Position numbers and translations under genes: made by a program. Positions 1-64,000 of a stretch of 64,000 nucleotides of DNA are shown here, in pieces. The notes beneath the pieces were generated by a model that ran no database searches, had not been told where the DNA came from, and worked only from the letters and a program-made list of their open reading frames with translations. Origin of the DNA: Erysipelotrichales bacterium (GTDB taxonomy: Bacteria; Bacillota_I; Bacilli_A; RFN20; CAG-826); the NCBI GenBank assembly GCA_022508525.1, contig JAFLVA010000001.1, positions 8,084-72,083 of the forward strand, written 5' to 3'. Each line of letters opens with the position of its first letter. Within the stretch, counting starts at the first letter, position 1.

Positions 1-1064
1 ACAATTCAAATAAACCAACTATTATTATGCTTTGTGGTTTGCAAGGATCTGGTAAAACAACAACAGCTGGTAAATTAGCAAAATTAATGAAGAACAAATT
101 ACATAAAAAAGTTCTTCTTGCTGCTTGTGACGTTTATCGTCCAGCTGCTATTGATCAATTAGTAACAATCGCTAACCAAGTTGGTGTAGAAGTTGTAAAT
201 ATGGGTACAAATGCTAACCCGGTTGATATTGCTAAAGCCGCAAGACAAAAAGCTTATGATGAAAGATATGATGTTTTAATTATAGATACCGCTGGTCGTT
301 TACATATTGACGAAGCATTAATGGATGAATTAAATAAAATAAAAGATTTAGTTAGCCCAGATGAAATTTTATTACTTGTTGATGCAATGTCTGGTCAAGA
401 TGCTGTAAACGTTGCAAATAGTTTTAATGCAAGATTAAATTTATCAGGTTTCATTATGTCTAAATTAGATGGTGACGCTCGTGGTGGTGCTGCCTTATCA
501 ATTAGACATTTAACTGGTCTACCTATTAAGTTAACCGGTGTTGGTGAAAAATTAGATGATTTGGAATTATTCTATCCAGATCGCATGGCTGATCGTATTT
601 TGGGCATGGGCGATGTCATGTCTTTAATTGAAAAAGCCCAAGAAAATATTGATGAAGCTGCTGCAAGAAAATCTGTTAATAAAATGATGGATGGAACATT
701 TGATTTGAATGATATGTTGGATCAAATGAAACAAATTCAAAAAATGGGTTCTATTAATGGAATATTAAAATTAATACCTGGTATGCCAAAAATATCTGAT
801 GCAGATAAGGAACGCGCAAATAGAGAAATGAAACAAACAGAAGCAATCATTAAATCTATGACACCTTATGAAAGAAAACACCCAGAAATTTTAAAAAATT
901 CTCGTAAAATGCGTATTGCCAAAGGTTGTGGTCTAACTAATGCCGATATCAATCGTATGCTTAAGAAATTTGAGCAAATGAAAGAAATGATGAAGCAAAT
1001 GAAAGGGTACAAAAAAGGCGGTAAATTGCCTCCAATGACTGGCATGGGCGGCGGACTCTTTTAA
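1..1064 (+). CDS. ffh: Signal recognition particle protein Ffh (5' partial)
   Basis: GLQGSGKTT P-loop, DTAGR, SKLDG motifs and Met-rich M domain; frame is open from base 3. Confidence 0.98.
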   Translation, partial: NSNKPTIIMLCGLQGSGKTTTAGKLAKLMKNKLHKKVLLAACDVYRPAAIDQLVTIANQVGVEVVNMGTNANPVDIAKAARQKAYDERYDVLIIDTAGRLHIDEALMDELNKIKDLVSPDEILLLVDAMSGQDAVNVANSFNARLNLSGFIMSKLDGDARGGAALSIRHLTGLPIKLTGVGEKLDDLELFYPDRMADRILGMGDVMSLIEKAQENIDEAAARKSVNKMMDGTFDLNDMLDQMKQIQKMGSINGILKLIPGMPKISDADKERANREMKQTEAIIKSMTPYERKHPEILKNSRKMRIAKGCGLTNADINRMLKKFEQMKEMMKQMKGYKKGGKLPPMTGMGGGLF

Positions 1065-1070
1065 GATTAT

Positions 1071-1104
1071 ACCTCTCTAAAGTAAGAGAGGTTTTAATTT
1101 TTTT
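1071..1104 (+). terminator. Intrinsic terminator after ffh
   Basis: ACCTCTCT-aaagta-AGAGAGGT hairpin followed by T-rich tract. Confidence 0.8.
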
Positions 1105-1111
1105 ATAAAAA

Positions 1112-1143
1112 GCGACGAAAATTATTATCTTAATTGTCTTATT
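1112..1143 (+). promoter_or_regulatory. Putative ECF-sigma (autoregulatory) promoter
   Basis: GCGACGAAA ... TTGTCTTATT between the ffh terminator and the sigma start; resembles the ECF -35 (AAC/GAC) and -10 (CGT/GTC) layout. Confidence 0.45.
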
Positions 1144-1162
1144 AAATGTTAAAGGTAAAATT

Positions 1163-1681
1163 ATGGCCAAAATTTCATCTAGAACTTTAAATAGATTAAA
1201 ATCTCCATCTAAAGAAAAAATGGAGAATGCCTTTAATACGATTTATAAAGAGTATTCTTATTTGGTATATTACATATCTTTAAAAATTGTAAAAGATAAA
1301 GAAATTGCAAAAGATATAACAAATGAAACATTTTTAAATTTTTTCGATAAAAAGAATTATATAAAAAATGTAAAAAGTATTAAATCATATTTAACTACTA
1401 CCAGTAAAAACTTATCCCTTAACCATCTAATAGATCAAGAAAGAAAAGTTCCATTTAATGAAGAGGTAGCAGAAGAGCAAAGATATGATGATTTCGAAAG
1501 TTATATATCTAAATTTAAAGAATATTTAGATGAGGAAGAAATTGATTTAATTGTTTATCATTTGTTATATGATTTTAGTTTTAAAGATATTGCACGAATA
1601 AATAATACAACCACTAATGCAATTTCTTCTAAATATCGACGAGCCATAATAAAAGTAAGAAAACATTTTAAGGAGATTTAA
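1163..1681 (+). CDS. ECF-type sigma-70 family RNA polymerase sigma factor
   Basis: 172 aa; region 2 (AFNTIYKEYSYLVY...AKDITNETFL) and region 4 HTH (FSFKDIA...TTNAISSKYRRA). Confidence 0.9.
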   Translation: MAKISSRTLNRLKSPSKEKMENAFNTIYKEYSYLVYYISLKIVKDKEIAKDITNETFLNFFDKKNYIKNVKSIKSYLTTTSKNLSLNHLIDQERKVPFNEEVAEEQRYDDFESYISKFKEYLDEEEIDLIVYHLLYDFSFKDIARINNTTTNAISSKYRRAIIKVRKHFKEI

Positions 1682-1683
1682 CT

Positions 1684-3162
1684 ATGAAAAACTTAAAAGA
1701 TAAAGTAAAAAAAGAGTTTGAATCTCAAATAGACACCGAATTAGATTTTGATACCACAACTCTTAATCCTAATCCTAAATCATTTCAAAATAAAATCATT
1801 ATACGTAGATCAATTATTGCCGCTGTTAGTGTCGTTGCTCTATGTATCATTTCCATTCCAATTTCTATTCCAATTCTTTTGATGCTAGATACTAAAGACA
1901 CATTTAAAACATATAAAAAGGAATACACGCAAAGTGAATTAAAACAAATCGAATTAAACACATTTAAAAAATTAAATGATGTTAGTTATCCAGAACAATT
2001 TTCTAAGCGTGAAGTAAGTGACGAATACCGTGAATCTGTCATAGATTTTTCTAATAAAATGTACTTTGCTATAGATCAAAATAATGCTGCATTTTCGCCA
2101 TTAAATTTATATATGAATCTTAGCATTTTATCATTAGCATCGAATAATGAAAACACCTTGAAAGAATTTGATAATTTACTAGGAATGAGTAAAGAATCAC
2201 GAGAAAAAGACTTCATAAATGCCTATATTAACGATTATTTTTATAATTCAAGTGGCACAATGCAAATGTATAATGGCTGTTTTGCTACTAACAAATTTGA
2301 TGCCAACAATGATTTTATTTCTAGTTTAACAAGACATTATACAGAGGCTTATCAAGTTGATTTTAATTCCGATGCATCAATTAATAAAATTTTATCTTGG
2401 ATTGATCAACGAGTGCAAGATAGGAATTTTTTGAACAAAAATAATTTGGAAATAGATGAAAATACAGCGATTCTTTTAATCTCAACACTTTATTATAAAA
2501 ACACTTGGTTTCATGAATTTGATAAACAAGATACGATTGAAAATGTTTTTTATTTAGAAGATAGGTCTACGCTTACTATTCCATATCTTTCTCATAAATA
2601 TTTTGGTGAATGCTATGATTATGAAGACTACATAAGTTGCTATGATTATTATGTAAATGGACTAAAAATTAAATATATCATTCCTAAAACTGATGTTTCG
2701 AAATCAATATTTGAATTAATTCACAATAAAAAAATTTTTGTAGATGATGAAACAAGAAGAATAAAACCAGAAACTTCATGGTATGAAAATCCTATTATTA
2801 ATTTAAAAGTGCCAAAATTTGAAAGTGAATGCCTAGTGGATTTTTCTTCAGCATTAAAAGCAAATGGCCTAAGAAGTTTGTTTGATCCAAATAGTCATAG
2901 TTTTGATTATGCTTTTGATAATTTGCCTAGCAATATGAGCATATATCTTGATTATGTTAAACAAAAGAATCACATATCTTTTGATGAATCTGGAACAACA
3001 CTTAAAAGCGTTACTTTTTCAGGATTTAAAGGCGCAACTTCTGCAGCACCAATGACTACGGATACCATTGATGTTAATTTGAATCGCCCTTTTGTTTATA
3101 TAATATACGATAGTAATGACTTACCAATATTTGTTGGAAATTTAAATAATCCTATAAAATAA
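1684..3162 (+). CDS. Membrane-anchored serpin-family protein (putative anti-sigma factor)
   Basis: Serpin motifs FSPLNL, INKILSWI, LLISTLYYKNTW, VPKFE, FDESGT, NRPFVYII, PIFVG; about 42-aa charged N-terminus then one TM helix. Confidence 0.88.
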   Translation: MKNLKDKVKKEFESQIDTELDFDTTTLNPNPKSFQNKIIIRRSIIAAVSVVALCIISIPISIPILLMLDTKDTFKTYKKEYTQSELKQIELNTFKKLNDVSYPEQFSKREVSDEYRESVIDFSNKMYFAIDQNNAAFSPLNLYMNLSILSLASNNENTLKEFDNLLGMSKESREKDFINAYINDYFYNSSGTMQMYNGCFATNKFDANNDFISSLTRHYTEAYQVDFNSDASINKILSWIDQRVQDRNFLNKNNLEIDENTAILLISTLYYKNTWFHEFDKQDTIENVFYLEDRSTLTIPYLSHKYFGECYDYEDYISCYDYYVNGLKIKYIIPKTDVSKSIFELIHNKKIFVDDETRRIKPETSWYENPIINLKVPKFESECLVDFSSALKANGLRSLFDPNSHSFDYAFDNLPSNMSIYLDYVKQKNHISFDESGTTLKSVTFSGFKGATSAAPMTTDTIDVNLNRPFVYIIYDSNDLPIFVGNLNNPIK

Positions 3163-3163
3163 A

Positions 3164-3188
3164 AAATCATTGCAATTTGCAATGATTT
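3164..3188. terminator. Bidirectional terminator between serpin and trmD
   Basis: AAATCATTGCAA-T-TTGCAATGATTT inverted repeat between convergent genes. Confidence 0.75.
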
Positions 3189-3963
3189 AATTTTTTTTGA
3201 TGAATTTATGACCTTTAGCAATGGCGTCTAATTCCCATTTGCCTGTTTCATTATTTTCAATTTCGTTAAGTAATTTTTGATCTTTTTTAGTTAATGGGAA
3301 ATTACTAAATAAATCAGGTCTTTTTTCTTTTGTTAATTTTAAGCTTTGCTTTTGTCTCCATTTCGCGATTGCTTCGTGATTTCCAGAAAATAAAATATCA
3401 GGCACTTTATCTCCATTAAAATCATATGGCTCAGTGTATTGTGGATATTCAAGCAAACCATTTTCAAAAGTTTCCTCAACAATAGATTCCTCTGATATTG
3501 CTCCATCGATCAACCTAATTACTGCATCAGCAATTACCATTGATCCAAGTTCGCCACCAGTGAGAATATAATCACCAATAGAAATGCATTCATCAACATA
3601 TTTTTCAATTCGAGAATCAACACCCTCATAATGGCCACATATGATAATTAAATGCTCATATTGCGTATATTTATGAGCAGTTTTTTGATTAAATGTTCCA
3701 CCAGTTGGAGACATAAGAATAACGTGAGAATTCTCAGTTTTAACACTATTTAATGCGTCAATAATTGGTTGGCACTTCATAATTAAACCAGCCCCTCCTC
3801 CGATTGGAGCAGAATCAACGCGTCCATATTTATCTTTAGTAAAATCACGAATATTTACGCATTCTAATTCAATAGCGTTTTTTGCGATTGCTCGTTTAAT
3901 TATTGAAGTGTTAATGAACCCATCATACATTTCTTTAAAGAGAGTCAAAAATGTTATTTTCAT
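3187..3963 (-). CDS. trmD: tRNA (guanine-N1)-methyltransferase
   Basis: GGGAGLIM, CGHYEGVDSR, SIGDYILTGGE, LEYPQYT motifs. Confidence 0.98.
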   Translation of the reverse strand: MKITFLTLFKEMYDGFINTSIIKRAIAKNAIELECVNIRDFTKDKYGRVDSAPIGGGAGLIMKCQPIIDALNSVKTENSHVILMSPTGGTFNQKTAHKYTQYEHLIIICGHYEGVDSRIEKYVDECISIGDYILTGGELGSMVIADAVIRLIDGAISEESIVEETFENGLLEYPQYTEPYDFNGDKVPDILFSGNHEAIAKWRQKQSLKLTKEKRPDLFSNFPLTKKDQKLLNEIENNETGKWELDAIAKGHKFIKKN

Positions 3964-4469
3964 AATAAACCCTCCACAACATGGATGATAATTTTATGGT
4001 TTTCAATATCAACATTTTTAACAAATGCTCTAACAAATGGAACTAACAAATCTTTTTTTCCATTTCTTTCTACGCGTAATGTTTGATATGCTGCATATTC
4101 TTCAACAGTCTTTACGTGGCCTAATAAGTTATTATCTTCATCAAAAACGTCACAAGACATTAACTCGTAATAATGATAATAATTTTTTGGTAGAGTAGCT
4201 TCCTCTTGTGGTATTTGCACTAAATAATTTTTAAATCGCTCAACATCATTAGCGTTTTTATATTCATTAAAAGAAACTATATCTAGATTTTTGTTTTGCT
4301 TAAAAGTAGCAATTGTAACCTCTTCGCGAATTCCAGTTTTTTCATTTAATAAGTAAACTTTTTTATTTTTCTTGTAGCGAGTATTAGAAAAATGAGAAGA
4401 AGAATAAATTTTAACTTCTCCCTTTATCCCGAATATTCCAACAATTCTACCTAAGGTTATATATTCCAT
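3960..4469 (-). CDS. rimM: Ribosome maturation factor RimM
   Basis: GRIVGIFGIKGEVK N-terminus, PRC barrel (LLVPFV), synteny. Confidence 0.95.
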   Translation of the reverse strand: MEYITLGRIVGIFGIKGEVKIYSSSHFSNTRYKKNKKVYLLNEKTGIREEVTIATFKQNKNLDIVSFNEYKNANDVERFKNYLVQIPQEEATLPKNYYHYYELMSCDVFDEDNNLLGHVKTVEEYAAYQTLRVERNGKKDLLVPFVRAFVKNVDIENHKIIIHVVEGLL

Positions 4470-4505
4470 AATACTAATACTCCAATATTTGAAAAAATGA
4501 GGATA

Positions 4506-4772
4506 TTAGTCCTCATTAGTTTTTTCATCAAAAGATTCGAATTTCAAATGAACTCTTTTATTTTCTAGTTTGCCTGCAATTGAAACAACCTCACGTAAGG
4601 CATCGGCAACAATACCTTTTCTACCAATAAGTTTAGCAGTATCTGTTTGATTTGCGACAACTAAGATTAATACATCTTTTTCTGATTCATTTGGCATTTC
4701 TCTAACCATTAATGATTCAGGATTGTCAATAAAAGAATCGACAAAAGCATGGATAATCTTTTCGTAATCCAT
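4506..4772 (-). CDS. khpA: KH-domain RNA-binding protein (YlqC/KhpA)
   Basis: LIGRKG GxxG loop; located between rpsP and rimM. Confidence 0.85.
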   Translation of the reverse strand: MDYEKIIHAFVDSFIDNPESLMVREMPNESEKDVLILVVANQTDTAKLIGRKGIVADALREVVSIAGKLENKRVHLKFESFDEKTNED

Positions 4773-4777
4773 GATAA

Positions 4778-5044
4778 TTATTCTCCTTTTTTGTTTGCTT
4801 TAGCGATGATGCCTGCTTTTGAGAATAAAGCACGGACAGTATCAGAAAGTTGTGCACCTTCGTGAATCCATTTGATTGCTTTTTCTTCATCAATTTTAGC
4901 TTGGTTTTCTTTTGCTAATGGATCGAATGTTCCTAATAATTCGATATAACGGCCATCACGTGGGAATCTGCTGTCAGCAGCAACAATTCTATATGATGGA
5001 TCCTTATGACGACCAGTTCTTGTTAATCTAATTTTTACAGCCAT
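4778..5044 (-). CDS. rpsP: 30S ribosomal protein S16 (start corrected to MAVKIRL)
   Basis: MAVKIRLTR...[17 protein letters not shown]; AAGGAG RBS upstream of ATG at 5044. Confidence 0.98.
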
Positions 5045-5202
5045 TTTAATAATCTCCTTTTTTCTTAAAATTACAATACTGATTATATATAAGACTATAA
5101 TTAATGTCAAGTATTTTTACTTAACACTATATAAAATATTTCCTTTGAACGAAAGCGCTTTATATGATAAACTAATAAAGTTGAGAAAGAGGTAAATTTT
5201 TT

Positions 5203-6699
5203 ATGAAAAATTTTATTGATAAATTCTTTCACATCTCAGAAAGAAAATCATCTTTAAAAAGCGAAATAATTGGTGGTTTAATTACATTCGTTGCAATGTG
5301 TTATATCTTGCCGGTTAATGCTTCAATATTAAACGCCATGGGAATGGATAAATCGGGTGTATTTGCTATGACCGCGATTGTTGGTGCTTTAGTGACATTC
5401 ATCATGGGATTTGTCGCAAATTATCCAGTTGTTTTGAGTGCTGGTATGGGGCTAAATGCATATTTAGCTTATACAATATGTCAAGGAAGTCAATATACAT
5501 GGCAACAATGCATGATTTTATTAACTATTTCAGGTTTATTGTTTTTTGCATTCTCATTGACTCCTGTTCGAAAAATCATAATTGAGTCGATACCTAAAGA
5601 TATTAAATATATTATTTCAAGTGCTTTAGGAGCGTTTATTTGCTTTGTTGGATTAAGAAATTCGGGAATTGTTGTTGGAGGTTCAACTTTAGTAGAACTT
5701 GGTAGTTTGTTAAATCCATCAACAATTATTGCTTTAGTGACAGTAATTTTGTGCTTTGTTCTAATGTTTTCTAAAAATAAAATTGTATCAAATTTAGCAA
5801 TTCCTATTTGTATTTTAGTAGCAGCTGTTGCAGGTGTCATTACATCTTCAATTATGATAAAAACAGGTGCAATTGAGTTTGGTCTAGATATACTTGATCC
5901 AAAGTCAGGAATATTTAAGTGGCAGTATACAAGTGAAATTTTAAAAGAACTCGAATGTAAATTGCCAATTGCACCATGGCATGATTCAAATGTTACATGG
6001 GGAATGAACGGTGTGGATAAAGTATTTGCATTTGGCTTATTCACAGATTATAGCGGACAAGAATTTGGAGAGGATTTATTAAAAGTTCTAACAACTCCAA
6101 CTTCATATGTTGCTATTTTCTCACTAATGTTTGTTAACTTATTTGATACAACTGCAACATTACTTGCTGTTGGAAGAAATACGGGTATCATTGATGAAAA
6201 TGGTAAAATGCAGAATTATCAAAAAGCAGTACTTGCTGATTCAATTGGTGCAGCTGTATGTGGTCCGTTAGGAACATCAACTGTTACTTCATTTGCAGAA
6301 AGTAATGTCGGTGTAGAAATGGGCGCCAAGACAGGATTTGCAGCTGTAATTGCAGGATTAATGTTCTTATTATCAGCTTTCATTTACCCAGTATTCTCAA
6401 TTTTTACCGCAGGATCAGTTACTGCTCCAGCTTTGGTTTGTGTCGGTGCAATGATATTTGTAGGCAATTTTAAAGATATAGACTTTAAAGATCGTATCGT
6501 AGCATTTACAGGATTTATTACTGTGATATTTTCACTTCTTGCATACTCAATTGCTACTGGAATTGGTATAGGATTAATTTGTTATGTATTAATGATGTTA
6601 ATCGCAAGAAGAGGAAAAGAAGTAAGTGTACCAATTTACATTGTTGCTGGTTTATTTGTTGTATCATTTGCGTTAACAGCAATAATGCCGTTGCTGTAA
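5203..6699 (+). CDS. NCS2/AzgA family xanthine/guanine permease
   Basis: AGMGLNAY, FDTTATL, TSTVTSFAES motifs; many TM helices. Confidence 0.93.
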   Translation: MKNFIDKFFHISERKSSLKSEIIGGLITFVAMCYILPVNASILNAMGMDKSGVFAMTAIVGALVTFIMGFVANYPVVLSAGMGLNAYLAYTICQGSQYTWQQCMILLTISGLLFFAFSLTPVRKIIIESIPKDIKYIISSALGAFICFVGLRNSGIVVGGSTLVELGSLLNPSTIIALVTVILCFVLMFSKNKIVSNLAIPICILVAAVAGVITSSIMIKTGAIEFGLDILDPKSGIFKWQYTSEILKELECKLPIAPWHDSNVTWGMNGVDKVFAFGLFTDYSGQEFGEDLLKVLTTPTSYVAIFSLMFVNLFDTTATLLAVGRNTGIIDENGKMQNYQKAVLADSIGAAVCGPLGTSTVTSFAESNVGVEMGAKTGFAAVIAGLMFLLSAFIYPVFSIFTAGSVTAPALVCVGAMIFVGNFKDIDFKDRIVAFTGFITVIFSLLAYSIATGIGIGLICYVLMMLIARRGKEVSVPIYIVAGLFVVSFALTAIMPLL

Positions 6700-6720
6700 A
6701 AAAATATAAATTTATAAATT

Positions 6721-6750
6721 AAAACCACTTCAATTATGAAGTGGTTTTTT
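6721..6750. terminator. Bidirectional terminator
   Basis: AAAACCACTTCA-atta-TGAAGTGGTTTT. Confidence 0.8.
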
Positions 6751-6752
6751 AT

Positions 6753-7979
6753 CTATTTTACAAGTTCTAAAAGAATTTCAACCATCTTACTCATTTGAGT
6801 AAGTGATGCATATTCAAATCTTCCGTGGTAGTTATATCCTCCTGTACCTAGGTTTGGTGTTGGAAGACCTAATACTGTTAATCTAGCACCATCAGTTCCA
6901 CCACGAATTGGTTCAAACTCATAGGTGATACCTAGTCTTTTATAAACATCGACAATGTGATCTAAAGAACGAGGATCTTTTTCAATGTATGTACGCATAT
7001 TTTCATAGGAATCTTCTATTACTAGTTCAACAATTTCATATCCATATTTATGATTTAAAATATTTTTTGCAATTTCAAAATCTTTTTTCTGCTTTTCAAA
7101 TATGGATTTAGTGTGATTTCGAATAATATACTCCATTTCGGTGTATTCACAACTTCCTTTTATCTCGCAAAGATGATTAAAACCTTGATAACCTTCGGTT
7201 TTGCTTGGAATCATATCACTAGGTAATAAATCATTGAATTCCTCTGCAACTAAAATCGAATTAATCATTTTATCTTTGGCAGATCCTGGATGAATACTTA
7301 CCCCATGTATTTTTACAGTGGCAGAAGCAGCATTGAAATTTTCATATTCGATATAATGGATGTCTCCACCATCAAGAGTGTAAGCATAATCTGCATCAAA
7401 TTCTTTAATATCGAAATTATCAGTTCCACGCCCAATTTCTTCGTCAGGTGTGAATGCAATACTAATTTGACCATGTTTTATATTGGAAGCTAACAATTTT
7501 TCAATAAAGGTCATAATAATTGCAATTCCAGCTTTATCATCAGCGCCTAATAATGTTTTACCATTAGTAACTACAAGTGTTTCGCCAATGTTCTTTAATA
7601 AACTTGGGAATGTTTTAGTATCTAAAATGATTTTTTCATCTTTGTTAAGAAGAATATCTTCTCCGTTATATTTTTCAATAATACGTGGCTCAACATCTTT
7701 TCCTGAACAATCAGGAGATGTATCCATGTGTGCAATAAATCCAATCTTAACTTTGATATCTTCGCAATTTGCAGGAATTTTAGCGTATACAATGCCATAC
7801 TTATCTAGATATGCATTGCTTATACCTAATTGTTGTAATTCCTTTACAAGTTTCTTTGCCAAATCTAATTGTTTCATAGTGGATGGGTAAGTATTTGAAC
7901 TTTCATCGCTTTGTGTATCAATTTTGACATAATCGATAAATCTATCTTTTATATCCATGTGTATCGCCCCTTTAAACAA
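6753..7979 (-). CDS. pepT: Peptidase T (tripeptide aminopeptidase)
   Basis: AHMDTSPD, LLGADDKAG, FTPDEEIG, IRGGTDGA motifs; real start probably the internal MDIKDRF. Confidence 0.96.
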   Translation of the reverse strand: MFKGAIHMDIKDRFIDYVKIDTQSDESSNTYPSTMKQLDLAKKLVKELQQLGISNAYLDKYGIVYAKIPANCEDIKVKIGFIAHMDTSPDCSGKDVEPRIIEKYNGEDILLNKDEKIILDTKTFPSLLKNIGETLVVTNGKTLLGADDKAGIAIIMTFIEKLLASNIKHGQISIAFTPDEEIGRGTDNFDIKEFDADYAYTLDGGDIHYIEYENFNAASATVKIHGVSIHPGSAKDKMINSILVAEEFNDLLPSDMIPSKTEGYQGFNHLCEIKGSCEYTEMEYIIRNHTKSIFEKQKKDFEIAKNILNHKYGYEIVELVIEDSYENMRTYIEKDPRSLDHIVDVYKRLGITYEFEPIRGGTDGARLTVLGLPTPNLGTGGYNYHGRFEYASLTQMSKMVEILLELVK

Positions 7980-8119
7980 TTTAAATCATACAACAAAAAA
8001 TAGCCTATTTACACTAAAATGCTCTTTAATTTTTGATATAAGCAATATTGCTTATAAAAACACTTGAATAAATGTAATTAATTTGTTAGAATAACAAAGC
8101 GTTTTGAAAAAGCGCTGCA

Positions 8120-8155
8120 GATGGTCCGCTGGAGCTCACTACTCGAATGAACATC
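8120..8155 (+). promoter_or_regulatory. Ribosomal protein L19 leader RNA
   Basis: GATGgTCCGCTG...ATGAACATC upstream of rplS resembles the L19 leader; TTGAAT-17-TAGAAT promoter at 8064-8092. Confidence 0.7.
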
Positions 8156-8184
8156 CTAAGATAACGAAAAGGAGAGTGGAAATT

Positions 8185-8532
8185 ATGAATAATAATTTAG
8201 TTAATGAAATTTCAAAGTCCCAACTCAGAAAAGATATCCCAGATTTCAAAACTGGTGATACAATCAATGTTTATGTAAGAATTATTGAAAACGGAAAAGA
8301 AAGATTACAATTATTCCAAGGTGTTGTTATTGCACGCCGTGGTGGCGGAGTCAGCGAGACATTCATTGTTAGAAAAATGAGCAGTGGTATCGGCGTTGAA
8401 AGAACATTCCCTCTGCATTCACCAACTATCAATAGAATTGAAGTTGTTAAAAGAGGTAAAGTTCGTCGTAACAAAATCTTCTACATCCGTGAACGTTCTG
8501 GTAAGGCTGCACGTATTAAAACAATTCTTTAA
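8185..8532 (+). CDS. rplS: 50S ribosomal protein L19 (start corrected)
   Basis: [28 protein letters not shown] motifs; AAGGAG RBS before ATG 8185. Confidence 0.98.
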
Positions 8533-8549
8533 TTTGAAAATAGTGACTC

Positions 8550-8577
8550 AAAATGCTTCCAATCGGGAGCATTTTTT
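8550..8577 (+). terminator. Terminator after rplS
   Basis: AAAATGCTTCC-aatc-GGGAGCATTTTTT. Confidence 0.8.
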
Positions 8578-8694
8578 GTTTGTTTTGTAAAAACTAATAA
8601 TATTGTTAAGTTAATATTTGGTTATGGTTACAAATATTAAAGTTTGTAAATAATTATAACTTCAATTATAATTATTAAGAAAGGTAGAAAGAAT

Positions 8695-9285
8695 ATGAAA
8701 AAAAAGACTACTAAGGTAATAGATATTATTCTAACTGTCGGCATAGTTTTATGCTTAGGTCTGGCAGGTGTTTTTCTCTACCGCAATATTTGTTATGATG
8801 AAATAGTTGTTTCTGGTAATTCAATGGAAACTACATTACATAATGGTGATTTTGGTTTAATGAAAACCACAAAATATGCAATAAATCATATTAAGAGATT
8901 TGATATTGTAATTGTTGAAGTGGATAACGATACCTCTAATGAACATGACATTATTAAAAGAGTTATTGGATTACCTGGTGAAAAAATTAAAATAGAAGCA
9001 AATGGTGACGTCTTAATTAATGGATCAATTATAGAAGAACCATTTTTAACAGTGGCTAAATCCAATACTTATAGACCGAATGCATATGGATGTTTTGAAG
9101 AATACGTAATTCCAAGTGACTCGTATTTTTGTTTGGGCGATAATAGAGGTGCATCTGCAGATTCAAGAAATAGAGGTGCTCTATCCAAAGAGCATATCTT
9201 AGGAGTATTAAAAGTAATTTATAAAGAAAAATGCTCTGAAAGTGACAATAATGCTTGTAGTACAATAAAACCAAGATGGTTTTAA
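8695..9285 (+). CDS. lepB: Signal peptidase I
   Basis: GNSMETTL, IIKRVIGLPGE, LGDNR..S.DSR motifs; N-terminal TM. Confidence 0.95.
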   Translation: MKKKTTKVIDIILTVGIVLCLGLAGVFLYRNICYDEIVVSGNSMETTLHNGDFGLMKTTKYAINHIKRFDIVIVEVDNDTSNEHDIIKRVIGLPGEKIKIEANGDVLINGSIIEEPFLTVAKSNTYRPNAYGCFEEYVIPSDSYFCLGDNRGASADSRNRGALSKEHILGVLKVIYKEKCSESDNNACSTIKPRWF

Positions 9286-9296
9286 GGTGACCATTT

Positions 9297-10148
9297 ATGC
9301 AAGAAAAAAATGTACATTGGTTCCCAGGCCATATGAAAAAAGCGACAATTCAAATTGAAGAACGAGTAAAAATTGTCGATGTAATTATTGAACTTTTGGA
9401 TGCACGCGCACCACTTTCCAGTCGTAATGAAAAACTATTTAAAATCACTAAGGACAAGAAAAGACTTTTAATATTAACTAAAGCAGATTTAGCAGATGAA
9501 AAAGTTACCAAAGAATGGGAAAAGTATTTTACTAATCTTGGTCACTTAGTGGTGTGTCTAAATTTAAATGAAAAGAAATTAATTAATGTAATAGAAAATA
9601 AGATAAACATTTTGGGCGAAGAAAAACATAAAAAAGAATTAAAAAGAGGAATGAAGCCTCAACCAATTCGCGCGATGATTATTGGAATACCTAATGTTGG
9701 AAAATCAACTTTAATTAATCGTATTTCTAAAAGAAATGCAGCATCTGTACAAAATACTCCAGGACACACAAGAGCGCAACAATGGATAAAGGTTGATAAT
9801 TCTTTTGAGCTTTTAGATACTCCAGGTATTTTACCTGCCAATTATGAAGATAAAAACAAAGCAATTAATCTTGCACTTATTGGATCAATTAAAGAAAATA
9901 TTTTGCCAATTGATGATTTGGCAGATATTCTTTTGAATTATTTAAAGAAATATTATCTAAATGATTTAGAAACACGCTTTAAAATTGAAGTTGATGCTGA
10001 AGAGAGCAATTATGAGACACTTAATAAAATAGCTCTTAAACGCGGCTTATTAAATAAAGGAAGCGCAGATATAAATAAAGCAACCACATTAATACTTAAA
10101 GAATTTAAAGATGGTCTTATTGGTAAGATATCTTTGGAGCGTGTCTGA
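9297..10148 (+). CDS. rbgA: Ribosome biogenesis GTPase YlqF/RbgA
   Basis: WFPGHM, DARAP, GIPNVGKSTLIN, LDTPG. Confidence 0.97.
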   Translation: MQEKNVHWFPGHMKKATIQIEERVKIVDVIIELLDARAPLSSRNEKLFKITKDKKRLLILTKADLADEKVTKEWEKYFTNLGHLVVCLNLNEKKLINVIENKINILGEEKHKKELKRGMKPQPIRAMIIGIPNVGKSTLINRISKRNAASVQNTPGHTRAQQWIKVDNSFELLDTPGILPANYEDKNKAINLALIGSIKENILPIDDLADILLNYLKKYYLNDLETRFKIEVDAEESNYETLNKIALKRGLLNKGSADINKATTLILKEFKDGLIGKISLERV

Positions 10149-10149
10149 T

Positions 10150-10770
10150 ATGTTAGATTATGAATTAAAGTATTATGAGGAAGGTTTAACTTATATTGCA
10201 GGATGTGACGAGGCTGGTCGCGGACCTTTGGCAGGACCAGTTGTGTGTGCGGCGGTTATTATGCCTCATAATTTTAAAAACGATGATGTTAATGATTCTA
10301 AACAATTAACAGATAAAAAACGAAGAGAACTTTTTGAAATTATTAAAAAAGAAGCTATTGCTTATGCAATTGTTGAAATAAGTGCTGATGAAATTGATGA
10401 AATTAATATTTATGAAGCATCAAGGTTAGGAATGGAAAAAGCTTTGAGAGAACTACATCACAAATATGAAATGGTTTTAACAGATTGCATGCCACTCCTT
10501 CATGAAAATGTTCCTGTCGAGGCGATAGTAAAAGGCGATGCAAAATCATTTAACATTGCATGTGCTTCGATTTTAGCTAAAGTAACTAGGGACAATTTGC
10601 TAATTGAACTTGATAAAAAATATCCACAATATGGATTTGCTAATCATAAAGGATATGGTACTAAAGTGCATCTTGAAGCTTTAGATAAATATGGAGCAAT
10701 TCCTCATGTACATCGCCAAACTTATGGTCCAATAAAAAAACTAAAACAAAAACAATTAACGCTTTTTTAA
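10150..10770 (+). CDS. rnhB: Ribonuclease HII (start approximate)
   Basis: GCDEAGRGPLAGPV, DSKQL, KGDAKS..IACASILAKVTRD. Confidence 0.97.
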   Translation: MLDYELKYYEEGLTYIAGCDEAGRGPLAGPVVCAAVIMPHNFKNDDVNDSKQLTDKKRRELFEIIKKEAIAYAIVEISADEIDEINIYEASRLGMEKALRELHHKYEMVLTDCMPLLHENVPVEAIVKGDAKSFNIACASILAKVTRDNLLIELDKKYPQYGFANHKGYGTKVHLEALDKYGAIPHVHRQTYGPIKKLKQKQLTLF

Positions 10771-10798
10771 AAATCACCAACTATATGTATTATAGAAG

Positions 10799-11587
10799 GT
10801 GATTTTTTTGATAACTGCAGATGAAATATTATTGTATCTTTCTTTGAAGTATAATGGCGATTGGGATAAAATTTATGAAGCAATTAAATTAAAAAAAGAT
10901 TTTTCTGAGCAAGAGTTTTTGTCTTTGAAAACCAAAAATAAAAGTAATTATATTACTATATTAAATGAAAATTATCCTACAAGTTTAAAAGATTGCTATA
11001 AACCACCGTTTGTGCTTTTTTATTATGGTGATATTAATCTTTTAAACGCAAAGAAAAAAATAACAATAGTTGGGTCAAGAAATTGCAGCCAATATGGAGA
11101 ACTATGTGTTTTGAATATAACAAAAGAATTAGTGCAAAATGATTATATAGTTGTTTCTGGAATGGCAAAAGGACTAGACTCTTTCGCTCATCAAGTCGCT
11201 CTTGATAATGGCGGAAAAACAATAGCGGTTTTAGGCACTGGTATTGACTTATGTTATCCTAAACAAAACTTTGGTATATATAAACGGATTCAAGAAAATG
11301 GTCTAGTGATAAGCGAATATCCAACAGATACAACAATTATAAAAGAAAATTTTCCCAAGAGAAATCGCATTTTAGCTGCTTTATGTGAAGGTGTATTTGT
11401 GCCAGAATTTAAGGCTAATTCTGGAACGGGAATAACTATTTCAATGGCCCTTAATATGGGAAAGCCTATATTTTGCACACCACATCCAATTGATGATGAG
11501 ACAGCTAATAACAATCTTATAAAAGATGGAGCGATTTTAGTTGAGAACGCAAACGACATAATTTTTGAGTTAGAGAATAAAAATTAG
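10799..11587 (+). CDS. dprA: DNA-processing protein DprA
   Basis: PPFVLFYYG, IVGSR, VSGMAKGLD, FPKRNRI. Confidence 0.95.
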   Translation: MIFLITADEILLYLSLKYNGDWDKIYEAIKLKKDFSEQEFLSLKTKNKSNYITILNENYPTSLKDCYKPPFVLFYYGDINLLNAKKKITIVGSRNCSQYGELCVLNITKELVQNDYIVVSGMAKGLDSFAHQVALDNGGKTIAVLGTGIDLCYPKQNFGIYKRIQENGLVISEYPTDTTIIKENFPKRNRILAALCEGVFVPEFKANSGTGITISMALNMGKPIFCTPHPIDDETANNNLIKDGAILVENANDIIFELENKN

Positions 11588-11701
11588 TCGATTTAACAAA
11601 AAATTTTTATTTAGTATAAATAAATATATATATAAAGAAAAAAATGTTTGACAAACGGCATATAATAACTTGATAATTGATATCTAGAAGGAGCGATTTT
11701 T

Positions 11702-13789
11702 ATGAAACTAGTTATTGTAGAATCACCAACAAAGTGCCATACAATTGGAAAATATCTCGGTGAAGATTATAAAGTAATTGCTTCTTTAGGACATGTCCGT
11801 GATTTATCTATTAGAGGAAAAAGCGGATTAGGTATTGATATTGATAATGGTTTTAAGCCGTCCTATGAAATTCAATCTAAACAGATGCCTGTTGTGAAAG
11901 ACTTGAAAAAGAATGCTAAAGAGGCAGAAGAAGTTATTATTGCAACCGACCCCGATCGTGAAGGTGAGGCTATCGCATGGCATTTGATGGAAATCTTAGG
12001 TTTAGATGTTAAAACTACTAAGCGTCTAGAATTTCATGAAATTACAAGACCATCTATTGCAGAAGCTCTAAATAATCCAAGAACACTTGATATGAACCTT
12101 GTTGCTTCGCAAGAAACAAGGAGAATTTTAGATCGTATTATTGGTTTTAAACTATCAAGTTTATTGCAAAGCAAGATAAAATCTCGTTCTGCTGGTAGAG
12201 TTCAATCTTCGTCATTAAAATTACTTGTAGATCAAGAAAAAGAAATTGCTAAATTTAAACCAGAAGAGTATTGGACAATAGATGTTACATTAGCGTCAGG
12301 CAAGACAAAATTAAAGGTAGTAGTAGATAAAGAAAAAATTTCTAGTGAAAAAGAGGCTCTTGAAATTGAAAAATCTTTAGCTAAAACAGCCACAGTATTA
12401 TCAATAGATAAGAAAAGACGATCAGTGGAATCAAAACCTGCTTTTACAACATCGACAATGCAACAAGAAGCATTTAATCGTTATAAATTTTCTACAAAGA
12501 AAACTTCATTAGTTGCACAAAAGTTATATGAAGGTGTTCAAGTCGGCCAAGAAACAGTTGGTTTAATTACATATATGCGTACAGATTCTACACGCCTTTC
12601 ACCAGTATTTGAAGAAAGAGCAAAAAGATACATCGTAGAAAACTTTGGTGATGATTATGTTGGCAAAGTTAAAACAAAAAAATCTAAGACAGTTATTCAA
12701 GATGCACATGAAGCTATAAGACCAACATCTTTAACTCGTTCCCCAGATGCAATAAAGCAATATTTATCAAATGATGAATATAAATTATATTCGTTAATTT
12801 ATAATCGTGCATTAGCTTCATTAATGTCTGCAAAAATTGATGAAGTTACTACCGTAAAATTTAGATCAAATGATGTTATTTTAAAAACAAGTGGAACGGT
12901 AAATATCTTTAATGGTCACTCAGTCTTATTTAATAGTAGTGATGAAGATGAAAAGAGTTTACCTATTATAAAAGAAGAAGATATATTTGATGTGAAAAAA
13001 GTTACCAAAGAGCAACATTTCACTAAAGCACCAGCAAGATTTAGCGAAGCTAAACTTGTTAAAACTATGGAAGAAGTCGGAATTGGAAGACCTTCAACAT
13101 ATGCTTCAACAATTGAAATATTAAAAGCAAGAAAATATGTAAATGTTGAATCTGGCACACTTATTCCAACAGATCAAGGAATCAAAACTGATGAATTGTT
13201 AGAAGAATATTTTACAAATTTGGTTAATCCATCATTCACTGCTCAAATGGAAAAGAATTTGGATGAAATTGTTGCTGGTAGTGAATCCCGTTTAGAACTT
13301 CTACAAACATTCTATGATAGTTTCATAAAACAACTAGATTTTGCCAAAAACAACATTGAAAAAGTCAAAGATGAACCAAGCGGGAATATTTGTCCGAAAT
13401 GTGGATCACCACTTGTTTATAAAAATTCTAAATATGGCAAGTTTGAAGCATGCTCAAATTATCCACATTGCCATTATGTTGTGCCAAAAGCTAAAGAAGA
13501 AATACCAAGTGATGCACCGATTTGTCCAGACTGTGGATCGCCGCTTGTCTTAAGAAAAAATAAAAAAGGACAATCTTTCTACGGCTGTAGCAATTTCCCT
13601 AAATGCACTTTTGTTATGAATGATGAATCAAATGCAAAAGAAACAAAAATAGAAATTGTTGGTAAGTGCCCAGATTGTGGTGGAGATTTAATTGTAAAGA
13701 GAGGTAAATTCTCGAAGTTTATTGGTTGTAGCAATTATCCAAATTGCCATCATATGGAAAAATATAGTAAGTCAAAGAGAACAAAATAG
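11702..13789 (+). CDS. topA: DNA topoisomerase I
   Basis: LVIVESP, ATDPDREGE, SAGRVQS, ITYMRTDS; three C-terminal zinc ribbons. Confidence 0.98.
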   Translation: MKLVIVESPTKCHTIGKYLGEDYKVIASLGHVRDLSIRGKSGLGIDIDNGFKPSYEIQSKQMPVVKDLKKNAKEAEEVIIATDPDREGEAIAWHLMEILGLDVKTTKRLEFHEITRPSIAEALNNPRTLDMNLVASQETRRILDRIIGFKLSSLLQSKIKSRSAGRVQSSSLKLLVDQEKEIAKFKPEEYWTIDVTLASGKTKLKVVVDKEKISSEKEALEIEKSLAKTATVLSIDKKRRSVESKPAFTTSTMQQEAFNRYKFSTKKTSLVAQKLYEGVQVGQETVGLITYMRTDSTRLSPVFEERAKRYIVENFGDDYVGKVKTKKSKTVIQDAHEAIRPTSLTRSPDAIKQYLSNDEYKLYSLIYNRALASLMSAKIDEVTTVKFRSNDVILKTSGTVNIFNGHSVLFNSSDEDEKSLPIIKEEDIFDVKKVTKEQHFTKAPARFSEAKLVKTMEEVGIGRPSTYASTIEILKARKYVNVESGTLIPTDQGIKTDELLEEYFTNLVNPSFTAQMEKNLDEIVAGSESRLELLQTFYDSFIKQLDFAKNNIEKVKDEPSGNICPKCGSPLVYKNSKYGKFEACSNYPHCHYVVPKAKEEIPSDAPICPDCGSPLVLRKNKKGQSFYGCSNFPKCTFVMNDESNAKETKIEIVGKCPDCGGDLIVKRGKFSKFIGCSNYPNCHHMEKYSKSKRTK

Positions 13790-13855
13790 TTCTCTTTTTC
13801 TTTCACTTTGTATTTAGATTATGCGAAGTTGTGATATAATATTTTCGGTGATTTT

Positions 13856-15136
13856 ATGAAGAAAAAAGTTATTGTAGTTGGAGCAGGCCTTGCTGGAGTA
13901 GAAGCAACTTATTATCTAATTAATCATGGTATAGAAGTTGAACTATATGAACAACGACCAATAAAAAACACTGGAGCACATCATACGAGTTATTTTGCGG
14001 AATTGGTATGCTCTAATTCTTTAAAGTCTAATAATTTAGATAATGCTTGCGGATTATTAAAAGAAGAGATGCGCCACATGGGAAGCATTACAATGGAAGT
14101 GGCGTATGAAACGCAAGTTCCAGCAGGAAATGCTCTTTCTGTTGATCGTGATTTATTTGCAAAAAGAATTACTGATAAGCTTTTAGAGTCACCACTAGTA
14201 CATTTTCATAATGAGGAATTTTCTTCTATTGAAGAAGATGCATACATTATTGTTGCCACGGGACCTTTATCTAGCCAAAACATAATTGATAAACTTCAAC
14301 AAATGACAAACGATCAAATGTTTTCGTTTTTTGATGCATGTGCACCAATAATAGAAAAGGATAGCATTGACTTTAATAAAGCATATTTTAAATCAAGATA
14401 TGAACAAGGTGATAATAGCTATATAAATTGTGCAATGAATGAGGAAGAATATAAAATATTCTATAATGAACTTATTAATGCTGAATTAGCAAAATTACAT
14501 GATTTTGATAAAAAATATTTTGAAGGATGTATGCCAATTGAGGCAATGGCTAAAAGAGGAGAAAAAACTCTTCGTTATGGCCCATTAAAACCAATGGGAT
14601 TAAGACGCACACCAGAAGATCGTCCTTTTGCTGTTGTGCAATTGCGTCAAGATAATGTAGTTGGTAGTTTATATAATATGGTTGGATTTCAAACTAATCT
14701 AACTTATGCAGAGCAAAAAAGAGTTTTTTCATTAATACCTGGATTAGAAAATGCAAAATTCGTAAGATATGGTTTAATGCATAGAAATACATACATTTGC
14801 GCACCAAAACATTTAAATAAAGATTTGTCATTAAAAAAATTCAACAACATTTTTATAGCAGGTCAATTATCTGGAGTAGAAGGGTATGTTGAATCAGCTG
14901 CCACAGGTATTATTGCAGGTATTAATGTTTTGCGTCGCATCAATGAATTAGAAGAAACACTACCGCCTATAAATACTATGATTGGGGCGCTGTTAAATTA
15001 TTTAAGTGTCTGTTCTCCATCCAATTTTGCTCCTATGAATGCAAATTATGGAATATTAAAACGCGAAGAAAAATTAGAATTATCATATGAAGCATTAGAA
15101 TCGCTTGATAAGTGGTTAGGTGATAACAATGTATAA
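13856..15136 (+). CDS. trmFO: Folate-dependent tRNA (uracil-5)-methyltransferase
   Basis: GAGLAG, ELVCSNSLK, FEGCMPIE, GVEGYVESAA. Confidence 0.97.
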   Translation: MKKKVIVVGAGLAGVEATYYLINHGIEVELYEQRPIKNTGAHHTSYFAELVCSNSLKSNNLDNACGLLKEEMRHMGSITMEVAYETQVPAGNALSVDRDLFAKRITDKLLESPLVHFHNEEFSSIEEDAYIIVATGPLSSQNIIDKLQQMTNDQMFSFFDACAPIIEKDSIDFNKAYFKSRYEQGDNSYINCAMNEEEYKIFYNELINAELAKLHDFDKKYFEGCMPIEAMAKRGEKTLRYGPLKPMGLRRTPEDRPFAVVQLRQDNVVGSLYNMVGFQTNLTYAEQKRVFSLIPGLENAKFVRYGLMHRNTYICAPKHLNKDLSLKKFNNIFIAGQLSGVEGYVESAATGIIAGINVLRRINELEETLPPINTMIGALLNYLSVCSPSNFAPMNANYGILKREEKLELSYEALESLDKWLGDNNV

Positions 15137-16058
15137 GCCATTAATAGAAAGTGATGAACTTTCATCATATACCAATTATCTTCGACTAGAAAAAAGATTT
15201 TCGGAACGTACAATTGAAAGTTATTTAAGAGACATAGACAAGTTTTATAAGTATGCTTTCAACAAAAAAATTAACCCGTTAAAGGTAAATACAACATTTA
15301 TTCGTACCTTTTTAAGTTATGAAAGATTAAACGATATATCAAAAAGAACTATTAAACGAAGACTTAGTGCTTTGAGAAGTTTTTACGGCTTTTTAGAAAC
15401 AAATCAATATATAAAATATAATCCGTTTTTAGCGATAAATTCACCAAAGCCGGAAATATCTTATCCAAAAGTGTTGTATGAAGATGAAATTGAAAGACTT
15501 TTAAAGGCAAATATGGAAAGAAAAGATGCTTTGCAACAAAGAGATCAAGCAATTATTGAATTACTTTATGCTTCTGGTTTGCGTGCGTCTGAATTGATAA
15601 ATTTAGAAATAAGTGATATTGATTTTTCAAATCGAATTGTAAAAGTATTTGGTAAGGGTTCTAAAGAAAGATTAGTACCATTTTCTCCAGTGGCAAAAGA
15701 GGCAATGATGAAGTATTTAAAAAATTTAAGGGCAACATTGCTCATGCAATCTAATAGTGAAGAATTACCTACTGTATTCTTTTTGAATAACAAAGGAAAT
15801 AAGCTAACTATAAGAGGATTAGAATATATTCTAAAACAAATTGAAATGAAAACGGGCGTATTTTTAGATCTTCATCCACATATGTTGCGTCATACTTTTG
15901 CAACACATCTTCTAGAGCGTGGCGCGGATTTAAGAACAATACAATCAATGCTTGGACACTCTTCTATTTCAACAACACAAGTCTATACTCATGTTACTAC
16001 TGAGGCTATGAAATCAGAATATGTAGAAGCTCACCCTAGAGCGAAGAAAAAAAATTGA
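15120..16058 (+). CDS. xerC: Tyrosine recombinase XerC/CodV
   Basis: LYASGLRASEL, GKGSKER, HPHMLRHTFATHLL, LGHSS.STTQVYTH; topA-trmFO synteny. Confidence 0.92.
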   Translation: MITMYKPLIESDELSSYTNYLRLEKRFSERTIESYLRDIDKFYKYAFNKKINPLKVNTTFIRTFLSYERLNDISKRTIKRRLSALRSFYGFLETNQYIKYNPFLAINSPKPEISYPKVLYEDEIERLLKANMERKDALQQRDQAIIELLYASGLRASELINLEISDIDFSNRIVKVFGKGSKERLVPFSPVAKEAMMKYLKNLRATLLMQSNSEELPTVFFLNNKGNKLTIRGLEYILKQIEMKTGVFLDLHPHMLRHTFATHLLERGADLRTIQSMLGHSSISTTQVYTHVTTEAMKSEYVEAHPRAKKKN

Positions 16059-16108
16059 CACAAGCCTTCTTAGAAAGGTATTATATTTTAATGTGAGGTG
16101 GATATATT

Positions 16109-16501
16109 ATGCCAGATAGAATTAAAGGAACTTTATTAGGCTTTCTAGCTTCATTTGGTGGAGTTGCCGGCTGGATTATTTTAAACTTTGTTGGATTTAT
16201 TGCAGGAATAGCAGGAGCTGGTATGGGTATTTTATTTGCTATTGTGTATACAAAATTGAATCCTTTGGATGATTCAAAGTACAAATACGTAATGGCTTGT
16301 GTAATTACTGTTATTGATATTGTTATTGCTGAACTAATTTGTCTTGCAATTGAAGGTGCGATATATGGGTATACTTTTGCTGAAGCTCTTAATAATGATG
16401 TGGCTGTTCGTTCAATAATCATAAATGTAGTCGTTGGAATAATCCTTTCAGGAATTTCTTTAGGAGGCTACATTCGTCGCCAAATTAAAAATAATAACTA
16501 A
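16109..16501 (+). CDS. Hypothetical membrane protein (about 4 TM)
   Basis: GAGGTG RBS, hydrophobic helices, downstream terminator 16510-16540. Confidence 0.75.
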   Translation: MPDRIKGTLLGFLASFGGVAGWIILNFVGFIAGIAGAGMGILFAIVYTKLNPLDDSKYKYVMACVITVIDIVIAELICLAIEGAIYGYTFAEALNNDVAVRSIIINVVVGIILSGISLGGYIRRQIKNNN

Positions 16502-16609
16502 GTAAATGGAACACAGTTTAATTAGACTGTGTTTTCTTTTGTGCTTTTAACAATTTTAATTGCATAGTAATACTTACTATGATACAATATCTAAGCCTGA
16601 GTTTTCAGG

Positions 16610-16715
16610 ACTACACACACCATGGATTCATAGTCCACGTCTCAAATGCACACGGGTGCCTTATGTTTGAGGGATGATGTTCGAAGTGGTGGAGGAAATA
16701 ACAAAAGGGAGGACT
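16610..16715 (+). promoter_or_regulatory. rpsB (S2) leader RNA
   Basis: ACACAC...GGGTGC...GTGGAGG elements in a long GC-richer 5' UTR after a TTGCAT/TACAAT promoter. Confidence 0.55.
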
Positions 16716-16720
16716 CAAAA

Positions 16721-17671
16721 ATGAGTGAAGAAAAGGAAGTTCTTGTAGAAGAACAAACAATGGCAGATGTTATGCCAGATGAAGCAACACCTGTCATTAC
16801 AATGAAAAAACTTCTTGAAGCTGGTGCACACTTTGGACACCCAACAAGAAGATGGAACCCAAAAATGAAAAAATACATTTATGGTTCAAGAAATGGAGTA
16901 TACATTATTGATCTCCAAAAGACTGTTGTTAAGATTGAAGAAGCTTACGCAGCATTAAAGAAAATTGTAGAAGAAGGCGGAAAAGTTTTATTCGTAGGAA
17001 CAAGAAAACAAGTTCAAGAAGAAGTTATTGAAGAAGCAAACCGTTCAGGTTCTTTCTACATCACAAACCGCTGGTTAGGTGGTACATTAACAAACTTTAA
17101 GACAATTACAAATTCAATTCGTCATTTAAAAGAATTAGAAAAAATGGCTGATGATGGATCATTTGATGTAATGCCTAAAAAAGAAGTTGCTCTTTTAAGA
17201 AAAGAACAAGACAAATTAACTAAAAACCTAGAAGGTATTAAAGAAATGCGTAAAGTACCTAATGCAATTATCGTTGTTGATCCACGTATGGAACACAATG
17301 CAGTTGCTGAAGGACGCAAATTAGGAATCCCTGTCTTTGGTATTTGTGATACAAATGCAGATCCAGAAGAAGTCGATTATGCAATTCCTGCAAATGATGA
17401 CGCAATCCGTTCAGTTCACTTAATTTTAGCTGTATTAGCAGACGCTATCGTTGAAGCAAAAGGTGGACAAACACTTGTTGCATATACAAAAGATGAAGAT
17501 GAAAAAGAAGTAACTATGACTGATGCTTTAAAAGCTGAAGAAAAAGCAGAAGAAAAAGTCGAAGAAGAAAAAGCAGAAGACAAAGGTGAAGAAAAGGCTG
17601 AAGAAAAGCCAGCTCGTAAACCAAGAAGAAAACCTGCTGCAAAAGAAGAAGCTTCAGAAGATAAGGAGTAA
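16721..17671 (+). CDS. rpsB: 30S ribosomal protein S2 (start corrected to MSEEKE)
   Basis: [34 protein letters not shown]; GGAGG RBS. Confidence 0.98.
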
Positions 17672-17676
17672 TTACC

Positions 17677-18558
17677 ATGGCAAAACCTATTATCGAATTA
17701 ATTAAAGTATTGCGTGAACGTACTGGTGCTGGCATGATGGATTGCAAAAAGGCACTTGAAGAATGCGATTGCGATATCGAAAAAGCTTGTGACTGGTTAA
17801 GAGAAAAAGGTATTGCTAAAGCTGCTAAAAAAGCAAGTCGTATTGCTGCAGAAGGTTTAACATTTGTTAAATCATGTGATCATTGCGGTAAAGCAATTAT
17901 CATTGAAGTTAACTCTGAAACAGATTTCGTTGCAAAATCAGATGCATTCAAAGAATTAGTAGAATCAGTTGCGAAAATTATTTTGAAAAACGAAATTCCT
18001 ACTGTTGAAGAAGCAAAAGAAAATGCTGAAATCAAAGAATTATTTACCAATGCTACTGTTAAAATTGGTGAAAAATTAGATTTAAGACGTTATGAAATCG
18101 TTAAATTAAACGAAGGCGAAGGATTTGGCACATACATCCACATGGGTGGCAAAATCTCTGTTTTAGTTGTTGTAAATAAAGCAAGTGATGACGCAAAAGG
18201 TTTAGCAATGCATATTGCTGCTAATAACCCATCATATGTTTCTAAAGAAGACATTCCAGCAGAAGTTTTAGCACATGAAAAAGCTATTCAAATGGAAGCT
18301 GCAAAAACCGATGAGAAATTAGCAAATAAGCCAGAAGCAGTTGTTGAAAAGATTATTGAAGGTAAAGTTAATAAGCAATTAGCAGAAACAACTTTAGCAG
18401 AACAAGAATACTTGTTAGAACCAGGTTGCACTGTTGGCAATTTCTTAAAACAACGTGATTTAAAAGTTGTTAGATTCATTCGTTACATGGTTGGCGAAGG
18501 TATCGAAAAACGTAAAGACGACTTTGCTCAAGAAGTAATGAGTCAAATTAATAATTAA
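17677..18558 (+). CDS. tsf: Elongation factor Ts
   Basis: LRERTGAGMMDCKKAL, EVNSETDFVAK, MHIAA. Confidence 0.98.
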   Translation: MAKPIIELIKVLRERTGAGMMDCKKALEECDCDIEKACDWLREKGIAKAAKKASRIAAEGLTFVKSCDHCGKAIIIEVNSETDFVAKSDAFKELVESVAKIILKNEIPTVEEAKENAEIKELFTNATVKIGEKLDLRRYEIVKLNEGEGFGTYIHMGGKISVLVVVNKASDDAKGLAMHIAANNPSYVSKEDIPAEVLAHEKAIQMEAAKTDEKLANKPEAVVEKIIEGKVNKQLAETTLAEQEYLLEPGCTVGNFLKQRDLKVVRFIRYMVGEGIEKRKDDFAQEVMSQINN

Positions 18559-18564
18559 TCAATT

Positions 18565-18589
18565 GAACACTCTTTTTGAGTGTTCTTTT
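18565..18589 (+). terminator. Terminator after tsf
   Basis: GAACACTC-ttttt-GAGTGTTC-TTTT. Confidence 0.7.
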
Positions 18590-18609
18590 CATAATAAGGA
18601 GGAAACACT

Positions 18610-19332
18610 ATGAGCACATATAAACGTGTCGTATTAAAACTTAGTGGAGAAGCTTTGGCGGATAAAAACAATAAAGTAATTCTTGAGGCACATAGTTTAG
18701 ATAAAGTTGCAGAAGCAATTAAAATGATGCAAGAGAAAGGAATTCAAGTAACCGTTGTTGTTGGAGCAGGAAATATTTGGCGTGGTAAACTTGCAGAACA
18801 AATTGGTATTGAAAGAAGCACCGCTGATTATATGGGAATGCTTGGCACAATTATTAATGCTCTAGCTTTACAAAGTGCCCTTGAACATGTTGGACTTGAA
18901 TGCCGTGTTTGTAGCGCAATTGAAGTGCGTTCTGTTGCAGAATACTATATCAGAAGAAGAGCAATTAGACATTTGGAAAAAGGTCGTGTAGTTGTATTTG
19001 CAGGTGGAACAGGTAATCCATACTTTACAACTGATACATGTGCAACACTACGTGCAATGGAAATTGAAGCAGATGCAATTTTAATGGCTAAAAATGGTGT
19101 TGATGGTGTTTATTCCGCAGATCCTAGAACTGATAAATCGGCAGAGTTCATTAAGACTCTCACATTTAATGAAATGTTAAATAGGGATTTAAAAGTTATG
19201 GATAATACTGCAGTTGCATTACTTAAAAATCAAGACATTGAAGTTCGTGTTTTCAACATGAATGATATAGATAATATTCGTAAGTTAGTTGATGGTGAAG
19301 ATGTAGGTACAACCATCAGAAAAGGAGAATAA
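18610..19332 (+). CDS. pyrH: UMP kinase
   Basis: LKLSGEAL, DYMGML, GTGNPYFTTD. Confidence 0.98.
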   Translation: MSTYKRVVLKLSGEALADKNNKVILEAHSLDKVAEAIKMMQEKGIQVTVVVGAGNIWRGKLAEQIGIERSTADYMGMLGTIINALALQSALEHVGLECRVCSAIEVRSVAEYYIRRRAIRHLEKGRVVVFAGGTGNPYFTTDTCATLRAMEIEADAILMAKNGVDGVYSADPRTDKSAEFIKTLTFNEMLNRDLKVMDNTAVALLKNQDIEVRVFNMNDIDNIRKLVDGEDVGTTIRKGE

Positions 19333-19335
19333 AAA

Positions 19336-19887
19336 ATGGAACAAGATGAATTAATACTTGAATGTGCAGAAAAAATGGCTGCTGCACATGAAAACTTTGA
19401 AAAAGCACTCAGCACATTACGTGCTGGAAGAGTTTCCGCAGCAACAATTGCAGATGTTAAAGCAGATTATTATGGGGAAAAAACTCCAGTTACTTATATT
19501 GCATCTATTACAAATTTACAAGCTAATGTATTAGTTATTAAACCATTCGATCGTAATGATTTAAAAGCAATAATTACTGCAATTAACGAAGCAAATCTAG
19601 GTGTAAATCCAATTAATGATGGAGATTCTATTCGTTTAGTCTTCCCAACATTAACAGAAGATAGAAGACGTGATTTGGTTAAGACAGCAAAAAAATACGG
19701 CGAAGAAGCTAAAGTCGCAGTAAGAAATGTTCGTCGTGACTTTATGGATAAAGTTAAAAAGGATAAGGATTTGCCTGAAGATATTGCAAAATCTTTAGAA
19801 AATGATATTCAAAAAGAAACTGATGATGCAGTAAAAGCAATTGATGCATCAGTTGCAAAAAAAGAAAAAGAAATAATGGAAATTTAA
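19336..19887 (+). CDS. frr: Ribosome recycling factor
   Basis: LRAGR, PTLTEDRR, KVAVRNVRRD. Confidence 0.97.
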   Translation: MEQDELILECAEKMAAAHENFEKALSTLRAGRVSAATIADVKADYYGEKTPVTYIASITNLQANVLVIKPFDRNDLKAIITAINEANLGVNPINDGDSIRLVFPTLTEDRRRDLVKTAKKYGEEAKVAVRNVRRDFMDKVKKDKDLPEDIAKSLENDIQKETDDAVKAIDASVAKKEKEIMEI

Positions 19888-19889
19888 TT

Positions 19890-19914
19890 AAGTCAGCTTG
19901 ACGCTGACTTTTTT
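19890..19914 (+). terminator. Terminator after frr
   Basis: AAGTCAGC-ttgac-GCTGACTT-TTTT. Confidence 0.8.
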
Positions 19915-20032
19915 AATTAATTACATGAATTAGATATGGTGAATTACGCCTGACATATTTATGAAACAAACTTTTAAATTTTTCACTATTTATATTAGTA
20001 CATAAAATGTATAATATAAATAAGTTAGGCTG

Positions 20033-20773
20033 GTGGCAAATATGAGAAAAGAAGAATTCAAATTAACAAAAAAATTAGATCATATTGCTTTTATTATGGA
20101 TGGTAATGGTAGATGGGCAAAAAAAAGACTTTTACCTCGCCATTTAGGACACAAAGAAGGATGCAAAAGAGTTATTGAAATTTTGCGTGCTTGCGATGAT
20201 TTAGGCATATATTGTATTAGCCTTTATGCTTTTTCTACAGAAAACTGGAAAAGGCCACAAGACGAGATTGATCACTTATTCAATTACCTTGATGATTTTT
20301 TTAATGACAATATCGCTGAGATGATTGAACGTGGAACAAGAATTCATTTAATGGGTGATATAAATAAATTACCAAAACATACTCAAGATACAATTAGAAA
20401 ATCAATGGATTTGACCGAACACCTAACTAAACACGTTTTTAATATTTGTCTTAATTATGGTGGTAAAGATGAAATTGTTCGTGCTGCTAAAAAGATGGCA
20501 GAAGATGTAAAGGATAGCAAATTAGATTTAGATGTCATTGATGAATCTACTTTTGAAAGTTATATGATGTGCAATGGATTACCACCAGTGGATTTAATGG
20601 TTAGAACTTCTGGTGAACAAAGAATTTCTAATTATATGCTTTGGGAGTTGGCATATGCGGAAATGATATTCCCGCTTACTCCGTGGCCTAGTTTTACAAA
20701 AAAAGAATTAATTAAATGCTTAGAGATTTATGAAGGACGTAATCGCAGATTCGGAGGATTAAAGAATGAATAA
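20033..20773 (+). CDS. uppS: Undecaprenyl diphosphate synthase
   Basis: HIAFIMDGNGRWA, YAFSTENWKRP, RTSGEQRISNY. Confidence 0.97.
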   Translation: MANMRKEEFKLTKKLDHIAFIMDGNGRWAKKRLLPRHLGHKEGCKRVIEILRACDDLGIYCISLYAFSTENWKRPQDEIDHLFNYLDDFFNDNIAEMIERGTRIHLMGDINKLPKHTQDTIRKSMDLTEHLTKHVFNICLNYGGKDEIVRAAKKMAEDVKDSKLDLDVIDESTFESYMMCNGLPPVDLMVRTSGEQRISNYMLWELAYAEMIFPLTPWPSFTKKELIKCLEIYEGRNRRFGGLKNE

Positions 20774-21737
20774 ATTGAGTGATGATTCAAAAAAATCTAT
20801 GGTACAACGCATTATTACATCCGTAGTGTTACTTGTTTTATGCGTTCCGTGTTTACTTTTCGGTAATTGGTTTTTTGCGTCACTGTCTTTTGTGGCATCA
20901 TTTTTTGCGTGTCATGAATTTATTAATGCTCCAAAAAATAAATCATATAACATTTTCTTGCATGTTTTCATCCATATAATGACATATTCGTTTATTTATT
21001 GGGTTTTTATAAAAACAAATTTAAATACGTACGGATGGGACATAACTCAATGGTCGTTTGCTACGGGATTTAGCACATTAAATATTTCTATAATTGGTAT
21101 AGCTGTGGGATTCTTAACATTGTTTTTTATGACATTGAATCATAATAAATTCAACATTTCTGATGCGACATATTTATGTACAATGATGGTGTTTATAGGA
21201 ATATCAATTCAATCAGCTTTGTTTTTAAGATTCTATCCGGCCCATTTGCACGGAATGAATCATGGAGTGCTTGATATATCCAATTCCACATTATTTATTT
21301 ATGTTGTAATTGGTAGCTTTTTATCAGATATAGGTGCATATTTCTTTGGAATTCTTTTTGGAAGAAATAAAATGAACGCAAGAATTTCGCCAAAAAAGAC
21401 CTGGGAAGGTTTTATTGGAGGAGTATTAGTATCTGCAATTATCAGTTTTGCGTTTGCATTTATTCTTGCTAAGGCCGATAAACCTTTGCTTAAAGGAATT
21501 TTGGACGTTGAACATTTCTATAACATTATTATTCTTTCACTAGCAATGCCAATAACTGCAAATTTAGGTGATTTTATATTTTCGTCAATTAAACGAAATT
21601 ACGGAATAAAAGATTTTGGTACTATTCTAAAAGGACATGGAGGGGTATTAGATAGATTAGATTCTCTTTTCGTAACTTCTTTAATCGTTTCAATAATCAT
21701 AATATTTATGGGAAATAACTGGAGCCTTTTAGCATAG
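20766..21737 (+). CDS. cdsA: Phosphatidate cytidylyltransferase
   Basis: SDIGAYF, ISPKKTWEG, IKDFG..L.GHGG.LDRLDS. Confidence 0.96.
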   Translation: MNKLSDDSKKSMVQRIITSVVLLVLCVPCLLFGNWFFASLSFVASFFACHEFINAPKNKSYNIFLHVFIHIMTYSFIYWVFIKTNLNTYGWDITQWSFATGFSTLNISIIGIAVGFLTLFFMTLNHNKFNISDATYLCTMMVFIGISIQSALFLRFYPAHLHGMNHGVLDISNSTLFIYVVIGSFLSDIGAYFFGILFGRNKMNARISPKKTWEGFIGGVLVSAIISFAFAFILAKADKPLLKGILDVEHFYNIIILSLAMPITANLGDFIFSSIKRNYGIKDFGTILKGHGGVLDRLDSLFVTSLIVSIIIIFMGNNWSLLA

Positions 21738-21738
21738 T

Positions 21739-22890
21739 ATGACACGTTTAATAGTACTTGGTATATCTGGATCTATAGGATCACAAACTCTTGATATAAT
21801 TAGAAGACATAAGCGTAAATTTGTGCTATGTGGCTTTTCGGTTGGAGAAAGAATTAACTGTGTCGATGAGATTTTAAAAGAGTTTAAAACAATATCGTTT
21901 GTTGTTGTAAAAAATAAAAGTGACAAAGAAAAATTAGAGAAAATATATCCACATATTAAATTTTCTTATGGTGATGATGGATTATTAGAATTAATTAAAC
22001 AAGTGGAATGTGATTTGGTTGTTAATGCACTTGTTGGATTTGTTGGATTTTTACCAACTATTTGTGCTTTAGAAAACGGGAGAGACTTAGCACTAGCAAA
22101 TAAAGAATCTCTAGTTGTTGGTGGAAATTTAGTAAATCAATTACTAAAAAAGACAAATACTAAATTATACCCAATTGATAGTGAACATGTGGCACTTGCA
22201 AAATGTTTAAAAGGTAATAAAAAAGCTAAAAAATTAGTTTTGACAGCTTCTGGTGGAAGCTTTAGAGATCTAAATCGTAATGAATTAGAAAATGTCACAG
22301 TCGAAGATGCTTTAAAACACCCATCATGGAATATGGGACAAAAAATAACTATTGATTGTGCAACAATGATGAATAAAGGATTTGAGATAATTGAAGCATA
22401 TCATTTATTCAATTTTCCAATTGATAAGATTGATGTCTTGTTACATGACGAATCAAAAATTCATTCTCTAGTCGAATTTGAAGATGGTTCATTCTTGGCT
22501 GATATTGGTCCGGCTGATATGCGAATACCAATTAGCCATGCGTTATTTAGAAATAAAAGGGTAAAAAACACTTTTGCTAGTTTACCTCTTGACGAATTTG
22601 GAACTTTCCATTTTAGAAAGTTTGATCCTAAGAGATATCCTTGTGTCGGTTATGCCAAAAAGGCTATAGCAATTGGTGGAACGATGCCAGCAGTACTTAA
22701 TGGCGCTAACGAAGAAGCAGTTTATGCATTTTTACGAAAAGAAATCAAATTTTTAAGTATTGAAAAGATAATTGAAGAAGTTATGGAGCGACATGAAATT
22801 GTTCAAAATCCTACTGTTCAAGATCTTGTAGATGCGGATAAGTGGGCAAGAGAAGAAGTTAGAAGATTAATAAAGGAGAATAATTTATGA
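21739..22890 (+). CDS. dxr: 1-deoxy-D-xylulose-5-phosphate reductoisomerase
   Basis: GSIGSQTL, LANKESLV, PIDSEH, HPSWNMGQKITID. Confidence 0.97.
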   Translation: MTRLIVLGISGSIGSQTLDIIRRHKRKFVLCGFSVGERINCVDEILKEFKTISFVVVKNKSDKEKLEKIYPHIKFSYGDDGLLELIKQVECDLVVNALVGFVGFLPTICALENGRDLALANKESLVVGGNLVNQLLKKTNTKLYPIDSEHVALAKCLKGNKKAKKLVLTASGGSFRDLNRNELENVTVEDALKHPSWNMGQKITIDCATMMNKGFEIIEAYHLFNFPIDKIDVLLHDESKIHSLVEFEDGSFLADIGPADMRIPISHALFRNKRVKNTFASLPLDEFGTFHFRKFDPKRYPCVGYAKKAIAIGGTMPAVLNGANEEAVYAFLRKEIKFLSIEKIIEEVMERHEIVQNPTVQDLVDADKWAREEVRRLIKENNL

Positions 22891-24077
22891 TATTAGCATC
22901 ATCAATCAGTATATGGTCAGTATTACTTTTTATTTTAAGCTTAGGCTTATTAATTACTATTCATGAACTTGGACATTTTTCAATGGCTAAGCTTTTTAAT
23001 GTTTACGTAAATGAATTTGCAATTGGATTTGGTCCAAGACTTTTAAAATTCAAAAAAGGTGAAACCACATATGCGTTGCGCGCAATTCCACTAGGTGGAT
23101 TCGTTTCAATGTATGGTGAAGGTGTGGAAATCACAGATGGATCAGTACCACCAGAAAGAAGCTTGCTAGGGATTAAGAAGTGGAAACGTGCGATTATCAT
23201 GGTTGCAGGTATAACCTTAAACTTTATTCTTGGATTCACTTTGTTTTTTGTAAATAATGCTTTCTTTCCTCAGGCTAATTACACTAATCAAGTAACAATT
23301 ATTGAGGGTGAAAAAATTACTAGTGAGGAATATAAATCATTTGATATTGAAACGGGAGATTATATCATTAGAATTGATAAAAAATGTACTATCAACGGTG
23401 ATTCAAATGCATGTTCATCAAAAAGTGGGGACATTAAAGATTTTAATGATCTATGGTATAGCGAATATGGTTTTTCATACACCGAAGATATTTTGCCAGT
23501 GACAGAAGATGACAAAATGGAAGTTACTATTCATTATGTCAAAGAGAATACAACTACTGACGAATCAAAGCAAATTACATTAACTTTATCTCCAGCAATG
23601 AAAGATGGAAAATTTGTCCTTGAAAGTGGTAGAAAAACTTGGGAAAAGATGGGGGTTGGACAATATGTTTATTATCGTCATTTGGGAAGCTTTGGTAAAG
23701 TAATAACAACTACTTTCTCAGATTTTGGAAATAACACTATTTTAATTGCTAAAACTTTAGGAGGATTATTTGTTGGTAAAAACTGGGATCAAATTGGAGG
23801 ACCGGTGGCTATTTTATCGGCTTCAAGTGTAGTCCTAAAAAATGCTAATTTCGGTACGTATATATATTTATGGGGAACAATTTCTGTTAATTTAGCAATA
23901 TTTAATCTTTTGCCTTTCCCTGGACTAGATGGTTGGCATTTATTAGTTGTGGCGATTGAAGCAATAACAAAGAAAGAAATACCAGAGAAGGTAAAAAATA
24001 TCATCTCTGCTGTTGGTATGATTTTACTGTTTGGTTTAATGATATTTATTGTTGGTAGAGATATTTTTCGCATATAA
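22887..24077 (+). CDS. rseP: Site-2 (M50) intramembrane metalloprotease RseP/RasP
   Basis: HELGH, AIPLGGFV, NLLPFPGLDG; divergent PDZ-like middle. Confidence 0.93.
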   Translation: MILASSISIWSVLLFILSLGLLITIHELGHFSMAKLFNVYVNEFAIGFGPRLLKFKKGETTYALRAIPLGGFVSMYGEGVEITDGSVPPERSLLGIKKWKRAIIMVAGITLNFILGFTLFFVNNAFFPQANYTNQVTIIEGEKITSEEYKSFDIETGDYIIRIDKKCTINGDSNACSSKSGDIKDFNDLWYSEYGFSYTEDILPVTEDDKMEVTIHYVKENTTTDESKQITLTLSPAMKDGKFVLESGRKTWEKMGVGQYVYYRHLGSFGKVITTTFSDFGNNTILIAKTLGGLFVGKNWDQIGGPVAILSASSVVLKNANFGTYIYLWGTISVNLAIFNLLPFPGLDGWHLLVVAIEAITKKEIPEKVKNIISAVGMILLFGLMIFIVGRDIFRI

Positions 24078-24094
24078 GTTAGTTGGTGAAGTAA

Positions 24095-27000
24095 ATGGAT
24101 CGAAGTGTTTTTGAAAGATTTTTGAAAAAGATAAATATCAAAAATGTCGAAGATTTCGATATGTCTTTTGATGTGTGCGAATGGGATCCTTTAAGACGCC
24201 GTGAAAAAGTTTTATTAATGGAAATTAGAAAAGATATTCCTTGGACTTATCCATTGCTCATGACATTTTTATCCGCAATAAACACAATCAAGGATTATCG
24301 TTATGAAATTCATTATCATTATAATATTTCTCCTAATGAAGAAGATGTTTATCGTCTATTAACAGAATGGTACTATGATAAAACTAACGTAGCGTTTTTG
24401 GAAGACTATCATTTTGAAAATAATAAAATTATTATCGACGCAGAAGATGAAAATAAAATAAAAAGCGAATTAGAAGGTTTTATTAATCTATTAAAAACAA
24501 TAGATTATGATTTTGAAATTGTTGTTCAAAAAAAAGAAAAACAATATGTTTCTGAAGAGTTAGATTCTTTTGAAGTAGATGATGATTATGATGAATACGA
24601 CAATTTTGATGAAGAGGAATTTTTCCAACAAAGAAAAAACAAACAATACGAAGATGCAGAACAAGCAATTGAAGAATATGTTCCTTTTGAAGAAAAAAAG
24701 AACGACTTTAATAATGGTGCTTTTAAACTTATAAAAATTGGTGCAATTGACACTAATTCAGAAAATGTTGATTTTAATGGAAAAGTATTTAGTTGTTCAG
24801 AAACCACAACGAAAAAAGGGAAACTAATTGTAGTTTATGGAATTGCTGATGAAAGAGGAGATGCAATTCACGTCAAAGCCTTTGAAGGTGGAAAGTATTT
24901 TACATCCGACAAATTCCATAGCATTAAAATTGGTATGAACGTTAGAGTACGTGGATCTGCATCATATGATCAATATTCAAAAGAATTAGCTGTAATGGCA
25001 AGATTCATTGATGTGTTACCACCTGACGAATTAAGGCTTGATAATGAAGAAAATAAACGCGTTGAATTGCATTTACACACCAAAATGTCTACTATGGATG
25101 GCGTTACTAACATTGAAGATTATGTTCGTCTTGCTGCCCAAATGGGACACAAAGCAATAGCAGTGACTGATCATGGAGTAGTACAAGCATTCCCTGCTGC
25201 CCAAAAAGCTGGTAAGGATAATAATGTTAAAATTCTTTATGGTACAGAATTATATGTTATAGATGATGAAGTAAATGCGATTAGAAACCCATGCAACCGT
25301 GAACTTTCAACTGCAGAATATGTAGTATTTGACTTTGAAACTACCGGTTTATCAACAAAGTATGATGATATTATTGAATTTGGTGCAGTTAAATTTTCGC
25401 AAGGTATGATTCGTGAGCGAATTGATTTATTTGTGGAAATAAATCGCCCGATACCAAAAAAGATTAAAAAAATTACGGGCATTACTGATGATATGCTAGT
25501 CGGTCAAAATTCTTTAGTTGAAGCAGTGCATAAAATGAGAAAATTTATTGGTGATGCTATATTAGTATCGCACAACGCAGATTTTGACTTTGGCTTTTTA
25601 AATGAAGCATGTCGTAAAGTGAATGAGGATATTTTTTCAAATCCTGTTATAGATACACTAGCACTTGCCCGTTATATTTTTCCTGAATCAAAAGGACATA
25701 GATTAGGGGCACTTTGTAACAATATGGATGTTATATACGATGAGGATGCTGCTCACCGTGCGGATTATGATGCGGAAGTTTTAAATGAAGTTTGGCAAGC
25801 AATGATTGCGGTTTTAACAAAAGATAATCCACATTTGACTCATGCTGATTTAGGTGAGTTAAAACTAAAAGAAGAGCATTATAAACATTTAAGACCATTT
25901 CATGTTGTAGCACTAGCTCAAGATAATGAAGGAATTAAAAATTTATTCAAATTAGTTTCTGAATCACATATTAAATATTTTGCAAATGTCCCAAAAGTAC
26001 CACGGAGTTTATTAATTAAATTACGTGAACATCTACTATTAGGTAGTGCTTGCTTCAATGGTGAAGTTTTTGATGCTGCAAAAACACGCACTAAAGAAGT
26101 GCTGAAAAAAGTTGTTTCATTTTACGATTATATTGAAGTACAACCTGATTCTAATTATTCATATTTGATAAATATGGAAGAAGTAGAGAGCATTGATGTT
26201 ATTCATCAATTTATTAAAGATATTATTGAGGCAGCAGATGAAGAACAAAAACTTGTTGTTGCAACAGGCGATGTTCATTATTTAAATCCTTCAGACAAAA
26301 TATATCGTGATGTTTTTATTAGTGCAAAAGCGATTGGAAACGCAAACCATCCATTAATGCCATATTCAAGGGAAAAGATGGAGTATTTTGTAAACCCTGA
26401 TCAACACTATAGAACAACGAGAGAAATGCTTGATGCTTTTAACTATCTAGGTGAAGAACGTGCTTATGAAATTGTTGTTAAAAACACCAATTTAATTGCA
26501 GATTCGCTTGAATCAGTAAAACCTTTAAAAGATAAGTTATATACACCAACTATTGAAAATTGTGAAAATTTATTGCGTGAATTATGCTACAATACTGCAC
26601 ACGAAATGTATGGTGATAATTTACCACCAATTGTTGCAGAACGTTTAGAAAAAGAATTAGATGGTATTATTAATAACGGATATTCAGTTATTTATTATAT
26701 TGCTCATAAAATTATTAAAAAATCTAACGAAGATGGATACATGGTAGGATCACGTGGATCTGTTGGATCATCATTCGTTGCAACAATGGCAAAAATTACA
26801 GAGGTTAATCCTTTGCCTCCACACTATGTTTGCCCACATTGTAAGCATAGCGAATTTGAAGATATACCTAAAGTGTCATCTGGTTTTGATTTACCAGAAA
26901 AAGATTGCCCAATCTGTGGAACAAGAATGAAACATGATGGACAAAACATTCCATTTGCGACATTCTTAGGTTTTAATGCGGATAAGGTTCCTGATATTGA

Positions 27001-28453
27001 TCTTAACTTCCCTGGTGACTATCAAGGAAGAGCATTCCTTTATACTAAAGAATTGTTGGGACCGGATAATGTTTTTAAAGCTGGCACTATTGAAACTGTT
27101 GCAGAAAAGAATGCCTATGGTTACGCTAGAGGATATTTTGAAAGAATCGGACCAAAAATTGGTAGAGATTTAGACAAAGTTAATAAGGCACAAATTGAAT
27201 ATTTAGCAGCAGGGTGTACTGGCGTTAAAAGAACGACTGGCCAACATCCTGGTGGTATTGTTGTTATTCCGACAGGCTATGAAGTATATGATTTTACGCC
27301 AATTCAATATCCTGCCGATAACAAAGAATCTGAGTGGAGAACAACACATTTTGATTTCCATGCAATTCACGATAATATCTTAAAACTGGATTTATTAGGA
27401 CATGTAGACCCTATGGCATTAAAAATGATGTCTGATAATACAGGAATTGATGTTAAAACAATTCCATTAAATGATCCTGAAACACTTTCTATCTTTTCAA
27501 GCCGTAATGCTTTAAATTGCCACTCTAATTATTTGAATGAGTCGACAGGTGCTTTGGGTATTCCAGAATTTGGAACAAATCTTGGTCGAGAAATGTTAAA
27601 AGAAACATCACCGAAATTATTTTCAGACTTACTAATTCTTTCTGGATTATCTCATGGTACAGGTGTTTGGGCTGGTAATGCACAAGAGCTAATTAGAAAT
27701 GGTACCTGTACTTTAAGAGAAGTTATTGGATGTCGTGATGATATTATGACTTACCTAGCAGCACATGGCGTTGAACCATTGACAGCTTTTAAAATTATGG
27801 AAGATGTTCGTAAAGGTAAAAAAGTTAAACCTGAATATGAACAAATAATGCACGATAATAATATTCCGCAATACTATATCGACTCATGTAATAAAATTAT
27901 GTACATGTTCCCAAAAGCACACGCAACAGCCTATGTTATGATGGCAATTCGTGTTGGTTGGTTTAAAGTACATAGACCTTTAGATTATTATGCAGTTTAT
28001 TTGTCTGTTCGCTGTGAGCAATTTGAATTAGAAACGATGCTTAGCGGTGAAAAAGAAATTATTCGAAGATTAGAAGAGCTTAAAGCCAAAGGTTATGATG
28101 CTTCAGCAAAAGAAACTGAAATAATTAAAACATTAACTATATGTCTTGAAATGGCAGAACGTGGCTATAAATTTGAAAAAATTGATCTTTATAAATCTGA
28201 TGCAACAAAATTTGTGGTCGATTATGAAAATAATTTATTAATACCACCATTTATTGCCATTGATGGATTAGGAGAAGCAGCAGGAGAATCTGTAATTGAA
28301 GCAAGAAAAGATGGAAAATTCCTATCCAAAGAAGATCTTCTTGCAAGAAGTAGATTATCACAAACTCACGTTGCTAAATTACAAGAATTAGGTTCTTTAG
28401 ATGGTTTAGCGGAAACTAACCAAATGGATTTATTTTCATTCTTTAATATTTAA
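24095..28453 (+). CDS. polC: DNA polymerase III PolC-type
   Basis: ELHLHTKMS PHP, DFETTG exonuclease, GSRGSVGSS, PDIDLNF, YMFPKAHA. Confidence 0.98.
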   Translation: MDRSVFERFLKKINIKNVEDFDMSFDVCEWDPLRRREKVLLMEIRKDIPWTYPLLMTFLSAINTIKDYRYEIHYHYNISPNEEDVYRLLTEWYYDKTNVAFLEDYHFENNKIIIDAEDENKIKSELEGFINLLKTIDYDFEIVVQKKEKQYVSEELDSFEVDDDYDEYDNFDEEEFFQQRKNKQYEDAEQAIEEYVPFEEKKNDFNNGAFKLIKIGAIDTNSENVDFNGKVFSCSETTTKKGKLIVVYGIADERGDAIHVKAFEGGKYFTSDKFHSIKIGMNVRVRGSASYDQYSKELAVMARFIDVLPPDELRLDNEENKRVELHLHTKMSTMDGVTNIEDYVRLAAQMGHKAIAVTDHGVVQAFPAAQKAGKDNNVKILYGTELYVIDDEVNAIRNPCNRELSTAEYVVFDFETTGLSTKYDDIIEFGAVKFSQGMIRERIDLFVEINRPIPKKIKKITGITDDMLVGQNSLVEAVHKMRKFIGDAILVSHNADFDFGFLNEACRKVNEDIFSNPVIDTLALARYIFPESKGHRLGALCNNMDVIYDEDAAHRADYDAEVLNEVWQAMIAVLTKDNPHLTHADLGELKLKEEHYKHLRPFHVVALAQDNEGIKNLFKLVSESHIKYFANVPKVPRSLLIKLREHLLLGSACFNGEVFDAAKTRTKEVLKKVVSFYDYIEVQPDSNYSYLINMEEVESIDVIHQFIKDIIEAADEEQKLVVATGDVHYLNPSDKIYRDVFISAKAIGNANHPLMPYSREKMEYFVNPDQHYRTTREMLDAFNYLGEERAYEIVVKNTNLIADSLESVKPLKDKLYTPTIENCENLLRELCYNTAHEMYGDNLPPIVAERLEKELDGIINNGYSVIYYIAHKIIKKSNEDGYMVGSRGSVGSSFVATMAKITEVNPLPPHYVCPHCKHSEFEDIPKVSSGFDLPEKDCPICGTRMKHDGQNIPFATFLGFNADKVPDIDLNFPGDYQGRAFLYTKELLGPDNVFKAGTIETVAEKNAYGYARGYFERIGPKIGRDLDKVNKAQIEYLAAGCTGVKRTTGQHPGGIVVIPTGYEVYDFTPIQYPADNKESEWRTTHFDFHAIHDNILKLDLLGHVDPMALKMMSDNTGIDVKTIPLNDPETLSIFSSRNALNCHSNYLNESTGALGIPEFGTNLGREMLKETSPKLFSDLLILSGLSHGTGVWAGNAQELIRNGTCTLREVIGCRDDIMTYLAAHGVEPLTAFKIMEDVRKGKKVKPEYEQIMHDNNIPQYYIDSCNKIMYMFPKAHATAYVMMAIRVGWFKVHRPLDYYAVYLSVRCEQFELETMLSGEKEIIRRLEELKAKGYDASAKETEIIKTLTICLEMAERGYKFEKIDLYKSDATKFVVDYENNLLIPPFIAIDGLGEAAGESVIEARKDGKFLSKEDLLARSRLSQTHVAKLQELGSLDGLAETNQMDLFSFFNI

Positions 28454-28454
28454 T

Positions 28455-28479
28455 AAAAAAGGTCTATTTGACCTTTTTT
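28455..28479 (+). terminator. Terminator-like hairpin after polC
   Basis: AAAAAAGGTC-tattt-GACCTTTTTT. Confidence 0.65.
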
Positions 28480-28481
28480 GT

Positions 28482-28557
28482 CGGGGCGTGGCACAGTTGG
28501 TAGCGCGCTTGCTTCGGGAGCAAGAGGTCGTGGGTTCAATTCCCGCCGCTCCGACCA
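28482..28557 (+). tRNA. tRNA-Pro (anticodon CGG), CCA encoded
   Basis: Cloverleaf: acceptor CGGGGCG/CGCTCCG, anticodon arm CTTGC-TTCGGGA-GCAAG, T arm GTGGG-TTCAATT-CCCGC, 3' ACCA. Confidence 0.97.
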
Positions 28558-28573
28558 GTTCGCTTGAAAAATC

Positions 28574-28607
28574 AGCAGGCTATATAATACTATAGCTTGC
28601 TTTTTTT
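28574..28607 (+). terminator. Terminator after tRNA-Pro
   Basis: AGCAGGCTATA-taatac-TATAGCTTGCT-TTTTTT. Confidence 0.8.
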
Positions 28608-28768
28608 ATAAATTTGTATTCATTCGTAATAGCAAATCTCTATAAAAGTGTATCAAAAGTTTTAATTAGTATAAAGACAAGCAGACAATTTATAGCACAA
28701 TATTTGTTTGCTTATTTAACATATGGTATAATACAAATGTTATACAAGCATAGAAGGATAAATGAAAA

Positions 28769-29500
28769 ATGAAAACAAAAAAATTCAAACAAAAACGAAA
28801 AGCGTGGTATCGCGGATTAAAGCATATTTTAAAAATAAGATATAAAAAATCGCAATTTATATATTTGGGAGAAAAACCAACAAATAACGCTATTATTTTA
28901 AGTAATCATGTTGGTACTGATGCACCTCTTACTCTAGAGATTTATGCTGACTTTCCAATTCGCTTTTGGGGCACAAATGAAATGAATTCTGGCTTAAAAA
29001 AGATGTATAAATATCAAGCAGATGTTTATTATCATCTCAAAAAAGGATGGAATTTGCATTTATCCCGTTTATTTTGCTTGCTCGCAAGTCCACTTACAAA
29101 TATTTTTTATAAAGGATTAAATTTGATTTCCACCTATCAAGATACTCGTTTTAGAAAAACTCTTGACGAATCTCTTGTAGCAATAAAAGATAACGGAGAA
29201 AATATTGTTATTTTTCCTGAAGATAGCACGGATGGTTATTGCGATGAACTTAAAGCATTTTATGCGGGATTTGTACTACTTGCCGAAAAATGTATGAAAA
29301 ATGGAATTGATGTATCAATTTATGCAACTTATTTTAAGAAGAAAGAACATCAATATATATTTGATGCTCCAGCTAAATATAGTGAACTTAAAGCTCAATT
29401 TGGTGATCGAGCTGCAATAGCTGAACACTTATGTATGCGTAGCAATATAATAGGTAAAATGGAATTTGAAAAAACCAAAGATAAAAAAAGAAAAAGATAA
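28769..29500 (+). CDS. PlsC-like acyltransferase
   Basis: SNHVGTD (HxxxD variant of the HxxxxD motif) and IFPE motif. Confidence 0.7.
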   Translation: MKTKKFKQKRKAWYRGLKHILKIRYKKSQFIYLGEKPTNNAIILSNHVGTDAPLTLEIYADFPIRFWGTNEMNSGLKKMYKYQADVYYHLKKGWNLHLSRLFCLLASPLTNIFYKGLNLISTYQDTRFRKTLDESLVAIKDNGENIVIFPEDSTDGYCDELKAFYAGFVLLAEKCMKNGIDVSIYATYFKKKEHQYIFDAPAKYSELKAQFGDRAAIAEHLCMRSNIIGKMEFEKTKDKKRKR

Positions 29501-29636
29501 ATATTTTTTGAAAACTAATTAGCGCAAAAAAACGAACCAAGATATAAGAATGGTTCGTTTTAATTTTAAGTTTGTTTTGTTGATTTAACTTTTGTATAAA
29601 CTTTTAAAATAAGTAATTAATAATGTGTCGAAGTTA

Positions 29637-29996
29637 TTAAATAATCATTATAATTAAAATAACAATCATGACAATTATAAATGCAAAAAACAATGAAAAT
29701 CCTGCTCTAAAATTATTCATCAAAAAGTTGTAATTAATTTTATTGCCTTTTTCGCATTGTACACTAGGACCAGCAAATTTGCCTTTATCGGTTATTAAAA
29801 TATAATCTCCATCTAGATCAATTATATTAATTCCATTGAGAACTGTACGTTGTATATTATTAAACGTCACTATTGTTCCTTGTGGAAGGCATGGATATTC
29901 TTGTCCATCATAAAATGCGACAAAAGTGTTTGATTGTCTTTTTAAAGAAAATTCTTTGGTTTTGTTTGGTGTTTCTAATGTGAATTTTGTTTTCAT
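29637..29996 (-). CDS. Hypothetical protein with C-terminal TM anchor
   Basis: GGAGGA RBS; directly downstream of the XRE gene; hydrophobic C-terminus. Confidence 0.7.
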   Translation of the reverse strand: MKTKFTLETPNKTKEFSLKRQSNTFVAFYDGQEYPCLPQGTIVTFNNIQRTVLNGINIIDLDGDYILITDKGKFAGPSVQCEKGNKINYNFLMNNFRAGFSLFFAFIIVMIVILIIMII

Positions 29997-30006
29997 AGTT
30001 ATCCTC

Positions 30007-30756
30007 CTAATATATTAAATTTTGTTCTGCTTTATGATAAAGGACATTGGCGATGCAGGCACCAATTCCTAAAAGCATATAAACGAATAAGAAAACGGAA
30101 TAATAAGCAATCATTCCTTGTAAATCTACAGTGTCCATGAATATTATAATAGCAATCATAAACCACATAGCAGCAACCAAGTTTACGGGAGCAATTAGTT
30201 TTAACCATTTTGCATATGCTTCATGTTGAATAAGTACATGATGCTTTATTTTGATTATAGTTCTTATATAATTTACAGAACCTATTATATTAACAATTGC
30301 TAAAATAATAACAACAATGATGGAAATTATATCTAATGGAACAATTAGTGTGATTAGTGATAAAAGACTTAAAATTGCACACACAAGATTATATATTAAA
30401 AATGTCTTGGTTTGTTTGTCATCTCTTAAACGTGGAGCATGGTATCTAGCTCGTTGAGTTGTTTGTTTTGGCATTTCAATTTCGCTTTTATCATCCGCAG
30501 TATTTTTATTATTTTCCTTGTTATTTTCAGACTTTGATAAATATTCAATCTCTTGTGAAAGGAGTTCTTCAATAGTCACCTTAAAATATTCGGATATTTT
30601 CATTAATGTTTTAATATCTGGTAATGAACGTGCGGTTTCCCATTTAGACACTGCTTGAGATGTTACATTAAATATTGTCGCAATGTCATCTTGTTTTAAT
30701 TGATGTAATTGACGTAAATATTTAAGATTTTTAGCAAAGCATTCTATATCTGTCAT
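30007..30756 (-). CDS. XRE-family HTH protein with 4 C-terminal TM helices
   Basis: LKYLRQ...QDDIA...VTSQAVSKWETARSLPDI HTH; AGGAGGTG RBS favours ATG at 30756. Confidence 0.9.
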   Translation of the reverse strand: MTDIECFAKNLKYLRQLHQLKQDDIATIFNVTSQAVSKWETARSLPDIKTLMKISEYFKVTIEELLSQEIEYLSKSENNKENNKNTADDKSEIEMPKQTTQRARYHAPRLRDDKQTKTFLIYNLVCAILSLLSLITLIVPLDIISIIVVIILAIVNIIGSVNYIRTIIKIKHHVLIQHEAYAKWLKLIAPVNLVAAMWFMIAIIIFMDTVDLQGMIAYYSVFLFVYMLLGIGACIANVLYHKAEQNLIY

Positions 30757-30776
30757 TTGTTGCACCTCCTTATTTA

Positions 30777-30839
30777 ATCTTAAATAGAAGAGTTAAAAGA
30801 ATCAACCAATAGTTGGTTGGTTTACCCAACTATTGGTTG
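30777..30839 (-). promoter_or_regulatory. sigmaA promoter with two CAAC-N5-GTTG operators
   Basis: TTGATT-17-TAAGAT on the minus strand; CAACCAATAGTTG (30803-15) and CAACTATTGGTTG (30827-39). Confidence 0.65.
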
Positions 30840-30958
30840 GTTTTGCGTAAAACACGCATATAAAGGGCTTTTTATCCTCGCAAACTTAGTATTAATTTAT
30901 GTGCTATAAAAAAAGTAATCTCTGATAGAAATTACTATTTTTATAATTATTTGAAATG

Positions 30959-32023
30959 TTATCTAGATTGTTTTAGACATTTTAATTTTTTTACTTCTTT
31001 AATAAACATAACAATAGTAGTAATTAAAACGCCTAAATTTATAATATGCATTAACAAACGATCAACTGGTAAAGCATCGAAGAAGTGCGAAATACTATCT
31101 AAATCTACAAGCACTAATGTCATTGTAATAATAGAGTAAATAAACAAACCACTTGCTCCAACAAGCATAAGGATTTTGCTCCACAATTTGTCGCTATAAG
31201 ATAATACAAGACCACTTAAGAATATTATATACAAGACAAAACCATAGATAGTGGTGACACAAATTTCCGAAATGAGTACTAGCGTTAAAAATATAACAAA
31301 TCGAATTAATAAAGAAGTTTTTAAAGTATTTTTAACAATTAATGATTTATTCTCTTCATTAGTAGTGTCTTTGCTTTTCTTTATATAAGATAACACTATT
31401 AAAGAAATAAATATTCCCATGTTAATAATCATTAAATAAAATGAAACTGCCAAAGTACTGGAATTTAAATTTGTTAAAAATAGACGCAAAACACCAAAAA
31501 CTGAACCAGTAAAAATTATTGTCAAGGCTCCTAAACAAATATAACCAATCTTTTTAAAAATAGACTTATTTAAGAAAACTAAACTTGATCCACCAAATAA
31601 AATTAAAAGAAGCGGAATAACGAAATAAAGTTGCTTTGTTCCTAATGCAAATGATGATAATATCATATCAAATAAATAAGCATCATTATTGAAATAAGTA
31701 GTTATATATTGATATTGTGGCACCGTTCTCCAAACAGGTACTAAATGGTTATAAGGAACATACCTGCATACATACACGGGCTGATATTGACCTAAAAACC
31801 ATTGATATTGAAATCCACATTCTTGACGATATTCAAATCTCCACTCATAATCAAGTTGTTGTCTATACCAAACATTCATCGAAGTAATACTTTCTTTTAC
31901 AAAAAGCATTGGGAAGATCATCGACACTATTGTAAATAGAAGACCCGCAAGTAATAGTATAAACATGATTTTGCTTAGTTTACTTTTAAATGTGTTTTTA
32001 AAAAATGCTCTCATTTTCATCAC
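30959..32023 (-). CDS. Polytopic membrane protein with a long aromatic/Gln-rich loop
   Basis: About 8-9 hydrophobic helices; residues 43-112 rich in Y/W/Q/V with two Cys. Confidence 0.8.
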   Translation of the reverse strand: MMKMRAFFKNTFKSKLSKIMFILLLAGLLFTIVSMIFPMLFVKESITSMNVWYRQQLDYEWRFEYRQECGFQYQWFLGQYQPVYVCRYVPYNHLVPVWRTVPQYQYITTYFNNDAYLFDMILSSFALGTKQLYFVIPLLLILFGGSSLVFLNKSIFKKIGYICLGALTIIFTGSVFGVLRLFLTNLNSSTLAVSFYLMIINMGIFISLIVLSYIKKSKDTTNEENKSLIVKNTLKTSLLIRFVIFLTLVLISEICVTTIYGFVLYIIFLSGLVLSYSDKLWSKILMLVGASGLFIYSIITMTLVLVDLDSISHFFDALPVDRLLMHIINLGVLITTIVMFIKEVKKLKCLKQSR

Positions 32024-32197
32024 CTTTATATAAATTATAGTAAAATATCATTATAAAATAAAACACAATTATAAAAAGAATAACTATTTCAATTAGAAAG
32101 CCAATAGGATTATCATTTTTTATAAATAAAAAAGTAGAATAGCATTACTTCAGTGATATTCTACTTTGTTTTATTGTATTTAATTAAAGATAATTAA

Positions 32198-33496
32198 TTA
32201 CTCTGCTATTCTTTTTTTTGTAAAATAAGTGTAAGCGATAATGCTAGTTATAATAGATAAACCTAGAATAGAGAAGATAATTATTTCATTTTTATGATTA
32301 GTAAATGGAAGCAATTTTGGACTAGAATTTGTAGATTCTAAGTGTTTGCTATCGTAAATAGTTTTAAGATACATTAGTCGATCATACATTCCACTTGATT
32401 TGAACAATTCTTTTTCGACATCGTTTAAGGATTCATATTCTTCTAATAATTCTGGTACACGTTCAATATCATCACAAATATTGAATGTAGAAGAATAAAA
32501 TTCTGTAACTCTTTCTGCCGCTTCCATTTCTGGAGTGCGATTGAGCGTACCATCTGCATTAAAGACATCACCGCCAAGTGATTCATTCATATCATTGACT
32601 AAATCTTCCATACTGCTTTCTTCTTTATAGTTTGAAGAGTTATTAGTGCCACGTCCTTCAGATACTAAATTAGAATCATATGTATAACAATTTGAAACAG
32701 TACCACCATTTCCAGAGGTGACTAATCCGCCATTTCCAAGAGTGTTAGTAGGGCCATAAAATTTTACTTCAGTTTCTAAGAGAACACAATTTTCAACTGT
32801 GGCATTTTTTGATGATAATGACTTTTGATACCCTGCTATACCACCAACAAATATTGATTGGTTGTTTGTGCCATAGATAGAACTATTCATAACTGTAATA
32901 TTGGAAATTATACCTTCATTAAGTCCGGCAATGGCACCTACATATAAACCCGCATAACCTTTTGTAATAAAACCACTAGTATTATGCAAAACAGTGAATG
33001 AAATATTTGAAACAGCTAAATTGCAAATTGTGCCTTCGTTTGTGCCAACTAGTCCTACATAGTAAGAACCAAGATATGATTTATCTGCCATAAAATAGTG
33101 ATGTACATTAGATATATTGTGACCATTTCCGTTTAAAATTCCTGTAAATGTTTTAGATGTATCACCATATGCGATAAGTGGTGCAACAACACTGCTTGAT
33201 TCAGTAATTGAAAAATCTAAATCTGTCATAAGTATATAATTCTTAGACCATGCGTCACTATTACTTGCAATATAGGCATATTCTGCTGCTGTAGTTATTG
33301 GAATATATTTATTTCCATCACTTAATGTAATTCCTTCTTCATCATAAATAGATGGCTTTGTAACTGTTGAACCATCCCAAATATCAGTTGTATTTTCAGC
33401 CTTGACCATTAATGGTTTAGTATTATTTTCTTGAAAAAGTGGATGTAATAAACATAATGCCAACACTGATAATGTAAATGTTGTTTTTATTTTCAT
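32198..33496 (-). CDS. Surface protein with GLUG-like beta-helix repeats and C-terminal TM anchor (start corrected)
   Basis: Signal peptide MKIKTT...VKA, WDGS motif, FTGILNGNGH.ISN, YVGLVG / VGAIAG / VGGIAG repeats, TM plus KKR tail; AAGGAG RBS. Confidence 0.8.
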   Translation of the reverse strand: MKIKTTFTLSVLALCLLHPLFQENNTKPLMVKAENTTDIWDGSTVTKPSIYDEEGITLSDGNKYIPITTAAEYAYIASNSDAWSKNYILMTDLDFSITESSSVVAPLIAYGDTSKTFTGILNGNGHNISNVHHYFMADKSYLGSYYVGLVGTNEGTICNLAVSNISFTVLHNTSGFITKGYAGLYVGAIAGLNEGIISNITVMNSSIYGTNNQSIFVGGIAGYQKSLSSKNATVENCVLLETEVKFYGPTNTLGNGGLVTSGNGGTVSNCYTYDSNLVSEGRGTNNSSNYKEESSMEDLVNDMNESLGGDVFNADGTLNRTPEMEAAERVTEFYSSTFNICDDIERVPELLEEYESLNDVEKELFKSSGMYDRLMYLKTIYDSKHLESTNSSPKLLPFTNHKNEIIIFSILGLSIITSIIAYTYFTKKRIAE

Positions 33497-33810
33497 TTTG
33501 ATAATACTCCTTTGTCTTTGGTATTCTAGCACACTTAAAATGTTTGTCAATAGAAGTAATATTTCAATCGTATATATTTGAATGATATATTTTTGACTTT
33601 CTTTATAATTTTTATTTGAAATATTCATTTAGAAAATATAGATATAAATAAAGCAAAATTTAATTCAGTTATTATCAAAGGTATCAAGGTTATCAGCCAG
33701 TTGATATTCACGTATCATATATAAACATTATCGGATGATGGATAATATATTAAGAGCAATCTTTATTTGATAGTATTTTTGCGATATAATTATTATCGAA
33801 GGTGAAATAT

Positions 33811-34686
33811 ATGAAAAAAATTAGTAAGATACTTGCTGTAGGACTGTTGACATTCACACTAACTTCATGCGGAAGCTCTGATAAAAAACGTCAAAAAGTA
33901 ATGGATACATTTAATTCCCTTAAATATACAGATGCATATATCATTCAAACAAACGGATTATTATTTGTTGGTGAAAATATTATAAAAACATCAAATATCA
34001 AATACGAAGACCAGAAATGTGAAATAATCACTCTAGAAAAAGATGGATTTTATTCCTATGCCTATAATGCAGAGGAAACTATGATTAACTTAGTTTATAT
34101 GGATTATGACCTAAATAATGTAGAGTTAATTGATAGTATTGAAACTCCATATCGTATTAACCATGCTTTTAGAAATAATGATTGCTTTTACTTTAAAACA
34201 ATACATTATGATTATGGTTATTCAAAGAGGTATTACATAACATATAACGCATCTACAAAAGAAAAAAGTTTTATTTACGACGAAGATTTGGGATTTGATG
34301 AATACGCAATAGATAACAATCGAATAAAAGATTATGAATACGAATTTCATGAAAATAGATCATTTGGAAAGGATAGCATTGACATAACTGATAAGAATAC
34401 AAATATTACAAAAAAAGTGGATATGTCAGTGTTAAGCACATTTGAAGATGGGAAAAAAATCGAAAAGTGCGCCAAAATGAGCATATCTAGTAGATTTGAT
34501 ATAGAAAACATATTCGAAAAAGATGGTGATTTTTACATCTTGAATCGCTATGTGTATGGTGGATTTCAATATACAGTATTTAATTATATATTAAAGTGGA
34601 ATTTTGAAACGGAAAAGACAGAGGTGTATACTGCTATAGCATTCCCTGGATATCAAACTACGGCAAAGGATTTTTATATCTTATAA
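33811..34686 (+). CDS. Hypothetical lipoprotein
   Basis: MKKISK...LTSC lipobox; own terminator at 34717-34746. Confidence 0.8.
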   Translation: MKKISKILAVGLLTFTLTSCGSSDKKRQKVMDTFNSLKYTDAYIIQTNGLLFVGENIIKTSNIKYEDQKCEIITLEKDGFYSYAYNAEETMINLVYMDYDLNNVELIDSIETPYRINHAFRNNDCFYFKTIHYDYGYSKRYYITYNASTKEKSFIYDEDLGFDEYAIDNNRIKDYEYEFHENRSFGKDSIDITDKNTNITKKVDMSVLSTFEDGKKIEKCAKMSISSRFDIENIFEKDGDFYILNRYVYGGFQYTVFNYILKWNFETEKTEVYTAIAFPGYQTTAKDFYIL

Positions 34687-34877
34687 AATATCTATCAACG
34701 AAATTAAAAGTAAAATAGTCGTCGTTTTGAAAAGCGACGGCTTTTTGTTTGTGTTGCATAGTTGCATTTTTAATTCAGTATAGCTTAATTTTTTCATGCA
34801 TGATTAAGTATGTGAAACATTGAAAAAATGCTCGAAATTTGTCATAATATCAAAAAATAAATGTAAAAGGAGTCATT

Positions 34878-35984
34878 ATGGAAGTAATCCGTTTAACAAC
34901 AAAAAAACAGTTAAAACAATTTATAAATATGGCGGATACTTTATACGCTGGTGATTCTTTTTATGTTCCATATATGAAAAATGATCTTTTAAAGACACTA
35001 GAGAAACTTGTCATTAAAGATAAAACATATATTGCACTCTCTGTTGTTAGAGATGGATTATATATTGCACGTGTATTGTTTACAATTAGTTCTTCTAAAC
35101 AACGAAAATTAGATCGTTGTGGTTTCTTTTCACATTTTGAATGCGTGAATGAGCAAGAAGTTGCAGATTTATTACTAAACGAAATGGCGAGAATATTAAA
35201 AGAACAAGGTATCACTTACGTTGAAGGAACATATTTCCCTTTTGATCAAGACAATAGACGTGGTATTCAAGTGGCGGGTTTTGAAGATGAACCAATGATT
35301 TTGACTTCTTATAACAAATCATATTATCAGACGCTTTTAGAAAAAAATGGTTTTCATAAAGACTTTGATACAATTTCATACAAAATGGAATATGATAATT
35401 ACGATTTAAAGAGAATAGAACCAACTGTGAATAAGGTAATGAAACGATTTGATTTATATATATCTTCGGCTGATTTTTCGTATCTTGATCGAGAAATAGA
35501 TGATGTACATACTGTAATTGAAAAAGCAACAAATGACATTATTTTTGATACTGCTCCAACAAGAGAAGATTTAGTAAGAATCGTTGCTGGCTGGAAAAGC
35601 TTCTTATGGCCGGATTTTATTTTTATTTGTCGAAGAAGAAAAGATAATCAACCTATTGGTGTATTGATGAGTGTTCCAAACTTTTATACTGTATTCCGAA
35701 AAATGAAAGGCAAAAGTAACATAATTGCTCTATTAAAGGCTCTATATTGGAAAAAACGTATCCGTTCAATTCGCACAATATTGCAATATGTTGTTCCTGA
35801 ATATCAAAATCACGGTGTAAATTTTGCTTTGTATCATGCGTTTTATCTCGCATGTCAAAAGCGAGGTATTAATTATGTTGAAGCTGGAACGATTATGGAA
35901 AATAATGTTGCGTCATGCTTTAATGTTGAAAAAGCTGGTGGAAAACGCAATAAAATATTCCGTATATATGGGAGGGAATTATGA
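34878..35984 (+). CDS. YghO / bacterial ceramide synthase-like tandem-GNAT N-acyltransferase
   Basis: KKQLKQFI...LY....YVP, GFFSHFEC, G..V.GFEDEP....YN..YY..LLE..GF.K motifs; C-terminal VVPEYQNHG acyl-CoA motif. Confidence 0.7.
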   Translation: MEVIRLTTKKQLKQFINMADTLYAGDSFYVPYMKNDLLKTLEKLVIKDKTYIALSVVRDGLYIARVLFTISSSKQRKLDRCGFFSHFECVNEQEVADLLLNEMARILKEQGITYVEGTYFPFDQDNRRGIQVAGFEDEPMILTSYNKSYYQTLLEKNGFHKDFDTISYKMEYDNYDLKRIEPTVNKVMKRFDLYISSADFSYLDREIDDVHTVIEKATNDIIFDTAPTREDLVRIVAGWKSFLWPDFIFICRRRKDNQPIGVLMSVPNFYTVFRKMKGKSNIIALLKALYWKKRIRSIRTILQYVVPEYQNHGVNFALYHAFYLACQKRGINYVEAGTIMENNVASCFNVEKAGGKRNKIFRIYGREL

Positions 35985-37165
35985 ACATTGTATTAAATAT
36001 CCTTGCAATTCTATGCATTTTTGGTTTGCCATTTCCAATTGTGTATTTAACTAGACGTAATAAAATTATAGGTGCAATTGGTGCGATAGCGTGTTGTTAT
36101 ATTGTTGGTTTTATTTTCTCTACTATAGGTTTAACAGGCAAAACTTATGATAAGGACACCACAACAACTATTGCTTATGTCCTTGTTGCATTGTCAATAC
36201 CTTTAATCTTATTTAGTATTGATCTTCGCTCTGTAAAACGACTTACTAAAGGAACAATTATTGGATACTCTCTTTGTATTGTTTCTGTTATTGCTGTATC
36301 GTGTGCAACATTTTTTATAACTAATAAATTTTTCCCAAATATTCCAGGTGCAAAGTTGTCAGCGATGATTGTTGGTCTTTATACTGGTGGTACACCTAAT
36401 ATGAATGCAATTGGTGCCGCTATGAAAACGGACGGAGATATTCTTAGTGCTGCAAATGTAGCTGATACGGTTATTGGTGGCATTTATTTCTTATTGCTTA
36501 TATCTATTGCACCCAAAGTATATCGCTTTATTTTAAATAGTCGACGTAAGAAACAAAATGTAGAAGTGTCTACTAAAGAAGAAATGTTAACTGAAGAAAA
36601 GAAAGATGATTATACATTTGGCTTTAAAGATAAGAAAAGCATTTTTAGTTTGATTGGATCTTTTGCTTTAGCAGTTGGATGTGTTGGGATTGGGGCATTA
36701 CTTGAATTCATTGTGGAAGGCACTATCGGAAATAATTTATTATTTATCCTTCTTTCGGTATCAATACTCGGTGTGGTGTTTTCATTTATCAAACCAATTC
36801 GTCAAATCAAAGGTCAGTATACACTTGGTATGTATCTTATTTTAATGTTTTCACTGGCATTATCAATGAGTATAGATTGGTCGGTATTTATTTCAGACAT
36901 TTTACCGATTTTTGCTTTCTTTGCTTGTGCTCAAGTTGGTGTTATTCTCTTACATATTCTACTTTGCAAAATATTTAGAGTTGATGGAGATACCGCAATT
37001 ATTACATCTACCGCTGGAGTATATGGTCCACCATTTATTGCTCCTGTAGCTAAAGCTGCTAATCGTCAAGACCTTATCGCGCCAGGCGTTATATGTGGCG
37101 CACTAGGACTAGCTATAGGTACATTACTTGGAATTGGAATGGGACAAATATTTCTATTATTTTAA
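35981..37165 (+). CDS. DUF819 family membrane protein (putative transporter)
   Basis: YTGGTPNM.AI and TSTAGVYGPPF motifs; about 11 TM; ATGA overlap with the upstream gene. Confidence 0.8.
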   Translation: MNIVLNILAILCIFGLPFPIVYLTRRNKIIGAIGAIACCYIVGFIFSTIGLTGKTYDKDTTTTIAYVLVALSIPLILFSIDLRSVKRLTKGTIIGYSLCIVSVIAVSCATFFITNKFFPNIPGAKLSAMIVGLYTGGTPNMNAIGAAMKTDGDILSAANVADTVIGGIYFLLLISIAPKVYRFILNSRRKKQNVEVSTKEEMLTEEKKDDYTFGFKDKKSIFSLIGSFALAVGCVGIGALLEFIVEGTIGNNLLFILLSVSILGVVFSFIKPIRQIKGQYTLGMYLILMFSLALSMSIDWSVFISDILPIFAFFACAQVGVILLHILLCKIFRVDGDTAIITSTAGVYGPPFIAPVAKAANRQDLIAPGVICGALGLAIGTLLGIGMGQIFLLF

Positions 37166-37307
37166 TTGATGATGACTAGTTATTAGTTATTTTTGTGTGA
37201 AATACTCTAAGCAATTAATAATATTTTTATAAACTATACGCGAGTATAGTTTTTTTTATAGTGATTTTTTTAACTTGCTAATGCGCAATAATATAAAGCA
37301 CATAAAA

Positions 37308-37339
37308 TTGTTGACAAATCAACAAAACATATCTATTAT
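37308..37339 (+). promoter_or_regulatory. MarR operator overlapping a sigmaA -35
   Basis: TTGTTGA-CAAA-TCAACAA palindrome; TTGACA-17-TATTAT. Confidence 0.7.
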
Positions 37340-37357
37340 TTTATTGAGGTGTAGACT

Positions 37358-37816
37358 ATGGATACAAGATATGATGTATTTACAACATTAATTAGCAATA
37401 TTGCTAAAAATTTACAAAAAATAAAAAAAATGGAAATGATTGAATTTGGTTTAAAAGGAAATCAAGTTCAGTGCCTATTTTACCTTGCAACTAATATAGA
37501 GGGAGTAAGCTCGACTAAACTTTGTAAATTATGTAATGAAGATAAAGGCGCTATGTCTAGAACGTTAAAAGAACTCGAATCAAAAAAACTAATTTTTATT
37601 GAAGAAAACGATTCAAAAAAGTACCGCAACCCTATTTGCTTGACAGAAGAAGGAAAAATGGTTTCTAGCAAAATTATAAATAAAATTGACACAATGTTTA
37701 ATGAAATTAGCAAAAATATTACTTTAGAACAAAGAGAGATATTTTATGATGTTTTAAATAAAATTGATTTTGAACTGGAGAATATTTGTAATAAATATAG
37801 GAGTGAACATGATTAG
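37358..37816 (+). CDS. MarR family transcriptional regulator
   Basis: DKGAMSRTLKELE...LTEEGK wHTH. Confidence 0.9.
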   Translation: MDTRYDVFTTLISNIAKNLQKIKKMEMIEFGLKGNQVQCLFYLATNIEGVSSTKLCKLCNEDKGAMSRTLKELESKKLIFIEENDSKKYRNPICLTEEGKMVSSKIINKIDTMFNEISKNITLEQREIFYDVLNKIDFELENICNKYRSEHD

Positions 37817-38657
37817 GATATTGATTGATTCTGCCTCCGATTTAGATTTAAAAGAGGCAGAAGATTTAGGTGTTACACTCATTTCGATGGAAATTATGTT
37901 TAATGATGAAATATTTTTAGATGGTGTGAATTTATCAAAAGAACAGTTTTTTACAAAACTTGAAGAAACTAATGTATTGCCTAAAACAAGTCAAATAAAT
38001 GAATATCGATTTACTGAAGCATTTAAGCAACTGACAGCAAATGGTGATGAAGTTATTGCAATAACAATGCCTGCAAAATTATCTGGAACTTATAATAACG
38101 CTGTATCAGCCGCAAAAAAATTTAATGGTAAAGTTCATGTTGTAGATAGTTTAAATGTTACAATTGGCGAGAGGGTTTTACTTTATCGTGCACTTTATTT
38201 GGTTAAAATGGGATTAACAGTTGAGGAAATTGTAGATGATTTAAATAAAAAGAAAAAACAAATAAAACTAATTGCTATTGTTGACACACTTGAATATCTA
38301 AAAAAAGGTGGAAGAGTAACTAGTGTTGCAGCGTTTGTAGGAGAAATGCTTAATATAAAACCTGCCATATTAGTGGAAAATGGAGACGTTCAGGTAATAG
38401 GAAAGGCACTTGGTACTAAAATGTCTTTTCATTTATTGAATAAATTAATAGATAAATATGGGCCAGTTGACTATGATCTCCCATATGCTTTTGCATATTC
38501 TGGTGTTGATAATACTATGATAAAAAAATATTTAAAACTATATGGATTTAATAATAAAAACGACGATGTTGATAATCAGATTTATTTAATAGGAAGTACA
38601 ATTGGAACACATGCTGGTCCGGGTGCTTATGCTATTGCATATTTTAAAAAAGAATAA
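37809..38657 (+). CDS. DegV/FakB fatty-acid-binding protein (start corrected to MIRILIDS)
   Basis: DSASD, PKTSQ, LSGTY, TLEYLKKGGR, IGTHAGPG. Confidence 0.93.
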   Translation: MIRILIDSASDLDLKEAEDLGVTLISMEIMFNDEIFLDGVNLSKEQFFTKLEETNVLPKTSQINEYRFTEAFKQLTANGDEVIAITMPAKLSGTYNNAVSAAKKFNGKVHVVDSLNVTIGERVLLYRALYLVKMGLTVEEIVDDLNKKKKQIKLIAIVDTLEYLKKGGRVTSVAAFVGEMLNIKPAILVENGDVQVIGKALGTKMSFHLLNKLIDKYGPVDYDLPYAFAYSGVDNTMIKKYLKLYGFNNKNDDVDNQIYLIGSTIGTHAGPGAYAIAYFKKE

Positions 38658-38711
38658 ATTGCTATAAAATTAATATATACAATATTTAAGTGGATTATGA
38701 GGTAAAAAAAC

Positions 38712-39473
38712 ATGAATAAATATATAAATATTACTTCAGAGAATATTAAAGATGAACATGTATGTTGTGTTATAAGAACTAGGGTTCTTCATCCTGGAGT
38801 TGAAGCTAAAAAGAAGTGGTTGGCTCAAAGATTAAAAGAAGGACATGTTTTAAGAAAATTAGATGATAAAACAACAGTTTATATTGAATACGCTCCACTT
38901 GAAACTGCTTGGGTTCCAGTAGTAGGTGAAAATTACTATTACATATATTGTTTATGGGTTTTGAATCATAATCGAAGAAAAGGTTATGGAACTGAACTGA
39001 TGAAATATTGCATCGAAGATGCTAAAAGAAATGGAAAATCAGGTATTTGTATGTTAGGAGCTAAAACTCAAAAGTCGTGGTTCTCTGATCAAAATTTTGC
39101 TAAAAAATTTGGATTTGAAGTAGTGGACACAACGAAAAATGACTATCAATTACTTGCTCTTTCGTTTGATGGTACTACTCCAAGATTTTCTGAAACTGCT
39201 AAAAAAGAAGCAATTGACAGTAAAGATTTAACTATTTATTATGACATGCAATGCCCATTTATTTATGAGGCTATAGAAAAAATACGTGAATATTGTAAAG
39301 AAAGTAATGTGCCTGTAAATCTTATTGAAGTTGATACTTTAAATAAGGCAAAAAAATTACCATGTACATTTAATAATTGGGCATTATTTTATAAGGGCGA
39401 ATTTAAAACTGTTAACATTTTAAATGTGTCTAGTGTGAAAAGAATGTTAGATAAAGAAAATTCTACTATTTAG
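38712..39473 (+). CDS. GNAT acetyltransferase with YoaP domain
   Basis: EHVCC, YIYCLWV...KGYG, QCPF, PCTFNNWALFY.G. Confidence 0.85.
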   Translation: MNKYINITSENIKDEHVCCVIRTRVLHPGVEAKKKWLAQRLKEGHVLRKLDDKTTVYIEYAPLETAWVPVVGENYYYIYCLWVLNHNRRKGYGTELMKYCIEDAKRNGKSGICMLGAKTQKSWFSDQNFAKKFGFEVVDTTKNDYQLLALSFDGTTPRFSETAKKEAIDSKDLTIYYDMQCPFIYEAIEKIREYCKESNVPVNLIEVDTLNKAKKLPCTFNNWALFYKGEFKTVNILNVSSVKRMLDKENSTI

Positions 39474-39555
39474 ATGCTAAAAATTGAGTCATTGACATAA
39501 GTGCTTAATTATTGTAAGTTATGTGTAATAAGATATTATTGCACTGCATACCATT

Positions 39556-39671
39556 ACAGTACAAACTGATCAGGCCAAAGCATATGCTTGGAGCCGGGTT
39601 ACCTAGTAACAGTGGATCTATTACCCACGGGACAGTAAGTTACAATTACTGGTTCTGTGGGTATTTTATTT
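39556..39671 (+). ncRNA. NiCo (czcD) riboswitch with overlapping terminator
   Basis: AACTGATCAGGC...AGCCGGG...ACAGTGG...CCACGGGACAGT four-way junction consensus; terminator TACCCACGGGACAGTAA/TTACTGGTTCTGTGGGTA-TTTT; TTGACA-17-TAAGTT promoter; CDF gene downstream. Confidence 0.88.
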
Positions 39672-39721
39672 ATCTTAAATGCGTTAAACGTCATATAAAT
39701 ACTTAAAGGATAGGTGATATT

Positions 39722-40654
39722 GTGAGGAGACATTTTAAAACTAGAAATAAATATTATGAGCATATTCCGCAGGAAAAATTTGAAGGCGTAGCCTTAAAAG
39801 TATCTTTAGTAAGTATTATTGGTAATTTTGTATTATCGCTTTTTAAAATGTTTGCAGGCATTTTTGCCCATTCTAGTGCAATGGTGAGTGATGCAATTCA
39901 TTCGATTTCTGATGTTTTTAGCAGCATTATTGTAATAATTGGTGTGAAAATTTCATCAAAAGCTTCTGATAAAGATCACCCGTATGGGCATGAGCGTTTT
40001 GAATGTGTGGCGGCAATTGTATTAGCAGTAATTTTATTAATTTCTGGTTTATTTATTGGATATAACGCTATTGATAAAATTATTTCTGGTGATTTTGAAA
40101 CACTTAAAATTCCGGGAATTGTAGCTTTAATTGCTGCAATTGTATCAATTGTTGCTAAAGAGATAATGTACTGGTATACAAGATTTCATGCAAAGCGTTT
40201 AGACTCTGGTGCCCTAATGGCAGATGCTTGGCATCATCGAAGTGATGCTTTGTCATCAGTTGGAGCATTAATTGGTATTGTATTTGCAAGAATGGGATAT
40301 CCAATCATAGATGTTATTGCAAGCTTTATAATTTGTTTGTTCATTATAAAAGCATCAGTTGATATTTTTAAAGATGCGATTAATAAAATGGTTGATCGTT
40401 CGTGCAATATAGAAACTGAAAAGAGCATTATACAATGTGCTGAAAAACAACCGGGTGTAATTAGGGTTGATTTAATTAATACACGCATGTTTGGAAATAG
40501 AATTTATGTAGATATTGAAATATGTGCCCAACGTGATATTAGCCTTGCTGAAGGACATGATATTGCTAGTTCAGTTCATGATGCAATTGAAACATCATTT
40601 CCAAAAGTGAAGCATGTTATGGTTCACGTTAATCCATCTGAAGAAAATAAATAG
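39722..40654 (+). CDS. Cation diffusion facilitator family transporter
   Basis: DAIHSISD, HPYGHERFE, AWHHRSD, VMVHVNP. Confidence 0.95.
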   Translation: MRRHFKTRNKYYEHIPQEKFEGVALKVSLVSIIGNFVLSLFKMFAGIFAHSSAMVSDAIHSISDVFSSIIVIIGVKISSKASDKDHPYGHERFECVAAIVLAVILLISGLFIGYNAIDKIISGDFETLKIPGIVALIAAIVSIVAKEIMYWYTRFHAKRLDSGALMADAWHHRSDALSSVGALIGIVFARMGYPIIDVIASFIICLFIIKASVDIFKDAINKMVDRSCNIETEKSIIQCAEKQPGVIRVDLINTRMFGNRIYVDIEICAQRDISLAEGHDIASSVHDAIETSFPKVKHVMVHVNPSEENK

Positions 40655-40846
40655 TAAAATTAGTTTAAATCATTCCAGAAGTTGATGAATTTAAAATTAT
40701 AGACTAAAGGCTCATACATTCGTGTGAGTCTTTTTTTAAATATTTATGACATCAATAGATATACAATATATTTTTACTAAAAACATGTGCGATTAATATA
40801 ACTATTTTTCTGGCAAAATATCGAGAAATAAGCGTATTTACATTTG

Positions 40847-40985
40847 TTGCTAAAAAAAGGTTGCTATGATAAAATATAACAAAATCTAACAAGGAAAAAG
40901 TTCGCGATGTAAATAGATTATACCCGGAGAAAGAAAAATTATTATCTAATCAAAAACCGGGTGCGATTAGATAATACGAGGCTTT
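40847..40985 (+). promoter_or_regulatory. sigmaA promoter plus about 105-nt structured 5' leader of unknown class
   Basis: TTGCTA-17-TAAAAT; TATTATCTAATC/GATTAGATAATA 12-bp stem whose loop CCGGGT pairs with upstream ACCCGG. Confidence 0.5.
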
Positions 40986-40988
40986 ATT

Positions 40989-41720
40989 ATGGAATTTGAT
41001 GTAAGAGATAACGGCAATGGAAGTTATACGGTTAGTAGCAAATATGATGCAGATGGAACAGGTGGAAAAGTATTTTTAATTATATGTAGCATTATTGCGT
41101 ATATTGCTACAATTATTGGGTTGCTTACGAGCACATTTGTAGTCAAAGATATTCCTTATGCATTAATTATCTTGATATTTTTAGATGTATTAGTAATCTC
41201 ACCAATTATAATTTATCCAATTGTTCGAAAAAATGGAAAAAGTTTTTCAAGTGTACTTTTATCCATTCTTAGATTTGTAGGACGATATGCTTATATTCCA
41301 TTTTCTATAATGTACATTGTATTATGGATTTTCTTTTTTAATAAGATTACTGGAACGGCCTTTATAACGCTATTCTTCTTTAGTATGTATGGTATATATT
41401 ATTTTCCATATTATATGTTAAGAACAGCACGTAAACATAATTCAAGAATGATGTCAATTTTAACACTTGTGGCAATTTATTCTAGTATAACAGCAATGGT
41501 AATAGTAGCAGCATATAATCAAATGGATGGATATTACGCTATGGTGCTTCCAACAACATTAGCTTTGTTTGCATTAATATCAGTTCCAATTAGTAACGTT
41601 TATTATAAAAAACACAATTCAAGAAAAGGTGCATTAAAACTACGTACCATCTTTATAATATTTGGCATTTCATTATTTGTACTTGCATTTGCTTTAGCTG
41701 TTAGAATCAGTTTATCTTAA
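40989..41720 (+). CDS. Hypothetical membrane protein (about 7 TM)
   Basis: GAGG RBS; hydrophobic helices after a short polar N-terminus. Confidence 0.8.
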   Translation: MEFDVRDNGNGSYTVSSKYDADGTGGKVFLIICSIIAYIATIIGLLTSTFVVKDIPYALIILIFLDVLVISPIIIYPIVRKNGKSFSSVLLSILRFVGRYAYIPFSIMYIVLWIFFFNKITGTAFITLFFFSMYGIYYFPYYMLRTARKHNSRMMSILTLVAIYSSITAMVIVAAYNQMDGYYAMVLPTTLALFALISVPISNVYYKKHNSRKGALKLRTIFIIFGISLFVLAFALAVRISLS

Positions 41721-41859
41721 ATTATCAATTTTTGTTAAATAATTAAATATTTAAAGTTTAAGATAATAAAAATTGAATAATAAGTAAGTATTAAAAATAA
41801 TCTTGTGAAAAATTATTGACTCTTTGAAATCCAGTAGGGTAAAAATAAAAGATTAAAAG

Positions 41860-41888
41860 ATCGGATGTGAGAAATCGCATCCGATTTT
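41860..41888. terminator. Terminator between convergent genes
   Basis: ATCGGATGTGA-GAAA-TCGCATCCGAT. Confidence 0.75.
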
Positions 41889-41949
41889 AATATGGACTAT
41901 ATTAATTAGGATTTAATAAGTGTTTTTTTCTTAACTAGTTCATTACTAA

Positions 41950-42246
41950 CTATTTTTCTTTTATTCTTTTATTAAATCTTTGAAGTCCTTGGTCAACAAG
42001 TTGCTTTTGATAAGGTGCAAGATAGAAAAACATTCCTAAAAGTTCTCCAACATGAATTAACTCTCCATCTCTGATAAATTCCCATGTCTCTTTTGAAGCA
42101 TCAATTGTAGTGCTATGAATATGATCATCATATTGAATGATTGCTTCTAGTTCTCCAATCAAATCTTTTCGTGCTTTTTGTAATGTTTCAAAATCCATTT
42201 CCTCATTTGTGATATATTGTTGACTATTTGAAGTGAAATTAAACAT
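41950..42246 (-). CDS. Small ferritin-like protein (EncFtn/Flp-like half four-helix bundle)
   Basis: ELEAIIQY and ELIHVGEL (ExxH) di-iron motifs; 98 aa. Confidence 0.75.
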   Translation of the reverse strand: MFNFTSNSQQYITNEEMDFETLQKARKDLIGELEAIIQYDDHIHSTTIDASKETWEFIRDGELIHVGELLGMFFYLAPYQKQLVDQGLQRFNKRIKEK

Positions 42247-42269
42247 AATAAACCCTCTAAATCATATTC

Positions 42270-42295
42270 ATAATATGCAAAAACTTAAATAATGT
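42270..42295 (-). promoter_or_regulatory. Putative sigmaK-type sporulation promoter
   Basis: Minus strand AC-16 nt-CATATTAT, downstream of the M60 terminator. Confidence 0.4.
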
Positions 42296-42306
42296 TATAG
42301 GAAAGC

Positions 42307-42336
42307 AAAAAAAAGCACACAACATTAGTTGTGTGC
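42307..42336 (-). terminator. Terminator after the M60 peptidase gene
   Basis: GCACACAAC-taat-GTTGTGTGC-TTTTTTTT on the minus strand. Confidence 0.85.
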
Positions 42337-42349
42337 ATAACAACAATAA

Positions 42350-45300
42350 CTATTTGCGATATGTGAAGCTATCAACTACCAAAATTCCACTTATAACAGT
42401 AATCTTTATAGTGTGTTCACCATTTTCTAATAATTTAGAAATATACGCTAATTTTTTTGATGAAGAACAATCTAAATCTAATTCAATTGCCTCACTACCA
42501 TCAATTTCAATTTTTATACGACAATCGTTATTTTGGATGGTAAATAAACCAAATTGAGTTCCAGTGAAAGAGTACATTAAATAGCCGTCTCCTTCAATTA
42601 CATGTCCATATGTGGAAAGCATGTCATAATTTAATTTGAAATTATAGTAAGTAGCAACATCTGGTGATTGTTCAATTCCTTTAAAATCTAGTCCCATATT
42701 TATTTCGCTTAAAGCAACATAGCGATGTGTATCAGTATCAGTTACTACAAGACGATAATAACGAATTTTTGTTAAATCAAATCGAACCGTCATATTACGA
42801 TTTTCAAATGGATGATTAACATAATCACCTAGTAATTCCATATTATCAAGACTTGTGCCACCATATAATTTGAAAGTAATTGGCATATGTTTTTCTGCTC
42901 GGTCGTAACCTGTTATATATAATGTATTACAATCATAGTTATCACCTAAGTCTATTGTTAGAGTAAATGGCTCTGATGAAATTAACTTTCCATCTACTGA
43001 GTGATAAGACGTACCATCATTGCCATCAATAATGTTCTCTATTTTGTAGTTATCACCCCAAGGAGCATAATTACAATCTATAATTGATTGTTTGGCTTTG
43101 TCTGCGAGAATAGAAGAAATTTCATATGTGCGCTCATACTTTTCATCATAAGTAAAGCCGTATTTTTCATAATTGTAGTTTTTATTCATTAAGTATTTAG
43201 AAGGTATTGTTACGACATTTGGTGTCTTTCCTTCCTCGACTTTGCTCCAACCGAGTTCCATATAGGCATCTTGGCTACTAGAAGAAGTAATGTATTCTTT
43301 AAAGTACAAATAATCTCCCTCGTTTAAATCATAATGGATAACATGTTGGTTTTCATCACTTCTAAATGTATTATTTCCTAAAGTAGTATCAATTGTTTCA
43401 GTTAAATCTTTAGTATTAATACCAGTATATAAAACGTGATTTCCTCTATCAGATCTAAAGCAAATTACATAGTGGCCATCAGATGGAATATAAATCTTTC
43501 CTTCAATTACCCCAATCATTGTTGGAGCTATTCCATTCATAAATGTTGAATAATACTTATTTAATTCTACTTTTGATTCATAACCTTCAAAATTATTAGC
43601 TATAGCATCATCAATAGTTGCGTATTTTTTGCTGCTATAAATGTATTTAACAGCATCAAGTCCTGCATATTCTTGCTTGAATTCTAGAGATAAAGTTATA
43701 TCAGGCGTGTTAATAGTAGCGTGAGTTAGAGATACTCTAACTTTAATTTTTCCAGATGATTGATGTTCCACATCTGGAATATATTTGTAGACATTTGTGG
43801 ATATTTTTTCTAAAGTGCCAAATTCTGGTTTGGATATTTCTTCAATTGTATAATTGAATCCAGTAGGAACGTGTAGGTGATTTTCTAAATCAACTATAAA
43901 TTCTTTACCATAATCAATTTGGAAAGGTTTAACAGTTTCAACAAATACTTCTTGATTGTTTTCTAGATAATTTCGACCTGTTTGATATAAAGATGCAATA
44001 GGAACAAAAATTGGAAGATTTCTAGATTGATATTCCATCTTAATATCTGTTGATACAGTTTGATGTAGCATTTCTTCAAAATAATAAGTCATATCATATC
44101 CTGTGGCATCTGAAAGAGCGCGATACCAAGTATCTACACCGCCTTGACGATTTCCAAGTTGTGTAGCTTTAATGAATGTGTCTACTCCAAATGTGTGAAT
44201 AATATCAGCGTATGCGCTTAGACTTGAGATTGGAGTTCCATCTTGACTCTTTTTGATTGTTTCACGAAGACTTCTAGATGGATCTGTATAAGCATTCCAA
44301 TCTGTTAAAGTACTATCGCTTTCACTACGTTTAGAAGAGATATTTGTATAATTGATATATGATAATAGGCTGATTGCGTTATTTGTCACTTCATCACCTG
44401 GAGCAAAACCATATCTTTGGAAGTGGTGGTTATATTCATGAATCGTTCCCCACATACCATTTGAAGTAAACGTTTCGTAATCAAGCGAGGAAGAAATCCA
44501 ATCAGGTGGAAGATTGCACCAGTTTCTTCCGACAAAAGCAACTGCAGCACCGGCGGCAATAAATGGATCATAAAGGAAAGTAATGCCGATATTGCTATTT
44601 GATCCAGTAGGAGCTTGCTTGGATGTTTTGACAATATTCATCCATAATTTTGCTACATGCATTAAATTTTCATAATCAAAATTTACATATTTTTTTGATC
44701 CAGAATGACGAACAGCATTGTCCCAAATTTCAAAATCAAAGTATGGTGCGCTTAATCCTTTCATTGCTTCAAATTCTTCTTCAGTTGTATATCCATAAAT
44801 GAAATGAGGATATTCAACTGCACCAGATATTGTTACTTTGAATGGCTTGTTATTGTTGGTTTTAGGCGAAATATAAATTGGTCCACCTAGAGCGTAACCA
44901 ACATAAGTAGTTGTAGATTTTACACTCATCTCATTTACAATATAAGGCATTCTGCAGAAGTCATTACGTGCTTTCCAGATATTGTTTTTCTCATTGTTTT
45001 GACTTGTTTGACCAATTAAGACAGATAAGCCACCAGTAGTTTTTAAATCATCTTCGCTAATCTCAATTTTAATAACTTCGCCAGCAGGAGCGTATAGACC
45101 TGTAATATAGTTTCCTAAAGGGCGAGGATTTATTTCAATTTCTTTAATTACTGCAGGTTCATCATCAGAGACGGAGCCGTAATACATATTTTCACTTGCA
45201 GTATGTTTATATAACTTTTCACCAGTTGCTATTGAATTTAGATAATAATTTCCATCCTTATCCATGCTATCATAAGTTGTTGATGATGCTCGAATAAGTT

Positions 45301-45865
45301 GATCTTCATTTAAAATAGCATCTTTTTCACTATCAGTGATGTTAGGTAAACTTGTGCCATAAGTTGGGTAGCGTGTTAGACCTCCGTTTGAAACTTCTGG
45401 AATTGTTCGTTTCACATTACCAATGACTTTCATTGTTTGGCCAACATGAGTATTAGTTGGATTTTGAATTTGTAATTCTTCATAAAGTATCTCTGGCGGT
45501 AAATCTGGATTCGGAGTGCTAGATGATCCGATTTCTGAATTTGAAGTACCTGATGATCCAACATCTGGATTTATAGATGAAGAACTAGAATTTTCACTAG
45601 TTGAATCAGGACCAATAGAATTACTGTTTGAAGGCAAAGTACTATTGGATGCGCTATTAGGTATACTGGTGTTAGTTGATGAATCGCTAGTGCTATTATT
45701 ATTTGAAGTACTTCCTGTTGTAGGTGAAGGCGGAGTAGGATTTGATGTTGATAAATCACCAGGTCCAGTTGATACTGAAGTGCTTGTGCGTGAGCGACTA
45801 CATCCGCTTATTATCAAAGAAGTACAAATAGTAGTTAATACTAATAAAGTTTTTCTTTTGAGCAT
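42350..45865 (-). CDS. M60-family metallopeptidase lipoprotein with F5/8-C (CBM32-like) domain
   Basis: ISGC lipobox, S/T/P/N linker, TGLYAPAGE, WGTIHEYNH...EVTNN, NIIDGNDGTSYHS...LTIDLG. Confidence 0.9.
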   Translation of the reverse strand: MLKRKTLLVLTTICTSLIISGCSRSRTSTSVSTGPGDLSTSNPTPPSPTTGSTSNNNSTSDSSTNTSIPNSASNSTLPSNSNSIGPDSTSENSSSSSINPDVGSSGTSNSEIGSSSTPNPDLPPEILYEELQIQNPTNTHVGQTMKVIGNVKRTIPEVSNGGLTRYPTYGTSLPNITDSEKDAILNEDQLIRASSTTYDSMDKDGNYYLNSIATGEKLYKHTASENMYYGSVSDDEPAVIKEIEINPRPLGNYITGLYAPAGEVIKIEISEDDLKTTGGLSVLIGQTSQNNEKNNIWKARNDFCRMPYIVNEMSVKSTTTYVGYALGGPIYISPKTNNNKPFKVTISGAVEYPHFIYGYTTEEEFEAMKGLSAPYFDFEIWDNAVRHSGSKKYVNFDYENLMHVAKLWMNIVKTSKQAPTGSNSNIGITFLYDPFIAAGAAVAFVGRNWCNLPPDWISSSLDYETFTSNGMWGTIHEYNHHFQRYGFAPGDEVTNNAISLLSYINYTNISSKRSESDSTLTDWNAYTDPSRSLRETIKKSQDGTPISSLSAYADIIHTFGVDTFIKATQLGNRQGGVDTWYRALSDATGYDMTYYFEEMLHQTVSTDIKMEYQSRNLPIFVPIASLYQTGRNYLENNQEVFVETVKPFQIDYGKEFIVDLENHLHVPTGFNYTIEEISKPEFGTLEKISTNVYKYIPDVEHQSSGKIKVRVSLTHATINTPDITLSLEFKQEYAGLDAVKYIYSSKKYATIDDAIANNFEGYESKVELNKYYSTFMNGIAPTMIGVIEGKIYIPSDGHYVICFRSDRGNHVLYTGINTKDLTETIDTTLGNNTFRSDENQHVIHYDLNEGDYLYFKEYITSSSSQDAYMELGWSKVEEGKTPNVVTIPSKYLMNKNYNYEKYGFTYDEKYERTYEISSILADKAKQSIIDCNYAPWGDNYKIENIIDGNDGTSYHSVDGKLISSEPFTLTIDLGDNYDCNTLYITGYDRAEKHMPITFKLYGGTSLDNMELLGDYVNHPFENRNMTVRFDLTKIRYYRLVVTDTDTHRYVALSEINMGLDFKGIEQSPDVATYYNFKLNYDMLSTYGHVIEGDGYLMYSFTGTQFGLFTIQNNDCRIKIEIDGSEAIELDLDCSSSKKLAYISKLLENGEHTIKITVISGILVVDSFTYRK

Positions 45866-46079
45866 AGAAAATACTCCTTTCTTTTTTTACAACTATAATT
45901 ATTCATAAAAAAAATTTTGTGTAAAGAAAAAAATAAATTATTTTTTTAAGTTTTTAAATTCATATTTTAAAAAAAGTAAAAGTATATTTTTTGTTTGTGT
46001 TTTATATATAAAAAGTTTAATTACTGAAACTTGAAAACTGATAAATAGACTTTTATAATTTCAATAAAGAGGTGTTAAT

Positions 46080-46802
46080 ATGGAACTGGTTTTTGAATGC
46101 AATTTTCGTTTAACTACGGGATCGTTTGATCACTATGATAAGATACGACCATATACTGTTTTAGATTTGTTTCAAGAAATTGCTGGAACGCATGCGGAAA
46201 TGCTTAATATTGGATTTAAAGCATTATATGATCAAGATATTATCTGGGTTTTGGCTCGTAATAAATATATAGTAGAACAATCAATTTCAGTTTCCTCAAA
46301 TATAAAAGTGAAAACTTGGCCTCATCCAAACGGTAGGTTTGATTTCATTAGAGATTATGAAATCTATGACGAAAAAGGTAATCTTTGCATCCGTGGAACA
46401 TCTAAATGGTGTTTAGTTAACATAAAAACTATGCGAATTGTGCCAACTACTTATGCAAAAATTGAAGGAGATTTTTATCCTCACCATGCAATTCCTGGTC
46501 CAGTAGAAAAAATATCATATGAAAAAGATGAAAGTTTTTCTATCGTGGATACTCATATCGTTCAGGCCTCGGATTTAGATCATAATGGACATATGAATAA
46601 TGCAAGGTATGCAGAGCTTCTTATTAACGTCTTAAATTTAAAAAAAGAAGAAGAGATTATTTCTGTTGAAATGGATTATTTACAACAGTTGTTTTTACAT
46701 GACAAAGTTGATCTTTGTTTGAAAAAAGAAGAAAAAGAAGCGATTTTAATTGGAGAAAAAGATAATAAAGCATGTTTTGTAAGTCGCTGTAAATGGAAAT
46801 AA
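46080..46802 (+). CDS. Acyl-ACP thioesterase
   Basis: FQEIAGTHA, WVLAR, SDLDHNGHMNNARY. Confidence 0.92.
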   Translation: MELVFECNFRLTTGSFDHYDKIRPYTVLDLFQEIAGTHAEMLNIGFKALYDQDIIWVLARNKYIVEQSISVSSNIKVKTWPHPNGRFDFIRDYEIYDEKGNLCIRGTSKWCLVNIKTMRIVPTTYAKIEGDFYPHHAIPGPVEKISYEKDESFSIVDTHIVQASDLDHNGHMNNARYAELLINVLNLKKEEEIISVEMDYLQQLFLHDKVDLCLKKEEKEAILIGEKDNKACFVSRCKWK

Positions 46803-46805
46803 TAT

Positions 46806-48665
46806 ATGGTTGTACTATCGGTAAGTAACATTAGAAAACAATTTGGCGTTGAAGAACTTTTCTCTAACGTTACTTTTAGTGTGAATGAAACAGACCGAAT
46901 GGCAATTGTCGGTGCAAACGGCACAGGAAAATCTACACTATTAAAAATGATTATACAAAAAGAGGATATTTCACCGAATTTATCTGACGGAACAAAGGGT
47001 GGGATTTACTTTGGGAAAAACGCAACGTATGGTTATTTGTCCCAAGATGTAATTGAATCTTTAGATAATACTCTTCGTGAAGAAGCACTTTTAGCATTTC
47101 AAGATTTAATTGCAATGGAAAAAAAACTTGCAATCCTTGCTGAAGAGTATGCACTGAATCCAGAAGATGAAAGAAAAGGCGAACAATATGGACGTCTATT
47201 AAGTGAATTTGAACATCGTGGTGGATATGATTATAACTATCGCGTAACAATGATGCTATCAAAATTTGGTTTCTCTGATGATGTTATTAATCGCCCAATT
47301 CGAACTTTTTCTGGCGGCGAAAGAATGAAAATGGCTTTTGTAAAATTATTGCTACTTGAGCCAAATATTTTAATATTAGATGAACCTACAAATCATTTAG
47401 ATGTATCAACAATTGACTGGTTAGAAAATTATTTAAAAACTTATCATGGAGCAATTCTTTTTGTTTCGCATGACCGTTACTTTATAAATAATATTGCAAA
47501 TAAAGTTCTAGAATTAGAGAATCAAATTATTACCCTTTATCAAGGTAATTTTGACGAATATGTACGTCAAAAGAAGGAACGCTATGAAATAATGCTTAGG
47601 GAGTATAATTTGCAACAAAAAGAAATTGAAAAATTAAAACGTTTTATTGCTTTTTATAAGCCAAAACCAAGATTTGTCTCACGTGCAAAAGATCGTGAGA
47701 AAAAGTTAGAACACATGAAAAAAATTGATCGTCCTAAAGATGAAACAAAGGCAATCAAATTTCACTTTGATGGCCAAGTAAGAAGTGATAAGAAAATTAT
47801 TTATTTTGATCAATGTGTGGTTGGATTTAATGAAGCATTTGTCACTCCTTTTTCATTTTATTTGTTCGGCAATGATAAACTAGCAATTATGGGTGATAAC
47901 GGAACTGGTAAGACGACTTTACTTCGTTCTATATTACAAGAAATATCTTTGTTCTCAGGTAGTGTTCAACGCTTAATGCCTTTAAATATTGGATATATCA
48001 AGCAAAATGATTTTGATTTTGCTAGTGATGAATCACTCTTAGATTATTTTACAAACGAATTTCCTAATATGGGTGAAACAGCTGTACGTACTCATCTTGG
48101 TAAATTTGCATTTACAAGTGATGATGTTTTTAAATCCATTAATGTATTATCGGGTGGAGAAAAAATGCGCGCCATTTTGGCACAAATTGTTTTAAAAAAT
48201 TATGATGTGCTTTTGCTTGATGAGCCTACAAACCACTTGGATCTATTGACTAGAGAGGCGTTAATATCTGCAATGCAATCTTTTGAAGGTTGTTTAATTT
48301 TCGTTTCGCATGATCGTTATTTTATTGATTCTATTGCTAATAAAATACTTTATTTTTCTAATAGAAAATCATATTATCACGAAGGTAACTATGAAACTTT
48401 TAAAGAAGTAATAAACGAATTAGATGTTCCAAAAGAAGAAGTTAAAGCTGCTAATAAAATTAAAGAAAAATCGCCTTCAAAAGTTAATCAAAAAGATAAA
48501 TTAGAAAAAAAATTAAAGCAAATAGAAGAAAAAATAGAATTTTTGAAGCAAGAAGAATGGAAAGAAGAAAACTATAATGACTATAAAAAGATGAAGGAAT
48601 TAGAAAATCAAATTAAAGAATTAGAAATAGAATACGAAGATTTATTACTGCAATGCTATGACTAA
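46806..48665 (+). CDS. ABC-F family ATP-binding protein
   Basis: Two ABC domains (GANGTGKST, GDNGTGKTT; SGGE; LDEPTNHLD), no TM. Confidence 0.95.
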   Translation: MVVLSVSNIRKQFGVEELFSNVTFSVNETDRMAIVGANGTGKSTLLKMIIQKEDISPNLSDGTKGGIYFGKNATYGYLSQDVIESLDNTLREEALLAFQDLIAMEKKLAILAEEYALNPEDERKGEQYGRLLSEFEHRGGYDYNYRVTMMLSKFGFSDDVINRPIRTFSGGERMKMAFVKLLLLEPNILILDEPTNHLDVSTIDWLENYLKTYHGAILFVSHDRYFINNIANKVLELENQIITLYQGNFDEYVRQKKERYEIMLREYNLQQKEIEKLKRFIAFYKPKPRFVSRAKDREKKLEHMKKIDRPKDETKAIKFHFDGQVRSDKKIIYFDQCVVGFNEAFVTPFSFYLFGNDKLAIMGDNGTGKTTLLRSILQEISLFSGSVQRLMPLNIGYIKQNDFDFASDESLLDYFTNEFPNMGETAVRTHLGKFAFTSDDVFKSINVLSGGEKMRAILAQIVLKNYDVLLLDEPTNHLDLLTREALISAMQSFEGCLIFVSHDRYFIDSIANKILYFSNRKSYYHEGNYETFKEVINELDVPKEEVKAANKIKEKSPSKVNQKDKLEKKLKQIEEKIEFLKQEEWKEENYNDYKKMKELENQIKELEIEYEDLLLQCYD

Positions 48666-48674
48666 AATTTATTT

Positions 48675-49397
48675 ATGATAGGAGACATGTTTATGGAATT
48701 TAAAGATAAAGTCGTAATAGTGACAGGTGGTGCACAGGGAATTGGAAAAGCCATAAAAGAAGCTTTTGAAAATGAAGGTGCAAGAGTGTATGTAATTGAC
48801 ATTCAAAATGGCAATCACTTTGTTGGTGATGTATCTAAAAAGGAAGATTTGGAAAAATTTGTAAACTATCTTTTAGAAAATGAAAACCATGTTGATTATA
48901 TAATAAATAATGCTGTACCACTTTTTAAAGGAATTAATGATTGTTCGTATGATGAATTTGTATACGCATTAAATGTTGGAGCAACATCTGTATTTTATTT
49001 AACGAAATTACTTCGTTCAAACTTGGCTGAAAACTCTGTAATAATTAATATTACATCGACAAGAGATAATCAATCTATGTCACAAAGCGAATCTTATGCA
49101 GCTGCAAAAGGCGCAATGAAGTCATTAACGCATGCTTTGGCTGTATCATTAGGACCTAAAACTCGAGTAAACGCAATTGCACCGGGGTGGATAGAAACAA
49201 AGAATAAAGCTTATTCTGGATCTGATGCAAATCAACAACCAGTAGGAAGAGTTGGTGTTCCAAAAGATATTTCTGAACTTGTATTATTTCTTTGTTCTAA
49301 TAAAGCATCCTTTATTACTGGTCAAGAATTTGTAGTTGATGGCGGAATGTCAAAACTTATGATTTACCATGATGAACATGGCTGGAAGAAAGAATGA
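48675..49397 (+). CDS. SDR family oxidoreductase
   Basis: TGGAQGIG, YAAAK, VNAIAPGWI. Confidence 0.93.
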   Translation: MIGDMFMEFKDKVVIVTGGAQGIGKAIKEAFENEGARVYVIDIQNGNHFVGDVSKKEDLEKFVNYLLENENHVDYIINNAVPLFKGINDCSYDEFVYALNVGATSVFYLTKLLRSNLAENSVIINITSTRDNQSMSQSESYAAAKGAMKSLTHALAVSLGPKTRVNAIAPGWIETKNKAYSGSDANQQPVGRVGVPKDISELVLFLCSNKASFITGQEFVVDGGMSKLMIYHDEHGWKKE

Positions 49398-49399
49398 AT

Positions 49400-50011
49400 T
49401 TATAGCAAGTTAGTATTTAAATCAATGTTTGCTTCCTTACAAAATTGTTCATAGAATGTAACTAAAAATTGCGTGCGTTCTATGGACATTTCTTTTGCCT
49501 CAGGAGTATTTAATAAATTGTGTAAGCGAAATAATTTTTCGTGAAAATGGGCCAATGTATTTGGCCTTTTTTCATCTAAGCAATAAAAAGGATTATTTTT
49601 AGAACCACCATATGCAAATGTACGAGCGACTCCAATAGCACCAATTGCATCCAAACGATCAGCATCTTGGGCGATTTTCGCTTCAATTGAAATTTTATTA
49701 TTTATATTTGGATTTTTGCTAAATGATATTGTATCTATGTTTTTTAATATTTGTTTTATTATTTTCTCATCTAATTTAAGTGTTTTAAGAAAGTCTTTAA
49801 CATTTGAATTTGTCGAAGTTTTAAGTTTTTTATCCTCAATATCATGTAGCAATACGGTCATTTGCAAAACAAACAAGTCACAATTTTGATAATTTTTAGC
49901 TATGGCATTAGCGTTATTTAAAACTCTTAAAACATGGTAAAAATCATGCGCCACATCATTTTGGCCCATTTTTTCTTTTACATATAATTGTGTTTTTTCT
50001 AAAGTGTTCAT
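49400..50011 (-). CDS. HD-domain phosphohydrolase
   Basis: HDFYHVLRV, LLHD, QDADRLDAIGAIG. Confidence 0.92.
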   Translation of the reverse strand: MNTLEKTQLYVKEKMGQNDVAHDFYHVLRVLNNANAIAKNYQNCDLFVLQMTVLLHDIEDKKLKTSTNSNVKDFLKTLKLDEKIIKQILKNIDTISFSKNPNINNKISIEAKIAQDADRLDAIGAIGVARTFAYGGSKNNPFYCLDEKRPNTLAHFHEKLFRLHNLLNTPEAKEMSIERTQFLVTFYEQFCKEANIDLNTNLL

Positions 50012-50029
50012 ATGATAATCCTTCTTTCA

Positions 50030-51229
50030 TTATTCATTACTGTTTTCAAGTGAAACTCGATTAAGAAATTTTTTATATGTTAAATCAATTAAGAATGCAC
50101 CTAAAGGCGCAGTTATTAAAATTGCCATAACCGCAACAGTTAAAACGATGTTTCCACATTCTAGTCCTAACGATAATGGAATTCCGCCGATAGCAGCTTG
50201 AACAGTGGCTTTTGGAATGTAGGAAATCATACAAAATACTTTTTCTTTGAAAGTAAGTTTTGTGCATATCAAACATATAAATACGCCAATAATTCTAAAG
50301 CATAATACTAATAAAATTAACAATATTGCAGGTAAAGCAGTAGTTGAAACAAATTTAAGATCAATCGTCGCTCCCACTAGCACAAAAAGTATTATTTCTG
50401 CACCTACCCAAAGTTTGTTAAATTTAAGTGATAATCTTGTAGATGCTTCTTTGTGATATTGTTGCATAGCTATTCCCATAAACATAATGGCAATTAAAGC
50501 TGAGAATGTTATAACTGTAGTTAATTTGTCTTCTATAGAGTTCAAGATAAAAGCAATAGAAAGAATTATTATAACTTTTACTGTATCGCGCATATGGACT
50601 TTAGCGAAAAACTTAGCTAATAAAAAACCAATTAAAAAACCGATTAATATGCCGAGAACAATGGATATTGGAATGTTTACAAAACTAAGAATAGAAACTT
50701 CTTTACCTTGGCCTAAGCCTAAGAATGCTGTAAATAGAACAATTACAAAAACATCATCAACAGACGCACCAGCTAAGATTAGTTGAGGAATACTATGGTC
50801 TTTACCATATCCTTCATCGATTAGTTTTATCATCTTTGGTACGATTACTGCAGGAGATACTGCAGCGACAACCGCACCGATTATTGCTGCCTCAATAACT
50901 GATACATTAAGTATTAATGGTGCAAATATAATCATACCTACTATTTCAAAAGCCGCAGGAACGAAACACATTAATATTGCGGGTCTACCAACTTTTTTTA
51001 AATCCGACCATTTAAGTGTTAAACCAGCACGAGTTAATATTATAATTAACGCAATTCGTCTCAATTCTGATGATATATCTAGTATTGATGGGTCAATCAG
51101 CTTTAAAACACTTGGTCCTAGTAGAATACCAGTTAATATCATACCTACTAAACTAGGTAATTTTATTTTTTTACATAACCATCCAAGTGACATACCAATT
51201 ATTAGAATTAAAGCTATACTTAATAACAT
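50030..51229 (-). CDS. Cation:proton antiporter (CPA/NHA-like)
   Basis: ALIIILTRAGL, AVSPAVIVP, GASVDDV, PKATVQAAIG; about 12 TM. Confidence 0.92.
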   Translation of the reverse strand: MLLSIALILIIGMSLGWLCKKIKLPSLVGMILTGILLGPSVLKLIDPSILDISSELRRIALIIILTRAGLTLKWSDLKKVGRPAILMCFVPAAFEIVGMIIFAPLILNVSVIEAAIIGAVVAAVSPAVIVPKMIKLIDEGYGKDHSIPQLILAGASVDDVFVIVLFTAFLGLGQGKEVSILSFVNIPISIVLGILIGFLIGFLLAKFFAKVHMRDTVKVIIILSIAFILNSIEDKLTTVITFSALIAIMFMGIAMQQYHKEASTRLSLKFNKLWVGAEIILFVLVGATIDLKFVSTTALPAILLILLVLCFRIIGVFICLICTKLTFKEKVFCMISYIPKATVQAAIGGIPLSLGLECGNIVLTVAVMAILITAPLGAFLIDLTYKKFLNRVSLENSNE

Positions 51230-51246
51230 AAAATTCCTCCTTTAAC

Positions 51247-51334
51247 AAAAAAGGCCGAGACTCCTGCCATAAAAGCAGAAGTCATCAGCTAATAAGCGGT
51301 TTTAGTAAAAATACTATGGGAGAACCTCATTCCC
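51247..51334 (-). ncRNA. Fluoride (crcB) riboswitch with terminator
   Basis: Minus strand GGGAATGAGGTTCTCCC...AAACCGC..GCTGATGACTTCTGC; terminator GACTTCTGC/GCAGGAGTC plus T-tract; TTGCAA-16-TATAAT promoter. Confidence 0.92.
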
Positions 51335-51446
51335 AAAAAAATTATAACATACAACAGTATTTTTGCAATTAGATTATTTTTTCAAAAGGTGTATTTTTAA
51401 GTTTTATATTAAATACTAATTTAATATATGATAAAATATTTTTGAG

Positions 51447-53204
51447 GTGACAGAAGTGATTAATGCAGATGATTTATTGGAACCTAGAAAAACGTATGCG
51501 CGAAAGTTAAAGGATTTGCATCACAAAAATTCTGAGGACTATTTTGATGAATTAGTAAAAAAATCGGGAATAAATGTTGAAGAAAACAAACAAACTATAA
51601 AGAAATTAAATAGTGTAAACGAAGAAAGAAATAAATTGAAATCTCAGAAAAACAAATTTGCGTCTTTAAAAGTATTTTTAATTGTTTTAATTATTTTATT
51701 TTTCCTTGGTATCGTAATTGATGTTATTCATGCATTATATTCCGATACACTATGGCTAAATATTGTGGTTGGAATAATTATGCTTGGAGCAGCAATCGGA
51801 TTTATATTCTTATTATCAAAAAACATTTTAAAAAAACTTAAGTTATTCAACGCGGAGCTTGAAACCTTAGATAAAGAAGCGGCAAAACTTTTAGAACAAG
51901 CCTATATGCAAATGAATCCACTTAACGCATTATATGGTTGGAATATTTGCACACAAATTTCAAATAAGTCTTGTCCACTAATTGAACTTGATCGATATTT
52001 CAATCCACGTAGATATGAGTATTTGCATGAGTGTTTTGGTTTTAGTGAGGAAGAGGATGAAAATATTTCGACAGTTTTTGTCCAATCTGGTTCCATTTTA
52101 GGAAATCCATTCTTATTTCAAAAACGATATATTCAAGAGATGGTAGATAAATCATATACAGGTTCAATTGTTATTACTTGGACAACTTCTCATTATTCAA
52201 ATGGTAAATGGGAAACTAGACATCATAGTCAAACTTTAACAGCGACAATATATCGACCAGCTCCAATATATTATTTAGATACATGGCTAATTTACGGAAA
52301 TGAAGCAGCTCCAAATCTATCATTTTCTCGTAAGCCATCAAATGCAAATTCTATGAATGAAAAAGCAATTAATAAGTATGTTAAAAGCCAGGATAAAGTA
52401 TTAGACAAAATGGTTGAAAAAGATATTGATGATAAAGACGGTAATGGTTCTCAATTTACGCGCTTGGCCAACACTAAATTTGAGGCGTTGTTCCATGCGC
52501 TTGATCGTAATAATGAAGTTGAGTTTAGATTACTATTTACACCATTGGCACAAAAAAACATGCTAGATTTAATTGAAAATAAAGAACCTTATGGAGATGA
52601 TTTTTCCTTTATTAAAAAGAAGAAAATCAATTACATTAAAAGTGGACATATTCAACATTTTGATTTAACTGCTGATCCTAAAAAATTTGTTCACTATGAT
52701 TATGAGTTTGCAAGGAATAATTTCACTAAAATAAATGATGAATATTTTAAGAATATTTTCTTTGATTTTGCTCCATTAATTTCAATACCTTTATATCAAC
52801 AGCACAAACCAAAAGAATATATATATAAAGATAATTATCCATCAAATATTACAAAATTCGAACATGAAGTTTTGGCAAACGCATTTAATCATAATCAACT
52901 TAAACATCCAGAATCAACAACAGATACAATTTTAAAGGCTAGAGCTGCTTATAAAGAAGGAGAAAGAGATATTGTGAATATTGATGCTCATTCGTTTAAG
53001 GCAATTCCGCGGGTTGAGTATGTATCAAAGATGGGCGGAGATGGTAGGATGCATATGGTGCCGGTAAATTATTATGAATATTTACCTTTAAAACAAACTA
53101 CTTCAATGGTTGCACAATATGAAAGTGATAATTCACAAATTAATATTAATAATGATATAATAAAACAAAGAGGATTATTAGCTTATTTAAATAAAGCTCG
53201 ATAA
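51447..53204 (+). CDS. Two-TM membrane protein paired with LemA (MAG1210-like)
   Basis: Coiled coil, 2 TM, large soluble domain; adjacent lemA. Family name is from recall, not a search. Confidence 0.65.
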   Translation: MTEVINADDLLEPRKTYARKLKDLHHKNSEDYFDELVKKSGINVEENKQTIKKLNSVNEERNKLKSQKNKFASLKVFLIVLIILFFLGIVIDVIHALYSDTLWLNIVVGIIMLGAAIGFIFLLSKNILKKLKLFNAELETLDKEAAKLLEQAYMQMNPLNALYGWNICTQISNKSCPLIELDRYFNPRRYEYLHECFGFSEEEDENISTVFVQSGSILGNPFLFQKRYIQEMVDKSYTGSIVITWTTSHYSNGKWETRHHSQTLTATIYRPAPIYYLDTWLIYGNEAAPNLSFSRKPSNANSMNEKAINKYVKSQDKVLDKMVEKDIDDKDGNGSQFTRLANTKFEALFHALDRNNEVEFRLLFTPLAQKNMLDLIENKEPYGDDFSFIKKKKINYIKSGHIQHFDLTADPKKFVHYDYEFARNNFTKINDEYFKNIFFDFAPLISIPLYQQHKPKEYIYKDNYPSNITKFEHEVLANAFNHNQLKHPESTTDTILKARAAYKEGERDIVNIDAHSFKAIPRVEYVSKMGGDGRMHMVPVNYYEYLPLKQTTSMVAQYESDNSQININNDIIKQRGLLAYLNKAR

Positions 53205-53235
53205 TCTAGAACTAGTACTAAAGGAGGAATTACAA

Positions 53236-53895
53236 ATGGCTAATGAATTAGATGAAATGACAGGACCAGTAAATCAAGAAGGAAGAGATGTTAACGTAAT
53301 CGAAAAACAAATTCCTGTAAAAGTAGGAGCAGGATCTGTTGTTTTTGAAGTACTTTTATGGGTTTTAGGAATTATTCCAGGAATTGTATTTTTATTTAAG
53401 AAAAGAAGTGCAAAATCATATTTGGCAAAGTTACAACAAAAACTTCAACATGATGCTTCTCAAATTGATAATTACTTAGAACAAAGAGTAGTTATATTAT
53501 CTAATGTTGCTAAATTGCTTGAAAAGGCAGTTGACTTAGATAAATCAACATTTACAGATATTGCTGCATTACGTTCTGGTAAATCAAATGGTGATTTAAA
53601 TGAAGTTGCTTCTGAAATTGATAAAGTAAACATGAAATTGAATGTTGCTGTAGAAAATTATCCAGAATTAAAAGCACACCAAGAGATTGCAGATGCAATG
53701 CAACAAAATTCTTATTTACAAAAAGAAATTACTGCCGCACGTGAAGTTTATAACGATACAGTAAGACAATGGAATACGGAAATATTTGCTTGGCCAACTA
53801 AGATGATTGTAGCAGCTAAACAAGGATACACTACAAGAATTCCATTCACTGCATCTTCAGAAACAAAGGCTCGCGCAAGAGAAACATTCTTCTAA
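53236..53895 (+). CDS. lemA: LemA family protein
   Basis: IDNYLEQR, ENYPELKA, AAREVYND.V..WN..I..WP. Confidence 0.92.
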   Translation: MANELDEMTGPVNQEGRDVNVIEKQIPVKVGAGSVVFEVLLWVLGIIPGIVFLFKKRSAKSYLAKLQQKLQHDASQIDNYLEQRVVILSNVAKLLEKAVDLDKSTFTDIAALRSGKSNGDLNEVASEIDKVNMKLNVAVENYPELKAHQEIADAMQQNSYLQKEITAAREVYNDTVRQWNTEIFAWPTKMIVAAKQGYTTRIPFTASSETKARARETFF

Positions 53896-53965
53896 GAAAA
53901 AAACAATTAAGACCAACGTAGTTGGTCTTTTTTATTGCACTTATTTGTGCTATTATGAATAAAAG

Positions 53966-54505
53966 GTGAGTAGAATGAACAAGATTTTTAAAAATGAAAA
54001 TTCGTTTTTCGGAAAAATAGAGAAGTTTTTCTGGGCATTATATGAAAAAGAACCTTTCAGATTTTTAATTGCTGGTGGAATTAATACTGTTTTAGGTATT
54101 GTTGCTTCAATCTTGTTTAGATTACTTTTTAAAGCTGCTGGTTGGGATCCTAAAATTTCATTTGACTTTTTAGAAAAAATTGGACTTGTTGCACCTAATA
54201 TGGATATTCCATATTTAATTGCATTTGTCTTGCTACTTCCTGTTGCTTATACTTTGCAAGCATTTATATCATTTAGAACAAAATGGAGCTTTATGAGATT
54301 CTTAATTTATCCAATAAGTTCTATTCCTAATTTTATTTGCCAAGAGTTGTTTATTTGGCTATTTGAAGTGGTGTTGAAATTACCATCAAGTGTATCATAT
54401 TTTTTATCACCAATATGTTCGTTACCAATAATGTTTTTTATAATACGTTTTTTGGTAAAGCCATTGAAAAAGAAAACTGAAAAAAAAGAAGAAACAAATG
54501 AATAA
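53966..54505 (+). CDS. GtrA family membrane protein
   Basis: FRFLIAGGINT; 4 TM. Confidence 0.75.
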   Translation: MSRMNKIFKNENSFFGKIEKFFWALYEKEPFRFLIAGGINTVLGIVASILFRLLFKAAGWDPKISFDFLEKIGLVAPNMDIPYLIAFVLLLPVAYTLQAFISFRTKWSFMRFLIYPISSIPNFICQELFIWLFEVVLKLPSSVSYFLSPICSLPIMFFIIRFLVKPLKKKTEKKEETNE

Positions 54506-55721
54506 ATGTTATTTAAAAAAAAATTTAAAGGAGGCAGTTATTAAAATGAATATTATAATTTTTACTGATACATATCCTCCAGAAATTAATGGTGTTGCAA
54601 CATCTACAAATAACTTATATAAGATTTTAAAAGCAAATGGACACAATGCCTATGTAGTTTGCACAAATCCCTTTGGCAAAACTATTCAATTCGAAAATGA
54701 TGTTTTAAGAATTCCTGGTATTGAATTAAAGAAATTATATTCATATCGCATATCTAATATTTATAATTCAAAAGCAATGAAAATTGTGACAAAATTGAAG
54801 CCAGATATAGTTCATGTTAATACTGAAGAGGGGATTAGTATGTTTGGAAGGATTGTTTCTCGTAGATTACACATTCCTTTAGTTTACACGTATCATACAA
54901 TGTTTGAAGACTATACGTATTATGTCACAAAAAACAATATGATTTTTGATCGTTTTGCAAAAAAATTTGTAAGAACTGTTACAAAAATTCTAGCAAATAA
55001 CGCTACTGAATTTATTGCACCCAGCGACAAAACTAAAGATGCCATTAGAACTTATGGTTACAAATCCTATGTTAATATTGTGCCAACGGGAATAGATTTT
55101 TCTAAATACGAATATCAAAATATAGATATTGAAAAATTGAATTATTTAAAAAATAAATATGATCTAAATAATTGTTTCACAGTTTTATCTTTAGGAAGAG
55201 TTGCTAAAGAAAAATCGATTGATATTTGTTTAAGAGGATTTAAAAAATTTTTAAATAAATATAATGGTAAAACTAAAATGTTAATAGTTGGTGGTGGACC
55301 AGCTTTAATAGAATTACAAGAATTAGCAAAAGAATTAGCTATCCAAGACAAAGTGATTTTTACTGGGCCTGTTAGCCCTGATGAAGTGCCATATTATTAT
55401 CATCTTGGTAATGTGTTTGTTTCAGCATCGGTTACAGAAACGCAAGGTTTGACATTTATGGAAGCAATGGCGTCTAGAACATTTATTTTAGCTAGGTTTG
55501 ATGAGAATTTAGCTGATGTTATTATAGATAACGAAACAGGCTTTTATTTTGAAAGTGAAGATGATTTTTGCGATGAACTTATCAAAGTCATTGATTTAAA
55601 TTCGCAAGCAAAAGATAAGATTTTAAATAATGCATACGAACTTGTAGGAAGATATTCACTAGATAATTTTTATAATAATATTATGGAGGTATATAAACGT
55701 GCATTTAGAAAGTACTGGTAA
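54498..55721 (+). CDS. GT4 glycosyltransferase (diacylglycerol glucosyltransferase-like)
   Basis: FTDTYPPEINGVATS, YTYHT, GRVAKEK, ETQGLTFMEAMA; likely start MNIII at 54546. Confidence 0.9.
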   Translation: MNKCYLKKNLKEAVIKMNIIIFTDTYPPEINGVATSTNNLYKILKANGHNAYVVCTNPFGKTIQFENDVLRIPGIELKKLYSYRISNIYNSKAMKIVTKLKPDIVHVNTEEGISMFGRIVSRRLHIPLVYTYHTMFEDYTYYVTKNNMIFDRFAKKFVRTVTKILANNATEFIAPSDKTKDAIRTYGYKSYVNIVPTGIDFSKYEYQNIDIEKLNYLKNKYDLNNCFTVLSLGRVAKEKSIDICLRGFKKFLNKYNGKTKMLIVGGGPALIELQELAKELAIQDKVIFTGPVSPDEVPYYYHLGNVFVSASVTETQGLTFMEAMASRTFILARFDENLADVIIDNETGFYFESEDDFCDELIKVIDLNSQAKDKILNNAYELVGRYSLDNFYNNIMEVYKRAFRKYW

Positions 55722-56499
55722 AATAAGTGTCGTAGAATTATCTCATAAAAAAAACAAAGTAATAATGTTATTATCAAATGGTGAATCAATTAATATAAAT
55801 GAAGATATTATTTTAGATTATTATCTTTATTTGAATAAAGAATTAGATATGCCAACTATAAGAAAAATAAAAGAAAGTGCAGAGATGAACGAAACTTTGC
55901 AAAAGGCTTATAGTTTACTAGCACATGGCTTATACACAAAAAAAGAATTAAAAGAGCGGCTTATAAGAAAAAAATGCAACACTACTACTATAGAAAAAGT
56001 TATAAAAAAACTAATTAGTCTAAACTATTTGAACGATGAAAGATATGTTGAAGAGTATTTGAATTATGCCAAAAATAAAGGATTTGGCCCGAAAAAAATC
56101 AAATCCGAGCTAATAAAAAAGGGTATTAATGATTATTTGATTTCTATGATAAATTTCGATAATCAGGAAGAAGAAATAGAGATACAAATAGAAAAATCAT
56201 TAAAAAAATATCGAAATTATAATTACCAAACCAAGATTCAAAAAGTGTATAATCATCTCATTTTATTAGGATATAATTCTGAATTGATAAAAGATGTTTT
56301 AGAAAAGAAAATATCTATTGATGAAGATGTTGAAATTCAATTATTAAGAAAAGATTTTGATAAGGCTGTTAATAAGTTGAAAAAGAAATTTGCACAAAAA
56401 GAATTAGAAAAAGCAGTAATATCATATTTAATGAAAAAAGGATATAAATATGATACAATTTATGAAGTTTTAAAGGAGTGCGATTATTATGAAGATTAA
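55699..56499 (+). CDS. recX: Regulatory protein RecX
   Basis: ELKERL, YLNDERY, GPKKIKSEL.KKG, YLMKKGY. Confidence 0.88.
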   Translation: MHLESTGKISVVELSHKKNKVIMLLSNGESININEDIILDYYLYLNKELDMPTIRKIKESAEMNETLQKAYSLLAHGLYTKKELKERLIRKKCNTTTIEKVIKKLISLNYLNDERYVEEYLNYAKNKGFGPKKIKSELIKKGINDYLISMINFDNQEEEIEIQIEKSLKKYRNYNYQTKIQKVYNHLILLGYNSELIKDVLEKKISIDEDVEIQLLRKDFDKAVNKLKKKFAQKELEKAVISYLMKKGYKYDTIYEVLKECDYYED

Positions 56500-57421
56500 G
56501 GAATTAATTGATGGTCAAAAAGTTGAATTTGACGCTCTTGTTGCAAATGTTACAAAAGGAGTTTCTGCAAATTCTGCTACGTACTTAAACATTACTTTGC
56601 AAGATTCTACAGGAAGTATTGAAGCAAAAAAATGGGATGCAAGCGAGGATGATTTTAAATTTTACACCATTGGTAAAATTATTAGAGTTAAAGGTGATAC
56701 AAATTTATATCGCAATGCTTTACAATTTAAAATAGCATCTGCTGAGCAAGTCGATGAATCCACAATTGATTATCAAGATTTTGTGCTTTCTGCTCCAATT
56801 AGTAGAGAAGTTTTAGAAGAGCAATTACATGAGTACATGAATATTGTTAAAGATCCAGACGTTAAATTACTTATGGATGCTTTGATAAACAAATTTTATA
56901 CACCATTTTTAACACATCCTGCTGCGACTAGAAATCATCATGAATACTGCTCTGGTCTTTTACACCATTCAATCAGTGTTTGTAAATTGGCGTGTATGTT
57001 TGCTGATTTTTATAGTGATATTGATAAAGATATTCTAATTGCAGGTGCATTATTACATGATTTAGGAAAAATAATTGAACTTACTGGACCTATCATTCCA
57101 TCATATACAATTGAGGGAAGATTGATTGGTCATATTTCACTAATGCAAGCCGAAATAAGAGAAATGGCTAATAAATTGAACATTAAAAGTGAAGTACCAA
57201 TGCTTCTTGAGCATATGATATTATCTCATCACGGAAAAAGAGAATTTGGCTCACCAATTCTTCCAATGACACGTGAAGCCTTATTATTGAGTTTTGCCGA
57301 TGATTTAGATGCTAAAATGAATATCCTTGATAAAGCATATAGCCAAATACAAGAAGGCGAGTTTACTAATCGCATCTATCCTTTAGAAGAAAGAGCGTTT
57401 TATAAACCTAAGAAAAGATAA
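56489..57421 (+). CDS. yhaM: 3'-5' exoribonuclease YhaM family
   Basis: OB fold (YL..TLQD.TG.I.AKKW), PAA...HH, LHDLGK, HMILSHHG. Confidence 0.92.
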   Translation: MKIKELIDGQKVEFDALVANVTKGVSANSATYLNITLQDSTGSIEAKKWDASEDDFKFYTIGKIIRVKGDTNLYRNALQFKIASAEQVDESTIDYQDFVLSAPISREVLEEQLHEYMNIVKDPDVKLLMDALINKFYTPFLTHPAATRNHHEYCSGLLHHSISVCKLACMFADFYSDIDKDILIAGALLHDLGKIIELTGPIIPSYTIEGRLIGHISLMQAEIREMANKLNIKSEVPMLLEHMILSHHGKREFGSPILPMTREALLLSFADDLDAKMNILDKAYSQIQEGEFTNRIYPLEERAFYKPKKR

Positions 57422-57490
57422 ATAATATGATATAAAAAAGAGTAGACAAATAATAATCTACTCTTTTATATTTGATTTATTGGATTCGAG

Positions 57491-57910
57491 TTATAAACTT
57501 TTTTTAATCGAATTTGCAATGCTTGGTAACGATATTTCACCAAGTAATTTGTTTTCTTTAAAGTCAATTACAAGACCATCATTATTTTCATAGCGAGGGA
57601 TAACATGCACATGAAAGTGCATTACTGTTTGCCCAGCGGCTTGATAACAATTTGTTAGAATGTTTACTCCTTTTGCATGTAGATTTGTAATTTGTGATTG
57701 CCCAATGGTTTGAGCAATATTCATAACTTTATGCATAATGTCTTTTGGTGTCGCTAGAAAATTGTCATAATGTTTTTTTGAAATTACTAGAGTATGTCCA
57801 ACTGTAGTTTGCGAAATGTCTAGAAACGCTAAAACATCATCATCTTCATATATTTTGGCACATGGAATATCACCATTGACAATTTTACAAAAAATACAAT
57901 TATTTTCCAT
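57491..57910 (-). CDS. hit: HIT family protein
   Basis: CIFCKI, GHTLVI, QTVMHFHVHVIPR. Confidence 0.96.
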   Translation of the reverse strand: MENNCIFCKIVNGDIPCAKIYEDDDVLAFLDISQTTVGHTLVISKKHYDNFLATPKDIMHKVMNIAQTIGQSQITNLHAKGVNILTNCYQAAGQTVMHFHVHVIPRYENNDGLVIDFKENKLLGEISLPSIANSIKKSL

Positions 57911-57962
57911 ATATAATTCTCCTAGATAAAAAGGAGGAAATACATCCTCCTAATTTTAATTA

Positions 57963-59504
57963 TTAGTCTTCGCTATCCCATACATCTGGATATGTAGCTT
58001 TGAAATATTCATATACAGCTGTATCGTGGAATTCAATATTAGCGTTTTCTAAATAATGAACTAATGCTTTGTTCTTATAAGTTTCTCTTGAAGCATATTT
58101 TTGAGCGATTTCATAAATTGCTTCATCATACATTTCATCTGTATAAGCAGTGCCTTCTTTATTAGAACCTAATTTTCTATTGTTAACTGCTTCATCAACG
58201 ATGACAATGTAGTAAGTTTTACTACTACTATCATAGATTACGCAATCCATGTTCTCTTCAGCATTACTTTCAATAGATTCAGGTTTTAAATAATAATTTC
58301 CGTGAACATTCTTAACAAATTTATTATTATTGTCTGAAGCACTTTCTTTTAAATTGTTATTAACATTGTTTGCAACAACAACGTCAAACAATCTTGAAGT
58401 AATTGAAGATGGAAGACTTATTGAATCATTTGATTTAGCAAACCAACCATCATTGCTTAATTCGTTTTTACGTAATTCGTTTTCTTTGATTTCTAAACCT
58501 GTTTCTTTAGAATAAGATCCGGAACTTGTAAATTCTGATTCAGCAGCTTCATCAGTTAATAATTCATCATCATTAATTTTATTATATCTAGCTAAGATAT
58601 CGCCATATAATGTGTAATCATAATCAGCAGTTTTGATTTTTGCATCTGCTAATAATGTTTCAGCTTCTTCTGTTAAATCAATACCTTTCCAAGCATTTTC
58701 AAGAAGAGCTAAATCAATTTCTTTTCCTGCACTAATGTAATTGTTAACGTAAGTTTTAATTAAGCTTGATGCAGCTTCAGGGTGATTACCATTTTCTGCA
58801 ATAGCAACATATCTGATTTTACGAGCGGCTGATTTACCGAATGAATCGATTTCTTCGCTCTTAATGTATTTCTCAACTAATAATTCACGATAGACTTCTT
58901 GTAAATATGTATCTTCCATGTATCTTGTATAGTCACAATTTAATACGTATTTACCATCGTTTGGTTCGCGATTATCAGCAGTGTATTCAACACCATCACG
59001 ATCTTTACCACCAGCATATAAATGCTTATCGGAATCTTTTAAGAATACATAACCAGTAGAATAGTCAGAATTCTCAGGTAGTTCAATTTCATAAGTTAAA
59101 TTTTGTTGAATAGTTTTAACAAATTTTTCTTCATCGAATTTGTTTCTGTAGTCATAGCTACCAGTTGAAACAGCAGCATATAACTTTTCATTCATTCTAC
59201 CTTGAATTTCAACAACTAAATCGTCATTAGCTGCTTTTAAGTCTTCATAAACTCCGATTTGTTCTTCGGCAAGAACAAAGATTACTTCATCTAAAACAGC
59301 TGAATTGATTGAACCGTTTTCATATAATTTATCATATACTAAGCTACGTAAATTGTTTGTAATATCTTTGACTTTAGAGCCATCAGAAGCGGTTCCATCG
59401 ATTAAATAATCATTTTCATATTTAGGTTTTGCTTCAACATCACAACCAGCAAGTAAGAACATTGCGGATGCTGCAAGAAGTACTTTATTGAATTTTCTCG
59501 ACAT
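57963..59504 (-). CDS. Large lipoprotein, divergent PrsA/SurA-like (start probably MSRKF)
   Basis: LAGC lipobox; ARKIRYVAI and YYIVIV strands reminiscent of parvulin; overlaps the upstream gene. Confidence 0.7.
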   Translation of the reverse strand: MSRKFNKVLLAASAMFLLAGCDVEAKPKYENDYLIDGTASDGSKVKDITNNLRSLVYDKLYENGSINSAVLDEVIFVLAEEQIGVYEDLKAANDDLVVEIQGRMNEKLYAAVSTGSYDYRNKFDEEKFVKTIQQNLTYEIELPENSDYSTGYVFLKDSDKHLYAGGKDRDGVEYTADNREPNDGKYVLNCDYTRYMEDTYLQEVYRELLVEKYIKSEEIDSFGKSAARKIRYVAIAENGNHPEAASSLIKTYVNNYISAGKEIDLALLENAWKGIDLTEEAETLLADAKIKTADYDYTLYGDILARYNKINDDELLTDEAAESEFTSSGSYSKETGLEIKENELRKNELSNDGWFAKSNDSISLPSSITSRLFDVVVANNVNNNLKESASDNNNKFVKNVHGNYYLKPESIESNAEENMDCVIYDSSSKTYYIVIVDEAVNNRKLGSNKEGTAYTDEMYDEAIYEIAQKYASRETYKNKALVHYLENANIEFHDTAVYEYFKATYPDVWDSED

Positions 59505-61200
59505 AACATTCGCCACCTTTCTTGTATTCGTCTGCGTCTCTTGCTTCTTTGTATTTTACAGCACAGACTAATGGTTTTCTACGGGCTTCATTAGATTCAA
59601 TGTATTCTAATTTTTCAATGAATTCAGTCCATGTTTTTTCCATAGCGCTCTTATCTGTGTATTCATAATAAGCACGTGTGTTATGGATGTACATATTGAT
59701 AGCTTCTTCTAATGTTAAATCACCAAATTTGATTTCATTATTATATGTGAAGTTATCTTCTCCGAAATAATATTCGAATATTGATGTATCGAGTAATCTG
59801 TCATAGCTTTCAACAGCTGTTTTGATTTTCTCTTTACGTTTGTTGTATTCAACATTTTCTTTTTCGTTGAATCCAACATATGTTGTACCGATTCTATCTT
59901 TATCATTGTACCAATCAGCATTGTGTTTATAGTCATAGTAATTTGCTAATTCAACAGAATCTTCTGTTAAACCAGATTTTTCAATTACGATAAAGAAGAT
60001 TCCTTGATAGCTATCACCAGAACCAGAACGTACAGCAAGGATTGGTTTTCCAGTTGTTGTACATAATACATATGTATCATCAGCAACAAGACCTTTTAAT
60101 CCGTTTTCTTCAGATGGAGCGACAAATCCAGGTAAGTTTTGTGCTTCTTCTGCTGTAGCTGTGATTAATGCAATTCTACGTGAGTTGAATAAATGATTGA
60201 AGTAAATATTACGTGGGTAAAAGTTAGGATCATCGTCATTTACTTTTAGACCATAACTATCTGTAACATCTACAAGAGAATCCATCTCCATAACTTGTTT
60301 GTATGGTATTTGGTCGATTTCAGCGTGATCTGCATAATAACCTTCAGCCTTGTCTGACATACCAATTCTAGAAACTCTCTTATCTTTTCCTTCATAAGCA
60401 TTTTCTTTATTTGCATTATAGATTCTATCAAAAGCATAGACACCTAATTTAAATTCATTTACATATGAAGTATCAAGGGTAACAATATCACCTTCACCAA
60501 AGTTTTGAGCAGAACTTGTATCTCCAGATAAACTTTGTGCAACAGAACCAAAAGAATCTCCACGTGCTAAACGTTTGATAGCAGCGATTAAGTTTCTTGC
60601 TTCTTGTTCTGTGATTTGACCCTTATAACCAGCATCAGAATCTGAAGCTGATACATTGATAAGCATATGACTAATGTGATATGGAACTTTAGTGTTGATA
60701 TAATCTTTTAATAGTTTATATCTTTCACTTTCTTCTGCTGTTTCATTATCATTTTCTGCAAAATAATTTTCTCTAGCTTTTGTCTTCAATTGTTCGTAGA
60801 TGAATTTGTCTTTTAATTCGCTTAAATTTTCTACACCGTTTGATTCTAAAATAGCATCAAGTTCATCGCTATATTTTGTTCCGTTTGTTTCAGCATTTGA
60901 TTTAGCCTTATCTTTTTGTTGGTTAACACTACGTTCTGCTGAATTCTTAATTTCTTCTGTTACAGGAATAGAAGCACGAATTACAACTTCACAAATAGCG
61001 TTATAGTAACTAGTAATACCATTTGACTTTGTGATATATCTATCGAAGATTTTATCAATGTCAATTTGTTTAGCATTTTCATTACCGTTGTTGATTGTTA
61101 AAATTGCACCAGGTTTTTTGCTAACAGGATCACAACTGGTGAGGGTCATTCCACCAACCATGAGAGCAACTAAACCGATTGCAAGGTTACGTTTCTTCAT
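59485..61200 (-). CDS. Large PrsA-like parvulin lipoprotein
   Basis: LTSC lipobox; YHISHMLI, GDSFGSVAQSLSGDTSSA..FG, YVNEF parvulin motifs; hit/yhaM synteny. Confidence 0.78.
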   Translation of the reverse strand: MKKRNLAIGLVALMVGGMTLTSCDPVSKKPGAILTINNGNENAKQIDIDKIFDRYITKSNGITSYYNAICEVVIRASIPVTEEIKNSAERSVNQQKDKAKSNAETNGTKYSDELDAILESNGVENLSELKDKFIYEQLKTKARENYFAENDNETAEESERYKLLKDYINTKVPYHISHMLINVSASDSDAGYKGQITEQEARNLIAAIKRLARGDSFGSVAQSLSGDTSSAQNFGEGDIVTLDTSYVNEFKLGVYAFDRIYNANKENAYEGKDKRVSRIGMSDKAEGYYADHAEIDQIPYKQVMEMDSLVDVTDSYGLKVNDDDPNFYPRNIYFNHLFNSRRIALITATAEEAQNLPGFVAPSEENGLKGLVADDTYVLCTTTGKPILAVRSGSGDSYQGIFFIVIEKSGLTEDSVELANYYDYKHNADWYNDKDRIGTTYVGFNEKENVEYNKRKEKIKTAVESYDRLLDTSIFEYYFGEDNFTYNNEIKFGDLTLEEAINMYIHNTRAYYEYTDKSAMEKTWTEFIEKLEYIESNEARRKPLVCAVKYKEARDADEYKKGGECYVEKIQ

Positions 61201-61232
61201 ACAGTTTATCCTCCTTATAAAACATAAGCGTA

Positions 61233-61264
61233 ATTATTGTATACAATAATACTTAACAATTCAA
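61233..61264 (-). promoter_or_regulatory. sigmaA promoter with an 18-bp palindrome over the -10
   Basis: TTGAAT-17-TACAAT on the minus strand; ATTATTGTATACAATAAT perfect palindrome. Confidence 0.55.
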
Positions 61265-61398
61265 GAACTTTTTGTATTAATTGACATTTATGGAAACAAT
61301 ACTAGTCCAATTTGGGCTTTTTTTATTAAAAGTTTTAAAAATCGTGTCTAAAATAAATCTTTTGCATAGTATAACGTGAAAAACAAAGGAGGAATATT

Positions 61399-61506
61399 AT
61401 GAATCCAAATATAGGATATCAAAACAACGGCTTCGGCTCCGCTTTTGCCTTCATTCTTGTTCTTTTCATTTTGATTGCTATTATTGGTTGCTTCGGCGGC
61501 TGCTAA
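61399..61506 (+). CDS. YjcZ/SscA-family small sporulation protein (35 aa, not in ORF track)
   Basis: MNPNIGYQNNGFGSAFAFILVLFILIAIIGCFGGC; AAAGGAGG RBS; FAxILVLFILxxIIG signature. Confidence 0.88.
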   Translation: MNPNIGYQNNGFGSAFAFILVLFILIAIIGCFGGC

Positions 61507-61538
61507 TAAAGTAATTGTTTATTTTGGGAGGTGAATGT

Positions 61539-61634
61539 ATGAACAACAGTTATTTTGCAATAATCCTTGTATTATTTATCCTACTCGTCATTATCGGTTA
61601 CGGTTGCTGGACTGGATGCGGATGTGGTTGCTAA
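61539..61634 (+). CDS. YjcZ/SscA-family small sporulation protein (31 aa, not in ORF track)
   Basis: MNNSYFAIILVLFILLVIIGYGCWTGCGCGC; GGAGGTG RBS. Confidence 0.88.
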   Translation: MNNSYFAIILVLFILLVIIGYGCWTGCGCGC

Positions 61635-61637
61635 ATT

Positions 61638-61667
61638 AAAGGGGCAAAGGTGACTTTGCTCTTTTTT
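61638..61667 (+). terminator. Terminator after the YjcZ pair
   Basis: AAAGGGGCAAAG-gtga-CTTTGCTCTTT-TTT. Confidence 0.8.
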
Positions 61668-61743
61668 ATTTTTTAAAAATATTTTTATCGCTTTTGTTGT
61701 AGATATGCTCTCTCTAGTGTAAAATAATTAAAGTTTTGGGAGC

Positions 61744-62580
61744 GTGAAACAAATGGCTAAATTAGAAATTATTGATCTGCATGCTAGTGTAGATGGTAAA
61801 GAGATTTTAAAAGGTGTTAATCTTAGTGTTTCAACTAATGAAACAGTTGCGTTACTTGGTCCAAATGGTCATGGTAAATCTACTTTACTTGCTGTTATTA
61901 TGGGCCATCCAAGATACACGGTTACAAGTGGTAAAATTTTACTAGATGGCAAAGATGTTTTAGCAATGACTATTGATGAAAGATCAAGGGCAGGACTATT
62001 TTTAGGAATGCAATATCCTAGTGAAGTTCCAGGTGTAATTAATGCTGATTTCTTGAAAGCTGCTATAAATGCGCACAGAGAAAAACCAATCACGCTTTTT
62101 CAATTTTACCGTTCATTAGAAAAAAACTCTAAAGAAATGAAAATTTCTCTAGATATGGCTAATAGATCATTAAATGAAGGATTTTCAGGTGGGGAAAAGA
62201 AACGTAATGAAATACTTCAAATGCGTTTGCTAAATCCTGATTTTGCTATGCTAGATGAAATAGATTCTGGCTTAGATGTTGATGCTTTACAAACTGTTAG
62301 TGAAGCAATAAAAAAACAACAAGAAAGTGGAACTGGCTTTTTGGTAATTTCACATTATGCAAGACTATATTCTTTAATTGCGCCTACTAGAGTGGCTGTA
62401 ATGGTTAATGGACGTATTGCAGTTGAAGGTGGAAAAGAAATTATTGATAAAATTGATACCACAGGTTTTGAATGGATCAATACAGAATTAGGTATTAGTG
62501 TTGAAAAAGAGCAACCTAATATGCGTGATGTATCTATTGGAAGCTGTGCAACGAGAGAGGCAATTAACAGTGGAAAATAG
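61744..62580 (+). CDS. sufC: Fe-S cluster assembly ATPase
   Basis: GPNGHGKST, NEGFSGGEKKRNEILQ, LDEIDSGLDVDA. Confidence 0.97.
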   Translation: MKQMAKLEIIDLHASVDGKEILKGVNLSVSTNETVALLGPNGHGKSTLLAVIMGHPRYTVTSGKILLDGKDVLAMTIDERSRAGLFLGMQYPSEVPGVINADFLKAAINAHREKPITLFQFYRSLEKNSKEMKISLDMANRSLNEGFSGGEKKRNEILQMRLLNPDFAMLDEIDSGLDVDALQTVSEAIKKQQESGTGFLVISHYARLYSLIAPTRVAVMVNGRIAVEGGKEIIDKIDTTGFEWINTELGISVEKEQPNMRDVSIGSCATREAINSGK

Positions 62581-63415
62581 TTTGTTAAATATGGAAGGTA
62601 TAAGCCGTACTTTTTTGCAAAATACTCTAGTTATTTCAATTGGAAAATTAGCAAAATTTGACGAAAGGATTATATTACCTCTCGATAAAATTGAAGCAAA
62701 CGATATTGAAATAATTTGTAAAGAAGATAGCAAGGTAAAACTTCTAATTAAAAACTATAAAAACAATGCAAACATTATTATTAAAATAGAAAAAAACGCA
62801 GAATTTACATTGAATTTTATATCAATTGATGATGCTGCAAAAGGAAAATATCATTTTGTTTTAGAGAATAATTCTCGAGCAATGGTCGCAATGGCAGATT
62901 TGGCTAAAGGCGATATTAATATTGATGTTTTGTTTGATTTAATTGGTGACAATTCTAGTGCAGAATGGCATTTAGCATCTCTTGGAGCAAATAATGATAA
63001 TAAAATATTTAATATCAATTTTAATCATGTTGGCAAAGATACAAGCGGTATTATGGCAAATTATGGCGTTGTTGAAGATGAATCTTTCATGCATTTTAAA
63101 GGTGACTCTTACATTCAAAAAGGATCAATTAGATCAAAAGCTCATCAAAGTGCAAAGATTATGGTTTTTGATGAAAAGTGTCATGCAAAGGCAAATCCAA
63201 TATTGAAAATAGATGAAAATGATATTGAAGCTAGCCACGCTGCCGTTGTAGGTAAAGTAAATGAGGAACATATGTATTATTTATGTTCTCGTGGTATAAG
63301 TGAAAATGATGCAAAACAATTAATTACATTTGGATATTTAAAGCCAATTGCTAATTATTTTACAGACAAAAACGATGTGGAATTTATCTTAAATGGTATA
63401 GAAAAGAGGCTATAA
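62570..63415 (+). CDS. sufD: Fe-S cluster assembly protein SufD (start corrected to GTG 62570)
   Basis: ANPILKIDENDIEASHAAVVG, YYLCSRGI. Confidence 0.9.
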   Translation: MENSLLNMEGISRTFLQNTLVISIGKLAKFDERIILPLDKIEANDIEIICKEDSKVKLLIKNYKNNANIIIKIEKNAEFTLNFISIDDAAKGKYHFVLENNSRAMVAMADLAKGDINIDVLFDLIGDNSSAEWHLASLGANNDNKIFNINFNHVGKDTSGIMANYGVVEDESFMHFKGDSYIQKGSIRSKAHQSAKIMVFDEKCHAKANPILKIDENDIEASHAAVVGKVNEEHMYYLCSRGISENDAKQLITFGYLKPIANYFTDKNDVEFILNGIEKRL

Positions 63416-63417
63416 TT

Positions 63418-64000
63418 ATGAAAAAATATGAACAATTATTGCTTGATTTTCCTATTTTAAATAAGAAAATGCAAAATCATCGTCTAGTGTATTTAGATAA
63501 TGCTGCTACAACATTTAAACCAAATGCTGTATTAGAAGCAATCGAAGATTATTATGAAAATTATTGCGCAAATACACATCGTGGTGATTATGATTTGGCG
63601 CACACTGCTGATGTAAAATATGATGAGGCACGTGAAATTGTCGCTAAATTTATTAATGCCGAAAAGAATGAAGTAGTATTTACTGCAGGAACAAGCATGT
63701 CGATTAATATGATTGCTTATGGATATGCAATGAAATTCCTTAAACCAGAAGATGAAATATTAATTACAGAGGCTGAACACGCTTCTAATGTTTTACCATG
63801 GTTTAGTGTAGCAAAAGAAATTGGATGCACTATAAAGTATATACCTCTAACTAAAGAAGGTAGACTTACTCCTGAAAACGTTAAAAATGCGATGAATGAG
63901 CACACAAAAATTGTTGCAATTGCTCAAGTAACTAATGTTTTAGGATATTATGTTGATATAAAGAACATTGCAAAAATTGTACATGAATTTGGTGCTTTAA
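63418..64000 (+). CDS. sufS: Cysteine desulfurase SufS (3' partial)
   Basis: DFPIL...LVYLDNAATTFKP, ANTHRG, EHASNVLPW. Confidence 0.95.
   Translation, partial: MKKYEQLLLDFPILNKKMQNHRLVYLDNAATTFKPNAVLEAIEDYYENYCANTHRGDYDLAHTADVKYDEAREIVAKFINAEKNEVVFTAGTSMSINMIAYGYAMKFLKPEDEILITEAEHASNVLPWFSVAKEIGCTIKYIPLTKEGRLTPENVKNAMNEHTKIVAIAQVTNVLGYYVDIKNIAKIVHEFGAL

What the first reader, a model, noticed from the sequence alone, without database searches (positions are those of the whole stretch)
1112..3162. ECF sigma factor paired with a transmembrane serpin in the anti-sigma position: candidate protease-sensing system
Seen: a two-gene unit bounded by terminators (1071-1104 and 3164-3188). The sigma stop is 2 nt from the next ATG, with the RBS inside the sigma gene. 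The second protein has about 42 charged residues, one TM helix with no lipobox or clear signal-peptidase site, then a complete serpin fold. Its hinge reads E-S-G-T-T-L-K-S-V-T (about 2986-3015). Established: ECF sigmas are usually co-transcribed with a single-pass anti-sigma built as short cytoplasmic domain, TM, external sensor. Inhibitory serpins need small residues (GTEAAAAT) at P12-P9, and bulky Leu/Lys there favours substrate-like behaviour. Inference: the serpin is a receptor. Its exposed loop (FSGFKGATSAAP) baits host or microbial proteases, and cleavage would serve as the site-1 step before RseP-type proteolysis releases the sigma. I know of no characterised serpin anti-sigma.
Basis: partly seen in the sequence, partly recalled or inferred. 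Interest (0 to 1): 0.88.

Follow-up and report, generated by a model that had tools for sequence, protein, structure and literature searches.

The report
Serpin-tipped anti-sigma factor with its sigma
A gut bacterium carries a two-gene switch in which a membrane protein holds a sigma factor inside the cell and displays a complete protease-trapping serpin outside, which probably lets the cell make more serpin when proteases attack.

Summary
Window 1163-1681 encodes an ECF sigma factor. Window 1684-3162 encodes a 492-aa protein built as a 42-aa cytoplasmic head, one TM helix and a full serpin. Terminators bound the pair.

The pairing is conserved. In 301 genomes of the same order, 61 serpin places were found in 58 genomes. 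43 have a sigma homolog directly upstream, plus L050 by eye. All linked ORFs have a long N-terminal head. The 17 unlinked ORFs lack the head or are fragments. Outside the order, 0 of 39 Bacilli serpin ORFs are linked.

A complex model places residues 4-34 between sigma regions 2 and 4: ipSAE 0.71, best control 0.01.

An ECF-type promoter (CGAC-N18-TGTCTTA) precedes the sigma gene. It is the only strong match in this genome and in 9 relatives' genomes. The module therefore seems to drive only itself.

The odd hinge is a clade trait and is not tied to sigma linkage. Five sigma-linked serpins have canonical hinges.

Best reading: a protease-triggered, self-replenishing surface serpin. The architecture is well supported. 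The trigger and the proteolytic steps are inferred. My searches found no paper that describes it.

The parts
1071..1102 (+). Intrinsic terminator ending the upstream ffh gene; left boundary of the module
   Evidence: an 8-bp stem at 1071-1092 followed by a T-run. ffh is ORF 3-1064.
1113..1146 (+). ECF-type autoregulatory promoter: -35-like CGACGAAA at 1113-1120 and -10-like TGTCTTA at 1135-1141, about 20 nt before the sigma start
   Evidence: the motif is conserved upstream of the sigma gene in 21 of 43 loci (at least 14 of 16 motif positions). A PWM built without the window's own site scores it 32.7 bits. The next best hit in the genome scores 16.5 bits and lies inside a 1025-aa ORF.
1163..1681 (+). 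ECF sigma factor, 172 aa (region 2 at about 1241-1444, region 4 at about 1526-1663)
   Evidence: Sigma70_r2 E 6.6e-7; region 4 below cut-off. (TIGR02937, 49 bits against a cut-off of 42.9). Homologs lie upstream of 42 other serpin genes.
1670..1675 (+). Ribosome-binding site (AAGGAG) of the serpin gene, inside the sigma gene
   Evidence: Read directly. It lies 8 nt before ATG 1684.
1684..3162 (+). Anti-sigma/serpin fusion protein, 492 aa
1684..1809 (+). Cytoplasmic anti-sigma head, residues 1-42 (amphipathic helix 2-16, then the motif L-x-F-D-x-x-x-L)
   Evidence: The pattern M-K-x-L-K-x-x-V-K-x-D-F...L-x-F-D is conserved in the sigma-linked rows. AF2 models a helix at 2-16. In the complex model residues 4-34 touch sigma residues 13-65 and 113-171, ipSAE 0.71 against 0.01 for the best control. 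No Pfam family matches at E <= 0.1.
1810..1887 (+). Single transmembrane helix (about residues 43-68), N-in orientation, containing Pro
   Evidence: AF2 models a helix at 36-66. KIIIRR precedes it. Pro occurs in the hydrophobic stretch in 41 of 43 linked and 12 of 14 unlinked homologs.
1888..2055 (+). Extracellular juxtamembrane linker (residues 68-78 at low confidence, Lys-rich) and a conserved N-terminal extension of the serpin (helix 83-93; motif ELKxIExxSFKKLNxVxYP). Candidate site-1 region
   Evidence: pLDDT below 50 at 68-78; helix 83-93. (conserved motif, also present in unlinked members). The site-1 role is inference.
2056..3153 (+). Serpin domain, residues 125-490
   Evidence: PF00079, profile positions 9-370 of 370. 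(pLDDT mostly above 85). (Foldseek: 415 PDB matches at E <= 0.001; all rows listed are serpin entries, and one of them, 9hl2, the vaccinia A56/K2 structure, holds the viral serpin K2, a point I recall rather than read from the title).
2986..3015 (+). Hinge P17-P8: E-S-G-T-T-L-K-S-V-T
   Evidence: P17, P15 and P14 fit the inhibitory consensus. P12-P9 (L-K-S-V) do not fit A/G/S (consensus quoted in PMC2689274).
3016..3060 (+). Exposed reactive-centre loop (F445-T459: FSGFKGATSAAPMTT)
   Evidence: pLDDT below 50 at 446-459. A small-residue run ending ...S-A-A-P is semi-conserved.
3164..3188 (.). Bidirectional terminator shared with the convergent trmD gene; right boundary of the module
   Evidence: an 11-bp stem with T-runs on both strands.
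22887..24077 (+). RasP/RseP-type site-2 protease (M50), candidate trans-acting partner
   Evidence: PF02163, E 1.3e-55, 396 aa. Its action on this anti-sigma factor is inferred, not shown.

Best explanation
This is a self-contained, autoregulated ECF sigma / anti-sigma module whose anti-sigma factor is a membrane-anchored serpin.

Shown by computation:
- The two genes form one unit with its own ECF-type promoter and terminators.
- The first 42 residues of the serpin protein form a short cytoplasmic anti-sigma head. It is predicted to lie between sigma regions 2 and 4.
- One TM helix places a complete serpin, with an exposed reactive loop, outside the cell.

Inferred:
- Extracellular proteases attack the ectodomain. 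They react with the serpin loop, cut the Lys-rich disordered juxtamembrane linker, or both.
- The remaining stub is cut in the membrane by the RasP-type protease encoded at 22887-24077, and the head is degraded.
- The freed sigma factor transcribes its own promoter.
- That promoter is the only strong match in the genome. The main product of induction is therefore more sigma factor and more surface serpin.

The result would be consumption-coupled resupply of a single-use protease trap or decoy in the protease-rich gut. Whether the ectodomain inhibits proteases or is merely cleaved by them is open.
For: Architecture:
- establish the two genes, their junction and the terminators.

Conserved pairing:
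- 43 of 60 scored serpin ORFs from 58 of 301 genomes of the order have a sigma homolog directly upstream on the same strand. Gaps run from -80 to +37 nt and are mostly -4 to +2. L050 adds one more by eye.
- That gives 44 genomes in 4 of the 8 families sampled.
- Linked ORFs have 30-70 residues (median 43) before the TM helix. Unlinked ORFs have a median of 8.
- A second, overlapping sample gave 28 linked of 47 full-length ORFs.
- Control: 0 of 39 serpin ORFs from other orders of the class are linked.

Binding:
- ipSAE was 0.71 (runs 0.72, 0.71, 0.69) against 0.01 for the best of 3 controls.
- The mark was reached by 58 of 80 solved complexes and by 2 of 110 mismatched pairs.
- The runs agree in at least 89% of their contacts. 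Partner pLDDT was 73-74.

Co-inheritance:
- Pairwise identity of sigma against the head gives r = 0.84. Sigma against the serpin domain gives r = 0.75.

Promoter:
- The motif is conserved in 21 of 43 loci.
- In the window's genome its own site scores 32.7 bits. The next best scores 16.5 bits and lies inside a long ORF.
- In 9 of the 10 relatives' genomes searched, the only exact match is upstream of that genome's own sigma-serpin pair. G018 had no match.

Other support:
- No third gene is conserved next to the pair.
- Unlinked members nested in the same clade keep the membrane anchor and the serpin, so the ectodomain has a function of its own.
- A site-2 protease is present.
- Pro occurs in the TM stretch of 41 of 43 linked proteins.
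- RsiV sets a precedent for an anti-sigma factor that is itself the receptor of a host enzyme (PMC6066255, abstract read).
Against: - There is no experimental or expression evidence.
- The complex score is a model's own confidence. It used my own alignments and may draw on memory of solved sigma/anti-sigma complexes.
- The linked/unlinked contrast rests on only 2 well-supported independent changes on the tree (4 on all branches). The sign test gives p = 0.5.
- The hinge has a bulky P12 (I, V, L or F) in 25 of 40 linked core-clade members and Lys at P11 in 29 of 40. By the published consensus this argues against efficient inhibition and weakens the 'effector' half of the model.
- A cut in the reactive loop leaves the ectodomain attached.
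- No site-1 protease or site is identified, and the window protein has no clear signal-peptidase site.
- The genome is 92% complete.
- A PWM or exact pattern can miss diverged target promoters. The patterns were derived from the sites themselves.
- 22 of 43 loci carry other promoter variants that I did not scan for.
- AF2 models the hinge as an inserted strand both here and in the canonical control serpin. The models therefore say nothing about the native state.
Confidence: 0.6

Rival explanations
1. The serpin is a pure, non-inhibitory bait receptor. Cleavage of its reactive loop is the site-1 event, and the sigma factor then turns on a protective regulon elsewhere in the genome.
For: - The hinge P12-P9 departs from the A/G/S consensus.
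- The anti-sigma position and the predicted binding hold.
- The genome is only 92% complete, and diverged promoters could be missed.
Against: - The loop is at residues 445-459 of 492. A cut there does not shorten the ectodomain, as S2P-type proteases are known to require (established knowledge; review PMC10202637 seen only as listing and start of abstract).
- The same hinge occurs in 13 of 13 unlinked clade members, and five linked serpins have canonical hinges.
- No second promoter match was found in this genome or in nine relatives' genomes.
- No third gene is conserved next to the pair.
Confidence: 0.17
2. The pair is a sigma / anti-sigma pair, but the serpin domain senses something other than proteolysis. 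It could bind a ligand, as the hormone-carrier serpins do. It could also act as a heat, pH or time switch through spontaneous conversion to the latent form.
For: - Non-inhibitory serpins with binding roles exist. The cortisol-binding globulin structures are among the closest folds.
- The hinge is atypical.
- The juxtamembrane extension is conserved. A comparable N-terminal extension controls the native-to-latent switch in tengpin (PDB titles 2pee and 2pef; the mechanism is recalled).
Against: - P17 Glu, P15 Gly and P14 Thr/Ser are kept in 36, 40 and 36 of 40 linked core members, as in loop-inserting serpins.
- The exposed loop is rich in small residues.
- The public records of relatives are gut and rumen assemblies, a protease-rich habitat.
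- Linked members with fully canonical inhibitory hinges exist.
Confidence: 0.1
3. The adjacency has no regulatory meaning. The N-terminal head is only an unusually long signal-anchor, and the sigma factor is controlled in another way.
For: - The head matches no known anti-sigma family in Pfam.
- The number of independent evolutionary events is small.
Against: - At a cut of 28 residues, head and upstream sigma go together in all 57 rows that could be scored for both.
- Start and stop codons overlap or nearly touch.
- The complex model scores 0.71 against 0.01 for the best control.
- The head tracks the sigma factor in sequence, r = 0.84.
- 0 of 39 serpin ORFs outside the order are linked.
Confidence: 0.03

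Closest known systems
RsiV / sigma-V (Bacillus subtilis, Clostridioides difficile): an anti-sigma factor that is itself the receptor for host lysozyme
   Same: - A single-pass anti-sigma factor with a short cytoplasmic head.
- Its extracellular domain directly meets a host hydrolytic enzyme.
- It is then destroyed by site-1 cleavage and RasP (PMC6066255 abstract read; PMC4183432 and PMC5014341 seen as listing and start of abstract).
   Different: - The ectodomain here is a serpin (PF00079), not the RsiV domains.
- The sigma-V regulon includes separate resistance genes according to those abstracts. Here no target beyond the operon was found.
- Site-1 cleavage by signal peptidase is not indicated for the window protein.
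RseA-DegS-RseP and RsiW-PrsW-RasP regulated intramembrane proteolysis
   Same: - The general logic: a membrane anti-sigma factor, ectodomain removal, and an M50 site-2 protease.
- An M50 homolog is present in the window.
   Different: - In those systems a dedicated bacterial site-1 protease senses the signal (recalled).
- Here the ectodomain is a protease substrate or inhibitor fold, so foreign proteases could be both the signal and the site-1 enzyme (inference).
Protease-inducible serpin operon of Bifidobacterium breve, controlled by a two-component system (Alvarez-Martin et al. 2012)
   Same: The output logic matches: serpin expression is autoregulated, and as I recall it is raised by proteases. 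I saw only the title, as a reference in PMC8201313. The paper is not held, so its content is recalled.
   Different: - There the sensor is a separate histidine kinase.
- Here sensor, anti-sigma factor and effector would be one polypeptide.
Bacterial surface or lipoprotein serpins, including miropin (PDB 5ncs) and this genome's own two tandem lipoprotein serpins
   Same: A complete serpin fold displayed at the cell surface of a host-associated bacterium.
   Different: - Those are lipid-anchored and have Ala-rich hinges. This genome's copies read GIEGAAITAV.
- This genome's own two copies have no sigma gene within the sequence read upstream and no match to the module's promoter. For miropin I checked no gene neighbourhood.
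Short (class II, CnrY-type) anti-sigma domains
   Same: A cytoplasmic segment of about 40 residues, much shorter than the four-helix class I domain, predicted to contact both sigma region 2 and region 4. The comparison with CnrY is recalled, not tested.
   Different: - No sequence family match.
- No structural comparison was made.

Membership tests
ECF (group IV) sigma-70 factors | Regions 2 and 4 only, about 170-200 aa, matches ECF profiles | tested here: met
   172 aa. Sigma70_r2 is over cut-off and the region 4 matches are below cut-off. TIGR02937 scores 49 bits against a cut-off of 42.9. No equivalog or subfamily model reaches its cut-off.
ECF (group IV) sigma-70 factors | Co-transcribed cognate anti-sigma factor and an autoregulated promoter with conserved -35 and -10 elements | tested here: met
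   Gap of 2 nt to the next gene. The motif CGAC-N18-TGTCTTA is conserved in 21 of 43 loci and unique in the genome. Transcription itself was not tested.
Serpins (PF00079) | Full-length serpin fold | tested here: met
   PF00079 E 8.5e-42, covering profile positions 9-370 of 370. AF2 mean pLDDT 83.3. Foldseek best match E 5.5e-26 to cleaved vaspin, and all rows listed are serpin entries.
Inhibitory serpins | Hinge consensus: P17 E, P16 E/K/R, P15 G, P14 T/S, P12-P9 A/G/S | tested here: not met
   The window reads E-S-G-T-T-L-K-S-V. P17, P15 and P14 fit; P16 and P12-P9 do not. In 40 linked core members P12 is I/V/L/F in 25 and Ala in 12.
Inhibitory serpins | Covalent, SDS-stable complex with a target protease | not testable with these tools
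   Needs purified ectodomain and proteases.
Class I anti-sigma domains (zf-HC2 / RskA type) | Sequence match to a known anti-sigma domain family | tested here: not met
   The only Pfam match at E <= 0.1 is Serpin. There are no NCBIfam matches. Atlas look-alikes of residues 1-124 are serpin fragments only, and the best score of 0.89 is below the tool's 0.9 bar.
Anti-sigma factors in general | Binds its sigma factor across regions 2 and 4 | tested here: inconclusive
   The model supports binding: ipSAE 0.71 against 0.01 for the best control. The mark was reached by 58 of 80 solved complexes and 2 of 110 mismatched pairs. Partner pLDDT was 73-74 and runs agree in at least 89% of contacts. This is a prediction, not a measurement.
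RIP-controlled membrane anti-sigma factors (RsiV, RsiW, RseA type) | Single-pass, N-in topology; an M50 site-2 protease in the genome | tested here: met
   One predicted helix at 36-66 with KIIIRR on the N-side. An M50 protease is encoded at 22887-24077.
RIP-controlled membrane anti-sigma factors (RsiV, RsiW, RseA type) | Signal-dependent site-1 cleavage followed by site-2 cleavage | not testable with these tools
   No site-1 site or enzyme was identified. The linker at 68-78 is only a candidate.

The most novel reading that the evidence does not exclude
The serpin 'mousetrap' itself is the transmembrane signal. Attack by a protease triggers loop insertion. That conformational change frees the conserved juxtamembrane extension and exposes the linker to cutting, so each spent serpin releases one sigma factor and orders its own replacement. 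This would be a one-polypeptide sensor, anti-sigma factor and effector that counts the consumption of a suicide inhibitor.
Probability: 0.3. Interest if true: 0.9.

Novelty: new variant of a known kind. Interest (0 to 1): 0.8.

Why it matters
- Serpins are known as soluble or surface protease inhibitors. None is known to me, or turned up in my searches, as the sensing domain of a transmembrane signalling protein.
- ECF anti-sigma factors are known with many sensor domains. Three full-text searches found none with a serpin.
- If the model holds, gut bacteria with very small genomes use a two-gene circuit that detects protease attack with the same molecule that counters it. This would be a compact solution to the cost of single-use inhibitors.
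- It would also give a natural, portable protease-responsive gene switch.
- The system is directly testable with a reporter in Bacillus subtilis and with purified ectodomain.

Tried and rejected
- Expression evidence: the look-up of sequencing runs listed no RNA holder. I did not lay reads.
- AF2 state of the hinge. The model has P15-P7 (437-445) as a strand after s5A, and the best Foldseek matches are cleaved or latent serpins. The control model of this genome's canonical lipoprotein serpin shows the same feature (396-403 as a strand). I therefore rejected it as evidence about inhibitory capacity.
- TM proline as a mark of S2P substrates: present in 41 of 43 linked but also in 12 of 14 unlinked proteins, so it does not discriminate.
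- Conserved third gene: none among the linked loci. The largest shared flank clusters belong to unlinked loci or to close relatives.
- Promoter upstream of the lipoprotein serpins on contig C34: best PWM scores were -6.8 and -3.5 bits, so they are not targets.
- Search with residues 1-112 alone found only P0001 and P0002 among 171 candidates. This gives no information on other partners of the head.
- Atlas search of residues 1-124 gave only serpin fragments, with scores under the tool's 0.9 bar.
- Independent-contrast test of head against sigma linkage: only 2 to 4 independent pairs, p = 0.5. The association is perfect but rests on few events.
- Cut-off used in that test. In one search I used 25 residues, which left L038, L116, L118 and L124's second serpin as unlinked ORFs with long heads. 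L038 and L116 are over-extended ORF calls. L118 is a misplaced hydrophobic window. L124's second serpin is real. In one search I used 28 residues, chosen after seeing L038.
- Taxonomy look-up of 'Candidatus Enteromonas' found nothing. My guess that the order is GTDB RFN20 is recalled, not tested.
- Supplements of the ECF reclassification paper could list a serpin-bearing anti-sigma group. They are closed, so I could not check.
Full report
WHAT IS THERE

The window opens with the 3' part of ffh (3-1064) and a terminator (stem 1071-1092 plus a T-run). Two tightly coupled genes follow on the + strand. A bidirectional terminator at 3164-3188 is shared with the convergent trmD-rimM-KH-rpsP genes. 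Four terminator-like sites were found in 900-3400, against 0.8 +/- 0.9 in shuffles. Sigma-70-type promoter-like sites were not enriched (16 against 16.7).

Gene 1 (1163-1681, 172 aa):
- It matches Sigma70_r2 over cut-off. Region 4 matches are below cut-off.
- It passes the ECF superfamily model TIGR02937 at 49 bits against a cut-off of 42.9. No subfamily or equivalog model reaches its cut-off.

Gene 2 (1684-3162, 492 aa):
- It starts 2 nt after the sigma stop codon, behind an AAGGAG that lies inside the sigma gene.
- Its only family match is Serpin. Residues 125-490 cover profile positions 9-370 of 370, E 8.5e-42.
- Before the serpin lie 42 mostly charged residues ending in KIIIRR, then a hydrophobic stretch (about 43-68), then about 55 further residues.

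STRUCTURE MODELS

An AlphaFold2 model built on 43 homologs has mean pLDDT 83.3. It shows:
- a helix at 2-16;
- a long helix at 36-66 (the membrane span);
- a low-confidence stretch at 68-78;
- a helix at 83-93;
- a confident serpin body, with a low-confidence loop at 446-459.

Foldseek finds 415 PDB matches at E <= 0.001, and all rows listed are serpin entries. The best are loop-cleaved or latent forms. The model draws hinge residues 437-445 as a strand.

As a control I modelled one of the genome's two canonical lipoprotein serpins. Its hinge (396-403) is drawn as a strand too. The inserted state is therefore how the program treats both proteins. It says nothing about inhibition.

IS THE PAIRING REAL?

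Survey of the window's order:
- I searched 301 genomes with the serpin protein. 58 genomes (23 of 65 genera) have a match at E <= 1e-20, at 61 places.
- I fetched all 61 places. I called ORFs and scored them against the window's two proteins.

Result for the 60 serpin ORFs scored:
- 43 have a sigma homolog directly upstream on the same strand. Gaps run from -80 to +37 nt and are mostly -4 to +2.
- 17 have no sigma homolog upstream.
- The 61st place (L050) runs off its contig and was not scored. Read by eye, it also has a sigma-like ORF overlapping its start and a long head.

Of the 17 unlinked ORFs, four cannot be judged:
- L062 is a fragment of a gene with an in-frame stop.
- L064 is cut by the contig end.
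- L037 and L039 have under 400 nt held upstream.
- The other 13 have a short N-terminus that runs straight into a signal-anchor or lipoprotein-like segment.

Length of the head:
- Linked ORFs have 30-70 residues (median 43) before the hydrophobic stretch. Unlinked ORFs have a median of 8 (which pools).
- The two samples overlap, because both draw on species-representative genomes.
- The apparent exceptions are over-extended ORF calls (L038, L116), a misplaced hydrophobic window (L118), and the second serpin of L124.

Second sample. A scan of named species-representative contigs gave 57 serpin ORFs, of which 47 have 380 aa or more. 28 of those are linked and 19 are not.

Control outside the order. 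A serpin-family search of 401 genomes of the phylum sample, all of which the tool reports as the same class, gave these results:
- 39 serpin ORFs came from other orders, and none has a sigma homolog upstream. Four of them have under 450 nt of upstream sequence held.
- 13 ORFs came from the window's own order. Four are linked.

One linked case lies outside the class. This is L124, a contig titled as an Eubacteriales MAG, with the order serpin - sigma - serpin.

Range and habitat:
- The linked architecture was seen in 44 of 301 genomes of the order, in 4 of its 8 sampled families.
- Public record titles of relatives read 'Bacilli bacterium', 'Erysipelotrichaceae bacterium', 'Candidatus Enteromonas sp.', 'Firmicutes bacterium CAG:449' and 'uncultured Mollicutes bacterium'. 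Isolate names point to gut and rumen assemblies.

HISTORY

I built a quick maximum-likelihood tree of the last 395 residues of 60 proteins, leaving the head's own columns out.
- A fully supported core clade holds 53 rows: 40 linked and 13 unlinked.
- The unlinked rows are nested inside it. They form one clade of 11 plus L009 and L043.
- A separate supported clade of three linked rows (L059, L061, L063) lies outside the core.
- The fewest changes of the label are 5. Well-supported branches force only 2.
- Independent contrasts give 2 concordant pairs on starred branches and 4 on all branches, p = 0.5.

The association of head and sigma factor is without exception, but it rests on few evolutionary events. 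The simplest history is an old fusion followed by a few joint losses of the sigma gene and the head.

Pairwise identities of the sigma factor track those of the head (r = 0.84) and of the serpin domain (r = 0.75; 0 of 500 permutations reached either value). This shows co-inheritance. It does not by itself show co-adaptation.

DOES THE HEAD BIND THE SIGMA FACTOR?

- The head matches no Pfam or NCBIfam family.
- Its pattern is shared by linked proteins of both clades: M-K-x-L-K-x-x-V/F-K-x-D-F, then L-x-F-D-x-x-x-L.
- A complex prediction of the sigma factor with residues 1-42, each given as a 43-row alignment, scored ipSAE 0.71 (runs 0.72, 0.71, 0.69). The best of three controls scored 0.01.
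- The mark was reached by 58 of 80 solved complexes and by 2 of 110 mismatched pairs. These counts hold only roughly, because my own alignments were used.
- The runs agree in at least 89% of their contacts. Partner pLDDT was 73-74.
- Residues 4-34 touch sigma residues 13-65 (region 2) and 113-135 and 165-171 (region 4). This is the clamp position expected of an anti-sigma domain.
- The result supports binding but does not show it. Sigma/anti-sigma complexes have been solved, so part of the score may come from likeness to them.

WHAT DOES THE SIGMA FACTOR TRANSCRIBE?

The motif:
- Upstream of the sigma start, 21 of 43 loci carry CGAC[G/A]AAA-N14-TGT[C/A/T]TTAT at 14 or more of 16 positions. It ends about 20 nt before the start codon.
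- In the window this is 1113-1146.
- Other loci carry variants with the usual ECF look, -35 ...GAAC / CGAAC and -10 CGT[C/T].

Scan of the window's genome (1.47 Mb, 92% complete):
- A PWM built from the 20 sites of other genomes scores the window's own site at 32.7 bits. The training range is 25.5-42.1.
- The next best hit scores 16.5 bits. That hit and the one after it lie inside ORFs of 1025 and 815 aa.
- The two lipoprotein serpin genes on contig C34 have no site.

Scan of relatives' genomes:
- I searched ten genomes with an exact pattern. In nine of them the only exact match is upstream of that genome's own sigma-serpin pair.
- G018, whose promoter is a variant, had no match.
- One-mismatch matches occurred at the rate of the reversed-pattern control.

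No third gene is conserved beside the pair. As far as these scans can see, the module transcribes only itself.

Caveats:
- The patterns came from the sites themselves.
- Diverged targets would be missed.
- The assemblies are incomplete.

THE HINGE

The published rule for inhibitory serpins is P17 E, P16 E/K/R, P15 G, P14 T/S, P12-P9 A/G/S (passages of PMC2689274).

In the 40 linked core-clade proteins:

| Position | Residues (count of 40) |
|---|---|
| P17 | E 36 |
| P15 | G 40 |
| P14 | T/S 36 |
| P12 | I 13, A 12, V 10 |
| P11 | K 29 |
| P10 | S/T 37 |
| P9 | L/V/I 39 |

- The 13 unlinked core proteins have the same pattern: P12 is V or I in 13, and P11 is K in 12.
- Five linked proteins outside the core clade carry canonical hinges. 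These are L059, L061 and L063 (G-V/I-E-A-A-A-Y-T), L141 (GIEGAAYT), and L124 (GISAAAGT).
- The unusual hinge therefore belongs to a clade, not to the signalling role.
- The inward-facing positions (P14, P12, P10, P8) are T, I/V/A, S/T and T/S. This pattern is still compatible with a strand.
- Ovalbumin, with Val at P12, inserts its loop once P14 Arg is changed to Thr (PDB title 1jti; the details are recalled).
- I cannot tell from sequence whether these proteins inhibit proteases or are only cleaved by them.

MECHANISM

Shown by computation:
- the gene pair, its conservation, the topology and the serpin fold;
- the predicted head-sigma contact;
- the self-directed promoter;
- the presence of an M50 site-2 protease in the window (22887-24077).

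Inferred:
- The trigger is extracellular proteolysis.
- A cut in the reactive loop (445-459 of 492) would leave nearly the whole ectodomain on the anchor. It cannot be the site-1 step in the usual sense.
- The likeliest site-1 region is the disordered, Lys-rich linker just outside the membrane (68-82).
- That linker could be cut directly once proteases exceed what the serpin can hold off. It could also be exposed when the serpin changes shape after loop cleavage.
- The RsiV precedent is relevant. There a juxtamembrane amphipathic helix shields the site-1 site until lysozyme binds (PMC6066255, abstract).
- The core clade has a conserved helix at 83-93 in a comparable place. That helix is also present in unlinked members, so I give it little weight.

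The module appears to drive only itself, and unlinked relatives keep the anchored serpin. The serpin is therefore most simply both sensor and product. Protease attack would lead to more surface serpin.

COMPARISON AND NOVELTY

- The system works like RsiV/sigma-V: an anti-sigma factor that directly meets a host enzyme. It also resembles the RIP systems in general.
- Its output logic matches the protease-responsive, autoregulated serpin operon of Bifidobacterium breve, which uses a two-component system. I saw that paper only as a reference title and it is not held.
- It is a member of the ECF sigma and serpin families.
- It is not a member of any described anti-sigma domain family by sequence.
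- It does not meet the inhibitory hinge rule.

Full-text searches found no paper that describes a serpin as an anti-sigma factor:
- 'serpin' with 'anti-sigma factor': 14 papers.
- 'ECF sigma' with 'serpin': 3 papers.
- 'serpin' with 'extracytoplasmic function': 5 papers.

The ECF reclassification paper is in the library but is not among the papers that hold 'serpin'.

The source databases call the homologs 'hypothetical protein'.

I rate this a new variant of a known kind: a known signalling scheme with a sensor domain of a new type, and possibly a new closed-loop logic.

VERDICT

- Observation: confirmed.
- The architecture is well supported: about 0.9 that this is a true sigma / anti-sigma pair with a serpin ectodomain.
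- The protease-triggered, self-replenishing mechanism is my best reading, at about 0.6 overall.
- Interest: 0.8.

Noticed in passing
G000 contig C34:33608-36327 (loci L001, L003): Two tandem lipoprotein serpins of 451 and 443 aa, about 61% identical, with lipoboxes LVSC and LTAC. Both have canonical Ala-rich hinges (KGIEGAAITAV). No sigma gene precedes them, and they have no match to the module's promoter.
   Followed up: partly
window 3-1064 and 3187-5110: The usually co-oriented ffh / rpsP-KH-rimM-trmD genes are convergent here, with the sigma-serpin module at the junction. The same-genus genome G187 has the same neighbours. In other genera the module sits in other contexts.
   Followed up: partly
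L124:815-4630: A higher-GC contig titled as an Eubacteriales MAG carries serpin (463 aa) - ECF sigma (183 aa) - serpin (493 aa). Both serpins have a cytoplasmic head and a TM helix, and both have canonical hinges. No sigma gene was found in the 814 nt upstream of the first serpin.
   Followed up: partly
L168-L170, L172, L173 (genomes G577, G609, G639, G648): One family of the class has TM-anchored serpins of 553-586 aa with long acidic N-terminal tails. The Pfam serpin match is split into two parts (about profile positions 14-172 and 197-370), which suggests an inserted segment. L171 (G310, another family) shows the same split match but begins like a lipoprotein. None has a sigma gene upstream.
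   Followed up: no
genomes G092 and G098 (L010/L061 and L015/L059): Each of these two genomes holds both an unlinked core-clade serpin with the odd hinge and a sigma-linked serpin with a canonical hinge.
   Followed up: no
window 21739-28453: dxr (383 aa), the RasP-type M50 protease (396 aa) and a 1452-aa ORF lie in a row on the + strand. From its size and position I guess the last is PolC, but I did not test this.
   Followed up: partly
L047-L049, downstream of the serpin gene: In three closely related linked loci a 203-aa lipoprotein-like ORF follows the serpin gene on the same strand. It could be an extra member of the operon in that lineage.
   Followed up: no
G000 contig C52:25127-25519: A second, small M50-family protein (252-aa open frame) is present in the genome, besides six Sigma70_r2-bearing genes.
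   Followed up: no
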